Shown here in pieces: positions 1 through 19,224 of a DNA stretch of 19,224 nucleotides (the first letter of the stretch is position 1; each line of letters opens with the position of its first letter). The notes under the pieces were generated by a model that was not told where the DNA came from, searched no databases, and worked only from the letters and a program-made list of their open reading frames with translations. A program made the translations under genes and the position numbers. The stretch comes from Candidatus Thorarchaeota archaeon (lineage in GTDB: Archaea > Asgardarchaeota > Thorarchaeia > Thorarchaeales > Thorarchaeaceae): positions 1 through 19,224 of the forward strand of contig PRDJ01000081.1 in the NCBI GenBank assembly GCA_003345555.1. Direction: 5' to 3'.

Positions 1-2
1 GA

Positions 3-347
3 AAGGACCTCGTCCTTACGGTATTCACCGATTCAATGTCGATGTACCAGTCAAGGCTCAAAGAAGCCAAAGAGACACATGGAGCCTACTCGGAGAGAGA
101 TGCTATCAAGGACTATCACAGACATCTGATGGGACAGAAGACAGATGCCATGACGGAACTTACTTTCCCCGACAGAAAGCGCGTTCACCATCTGAAGTAC
201 TTCACATGGATTGAGCAGCAGATGTTTGACATCGACGAATTGAACCGTCAGTGGCATGATGAGGCATATTGGGCCTGCATACAGCAGCTAACACCTAAGA
301 TCGACCAGCTGATATCTGAGTTCAATGAACGTGTCGGCTCGGTTTGA
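3..347 (+). CDS. C-terminal part of a PLP-dependent (fold type II, cysteine/threonine synthase-like) enzyme; 5' truncated by the window edge
   Basis: The frame is open from base 3 (KDLVLTVFTDSMSMYQSRL...), so ATG 36 is internal. TDSMxxYQSRL, DRKRxHxLKYxTWIEQQ and ELNxQW...YW resemble the C-terminus of a PALP-family subgroup I recall from anaerobes. The catalytic Lys is outside the window. Confidence 0.6.
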   Translation, partial: KDLVLTVFTDSMSMYQSRLKEAKETHGAYSERDAIKDYHRHLMGQKTDAMTELTFPDRKRVHHLKYFTWIEQQMFDIDELNRQWHDEAYWACIQQLTPKIDQLISEFNERVGSV

Positions 348-524
348 GGTGAAGATGCAGGTAGGCAAAGGGCTCGTCACCGGCTCCTGTCATCGGGAGC
401 ATACATTTGTGTATAGAGAGAGCTAAGATTGGACTCAATTGCCCGCAGCATCGCTATGGCGCCCTGTCCGTACAGCGAGCTGCCCTGATCTTGTTTAGCC
501 AAGAACTGGCGTCTCACAAACCAG

Positions 525-1190
525 CTAGCCGACTGCACTCGTGGCAAGAAGAAAAACGAACATCACCAAAGCCGTACAGATTCCCGCCAACAGTGTGACT
601 ACGCCGAAAACCCAGACGTCCTTTCCTGAAATCCGTCCAAGGAACACCCCCAAGAGCGCAAGAACTACCATGCAGATTGCCACTGCCAAGTCAAACCCAA
701 CACTAGAATCGAGAAGGCCAACGGAGGCAAGAACCAATGGAAACATGATTGCGGAGGCCGCCAACAGGGGCGCGATACCATCGACAGCCGCTATGACCAG
801 TGATGTCGTCTGAACTGCATCCTCATAGCTCGACATGCTCTGCTGGGACTGCTTGGCCTTTTGCATCTCATCGACTTCGCGATTGCGCTCTGCCGTTTCT
901 GCAAGATAGGCTCCACTGAAACCCGAAATAGCCATGGCTGTGCTCGTGCCCATTGCGGCCAGTAGTGTTGTGCTCAATGCTGTCCGGGGAGCAAGTACTG
1001 CCATTGAGGCCAAACCTGCAAGTAACAGGCCCAGCATAGTGAGTGCACCGTCGAAGGCGTTTATGACGAAGTACCGTCTGGCTATTTCGACGCCCTCTGT
1101 GATTTCTAATGCCCTTCTGACACGGCCCATGAGAGTTCCTTCGGCGGCAGTCAATTGCTGATCATCAGGCTGGCTGTCGTCATTCTGCAA
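525..1190 (-). CDS. VIT1/CCC1-family (archaeal TIGR00267-like) Fe/Mn transporter
   Basis: ARRYFVINAFDGALTMLG matches the family's N-terminal DG motif, AISGFSGAYLAETAE is the second motif, and there are about 5 hydrophobic segments. Start is either TTG 1190 or ATG 1130. Confidence 0.85.
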   Translation of the reverse strand: MQNDDSQPDDQQLTAAEGTLMGRVRRALEITEGVEIARRYFVINAFDGALTMLGLLLAGLASMAVLAPRTALSTTLLAAMGTSTAMAISGFSGAYLAETAERNREVDEMQKAKQSQQSMSSYEDAVQTTSLVIAAVDGIAPLLAASAIMFPLVLASVGLLDSSVGFDLAVAICMVVLALLGVFLGRISGKDVWVFGVVTLLAGICTALVMFVFLLATSAVG

Positions 1191-1234
1191 TTATATCAAA
1201 ACCCTGTTAACAACTATGCGTCTCTCTGTGCATG

Positions 1235-1244
1235 ATAATATAAA
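1235..1244 (-). promoter_or_regulatory. Candidate TATA box for the VIT1/CCC1 gene
   Basis: TTTATATTAT on the minus strand, about 45-55 nt upstream of TTG 1190, in otherwise GC-balanced DNA. Confidence 0.4.
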
Positions 1245-1337
1245 CACGCCCGTACAGCCCACCAAAGACGCCCGCTCTTTCTGTCGATTCATCATACCTG
1301 CTTGCCTTTCCTTCCTTGGGGATCAGAACCTGACTCG

Positions 1338-2777
1338 TCAGCCGCTCAGGCGACTCTCTTTGATTCTGTAGTACTGACAAACTCTCGACAATGCGCCCAC
1401 AGCCTCACTCATGTTCCTGAACACAGGCAGACCCTCATTGACGAATGTATTCCATGTCGCAGTTCTCTGTTCAGGGTAAGCCACCTCCGGAACTGCAACG
1501 AGAACGGGCTTGTGATGCGTCTCGACCACTTCTCTCGCGGCCTTTGCCAATGACCTCCAGAAGTCCGGCATCACATCGAGCGCGTCCATGATAGTGGCGA
1601 TTTGGTGAATGTTGTGTACATCCGCTTCAACGATGACGGAATCGAAAGCAGGGTCTGCCCCGACGAGCCTGATTACCTCAGATGTTGTCTGATCCTGATA
1701 GTAGTCCGCCGCCATATCCACGGGGTTCCCGAGCCCTGTTCCTACGTCCTTAATGATCTCTCTCAGTCTCGTGACAGTGTCGTCTGAGGTTCGAGGAACC
1801 TTCAGTCCTCGCTCTATGCAGAGGTCCGTGTAGATAACACTGGTTCCACCGCTTATCGTGACCATCCCTACACTGTTGCTGCGAGCAACCGGGCATTTGG
1901 AAAACACGCTGAGAGTCGCTAATAGATCCTCCAGCGTTGTGACCGTGGGCACATTCGCCTGTCTGAACGCTGCCGCCCAGAGCTCGCTGTTCCCTGCCAG
2001 AGCTCCCGTGTGCGAAGAAACAACGCGGGTTCCCTCCTGAGACCGCCCGCCCTTAAGGACGACAATCGGTTTCTTTGCCGCGAACCGCTTTAGCGACTCG
2101 ACCAGAGGTCTCCCATCCTTGGCACCCTCGAGGTAGGCTCCGACGGCTTCGGTTTCGCTGTCGGTCTCAAAGTAGTCGAGAATCTCAGAAGCAGTGATAT
2201 CTATCTGATTGCCAAAGCTGAAGACCTTGCTGAAGCCGATGCCGGATTCGACGCCGCCTGTGTATGTCGCAATGGCGACTCCGCCTGATTGGGACAGAAA
2301 CCCAACATTCCCCGGACCTCTCTTCACGGTAGGCATGAATGCAAAGCCGAGCTTGGGGTAGAGAAGACCCATACAATTCGGGCCTAAGACTCTCATTGGT
2401 AGGCTTTGGATTATTTGTGCAAGTTCTCTCTCCCTCTGCCTTCCTTCTTCTGTGCCAAGTTCAGAGTAGCCACTCGTGAATATCGTCGCCCCTCTGGCAC
2501 CCTTGGTTGCACACTCTTTGACAATGTCGGCAACGTACTTGTAGGGTACTGAGATGATTGCATAGTCAATCTTCTCAGGCACTTCTGAAAGACTCTGGTA
2601 GACTTTCCGTCCGAGTGCCTCTTGCTCTCCTTTCGACACGAGCCAGAGCTTTAAGTCGTGAGGCCACTGAATCATGGAATGGACCCAAAAGTATCCCATT
2701 CTTGAGGATACGCCAACAATCGCCACGGACTTGATTTTCAATACGTCAGCAATTGTGGGTCTCGCTCGCGTACTCAT
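1338..2777 (-). CDS. NDP-forming acyl-CoA synthetase (acetate-CoA ligase) alpha subunit: CoA-binding plus ligase-CoA domains
   Basis: SVAIVGVS CoA-binding start, IFTSGYSE, RVLGPNCMG, SQSGG, FSFGNQID, LKGGRS, phospho-His motif SHTGALAG, GNPVD. GGAGA RBS upstream. No ATP-grasp domain. Confidence 0.92.
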   Translation of the reverse strand: MSTRARPTIADVLKIKSVAIVGVSSRMGYFWVHSMIQWPHDLKLWLVSKGEQEALGRKVYQSLSEVPEKIDYAIISVPYKYVADIVKECATKGARGATIFTSGYSELGTEEGRQRERELAQIIQSLPMRVLGPNCMGLLYPKLGFAFMPTVKRGPGNVGFLSQSGGVAIATYTGGVESGIGFSKVFSFGNQIDITASEILDYFETDSETEAVGAYLEGAKDGRPLVESLKRFAAKKPIVVLKGGRSQEGTRVVSSHTGALAGNSELWAAAFRQANVPTVTTLEDLLATLSVFSKCPVARSNSVGMVTISGGTSVIYTDLCIERGLKVPRTSDDTVTRLREIIKDVGTGLGNPVDMAADYYQDQTTSEVIRLVGADPAFDSVIVEADVHNIHQIATIMDALDVMPDFWRSLAKAAREVVETHHKPVLVAVPEVAYPEQRTATWNTFVNEGLPVFRNMSEAVGALSRVCQYYRIKESRLSG

Positions 2778-2880
2778 CTTAATCTCTCCGGATTCCGCTG
2801 CGGCGGGATGTGGGCATGATTTAACTGTACCGAAAGATTAGACTCACTGCAGGCGGACAGAATCGCCGCTCAACCCATTG

Positions 2881-2888
2881 ATTTAATA
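2881..2888 (+). promoter_or_regulatory. Candidate TATA box for the GT-C gene
   Basis: ATTTAATA about 20-26 nt upstream of the GTG 2908 / ATG 2914 starts. Confidence 0.35.
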
Positions 2889-2907
2889 CCCCGAGCCCTG
2901 GGAGGCC

Positions 2908-4062
2908 GTGGAAATGTCAGAACAACTCTGTCTGGCAGCAGTGTTTCGCCGTTACGGGAAATACATCATCCTGTCCTTGCTGATATCACTGATGCTTGTG
3001 CCCGTGGCGGACGCTATGATTATTCAGCGTGACCGCAACAGGGATATGGTCTACGGACAGCTGTTCTGGCAACTGGGTCTAGGGGTCTATAATATCAGTG
3101 ATCATGACCTCAACGTGACATATCATGCGCCTGCAGACCACATGCTGACCGGCGTGCTGAACGTCACTTACGAGTACCCCCTCGTAACCCTGCTTTTCTA
3201 TGCTCTTTTGGCAGCGATTGAGCCCGGGATCTACGGTCCTAGCCACTACATCGCAAACGTTGTGCTCGTTCTTCTCGTCAATCTGAATGCACTCATGTTT
3301 CTGTATCTCTCGCAGGGTTATTGGAACAGACGTTGGCTTTGGCAGCTGTTCGGTGTATACTACTTCTTCGGACTCGTATACGCAGTCGGGTTCGGAAAAA
3401 TCGAGCCTCTAGCTGACGCTTTCATGCTAGGCTCGTTTGTACTCTTCAAGCGGCACTCGCTTTGGAGGGCAAACGCTCTGCTAGGAATTGCCGTTCAGAC
3501 CAAAGTGTACCCGGCAATGGTGTTTCCGGTCTTCTTTGCGGCGGGACCTCTGATGTCACTCGGGTTTGCGGCCTCGCTGATTGCTCTATCCCTTCCTCTG
3601 CTCGCGACTGGCATGGACTACACATCCTTGCTGGCCCATCTGACTAACAATCCGAGCTATGCTGCCATCACGACGAACCCATTCTACGTTGGTCTAGCAT
3701 CCACCAACCCTGTGGCATTGCTGGCGCCTGGAGTTCTCGTGATCACATTTCTGTACTCTGTCCTTGAAACAAGGCCGCTCGGTCGCATACGAATTCCTGC
3801 GCTGAAGCTGAGATCTAGGAACCTAACAGGCTTGTTCATCTTCGGCCTACCATTGGTTCTCATGTTTTTCTCTTGGGTCCTTGTGTGGTACTACACGTGG
3901 TTCGTTCCCTTGGTACTCCTGCTCAAGACACCTGAGGAGATGATGAGGTACAGGTGGATGATCGCTGCGATATGGCTGGCTCACTTTGTGGGCATCGCGC
4001 TCAATCTGGAGTACTTCCTATCCGGTCCGATAGCCGAGTTCTTCGGCCACTTGCGACTCTAG
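2908..4062 (+). CDS. Polytopic GT-C superfamily glycosyltransferase (GT87/DUF2029 or PIG-M-like; lipid-phosphate-sugar dependent)
   Basis: About 9-10 hydrophobic segments. First extracytoplasmic loop has D-x-V-Y...G-x-x-x-Y, a DxD (DHD) and TYEYPL. Later motifs are GKIEPL and LGIAVQTKVYP (the KxYP motif of GT87/PIG-M). ATG 2914 lies 8 nt after GGAGG and may be the real start. Confidence 0.65.
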   Translation: MEMSEQLCLAAVFRRYGKYIILSLLISLMLVPVADAMIIQRDRNRDMVYGQLFWQLGLGVYNISDHDLNVTYHAPADHMLTGVLNVTYEYPLVTLLFYALLAAIEPGIYGPSHYIANVVLVLLVNLNALMFLYLSQGYWNRRWLWQLFGVYYFFGLVYAVGFGKIEPLADAFMLGSFVLFKRHSLWRANALLGIAVQTKVYPAMVFPVFFAAGPLMSLGFAASLIALSLPLLATGMDYTSLLAHLTNNPSYAAITTNPFYVGLASTNPVALLAPGVLVITFLYSVLETRPLGRIRIPALKLRSRNLTGLFIFGLPLVLMFFSWVLVWYYTWFVPLVLLLKTPEEMMRYRWMIAAIWLAHFVGIALNLEYFLSGPIAEFFGHLRL

Positions 4063-4140
4063 CCTCATCCGTATTCACACCATGAGGCCTTCTGACGGCT
4101 GGACTGGAGAACCGAAGAAGCCCAACGGACAACCCGGCCT

Positions 4141-4317
4141 TCAGGTTGAGTAGAAGCATCTCTTGGGAGACTTGAGCTTGCCCTCTTTCATGAGAACCGA
4201 CACAATCTTGGTTACTTCGGCATTTGTCAGACCAGTGGCCGCTGCTATCTCTCCAGCCTTCATCGGCTTACCTGCGTCCTTGATCGTCTTGTAGACCTTC
4301 GAGGATTTATCTTCCAT
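4141..4317 (-). CDS. Small winged-helix DNA-binding protein, 58 aa (absent from the supplied ORF track)
   Basis: My translation: MEDKSSKVYKTIKDAGKPMKAGEIAAATGLTNAEVTKIVSVLMKEGKLKSPKRCFYST*. It shows the wHTH pattern (VY..I...GKPM.A.EIA..TGL....V......L.KEG.L) and the SPKRC[FY] wing of a known family of tiny prokaryotic HTH proteins. AGGA lies upstream of the ATG. Confidence 0.85.
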   Translation of the reverse strand: MEDKSSKVYKTIKDAGKPMKAGEIAAATGLTNAEVTKIVSVLMKEGKLKSPKRCFYST

Positions 4318-4351
4318 GGCTTTTTCCTATCGTTGATTGTCAGAGTCCGGG

Positions 4352-4360
4352 GATAAATAT
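4352..4360. promoter_or_regulatory. Candidate TATA-like element between the divergent wHTH and PIN genes
   Basis: GATAAATAT (ATATTTATC on the minus strand) is the only strongly AT-rich box in the 260-nt divergent intergenic region, about 35-40 nt upstream of the wHTH ATG. Confidence 0.35.
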
Positions 4361-4371
4361 CTTACAAACAG

Positions 4372-4386
4372 GCGGCATCATGCCGC
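4372..4386. repeat. Perfect 7-1-7 inverted repeat (operator-like)
   Basis: GCGGCAT-C-ATGCCGC, read directly from the sequence. Confidence 0.6.
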
Positions 4387-4577
4387 TCCTCAAGATATGA
4401 GCTTGGCCAAACGCGGCCAACGTCTCGAACACCGGTACCCACTTAGCCTGAAACACAGGGTCGTACGTTATGCGCAATCGGAACCTTTTTCCATAGGTAG
4501 AAGGCTCCTTCCTGAGCAGTCATAGCCGCAACAGAAAACCGAAACAGAATCAGCGACTTACGGAGCGGAACAGAAGC

Positions 4578-6401
4578 ATGCGTGTATACCTTGATGCGAA
4601 TTTCTTCATAAGTGGTTTCAGTGAAAGACCAAAGGACGTACAGCTCATCAAGGAGGCATGTGACCGCACTGGTATGGAAGTATGGATGACACGTCAGGTC
4701 TTCCAAGAGCTCAGATGGTACCTGCGGCGCGAGGTAGAGCAGATTGTTCAGATTGATGAGACTCTTATGAAAGATATCAAGGCATTTCTTGAAAGCTTCC
4801 AGAAACCGGAGACCGCATTGCCGCAGCCAAATGATATGTCCATGGTTCTAGCCGCAATAAGGGCCAAGCAGGCACGAATCGTAACTAGTGATTTGAAACT
4901 GCTAAATACAATACAGGATTTCAAGTTGGAAGTAGAGGGAATAGTCGGGTCCGCCTTTGTCCTTGAGCTGATTGAGTCCACAGAAGATCCTCAAGAGAAG
5001 AAGAAGCTTGAGCCAATCCGCGATAGGATCTATGCTGAAGAAGTCAGGTACAGCATATCTAGGCAGCAGACCTACGACCCTGTTACAAGAATCCGCATTA
5101 TTGAGGACCATGCCATGAAAGTCATGCGCACAGTCAGGCGGCCATCAAGCGGACTTGACAAGAAACTGTCTAAGGGACAATCACTGTTTGTCCTCGATTT
5201 TCTCGAAGATATTAAAGCGGGAATACCTGCAATGTTTGACGATTTCAGAGAAGGCAAGTACGACGCACTAGCTGACGAAATCGACGCTGTCCAGAACGAA
5301 ATCGAGCGGCTGCTGATTGTTTCGACGCTCACGGATGATGCTGAGACGCACAAGAAACTGGTCGAGCATGCATCTGACCTTACGCTGTTCCTATACTATC
5401 TTGAAATGATCTGTCATCTGTACAGGGGAACCCGGCAAGGCGTTGAGGATGCTCTCGCTCTCAGCGAAGAAGCATTCAGGCTCTTGATGTTCGCATCCGT
5501 TTCAAACGATGAACTGAAGGCCTCTGCGTTCTTCGTGAGAATAGTGCTCGCTATTATTCGCCAGGACTATCAGGAGATTGACTATTTCTACTCTCTCTAC
5601 GACAGCATGTTAGAGCGGCTCGGGCTCGAGGACATGAAGGCGACGTCAGAAGGGCTCTATGTTACCATGCAGATACTGCGCAAGTTCATGGGCGGATTCT
5701 CACTGTCGAAGAGCAAGCTGCAGTACCCCGACGCCACAGTATCAATGTTGAACGACTTGGCGAAGTACTATTGCCAGTTCGACGAGCACGACACTGCATG
5801 GCAGATGTCAGTCAATGCCTACAAGATCGGTATAGCGTATGGCAAGGAAGAGGGAGCTCTCTCTTCCTTTCTGATGCTATACAAAATATCTTCCTCATCC
5901 GGGGACAAACTGAAGTCAAGCCTTGAGAAGATAGCAGAACATGCCCTGAAGCTCTTTGTCAAAAAAGGCTGGAGCACATCTGAGATTACGCCAATCCTAA
6001 ACGAAATTCAAGGTAACTACCCTCAGGTCGAAGTTGCAGTATCTTCAGACCCAGTTGACTTCAAGGACTTGTCTCAGGAGCTCACTGGTTGGATGGACGT
6101 GCTCTCCGTTCAGAATGTGGGTGGAGTCGACACGCTGATAGCCAGAAACAACAAGCTTCACATTCGGGTTGGAGTCGTCATCACGGACCGTCCTGAACTC
6201 AGGACACTGAAAACTGGACACAAGGTCGCTCTCGCTAGAGGAAAGTTCAAAGTTGAAAAGGCTGGTTCCGCCGCATTGCGCGACTACTCAATCATGTTTG
6301 TCATTACACCCAGCGAAGGCTCTGAGATTTCCTACGAAGGAGAGTATGGCTTCAGTTACCTTAGAATAGCGCAGCCCGAAGCCAAGGAGATACCGTCATA
6401 G
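4578..6401 (+). CDS. 607-aa protein: N-terminal PIN nuclease domain, long alpha-helical middle region, beta-rich C-terminal domain
   Basis: RVYLDAN, T..VFQEL, PQPND and IVTSD place acidic residues at D6, E44, D86 and D105, the PIN tetrad. The rest is not recognised. Confidence 0.75.
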   Translation: MRVYLDANFFISGFSERPKDVQLIKEACDRTGMEVWMTRQVFQELRWYLRREVEQIVQIDETLMKDIKAFLESFQKPETALPQPNDMSMVLAAIRAKQARIVTSDLKLLNTIQDFKLEVEGIVGSAFVLELIESTEDPQEKKKLEPIRDRIYAEEVRYSISRQQTYDPVTRIRIIEDHAMKVMRTVRRPSSGLDKKLSKGQSLFVLDFLEDIKAGIPAMFDDFREGKYDALADEIDAVQNEIERLLIVSTLTDDAETHKKLVEHASDLTLFLYYLEMICHLYRGTRQGVEDALALSEEAFRLLMFASVSNDELKASAFFVRIVLAIIRQDYQEIDYFYSLYDSMLERLGLEDMKATSEGLYVTMQILRKFMGGFSLSKSKLQYPDATVSMLNDLAKYYCQFDEHDTAWQMSVNAYKIGIAYGKEEGALSSFLMLYKISSSSGDKLKSSLEKIAEHALKLFVKKGWSTSEITPILNEIQGNYPQVEVAVSSDPVDFKDLSQELTGWMDVLSVQNVGGVDTLIARNNKLHIRVGVVITDRPELRTLKTGHKVALARGKFKVEKAGSAALRDYSIMFVITPSEGSEISYEGEYGFSYLRIAQPEAKEIPS

Positions 6402-6413
6402 GACTTGTGAACA

Positions 6414-6842
6414 ATGGATCCTGTTGCACTCGTCATCGTATTGACTGGCATATCCCTTGCAGGCCTATTCAACTACATACTCAACCGGGCCGCTGGTGCA
6501 GAACCAGAGGATTTTGAAATCGGCCCCAACGGGATGGGAATCCGATGCGATTGTTTCATGAACGTTATCATCATTGCCGCCATTGCCGTGCTGGCAATGG
6601 CCCTTTCATCGGCCGCCTTTTCGTCTCGACTGGAATTGTATGTCACGGCAACTCTTGCTTTCGTCGCAATTGCTCTTTCTGGCCTCTTGGGTAGAAGGCG
6701 CAGGTACAATGAGTGGAGAGAGATGGAAGACATTCTAGAGCGAGTCGTGCCCGGCGACTATCTTGACATGACAGAAGAGGATATGGTGGATGTCCGATCT
6801 GATGACGACGATGAAGATTACGACGACGACACACAATTCTAG
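6414..6842 (+). CDS. Small membrane protein with about 3 TM helices and a very acidic C-terminal tail
   Basis: Three hydrophobic stretches, an RRRR stop-transfer, and a tail ending DDDDEDYDDDTQF. It starts 12 nt after the PIN gene. Confidence 0.75.
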   Translation: MDPVALVIVLTGISLAGLFNYILNRAAGAEPEDFEIGPNGMGIRCDCFMNVIIIAAIAVLAMALSSAAFSSRLELYVTATLAFVAIALSGLLGRRRRYNEWREMEDILERVVPGDYLDMTEEDMVDVRSDDDDEDYDDDTQF

Positions 6843-6954
6843 CCAATCTAAATGGTTAGAGCTCTTGGTCGGCTTATGTGGAATCGGAGACGACAGCAGG
6901 GACGAGCGTTCAACGACCAATACAGTTTAGTCCGGCAATGTCACACAGCAATGC

Positions 6955-8103
6955 GTGCTTATGTCGAATCCTGCTGAAGGACGACTCCATTTGATATACA
7001 AGGTTCTAGTACTAGGGAACCCGCCGTCACTGCAAGCCGGATTCCTGAATCAGGTATCGGGAGGCGGCCTGTCATACCAACTCTATACGGCGTTGGGAAT
7101 CGGAATTGGAGTCGCGAGATTACCTAGCCCAGTCGGAGCCATCACACTTCAGCTCTGGCTGATTCCTTCTCGGAAACGATTTGCCGGTATAACGAGGAGG
7201 TTGATGAGAGGTGCGAATTCATCGATTGTAGTCCTCAGAGAGGAGGAGCTCGGAGCCCTGCATCAGCTCCTGCTTGAACTCACTCCCGAACAACAAGAGT
7301 CACTAATGATTGTCGTAGTGGGCTCACTGCTTGACCGCGAGAGCGTGAAACGCACGGTCGAAGATACTGTATGTAGCCGCTGTGAAATTCATCGTGCCCT
7401 TTCGGCGCAAGATGCACTTCATGCCCTATCGGAAGTCATGACTTCGCGCTTGAACGATGGGTTGCAGCGCGTCACAGTGATGCTCCTAGACGAAAGACAC
7501 TGCCCCGAGTTTCAGTTTCGACCGGACCAAGCGACCCTACCCGTGAATACGAAAGAAGAAAAACGAGAAATCAGGGAGTTTGCGCGTTCACTAGGAATCG
7601 GGGTCTCTGATACTGCCTGCGTCATAAGCCTTCATGAAGGAGTCGCAGAGATGGAACTTGCGACTGGTACGCTTCTTTTTCGCTCTAGGCTTTGCGAAGA
7701 ATGCAAAAGAGGATGTAAGAAGGCGGAGAGGATCTGCATCATAGGTCAAGACAAGGGGTGGTCCAGTCAAGGCATGGGTCCGAGAGCACTTCTAGCCATG
7801 GCAAAGCTTGAAGGACTCAACCGGGGAGAACTCCCGGCGGATGTGAGAGTGCAGATTGATAGAGCCGCTTGTTGCCCCACCTTCGTTCCAATACCCGGGT
7901 CAGAAATCAACGGATCCCGCTCCAAAGTGCGACCATCAAACCGATTGGTTGGCGCAGAACGTCCTACCCTTCTCGAAGAGGCCGAAATCAGAATGAAACA
8001 GGGCAGACTCTCGTCCTCAGTCTACAACATGCTAAAGAGCAAGCTTCAACGAGCCGAAAGTCGGTCTAATCGTCCTGAAGGTGCTGACAATAGATGCCGC
8101 TGA
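6955..8103 (+). CDS. Rab/Ras-fold pseudo-GTPase domain fused to a Cys-rich domain and a SHOCT-like tail
   Basis: IYKVLVLG, ALGIGIG, TLQLWLIPSRKRF, RGANSSIVV, IVVVGSLLD and LSAQ occur in the order and spacing of small-GTPase G1-G5 regions, but the catalytic residues are replaced. CEECKRGC(x6)C and a later CC follow. ATG 6961 is an alternative start. Confidence 0.6.
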   Translation: MLMSNPAEGRLHLIYKVLVLGNPPSLQAGFLNQVSGGGLSYQLYTALGIGIGVARLPSPVGAITLQLWLIPSRKRFAGITRRLMRGANSSIVVLREEELGALHQLLLELTPEQQESLMIVVVGSLLDRESVKRTVEDTVCSRCEIHRALSAQDALHALSEVMTSRLNDGLQRVTVMLLDERHCPEFQFRPDQATLPVNTKEEKREIREFARSLGIGVSDTACVISLHEGVAEMELATGTLLFRSRLCEECKRGCKKAERICIIGQDKGWSSQGMGPRALLAMAKLEGLNRGELPADVRVQIDRAACCPTFVPIPGSEINGSRSKVRPSNRLVGAERPTLLEEAEIRMKQGRLSSSVYNMLKSKLQRAESRSNRPEGADNRCR

Positions 8104-8597
8104 GAACGATTTCAGTGATTGGTAGCTCTGAGGCCGACGAAAAGACTCTGAAGTTGGCCGACAGCGTGGGGCAGGAAATAGCTAGAAGAGGCGTTGCCCT
8201 AGTTTGCGGTGGACTTGGCGGTGTTATGGAGGCGGCATGCCGTGGTGCCAAAAGACGCAACGGCGTAACGATTGGTCTACTCCCATCAGACAACAAGAAA
8301 GATGCAAATCAGTTTGTCGACATCGTGATTCCCACAGGTTTTGGCTATGCGAGGAATTTCCTTGTCGCGAGAACGGGAGACGCTATTATCGCAATAGGTG
8401 GCCAAGCCGGCACACTCAGCGAAATGGCGATTGGATGGTTCTCGGAAAAGCCTGTCGTAGCAATGGTTCATTCCGGCGGGTGGGCGCAGAGACTGGCCGG
8501 CAGTAGAATCGATGACAAAAGGCAGGACTTGGTCGCTTCGGCAGAAACCCCTGAACAGGCTGTTGATGCAGTGTTCAAAGCGCTAGGTTGGAAATGA
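8094..8597 (+). CDS. TIGR00725-family protein (LOG / DprA-Smf-like Rossmann fold, nucleotide-binding)
   Basis: ISVIGSS, LVCGGLGGVMEAACRGAK, TIGLLP, TGFGYARN, IAIGGQAGTLSE. It overlaps the upstream gene by 10 nt. Confidence 0.92.
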   Translation: MPLRTISVIGSSEADEKTLKLADSVGQEIARRGVALVCGGLGGVMEAACRGAKRRNGVTIGLLPSDNKKDANQFVDIVIPTGFGYARNFLVARTGDAIIAIGGQAGTLSEMAIGWFSEKPVVAMVHSGGWAQRLAGSRIDDKRQDLVASAETPEQAVDAVFKALGWK

Positions 8598-8688
8598 CAG
8601 TGCCACTGAGAGTACATTGTCCCACGACTCAGAATGAAGCAGATGCCAAGTGCGTCAAGTCCACTCAAACACTCAGAAGGAGAGCCCA

Positions 8689-9522
8689 ATGAACAAGAGC
8701 AGTCTGTTGTGGCGGGAGGACCTCTCGGCGGCCGAGATTCAGGAACTAACCTCTCTTGTTGCGGACAAGTATAAGGACGCTCCAAACCTCATTGTAGCAC
8801 CGGACAATGACGTGTTTTACGTGGGGGACCTACATGGCGAGCTGAAATCGGCTCTTGCTGCTCGGGATCTGCTCCTTGACAATCAAGGATCCTGTATGAT
8901 ATTCCTTGGAGACTATGCGGATAGAGGCCCCCAGCAGGTTGAGACCTTCAATCTTGTCTTATCTCTCGCAATAGAATACCCAACGAGAGTCTTCATGTTG
9001 AGAGGAAACCATGAGTCGTCAGAGATTGCTAGAGTATACGGCTTCTACCCGACCGTGTCAGAGCGCTATTCTCATGGGCTGTTTGATAGCTATTGCAGAG
9101 TATTCGAAGTCCTACCCCTTGCGGCGCTGAGTCCGGAAGGGCTCTTCGCGTGCCATGGTGGAGTGCCAGAGCGAGTAACTAGTAGTGAGCAGATACAAGA
9201 GATAGACAGATTCCACCCCAATTTCCCGGATGACACTGCATTCCAGCTCGTATGGAATGACCCAAGGGAAGCGGACTTCCGTTTCAGGCAAAGCTACCGC
9301 TCGGACCGAGCTAGGGAGTTTGGTCGACGTGCTTTCGAGGAGTTTGCCTCAAACCTTGGAATCCAGCTAATGATTAGGGGTCATGAGGCCTTCGAAAATG
9401 GATATCAATACTTCTTCGACGGGAGACTCATGAGTGTCTTTAGCGCTTCTTACGGGGGAGCAGTGAATCCGAAAGTGATTAGAGTCCGAAACGGACTCAA
9501 GATTGAAGTCGTCAGCATCTAA
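8689..9522 (+). CDS. PPP-family Ser/Thr protein phosphatase (PP1/PP2A-like metallophosphoesterase)
   Basis: VGDLHG, FLGDYADRG, LRGNHE, CHGG, LVWNDP, IRGHE. I chose ATG 8689 (5 nt after GGAGA) over the track's GTG 8650. Confidence 0.92.
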   Translation: MNKSSLLWREDLSAAEIQELTSLVADKYKDAPNLIVAPDNDVFYVGDLHGELKSALAARDLLLDNQGSCMIFLGDYADRGPQQVETFNLVLSLAIEYPTRVFMLRGNHESSEIARVYGFYPTVSERYSHGLFDSYCRVFEVLPLAALSPEGLFACHGGVPERVTSSEQIQEIDRFHPNFPDDTAFQLVWNDPREADFRFRQSYRSDRAREFGRRAFEEFASNLGIQLMIRGHEAFENGYQYFFDGRLMSVFSASYGGAVNPKVIRVRNGLKIEVVSI

Positions 9523-9626
9523 ACCGCCTACACAGAAGCAGCTTGATAAGGTCGTATTCCGCGGCCATGCTGCTTTTGGCAAGACTGAACAGGGCGGCTC
9601 AGCGTCCGAAGGGTGAGTGCACGGGA

Positions 9627-10706
9627 ATGACCAAGGTAGCGGTGGTAAAGACATCTCCAAAGACTGTCATCTCAGATATCGCCCGCCTCATGGACTTGGC
9701 CGAGTATGACAGGTCGGTTTCTAGGGACTTTGCCACCACAGTGAAACTCAATCTCTCATGGAGCAAGTTCTATCCCGCGTGTTCGACGAACCCTTACGTG
9801 CTCGACGGCGTACTCAGCAAACTAATCGCTGATGGTTTTAATCCTCGCACGATTCAGGCGGTTGAGAACGAGACCGTTGTGACGAACATCTATCACGGAG
9901 TTCGCAACAACAATTGGTACCCTGTAATAAAGAAGCATGGCATCAAGTTCCTTCCTCTCATCAAGGCCACTTATGTCGATGTCAAGATGCCAAGAAAGAC
10001 CTTGGCGCTCAAGCGAACTTTCGGAGAGACTGTTGCTCCGAAGGAGATTTTCGGAACCAACATAATCCATTTGCCTACTATCAAGACCCACGGTCATACT
10101 CAAATGACCGGAGCAATGAAGGACTCATTCGGCCTTTATTTGACCAAGAACCGACACTTGGCACACTTGCGTCTCCACGAGGTACTCACGGACCTTCTAA
10201 TGCTGCAGAAGACAATCTCTCATTCTGAGTTTGTTGTGACCGACGGCTCAGTCCTCGGTGATGGAGCAGGGCCTCGGACGATGGTGCCCAAGATTGGGAA
10301 TATCCTTCTTGCGACTAATGACATGGTGGCTGCGGATACTGTTCAAACAAGACTGATGGGAATCGACCTCAGGTTGGTGCACATGCTGCGGATCGCAAAC
10401 CAGCTTGGCTTGGGTGAATGCAACCCAGAGAGAATCGAGATAGTTGGTGACTACGAATCATGGGAGGATCTACCAAACTTCCACCTCAAGCCCGCAAAAA
10501 GCCCCGTCATCGTGTGGAACCGAGGGTTCCTGCGGTTTCCTGGCATGGAGACGTTCCTCTTCAGATCACCTCTCATGTGGCTGCCAACTAAGCTTTCAGG
10601 TTTCTATCACGACGGAATCTGGTTGCCATTGCGAGGAAAGAAGTGGGTCAGGTGGTTCCTCAACGAGACGGATTGGGGAGAACTCTGGAAATCCTACTCG
10701 AGCTAG
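9627..10706 (+). CDS. DUF362-domain protein
   Basis: KVAVVKT N-terminus, VKLN, LPTIKTH...TGAMKDSFG, DG...G.GP, GNILLATNDMVAAD, GLGE. ATG 9627 follows a GGGTGA RBS; the track's TTG 9543 extension looks spurious. Confidence 0.85.
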   Translation: MTKVAVVKTSPKTVISDIARLMDLAEYDRSVSRDFATTVKLNLSWSKFYPACSTNPYVLDGVLSKLIADGFNPRTIQAVENETVVTNIYHGVRNNNWYPVIKKHGIKFLPLIKATYVDVKMPRKTLALKRTFGETVAPKEIFGTNIIHLPTIKTHGHTQMTGAMKDSFGLYLTKNRHLAHLRLHEVLTDLLMLQKTISHSEFVVTDGSVLGDGAGPRTMVPKIGNILLATNDMVAADTVQTRLMGIDLRLVHMLRIANQLGLGECNPERIEIVGDYESWEDLPNFHLKPAKSPVIVWNRGFLRFPGMETFLFRSPLMWLPTKLSGFYHDGIWLPLRGKKWVRWFLNETDWGELWKSYSS

Positions 10707-10748
10707 TAAAGGAGTGGTGAGAAAACGCCCGTACGCGACTATATTGTT

Positions 10749-11678
10749 TTGATGCGACCATATCAGTGGTACAAGAACATACTTGTCTTTCTGGCAATCT
10801 TGTTTCTCGAAGTGCCAAAGCAATGGCCGTGGGAAAAGCTGCCTGCAATATTCAATTGGAATTACTACCCTCCACTCATTCTTGGATTTGGGGTCTTCTG
10901 CCTTGTGTCATCTTCGGGATACATACTGAACGATATCAATGACATGGAGAAGGATGCAGCTCATCCTGAAAAGAAGAACAGGCCTCTGCCTTCTGGTCGT
11001 GCCACTGTTCGCAAGGCGGCGTCACTGGCCGTGGTTCTTGCGGGACTTGGACTCTTCATCGGCTATGCCTTGAACAGCGTTTTCTTCTTGATTGTGGTGC
11101 TTTACATTCTGAACTCACAATCGTACAATCTCTACTTGCGTAATCAGGCAATCATCGATGTTGTAGCCATTGCTGTCGGTTTTGTCCTCAGGGCTGTGGC
11201 CGGAACATTCCTGATAGGGGTACCATTCACATCGTGGCTTGTAGTAGGGGTCTTCTTCGTAGCACTAGTGTTAGGATTCGGAAAGAGAAAAAATGAACTT
11301 CAGCTGCTCGGTGACCTAGCTCCGCAGCACAAGAAAGTATTCGAGAATTATACGGACGAGATGCTCAACCAAGGGATCACAATGTCCGCGACATGGGTCG
11401 TTCTATTCTATGCTCTCTACTGCTACGAGAACTTCAAGGATGTCATGATAAATCAGCCAGTCATGATGACGGTGCCAATTGCCGCGGGCATCATTCTGAG
11501 GTATGTCTACTTGATAGAGTCGGGCTCTCCAATCGGAAGAAAGCCTCACCTTGCCCTCGGCGACCGGGGAATACTGGCAGGCGCGATTATCTTCGCCATT
11601 GCACTCCTTTGGTCACTGTTCTTTTGGATTCCCGTTATGGATTTCTTCCGCAACCTGTTCCCTCCTCTGTTTCCGTGA
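10749..11678 (+). CDS. UbiA-superfamily prenyltransferase, decaprenyl-phosphate phosphoribosyltransferase (DPPR synthase)-like
   Basis: MRPYQWYKN, YILNDINDMEKDAAHPEKKNRPLPSG, DV..IAVGFVLRAVAG and GFGKRKNEL are signatures of the Rv3806c-type subfamily rather than quinone or archaeal-lipid UbiAs. About 8-9 TM segments. The exact start is uncertain (see findings). Confidence 0.88.
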   Translation: MMRPYQWYKNILVFLAILFLEVPKQWPWEKLPAIFNWNYYPPLILGFGVFCLVSSSGYILNDINDMEKDAAHPEKKNRPLPSGRATVRKAASLAVVLAGLGLFIGYALNSVFFLIVVLYILNSQSYNLYLRNQAIIDVVAIAVGFVLRAVAGTFLIGVPFTSWLVVGVFFVALVLGFGKRKNELQLLGDLAPQHKKVFENYTDEMLNQGITMSATWVVLFYALYCYENFKDVMINQPVMMTVPIAAGIILRYVYLIESGSPIGRKPHLALGDRGILAGAIIFAIALLWSLFFWIPVMDFFRNLFPPLFP

Positions 11679-11696
11679 TTTCCATAGGTGCTTTCC

Positions 11697-12368
11697 ATGA
11701 ACGACCGGCTCTCGGCATTCGACTTGCACAGTCATACGATTCACTCGAAGGACGGCCTTAGCAACCCGAAGTCGCTATTCACTTGGATGAAGCGGAAGGG
11801 CCTCCGGGGCATGGCAATCACTGAGCACGTTAACCCTTCCATTCTGAGGCCCATCGTCAAGGACAATCGCTTCCTCCTCAACGCTTGCGAGCATATGTCG
11901 ACGGACTATGGCGAAATCATTGGTCTCTTCGTAACCGAACCAATCAAGAACCGGTCTTTCGCAGAAATCGCCGACGACATCAAGGACCAAGGCGCCCTTA
12001 GGGTTCTTCCTCATCCGACAGATCCGCTAAGGAAGGAGAGTGCCATGAGAAAGGGCTTGCCCGAGCGGATGATGGTCCGCCATATTGACTTGGTCGAGGG
12101 CATCAATTCTAGGTGCATGGTTAATCGATTCAATGTTTGGGCACAGCAATTGGCCCAACGGATCGAGAAGCCCGTTACTGCAGGCAGCGATGCGCACTCG
12201 TTTCTTGAGATGGGTCATGCGAGAACATGGCTTCAAGACATACAGGACGTGGACGATATCCATAGGGCTCTGAGACTGGGAAGAACTCAGATAACTGGTC
12301 ACTGTTCGTTCTATCTCTGGCAGATGCCGACAATGATATGGCAGAGAGCTAGGAGGATTGGTCGTTGA
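11697..12368 (+). CDS. Stand-alone PHP-domain metal-dependent phosphoesterase
   Basis: DLHSHTIHSKDG, AITEH, EIIGLF, LPHP, VEGINSR, AGSDAH. ATG 11697 lies 6 nt after AGGTG; the track starts at GTG 11688. Confidence 0.9.
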   Translation: MNDRLSAFDLHSHTIHSKDGLSNPKSLFTWMKRKGLRGMAITEHVNPSILRPIVKDNRFLLNACEHMSTDYGEIIGLFVTEPIKNRSFAEIADDIKDQGALRVLPHPTDPLRKESAMRKGLPERMMVRHIDLVEGINSRCMVNRFNVWAQQLAQRIEKPVTAGSDAHSFLEMGHARTWLQDIQDVDDIHRALRLGRTQITGHCSFYLWQMPTMIWQRARRIGR

Positions 12369-13402
12369 CAGAGAGCCAGTGTGCACCTGCGGAGAGAAGG
12401 AGTTCTCTCATCAGCATCCGCAGGCTCTTGGTGTTTGTCTTTCTCGGAGTCGTCGTTTACATGCTCCTAGGACTTTATGCAAGGGTCGACCAGGTAGCCG
12501 CAGCTCTCGCTTCTGTTCCCATCTGGGTACTACCGATAATGATGGTGCTTTCCTTCCTGAATTATGGTATCCGCTATATGAAATGGCAATATTATCTTCA
12601 TCGCATTGATGTTCGTTTGTCACACTCAGATAGTCTTAGAGTGTTTCTTGCTGGCTTCACACTTACCGCAACACCCGGAAAAATAGGCGAGGCCATCAAA
12701 GGGTACTTCATCAACGATCTGAACGGGACACACGTGGCCAGGACAGCCCCACTTGTGGTTTCGGAACGAGTTACAGACCTGCTTGCTATGGTCATTTTGG
12801 CTCTTGTTGGATTTGGTCTTGGCGCCGAGAGCACCGAGCAGATGGAAACACTGATGCTCCTAGGTGGAATTGTCTTGGTTGCAGCGGTCATCTTAGGACG
12901 GCGCGAGCTCTACGACAGACTCTTGAAGAAGCTGACCTCTCTTGGACCGCTGAAGAGGTTCAGTGATAGCTGTGATGTAATTGAGGATACGATGGCGCGC
13001 AGCTTAGGCCCGAGACCAATGTTCGTAAGCACAGCAATAAGCCTCCCGGGGTGGTTCATGGAGTGTCTTGAACTCTGGCTCTTGCTGAGCATCTTGTCTG
13101 GCGCAGGTCTTCCCTCACTGCAGATTTCATCACTTGTCCTGCTTCTTCAAGCCACTTTCATCCATTGTGCAGCATCGGTCATCGGTGCAGTCACTTTCAT
13201 GCCTGGTGGTCTCGGAACTTACGAGTTAACTTCAATGCTTCTGATGACCAAGCTGATAGGATTGAGTGACCCCGTTGCAGGGGCAGCAACGATTCTCATA
13301 CGTTTCGTGACTCTGTGGTTCAGCGTCATCGTAGGATTCATTGCGCTTGGACTCCTATCTCGCAGAATCAGACATGTCCGAACAGACAAAGGTCAACCTT
13401 AA
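12365..13402 (+). CDS. UPF0104 / lysylphosphatidylglycerol-synthase TM-region family (flippase-like) membrane protein
   Basis: NYGIRYMKWQYYL, TATPGKIGEAIK, VSERVTD, MPGGLGTYE, ATILIRFVTLW. The TTG start overlaps the PHP stop (TTGA). Confidence 0.9.
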   Translation: MTESQCAPAERRSSLISIRRLLVFVFLGVVVYMLLGLYARVDQVAAALASVPIWVLPIMMVLSFLNYGIRYMKWQYYLHRIDVRLSHSDSLRVFLAGFTLTATPGKIGEAIKGYFINDLNGTHVARTAPLVVSERVTDLLAMVILALVGFGLGAESTEQMETLMLLGGIVLVAAVILGRRELYDRLLKKLTSLGPLKRFSDSCDVIEDTMARSLGPRPMFVSTAISLPGWFMECLELWLLLSILSGAGLPSLQISSLVLLLQATFIHCAASVIGAVTFMPGGLGTYELTSMLLMTKLIGLSDPVAGAATILIRFVTLWFSVIVGFIALGLLSRRIRHVRTDKGQP

Positions 13403-13477
13403 AACGCCGGCCACATTGAAGCCCGCCGATTAACCTCAGCCCCCAGGAAGCCGGGTGAGGGCTAGTCCCCCAGTATA

Positions 13478-13484
13478 GGGGTGA
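13478..13484 (+). promoter_or_regulatory. Archaeal ribosome-binding site of tyrS
   Basis: GGGGTGA 6 nt upstream of ATG 13491. Confidence 0.7.
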
Positions 13485-13490
13485 GTACAC

Positions 13491-14537
13491 ATGAGTGTGA
13501 TAAATGAACAGAAAGCTGATGCTGCTTTGACGAAAGCATCTAGTAATGCAGAAGAAGTGGTTACACCAGAGGAACTCAGAGTACTTCTACAGAAACCAAC
13601 ATTCAACTTCTATTATGGTACCGCTCCCACTGGACCGTTCCATTTTGCCTACATCATTCCCCTCAACAAATGCATTGACTTGGCTAACCTTGGTGGGAAG
13701 GGTACGATGCTTATTGCAGACTATCACGCTCACCTAGACGACCAGAAGACCTCCTTCGAGCAGATGGACATCAGATCTAGGTACTATGAGGAATGCATGA
13801 AGGGCGTGCTGGGCCCGTTCACAAAGAAGTTCAAGTTTGTCAGGGGCTCCAGCTACCAGACTAAGCAGGAATACGTTGAGGACATCTTCAAACTCTCGGC
13901 CAAGATAACGACGACCAGAGCAACGCGGGCGGCTAGTGAGGTTGTGAGAATGAAAGACGAACCGAAGGTTTCGGAACTCCTGTACCCCGTCATGCAAATT
14001 CTGGATGTCAAATACCTACAGGCCGACATCAGCGTGGGTGGCAGAGATCAGAGGAACATCTACATGCTGGGTCGTGAGTACTTGGAGGATCTCGGATTCC
14101 AGAAAGGAATCTACATTTTCATGCCGCTACTGCCCTCGCTCAAGGGCGGTGGCTCCAAGATGTCAGCAAGCGACCCTCTATCACATATCAGAGTCACTGA
14201 TACCCCGGAGAGGATTAGAACCACAATGTCCAAAGCCTACTGCCCTGCTGGTGTGCTGGAGCAGAACGCAGTCACCTCGACAGTGTCGTGGATTATCCTC
14301 CCGAGATATGGTAAGTTCATGATTCCTAGGAAGCAGAAGTTCGGGGGCGATATAGAGTTCACATCTGCTGCCGATTTCGAAAAGGCGTACAAGGAAAACA
14401 AGCTGCATCCTGAGGATGTCAAAGAGGCGGTCATCTCGAAGCTGTGCGAGATGCTAGAGCCGGCTAGGAAGTACTTCGAATCGCATCCGGACATTCTAGC
14501 CGAAGTAGAACGTACCTACGGTGAAAAAAGGGCTTAG
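13491..14537 (+). CDS. tyrS: Tyrosine--tRNA ligase (archaeal/eukaryotic cytosolic type)
   Basis: YYGTAPTG-x-x-HFAY (HIGH equivalent), IADYHAHLD, LLYPVMQILD, GGRDQR, KMSAS (KMSKS equivalent), KAYCP, LHPEDVK. Confidence 0.96.
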   Translation: MSVINEQKADAALTKASSNAEEVVTPEELRVLLQKPTFNFYYGTAPTGPFHFAYIIPLNKCIDLANLGGKGTMLIADYHAHLDDQKTSFEQMDIRSRYYEECMKGVLGPFTKKFKFVRGSSYQTKQEYVEDIFKLSAKITTTRATRAASEVVRMKDEPKVSELLYPVMQILDVKYLQADISVGGRDQRNIYMLGREYLEDLGFQKGIYIFMPLLPSLKGGGSKMSASDPLSHIRVTDTPERIRTTMSKAYCPAGVLEQNAVTSTVSWIILPRYGKFMIPRKQKFGGDIEFTSAADFEKAYKENKLHPEDVKEAVISKLCEMLEPARKYFESHPDILAEVERTYGEKRA

Positions 14538-14548
14538 AGAAAGAGAGA

Positions 14549-14575
14549 CCTAGGCGGCGACTCGCACCGCCTAGG
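14549..14575. terminator. Bidirectional terminator-like hairpin between convergent genes
   Basis: CCTAGGCGG-(9 nt)-CCGCCTAGG is a perfect 9-bp stem. It is followed by pyrimidine/T-rich sequence on both strands (TTCACCTGTTTTCT on +, TCTCTCTTTCTCT on -). Confidence 0.65.
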
Positions 14576-14588
14576 CTTCACCTGTTTT

Positions 14589-17500
14589 CTAATCTAGCTC
14601 AATACCCAGACTGTCAAGAAGTGCCTTGAGGTCGGCTTTTGAGAGTGACTTTGCCTGATCGAGGATAATGTCCACTTCCTCAGGCGCCATTCCCTTCTTC
14701 TGAAGCTTCATCTTCAGCTCCTCCATTTCGGTGGGCTTTGCTCCAAGAAGCTCCTTCTCCGGCTTAACCGCAGGCTTCTCAGCGGCCTTCTCTCCCAAAG
14801 CTTCAGCTCGTCGTGCCTGCTCTTGGGCGATGACCTCACGCAGGAAACCGGGTCTCTCACTAGGTTTCATGCGTGCCAAGTCGGAACGGAAGGCCTCCAC
14901 TTCCTTTGCACCCAAGCCAGTTATGGATGCCAGTTGCTCTAGGAGATCGTTGACCTCAGGAACAACGATTACTATCGGTTCCGCGGCGATATCCTCTGCT
15001 AGCTTCTGAATACCAACGGGCTTCAGTTCCTTGTTGACAATGTCTTGTATGCCCTCCAATCTAGAGTGCACCCTTGCAGGACGTGGAACCTTGCCTCTTC
15101 TCAGCGAAGAAATCATCCGATTCATGATACGCACAAGTTTGGGGATGCTCCAGACCCGCACGTAAAGGCCAACAAGAGCCGCACCTATTATCAGAAACGC
15201 GCCACCGATGACAGTTAGTCTCTGGAAGAAGACTTGTTGAGCTGAGATGTCAGATCTGATTGTTATCGGCAGAGTCTTTGTAGTGTATTGCCCTCTTGAG
15301 AACTGAATTGTGACATGGAAGGTGCCACCAGCGTTGACACCAAGGTAGAGCACGTAGGTACCGTTGCCGAGATCTTTTGTGTTGTCAACAAGGTATGTGA
15401 CATTGGCTCCTGTGGTTACCAGGGGCAGAGCGCCAGTGATGCCCACGCTGTGATCAAGATCATAGTAGGTGATGGGCAATGCCACAACAGCACCCGGCAC
15501 TGTCGATATGGTCGTGTTTGCTATTGTCAGTTCGGTGTTGACCTGTCTTACAGTCAAATCAAAGGTGAAGGGATCTATCTGGTAGATGGATGTGGCAAAT
15601 GCGATTTCGATCCTGTACAACCCAAGCGGCAGAGTACCTGCGATATCAAGCCTGTAACTACCGTTGCCCATCTGGGTCAGCGGCAACTCGCCAATCCCGG
15701 ACCAATATGATATGCCGTTGATTCCTGTCACGACCTCGTCGGTCAGCGAGTCAATCACAGTGAAGACGACAAATGCGGTGTCATTGACTGGAAGTGATAT
15801 TGAGTCCTGTCCGAATATCTCAGCGGGGGTAGCTCGGATTATGAGGTTCACCTTGACTGTAGATGATGCGTAGTTGCTCTTGGCAAGAGACACGGTCATT
15901 TCATAGAGGCGAGGATTGAGCAGAGATAGCTTTGTCACAAGGAGGTAGCTTCCATTGCCCAAGTCAGTAACGTTTGCGACGCCGCCTGCCCAACCCGCTG
16001 ATACTGCAGCACCTGCCAATGGCGTGGCTGCGAGACTGTCATTGAAGTATACGGTAAACGACACGATATCTCCGTAGTACCCGTCTCTCGTGAGTGGGTT
16101 AACAGCCGACACAGTTGGGCGTGGCAGTATGTTCGTAATCACAGTCCTTGTGGCTGTAGCGTATCCTTCCTTCGAACCGGTGATCCGAAGATAGAACGAC
16201 TCTGCCGATAGTGAGGAGGTATTAATCAATGCCCGGTATGTGTGATTCGGCAGTTCCTGGAACGAGCCCGCAAGATTCCCGAGTACATAGGTCACGTTTG
16301 CTCCACCGACCAAGCCGCCGTGGTACGTGTCATTGTAAGTCACGAGCAAATCAATCACATTGCCGTACACGACTGTAAATGAGGTCGCGCCATCCGCTAG
16401 TTGCACACGAGTAGGCACGGGAGCCACATAGACGTCGATGACATAATCTAAGAAAACATGGTTAGTCTCGAATGCCCTAAGTGTCGCAGGGTAACGGCCG
16501 ATATCCAGACCACTGACGTTCACGCTGGCGAGATAGAACCCTGGTGTTCCATTGTATACCAGCACGTAGATTTGATTGTTCCAATCAATTGAGACATTGT
16601 CGGCTATGACAGGTCTGTTTGTCACAGTATCGTTCAAGTAGACCCAGAACGACCCTGTGGTTTCCGTGACTATGTCGTACGTTGACTGTGAGGGCATAAT
16701 CTGACCAGCGGCTCTGGAAACAATCAGTACGAGAGACTGTGTGCGAGTTTGATAGTACTGTCTCGAGACCGAGACCTGGGGCTCGTGATAACCGTAGTCT
16801 GCGGCGGAGGTGTCAAGGTTCAATGTATATGTTCCATTACCAATGTCCAAGAATGGATATACAGTGCCGTTCCAGAGAAGGGTGGCATTCATGTGTGGCA
16901 CGAGAGTGAAGTACAGAGTCTCCCGGACATCCATTCGTATTAGGACAAGCTGTCCCCAGTCTGCATAGTACACGCTTTTCTCAAGGGTGATGACCACGGA
17001 TGTTGAGCCCGGCTGCACAACGACATTGATGGTCGAGATCTGATAGAATGTCTTCTGTGCGTTGACAGTGAACGTGTACGGTTGCGCTACTAGGCCTGTT
17101 GTGTTCAGCGTTATCCTGTACGAACCACCTCCGATTTCCAGGATTGTGAAGCTTCTACCGTACCTAGTTTGCCAATCGCAGGTAATGACTGCTCCAGCCA
17201 GCGGTAGACCATGGTCCAAGTCGGAGAGGGTCAGGTTAACGACAAACGGATCACCTATCGGGCGTGTGCCCGCGGGTGGCACTTCTGCGAGCAAAGACGT
17301 CTGGATTGATCGGATGACCGCAGGTACATTGCTGGTCGTCCTTGCTGCGTAGTGGTAAGGCGCGCCGGTCTTGTTTGCAGTCAGAGCAAAGAAGACGGTC
17401 CCTGTGCCGCCGAACTGCTGTGTAGGAACAAGAATGCGGTATGCGCCGCCGCCCATCTGAAACACGTAGTAGATCGGAGAAGTCAGGTTAGTGCTGGTCA

Positions 17501-19223
17501 GATAGATGGACGCACCCGGTATGCCAACTCCCGAGATGTAGTCTGTATACTCGAAGTTCAGCGTAAGGTTGTCCAAGTATGGAGTCTCCGAGACAAGTGG
17601 GAACAGAATCTGAGTCTGGCGTTCGACAGTGGTCGCATATGTTGTTGTGCTCTTCGCCGCATAGTATGGTACGGTAGTACTTCTGTTGATAGCCAGTTGA
17701 ACCGATTTTCCGACAACAAGGTTGACTGGATCCAGAAGTGTCGAATTGAACTTGATCTCGTAATAGCTACCGTAATTCGTCAGTGTGTAATCTGATGAAC
17801 CAAGAACGTAAGTACCCCCGAGAACCAGCGTGATGTTACTCTTGGTTACGGCGATGTTCGAACCGGTTATGAAATCGATATACCTGAACCTGAATGTGAC
17901 AAGCTCCCTGAATTGAGTCTCTCCAGGCGTCTGTATTATGAGTATCTGCGTCGCTCTTTGTGTGATCCGAGAGTTCACATTCCTAGTTGAGGGCATGTAG
18001 AATGGCGAACCAGCTCGCGAGAGTGTCACGCCTAGTACGTACGTTCCAATTCTCCCGAGTGCCATGCTGCTCACCTTGATTTCGTATACTCCCTGACCTA
18101 GCGATGAAACCCAGTAGTTGCTGTTTTGCACAAGTGGGAGCGAGGAATTGGAACAGGTCAATGACCCGACTGCGCCGACTATGCCTAGGCCAGTCGTGTC
18201 ATCGGTGTAGGTCACTGTGAATGTGACATTCTCGAGGTATGCAGTTGGATCCGGTGTCTCATATCCGAGTTGAGTGCTCCGTTTGAGAACGGACGCGCTG
18301 ACATAATCAATGGCATTGCTTACATAGTTCGAACCTGTATAGACGATCGTTGCGTTGAGCACGAATGTCCCGTCCGATACCAGAGCATATGTGTCAAGAG
18401 TGAGTTGATAGTGACCGTTCCCAAGTGACACGACTGTATAGTGACCGGACAGAGAGCTATTGAGCATCAGCGTACCTGTCATCCCGGCCGAGCTTCCCGA
18501 GACCAAATCGGTATAGACGAACTCGACTACGAGACTGTTTCCGTATTGAGGAGGAGTGAAGGGCTCGTGTGTGAGCTGACTGCTCCTCAAAATCACAACG
18601 ACAACGAAGGCCTTGCTTCCCACCGCGGCATAGAAAGGCACGCCAGTCCAAGTGATATTGAGATGAAGGGTGTAGGTTCCGACCCCTCCAATGGTTCGAG
18701 TGTCGATGGATAGGTTGAAGGTGCGCTGGGCGGAATTGTACGTTAGTACGTACGACACTGAACCTTCGTTGAGTCGTACGGCAAGCTGGCCAGAGTTCGG
18801 AATGCGGGTTGTTGTTAGAGTGTCAAGATAACTGAAGGTGAATGTGGCATTTTCCCCGTATGGGGTGGACTGGATTGGAGTTGGATCGACGTAGGTAGGC
18901 CTCTGAAGAACCACAAGAGTCACCGTCATCGTGCGGTTCTCATACAGAGGTGTTATGCCCTTGCTCCACATGAACTCGAGCTGGAACACGAATGAGCCGC
19001 ATTTACCGAAGAGCGAGCTGTTGAGCTTGAAGCTGTAGACACCAGGGCTGCCACCCACTTCAGATACCTTGAACTGAGCTTGAGTGACACTGTGGCCACC
19101 TGTAAGCGGAGTTATCCTCAGAAAGACGTGGTTCGTGGAATTAGAGATCTTACTCCCGTTCACCATATCCCAATATACAGTGGTGAATGAAAGATTCTGA
19201 AGGTAGTAGGCGGCGCTGGGTGC
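14589..19223 (-). CDS. Giant cell-surface glycoprotein: tandem ~100-aa beta-sandwich (Ig-like) repeats, one TM helix, ~190-aa cytoplasmic tail; 5' truncated by the window edge
   Basis: The frame stays open past ATG 19166 to the window end (APSAAYYLQNLSFTTVYWD-M). It has recurrent repeat motifs, a TM segment LTVIGGAFLIIGAALVGLYV at about 15159-15218, and many NxS/T sequons before the TM. Confidence 0.9.
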   Translation of the reverse strand, partial: APSAAYYLQNLSFTTVYWDMVNGSKISNSTNHVFLRITPLTGGHSVTQAQFKVSEVGGSPGVYSFKLNSSLFGKCGSFVFQLEFMWSKGITPLYENRTMTVTLVVLQRPTYVDPTPIQSTPYGENATFTFSYLDTLTTTRIPNSGQLAVRLNEGSVSYVLTYNSAQRTFNLSIDTRTIGGVGTYTLHLNITWTGVPFYAAVGSKAFVVVVILRSSQLTHEPFTPPQYGNSLVVEFVYTDLVSGSSAGMTGTLMLNSSLSGHYTVVSLGNGHYQLTLDTYALVSDGTFVLNATIVYTGSNYVSNAIDYVSASVLKRSTQLGYETPDPTAYLENVTFTVTYTDDTTGLGIVGAVGSLTCSNSSLPLVQNSNYWVSSLGQGVYEIKVSSMALGRIGTYVLGVTLSRAGSPFYMPSTRNVNSRITQRATQILIIQTPGETQFRELVTFRFRYIDFITGSNIAVTKSNITLVLGGTYVLGSSDYTLTNYGSYYEIKFNSTLLDPVNLVVGKSVQLAINRSTTVPYYAAKSTTTYATTVERQTQILFPLVSETPYLDNLTLNFEYTDYISGVGIPGASIYLTSTNLTSPIYYVFQMGGGAYRILVPTQQFGGTGTVFFALTANKTGAPYHYAARTTSNVPAVIRSIQTSLLAEVPPAGTRPIGDPFVVNLTLSDLDHGLPLAGAVITCDWQTRYGRSFTILEIGGGSYRITLNTTGLVAQPYTFTVNAQKTFYQISTINVVVQPGSTSVVITLEKSVYYADWGQLVLIRMDVRETLYFTLVPHMNATLLWNGTVYPFLDIGNGTYTLNLDTSAADYGYHEPQVSVSRQYYQTRTQSLVLIVSRAAGQIMPSQSTYDIVTETTGSFWVYLNDTVTNRPVIADNVSIDWNNQIYVLVYNGTPGFYLASVNVSGLDIGRYPATLRAFETNHVFLDYVIDVYVAPVPTRVQLADGATSFTVVYGNVIDLLVTYNDTYHGGLVGGANVTYVLGNLAGSFQELPNHTYRALINTSSLSAESFYLRITGSKEGYATATRTVITNILPRPTVSAVNPLTRDGYYGDIVSFTVYFNDSLAATPLAGAAVSAGWAGGVANVTDLGNGSYLLVTKLSLLNPRLYEMTVSLAKSNYASSTVKVNLIIRATPAEIFGQDSISLPVNDTAFVVFTVIDSLTDEVVTGINGISYWSGIGELPLTQMGNGSYRLDIAGTLPLGLYRIEIAFATSIYQIDPFTFDLTVRQVNTELTIANTTISTVPGAVVALPITYYDLDHSVGITGALPLVTTGANVTYLVDNTKDLGNGTYVLYLGVNAGGTFHVTIQFSRGQYTTKTLPITIRSDISAQQVFFQRLTVIGGAFLIIGAALVGLYVRVWSIPKLVRIMNRMISSLRRGKVPRPARVHSRLEGIQDIVNKELKPVGIQKLAEDIAAEPIVIVVPEVNDLLEQLASITGLGAKEVEAFRSDLARMKPSERPGFLREVIAQEQARRAEALGEKAAEKPAVKPEKELLGAKPTEMEELKMKLQKKGMAPEEVDIILDQAKSLSKADLKALLDSLGIELD
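15240..19223 (-). repeat. About 12-13 degenerate protein-level repeats of roughly 95-110 aa
   Basis: Recurring unit: R-x-T...(P)YG/YL(E/D)NxTFxxxYxD...GxxIxGA...(L/M)GxGxYxxxxxT...GxYxxxxx...PxY. Boundaries fall at QRPT, LRSS, KRST, QRAT, ERQT, SIQT, PGST, RAAG, PVPT, PRPT, RATP and QVNT. DNA-level identity between units is not obvious. Confidence 0.8.
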
Positions 19224-19224
19224 A

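Follow-up and report, generated by a model that had tools for sequence, protein, structure and literature searches.

The window, i.e. the whole 19,224-nucleotide stretch of a Candidatus Thorarchaeota archaeon that was analysed, carries on its forward strand an ORF whose product combines a Rab-like N-terminal domain, a mobile cysteine-rich module and a C-terminal helical hairpin (Table 1). It is followed directly by a gene of SLOG cluster 4 (SLOG4) and by a metallophosphoesterase gene. The ATG of SLOG4 sits 10 nt inside the 3' end of the ORF, so that the stop codon of the one and the start of the other overlap. For the ORF itself we consider the ATG at 6961 the likely start rather than the upstream GTG, because homologues open with M-x(9-12)-LIxKVLVLG and residue 3 is the first one in the ESM Atlas record. 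Scanning the whole protein against Pfam and NCBIfam returned no match, and pipelines annotate the protein as hypothetical, which is what the original prediction had expected of standard pipelines. That prediction had described the protein as a Rab-like pseudo-GTPase with all five G motifs degenerate, fused to a cysteine cluster and a SHOCT-like tail. Each motif string it quoted was located in the ORF, the tail string being LLEEAEIRMKQGRLSSSVYNMLKSKL (residues 339–364).

Table 1. Position of the ORF, its domains and motifs, and the two genes that follow it.
Feature	Coordinates	Strand	Residues	Remarks
Whole ORF	6955..8103	+		382 aa from GTG 6955; 380 aa from probable ATG 6961
Rab-like pseudo-G domain	6982..7494	+	~10-180	AlphaFold2, Foldseek, VIA, phmmer vs PDB Rabs
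Degenerate G1/P-loop GNPPSLQA	7015..7038	+	21-28	for GxxxxGK[ST]
G2/RabF1 remnant ALGIGI	7090..7107	+	46-51	Rabs: TIGVDF; G48 nearly invariant in family
G3 region LQLWLIPSRKRF	7147..7182	+	65-76	RabF2-like LQLW kept, DxxGQ lost
RabF4-like LMRGANS	7201..7221	+	83-89	Rabs: YYRGA; G86 invariant
Degenerate G4 GSLLD	7321..7335	+	123-127	for GNKxD
G5 remnant LSAQ	7399..7410	+	149-152	Rabs: SAK; unconserved in family
Mobile Cys-rich alpha/beta module	7552..7890	+	200-312	helix, 3-4 strands, Cys knuckle, GWSS motif, two helices
C247-x2-C250-x3-C254-x6-C261	7693..7737	+	247-261	64-72 sequences aligned
C307, fifth conserved cysteine (>=90%)	7873..7875	+	307	end of the module's last helix
C-terminal helical hairpin	7963..8070	+	337-372	LLEEA..R...GRL....Y..L...L; core orthologue group only
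SLOG cluster 4 / TIGR00725 gene	8094..8597	+		directly 3' of the ORF
Calcineurin-like metallophosphoesterase gene	8650..9522	+		third of the conserved trio

An AlphaFold2 model of the protein, built on an alignment of 64 sequences, reached a mean pLDDT of 88.9. Compared with the Ras superfamily, its N-terminal domain shows a P-loop-type G-domain fold, and the Rab-like nature that had been proposed for this half of the protein was borne out by several searches. At the level of sequence, phmmer against the PDB matched the protein to 131 chains, all of them small GTPases and mostly Rabs. The top match was Rab7 (E 1.8e-4, spanning residues 6–137), and this alignment places the predicted strings on G1, switch I, G3, YYRGA and G4. 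The same G1–G5 placement was reproduced with HMMER against Rab7, Rab3B and Rab25 as well as with MAFFT against intact Ras domains. At the level of structure, Foldseek retrieved Rab structures from the PDB at E 1e-7 with a probability of 1.00, Rab-type GTPases making up the best 500 matches listed. VIA-align superposed Rabs on the model with Z between 15.9 and 13.6 across ~145–158 residues, the best superposition (Z 15.9) covering 151 residues at an rmsd of 2.5 Å. The resemblance of the N-terminal half to Rabs exceeds chance: fold and detectable sequence homology are shared with eukaryotic and Asgard Rab GTPases (PF00071). The Pfam Ras model PF00071 itself reaches 14.2 bits on the protein (E 0.03), which is under its gathering threshold of 21.6 bits. 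Paralogues of the same architecture clear this threshold with up to 87 bits, and distant branches retain TIGxDF and the WD of G3. Since such branches score above the threshold, they provide a transitive homology link between the protein and Ras.

All ten best chains in the VIA comparison are Rabs held by guanine nucleotide exchange factors (GEFs), several of them nucleotide-free. They include Ypt7-Mon1-Ccz1, Rab23-Fuzzy-Inturned, Rab8-Rabin8, Rab11-SH3BP5, Rab8-GRAB, Sec4-Sec2, TRAPPII-Ypt32 and MON1A-CCZ1-RAB7A. Nucleotide-bound Rabs score 1–2 Z units lower. This preference of the predicted model for GEF-bound-like shapes, although small in margin, would fit a domain that is modelled without a nucleotide pocket.

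Residues that contact the nucleotide in a canonical GTPase are replaced throughout the domain. In G3 the DxxG(Q) is exchanged for LIPSRK and in G4 the [NT]KxD for SLLD. Between strand 1 and helix 1 the model leaves a gap of one residue where a P-loop needs about six, hence the P-loop is absent in the model. The claim that all five G motifs are degenerate holds clearly for G1 to G4; G5 is a different case, SAQ being a conservative change from SAK, and a G5 of the SAQ/SAK type is lost in most relatives. We used MAFFT to align the N-terminal domains of the 64 proteins that share this C-terminal module, with three genuine Ras domains included. GxxxxGK[ST], the glycine of DxxG, and NKxD were each found in none of the 64 family members. 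The most conserved columns of the domain are instead G21, G48, W68 (within LQLW of the G3 region and nearly invariant in the family) and G86, which correspond to RabF1, RabF2 and RabF4 positions and map to the switch/interswitch surface, away from nucleotide contacts. RabF2 (LQLW), RabF3 (RFAGIT) and RabF4 (RGA) are recognizable in the protein in Rab-like form and RabF1 and RabF5 are weak, so that the Rab-family motifs are kept in part (RabF definitions follow common usage and PMC10933270). The family thus combines a GTPase fold with conserved loss of G motifs, two properties of the pseudoGTPase class, and judged from the alignment the loss is ancestral to the family. We infer that the protein is a pseudo-GTPase, predicted neither to bind nor to hydrolyse GTP in the canonical manner.

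The domain could nevertheless act as a nucleotide-binding switch or enzyme through non-canonical residues, either as a cryptic NTPase or as a binder of another nucleotide-derived ligand. SLOG proteins and phosphoesterases, the products of the neighboring genes, belong to nucleotide-processing families, and in a few distant paralogues the G1 position still ends in K-T (e.g. GPEEGFKT). As a general point, PMC10211241 notes migrated catalytic residues in some proteins labelled pseudoenzymes. However, G1, G3 and G4 are lost together in this protein and all its close orthologues, the guanine specificity conferred by NKxD is missing in 64 of 64, and the strand 1-helix 1 connection as modelled appears too short for any phosphate-binding loop. 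We regard such non-canonical nucleotide binding as improbable.

The genome carries 16 canonical Ras-family genes, and the ORF studied here is the only P-loop-less one detected in it. Sub-threshold Ras matches on contigs C21 and C34 were considered as paralogues and rejected; they are ordinary GTPases, Nog1-like and MglA-like, whose motifs are intact. Three proteins that might have represented the same architecture with an intact P-loop (P0070, P0085, P0089) were likewise discarded, being tandem genuine Ras proteins that match the N-terminal domain only. Apart from the degenerate G1–G4, the weakened G5 and the sub-threshold Ras score, the protein differs from Rab GTPases in a C-terminal extension of 200 residues that contains the cysteine module. 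It further differs in its terminus: a prenylation motif of the CC, CXC or CAAX type is absent, the protein ending in ...NRCR, and the lone cysteine two residues from the C-terminus is confined to the closest subclade.

The invariant columns of the protein are concentrated in the C-terminal module. Across 64–72 aligned sequences C247, C250 and C261 do not vary, and at least 90% share C254. A cysteine cluster downstream of the G domain had been predicted, and these four positions are indeed conserved; of the additional "CC" pair at C306/C307 only C307 is. C183 is conserved in the core group only. The module further contains the motif ICIxGxxxGWSS in front of its two helices. It occurs also as a stand-alone protein, and in two proteins it is located N-terminal to a TFIIB cyclin repeat (PF00382, E 5e-11) and lacks the GTPase-like domain. 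Modelled alone it reached a pLDDT of 87.5. Foldseek against the PDB gave nothing under E 0.25 for the module. With VIA, the best of 48,161 chains scored Z 4.8 (6h3c_C, 99 residues, rmsd 3.8 Å), which is below the noise level of the tool. A search of the ESM Atlas by shape did not exceed TM 0.38 and one by features gave no usable match. No zinc-ribbon, Fe-S or other Pfam family matched the module in any of the 72 members, and searching by word index with the profile of the module yielded nothing new. The module is thus probably a new domain: it belongs to no Pfam family and matches no known structure convincingly.

Two known arrangements can be compared with the module. The few VIA matches that span it entirely are mostly UBC/UEV/RWD-like (BRCC45 UEV, FANCL ELF, Tsg101 UEV, VPS37A UEVL, Atg10) at Z 3.9–4.8, several UEV-like ones at 3.9–4.1, which is noise level for the tool; they share the order of a helix, a four-strand sheet and two helices, but have no cysteine cluster and no sequence signal to the module. 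Rag/Gtr GTPases are abundant in Asgard archaea and carry a catalytically intact G domain followed by a C-terminal roadblock. They are similar in size (~310–400 aa) and, like our protein, place an alpha/beta domain of the dimerization type behind a small-GTPase-type domain. The order of elements in the module (helix, strands, Cys knuckle, two helices) is however not that of a roadblock, and neither a roadblock nor a longin chain is found among the structural matches listed for it. We looked for support for reading the module as a TFB zinc ribbon or as a Rag-like roadblock/longin domain and found none.

The putative metal site is deduced from the cysteine pattern alone. Roughly, we give zinc slightly better than even odds as the cofactor, an Fe-S cluster a little under one chance in three, and the absence of either about one in seven. 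The spacing C-x2-C-x3-C-x6-C with a distal cysteine resembles that of Fe-S sensors such as FNR. Together with the clustering of invariant columns, the mobility of the module and its GTPase-free forms, this resemblance speaks for a protein in which the cysteine module is the functional core, either a redox/Fe-S sensor or a binder of nucleic acid or RNA polymerase, and the Rab-like domain a mere platform; in that case the protein would sense or regulate and not serve as a passive adaptor. The form fused to the TFIIB cyclin repeat is in line with this idea, as TFB normally carries a zinc ribbon N-terminal to that repeat. Yet this fusion occurs in two proteins only, no Fe-S, zinc-ribbon or DNA-binding family was matched, and the N-terminal domain is constrained equally (omega 0.10 vs 0.13). 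A sensor or regulator of this kind is unlikely in our judgement.

The C-terminal tail had been called SHOCT-like. By eye we take it to fit the spacing of the SHOCT consensus. The SHOCT HMM (PF09851) does not match the protein, neither on the tail at E<=10 nor in any of the 72 members at E<=1, and in a six-frame search of 61 genomes it matched neither the ORF nor its orthologues. Since this HMM stays silent, the likeness is one of spacing pattern only. A likeness to the Rab GEF Sec2 was rejected as a matter of helical composition: the tail profile reached Sec2 among the PDB sequences at E 0.87–2.4 only, and the Sec2p HMM (PF06428) has no match on the protein. In the genome this HMM has a single sub-threshold match, to a coiled-coil protein with a membrane anchor on contig C37; it responds to generic coiled coils and gives matches in 10 of the 14 control genomes.

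HMMER was run exhaustively against 1.84 billion representatives and detected 82 relatives, of which 30 have E-values under 1e-30. The named records belong to Thorarchaeota (closest), Promethearchaeota and Hodarchaeota; as far as they show, the family appears to be restricted to Asgard archaea. With a core-family profile, full-length single-copy orthologues were detected in at least 51 of the 85 genomes of the organism's own family. Weaker profile matches occur in many other Asgard families (169/400 genomes) and represent mostly the cysteine module in frames of ~350 aa. We compared the gene with the closest orthologue for which DNA is available (66% identity, from a Thorarchaeota MAG) and obtained a whole-gene dN/dS of 0.15 (NG86) or 0.18 (YN00). 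By region, the N-terminal domain shows 0.10, the cysteine module and the tail 0.13 each, and the linkers 0.24–0.47. Because dS is near saturation (1.3–1.5) these figures are rough, though far from 1. The neighboring genes lie at 0.03–0.09 (NG86; up to 0.14 with YN00) with the exception of a small upstream gene, TM142, at 0.19–0.37. The degenerate state is therefore maintained under purifying selection: dN/dS is far below 1 and none of the 64 members has intact motifs. The signs of simple decay named beforehand, intact motifs in orthologues and a dN/dS near 1, were not seen. Nor was the other outcome that had been named as contradicting the idea, a predicted fold other than a P-loop G domain.

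Relative to its neighbors the gene changes quickly. Its identity is 32% where neighboring genes show 45–80%; it evolves 2–4 times faster than these and is the fastest in the block. It has also been lost repeatedly in sister genera. About ten sister genomes without it retain the order PIN-TM-SLOG4-Metallophos with 0.5–0.9 kb between TM and SLOG4, and in two of these a tail-only remnant persists. Fast evolution and loss in about ten genomes indicate that the gene is dispensable, though constrained where present. The same observations would be expected of a former Rab decaying into a pseudogene. This explanation is effectively refuted: dozens of genomes of Thorarchaeota and Hodarchaeota carry the frame open at full length, dN/dS is low, particularly in the folded domains, the cysteines are invariant and the fold is confident.

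All 16 sister loci examined keep the order ORF-SLOG4-Metallophos, as does one Hodarchaeota contig. In other Asgard families, relatives with both domains are not flanked by SLOG4 and Metallophos, and one paralogous branch has UPF0047/YjbQ immediately downstream instead. SLOG4 is moreover far commoner than the ORF (112/151 genomes). Given this wider occurrence and the relatives outside the trio, the functional link may hold for certain lineages only or be a coincidence. A complex prediction of the protein with its SLOG4 neighbor scored 0.00; controls were absent, and the value speaks neither for nor against binding. The locus is present in eight wetland metagenome DNA runs (four studies), four flagged as possible sources of the same DNA; no RNA runs carrying it are listed.

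Further downstream lies a putative lipid-linked glycan operon (DUF362, UbiA, PHP, flippase-like). From the ORF to the flippase-like gene all genes point the same way with little space between them, and this block is syntenic in Thorarchaeota, an arrangement that would suit an accessory factor of this operon for which the adjacency to SLOG4 and Metallophos is incidental. Against this stand the sister genomes in which the block is intact and the ORF missing, the short Hodarchaeota contig, which shows the trio only, and the paralogues elsewhere with their unrelated neighbors. We consider a role in glycan assembly very unlikely.

Taken together, we favor a nucleotide-independent Rab-like scaffold with a putative metal module that likely works with the presumably co-transcribed SLOG4 and metallophosphoesterase, and estimate its probability at about 0.6. 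Its Rab-derived G domain has lost the lysine and serine of the P-loop, the DxxG of switch II and NKxD, and has kept the signature residues of interswitch and switch II. Without canonical GTP binding it may stay in an "empty-like" shape. The five-cysteine module of ~110 residues would hold structural zinc or, less likely, an Fe-S cluster. Contacts of the scaffold would be made independently of nucleotide, by way of the retained Rab-type switch/interswitch surface and the cysteine module. In Thorarchaeota and Hodarchaeota the gene is predicted to share a transcript with those for the metallophosphoesterase and the SLOG4 protein, a nucleotide-binding protein of SLOG/LOG-like type; cooperation with these two products would follow from synteny only.

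Pseudo-GTPases have been described in eukaryotes and bacteria, e.g. the pG1/pG2 domains of p190RhoGAP and the N-terminal domain of AAGAB (PMC5593906, PMC12490416). As in our protein, they show a GTPase fold with lost motifs inside a multidomain protein, and protein-protein contacts have been proposed for them. The present family differs in its independent, Rab-like Asgard origin, its archaeal host and its partner domain, and is known from sequence and model.

A more far-reaching scenario, which we regard as tentative and rather unlikely, takes the family as ancient Asgard switches derived from Rabs. In these the GTP input would have been replaced: the G domain would be locked in a nucleotide-free, GEF-bound-like state, possibly stabilized by the protein's own C-terminal helices, and the five-cysteine module would regulate it in a metal- or redox-sensitive manner. 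The same module might also plug into TFB-like transcription factors.

Among the eukaryote-like proteins of Asgard archaea, small GTPases belong to the most expanded, and they are central to arguments on the origin of membrane trafficking and signalling. Published Asgard surveys center on intact Rab, Arf and Rag-like proteins. Until now, conversion to a nucleotide-independent scaffold was familiar from eukaryotes and had been reported for bacteria. The most detailed survey of Asgard GTPases leaves "rapidly evolving derivatives" unannotated (10.1101/2024.02.28.582541). Our full-text literature searches found neither an archaeal pseudoGTPase nor a protein of this architecture described, and the family looks like the first "dead" small GTPase from archaea. 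Being small, soluble and confidently modelled, the protein is tractable for biochemistry. Though patchy in distribution and encoded by a dispensable gene, the family is relevant to how GTPase signalling evolved around the origin of eukaryotes. A conserved, selected P-loop-less Rab-like family in Asgard archaea would mean that the conversion from GTPase to scaffold is older than eukaryotes or that it took place in their closest relatives in parallel. If the scenario of Rab-derived switches is true, the family would represent the first archaeal pseudoGTPases, and the prokaryotes most closely related to eukaryotes would possess a new signalling domain.

Upstream of the target gene, the small ORF is syntenic with the PIN-domain gene throughout Thorarchaeota and evolves fast, with a dN/dS of 0.19–0.37. 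The giant ORF at the window edge has equivalents at the same position in related genomes (41–76% identity), where the called products reach up to ~2,600 aa. In two sister Thorarchaeota genomes (G362 and G364) the slot of the target contains nothing more of it than a C-terminal tail remnant, with ~50% identity to target residues 337–372. This remnant is what gene loss left behind or, alternatively, a micro-ORF that is still kept.

At the very end of the protein, a single Cys 2–4 residues before the C-terminus is conserved in the closest subclade, comprising the target and its orthologues P0003–P0009, with the endings CR, CH, CG and CRLE. This Cys is absent from the remaining family; its likeness to Rab C-terminal lipidation sites is faint and the motif is non-canonical. 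A coiled-coil protein from the window's own genome matched the Rab-GEF coiled coil Sec2p below threshold (22.6 bits), which probably reflects mere coiled-coil composition.

Coordinates of the features discussed
Feature	Location	Strand	Remarks
Target C-terminus	window 8089-8100		NRCR, residues 379-382
Small ORF	window 6414-6842	+	142 aa; weak DUF4231/DUF7269 matches; acidic D/E tail at end
Giant ORF	window 14589-19223	-	>1,500 aa; extends beyond window
Tail remnant, G362	L060:1287-1481		directly upstream of SLOG4
Tail remnant, G364	L066:1371-1478		directly upstream of SLOG4
P0082	L015:5001-5726		Cys module + TFIIB cyclin repeat; P0083 is a second such protein
UPF0047/YjbQ genes	L051:6816-7235; L041:6073-6501; L046:6001-6420; L013:7128-7553		downstream of paralogue
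Multi-copy two-domain relatives	L038:2825-3844 and L038:4239-5009 (G125:C35); G124:C264		
Coiled-coil protein	G000:C37:26091-27206 (L036:1592-2707)		371 aa; N-terminal transmembrane segments + long coiled coil

In P0082 and P0083 the Cys module lies N-terminal of the cyclin repeat, without a GTPase-like domain, and occupies the place of the Zn ribbon and B-reader of an ordinary TFB. P0082 and the paralogue P0062 come from one common assembly. Two-domain relatives are present in two to four copies in some Asgard genomes, in some cases in tandem. In other Asgard families a UPF0047/YjbQ gene is located immediately 3' of one paralogous branch, sometimes overlapping with it, which suggests that operon partners vary from paralogue to paralogue in the target family.
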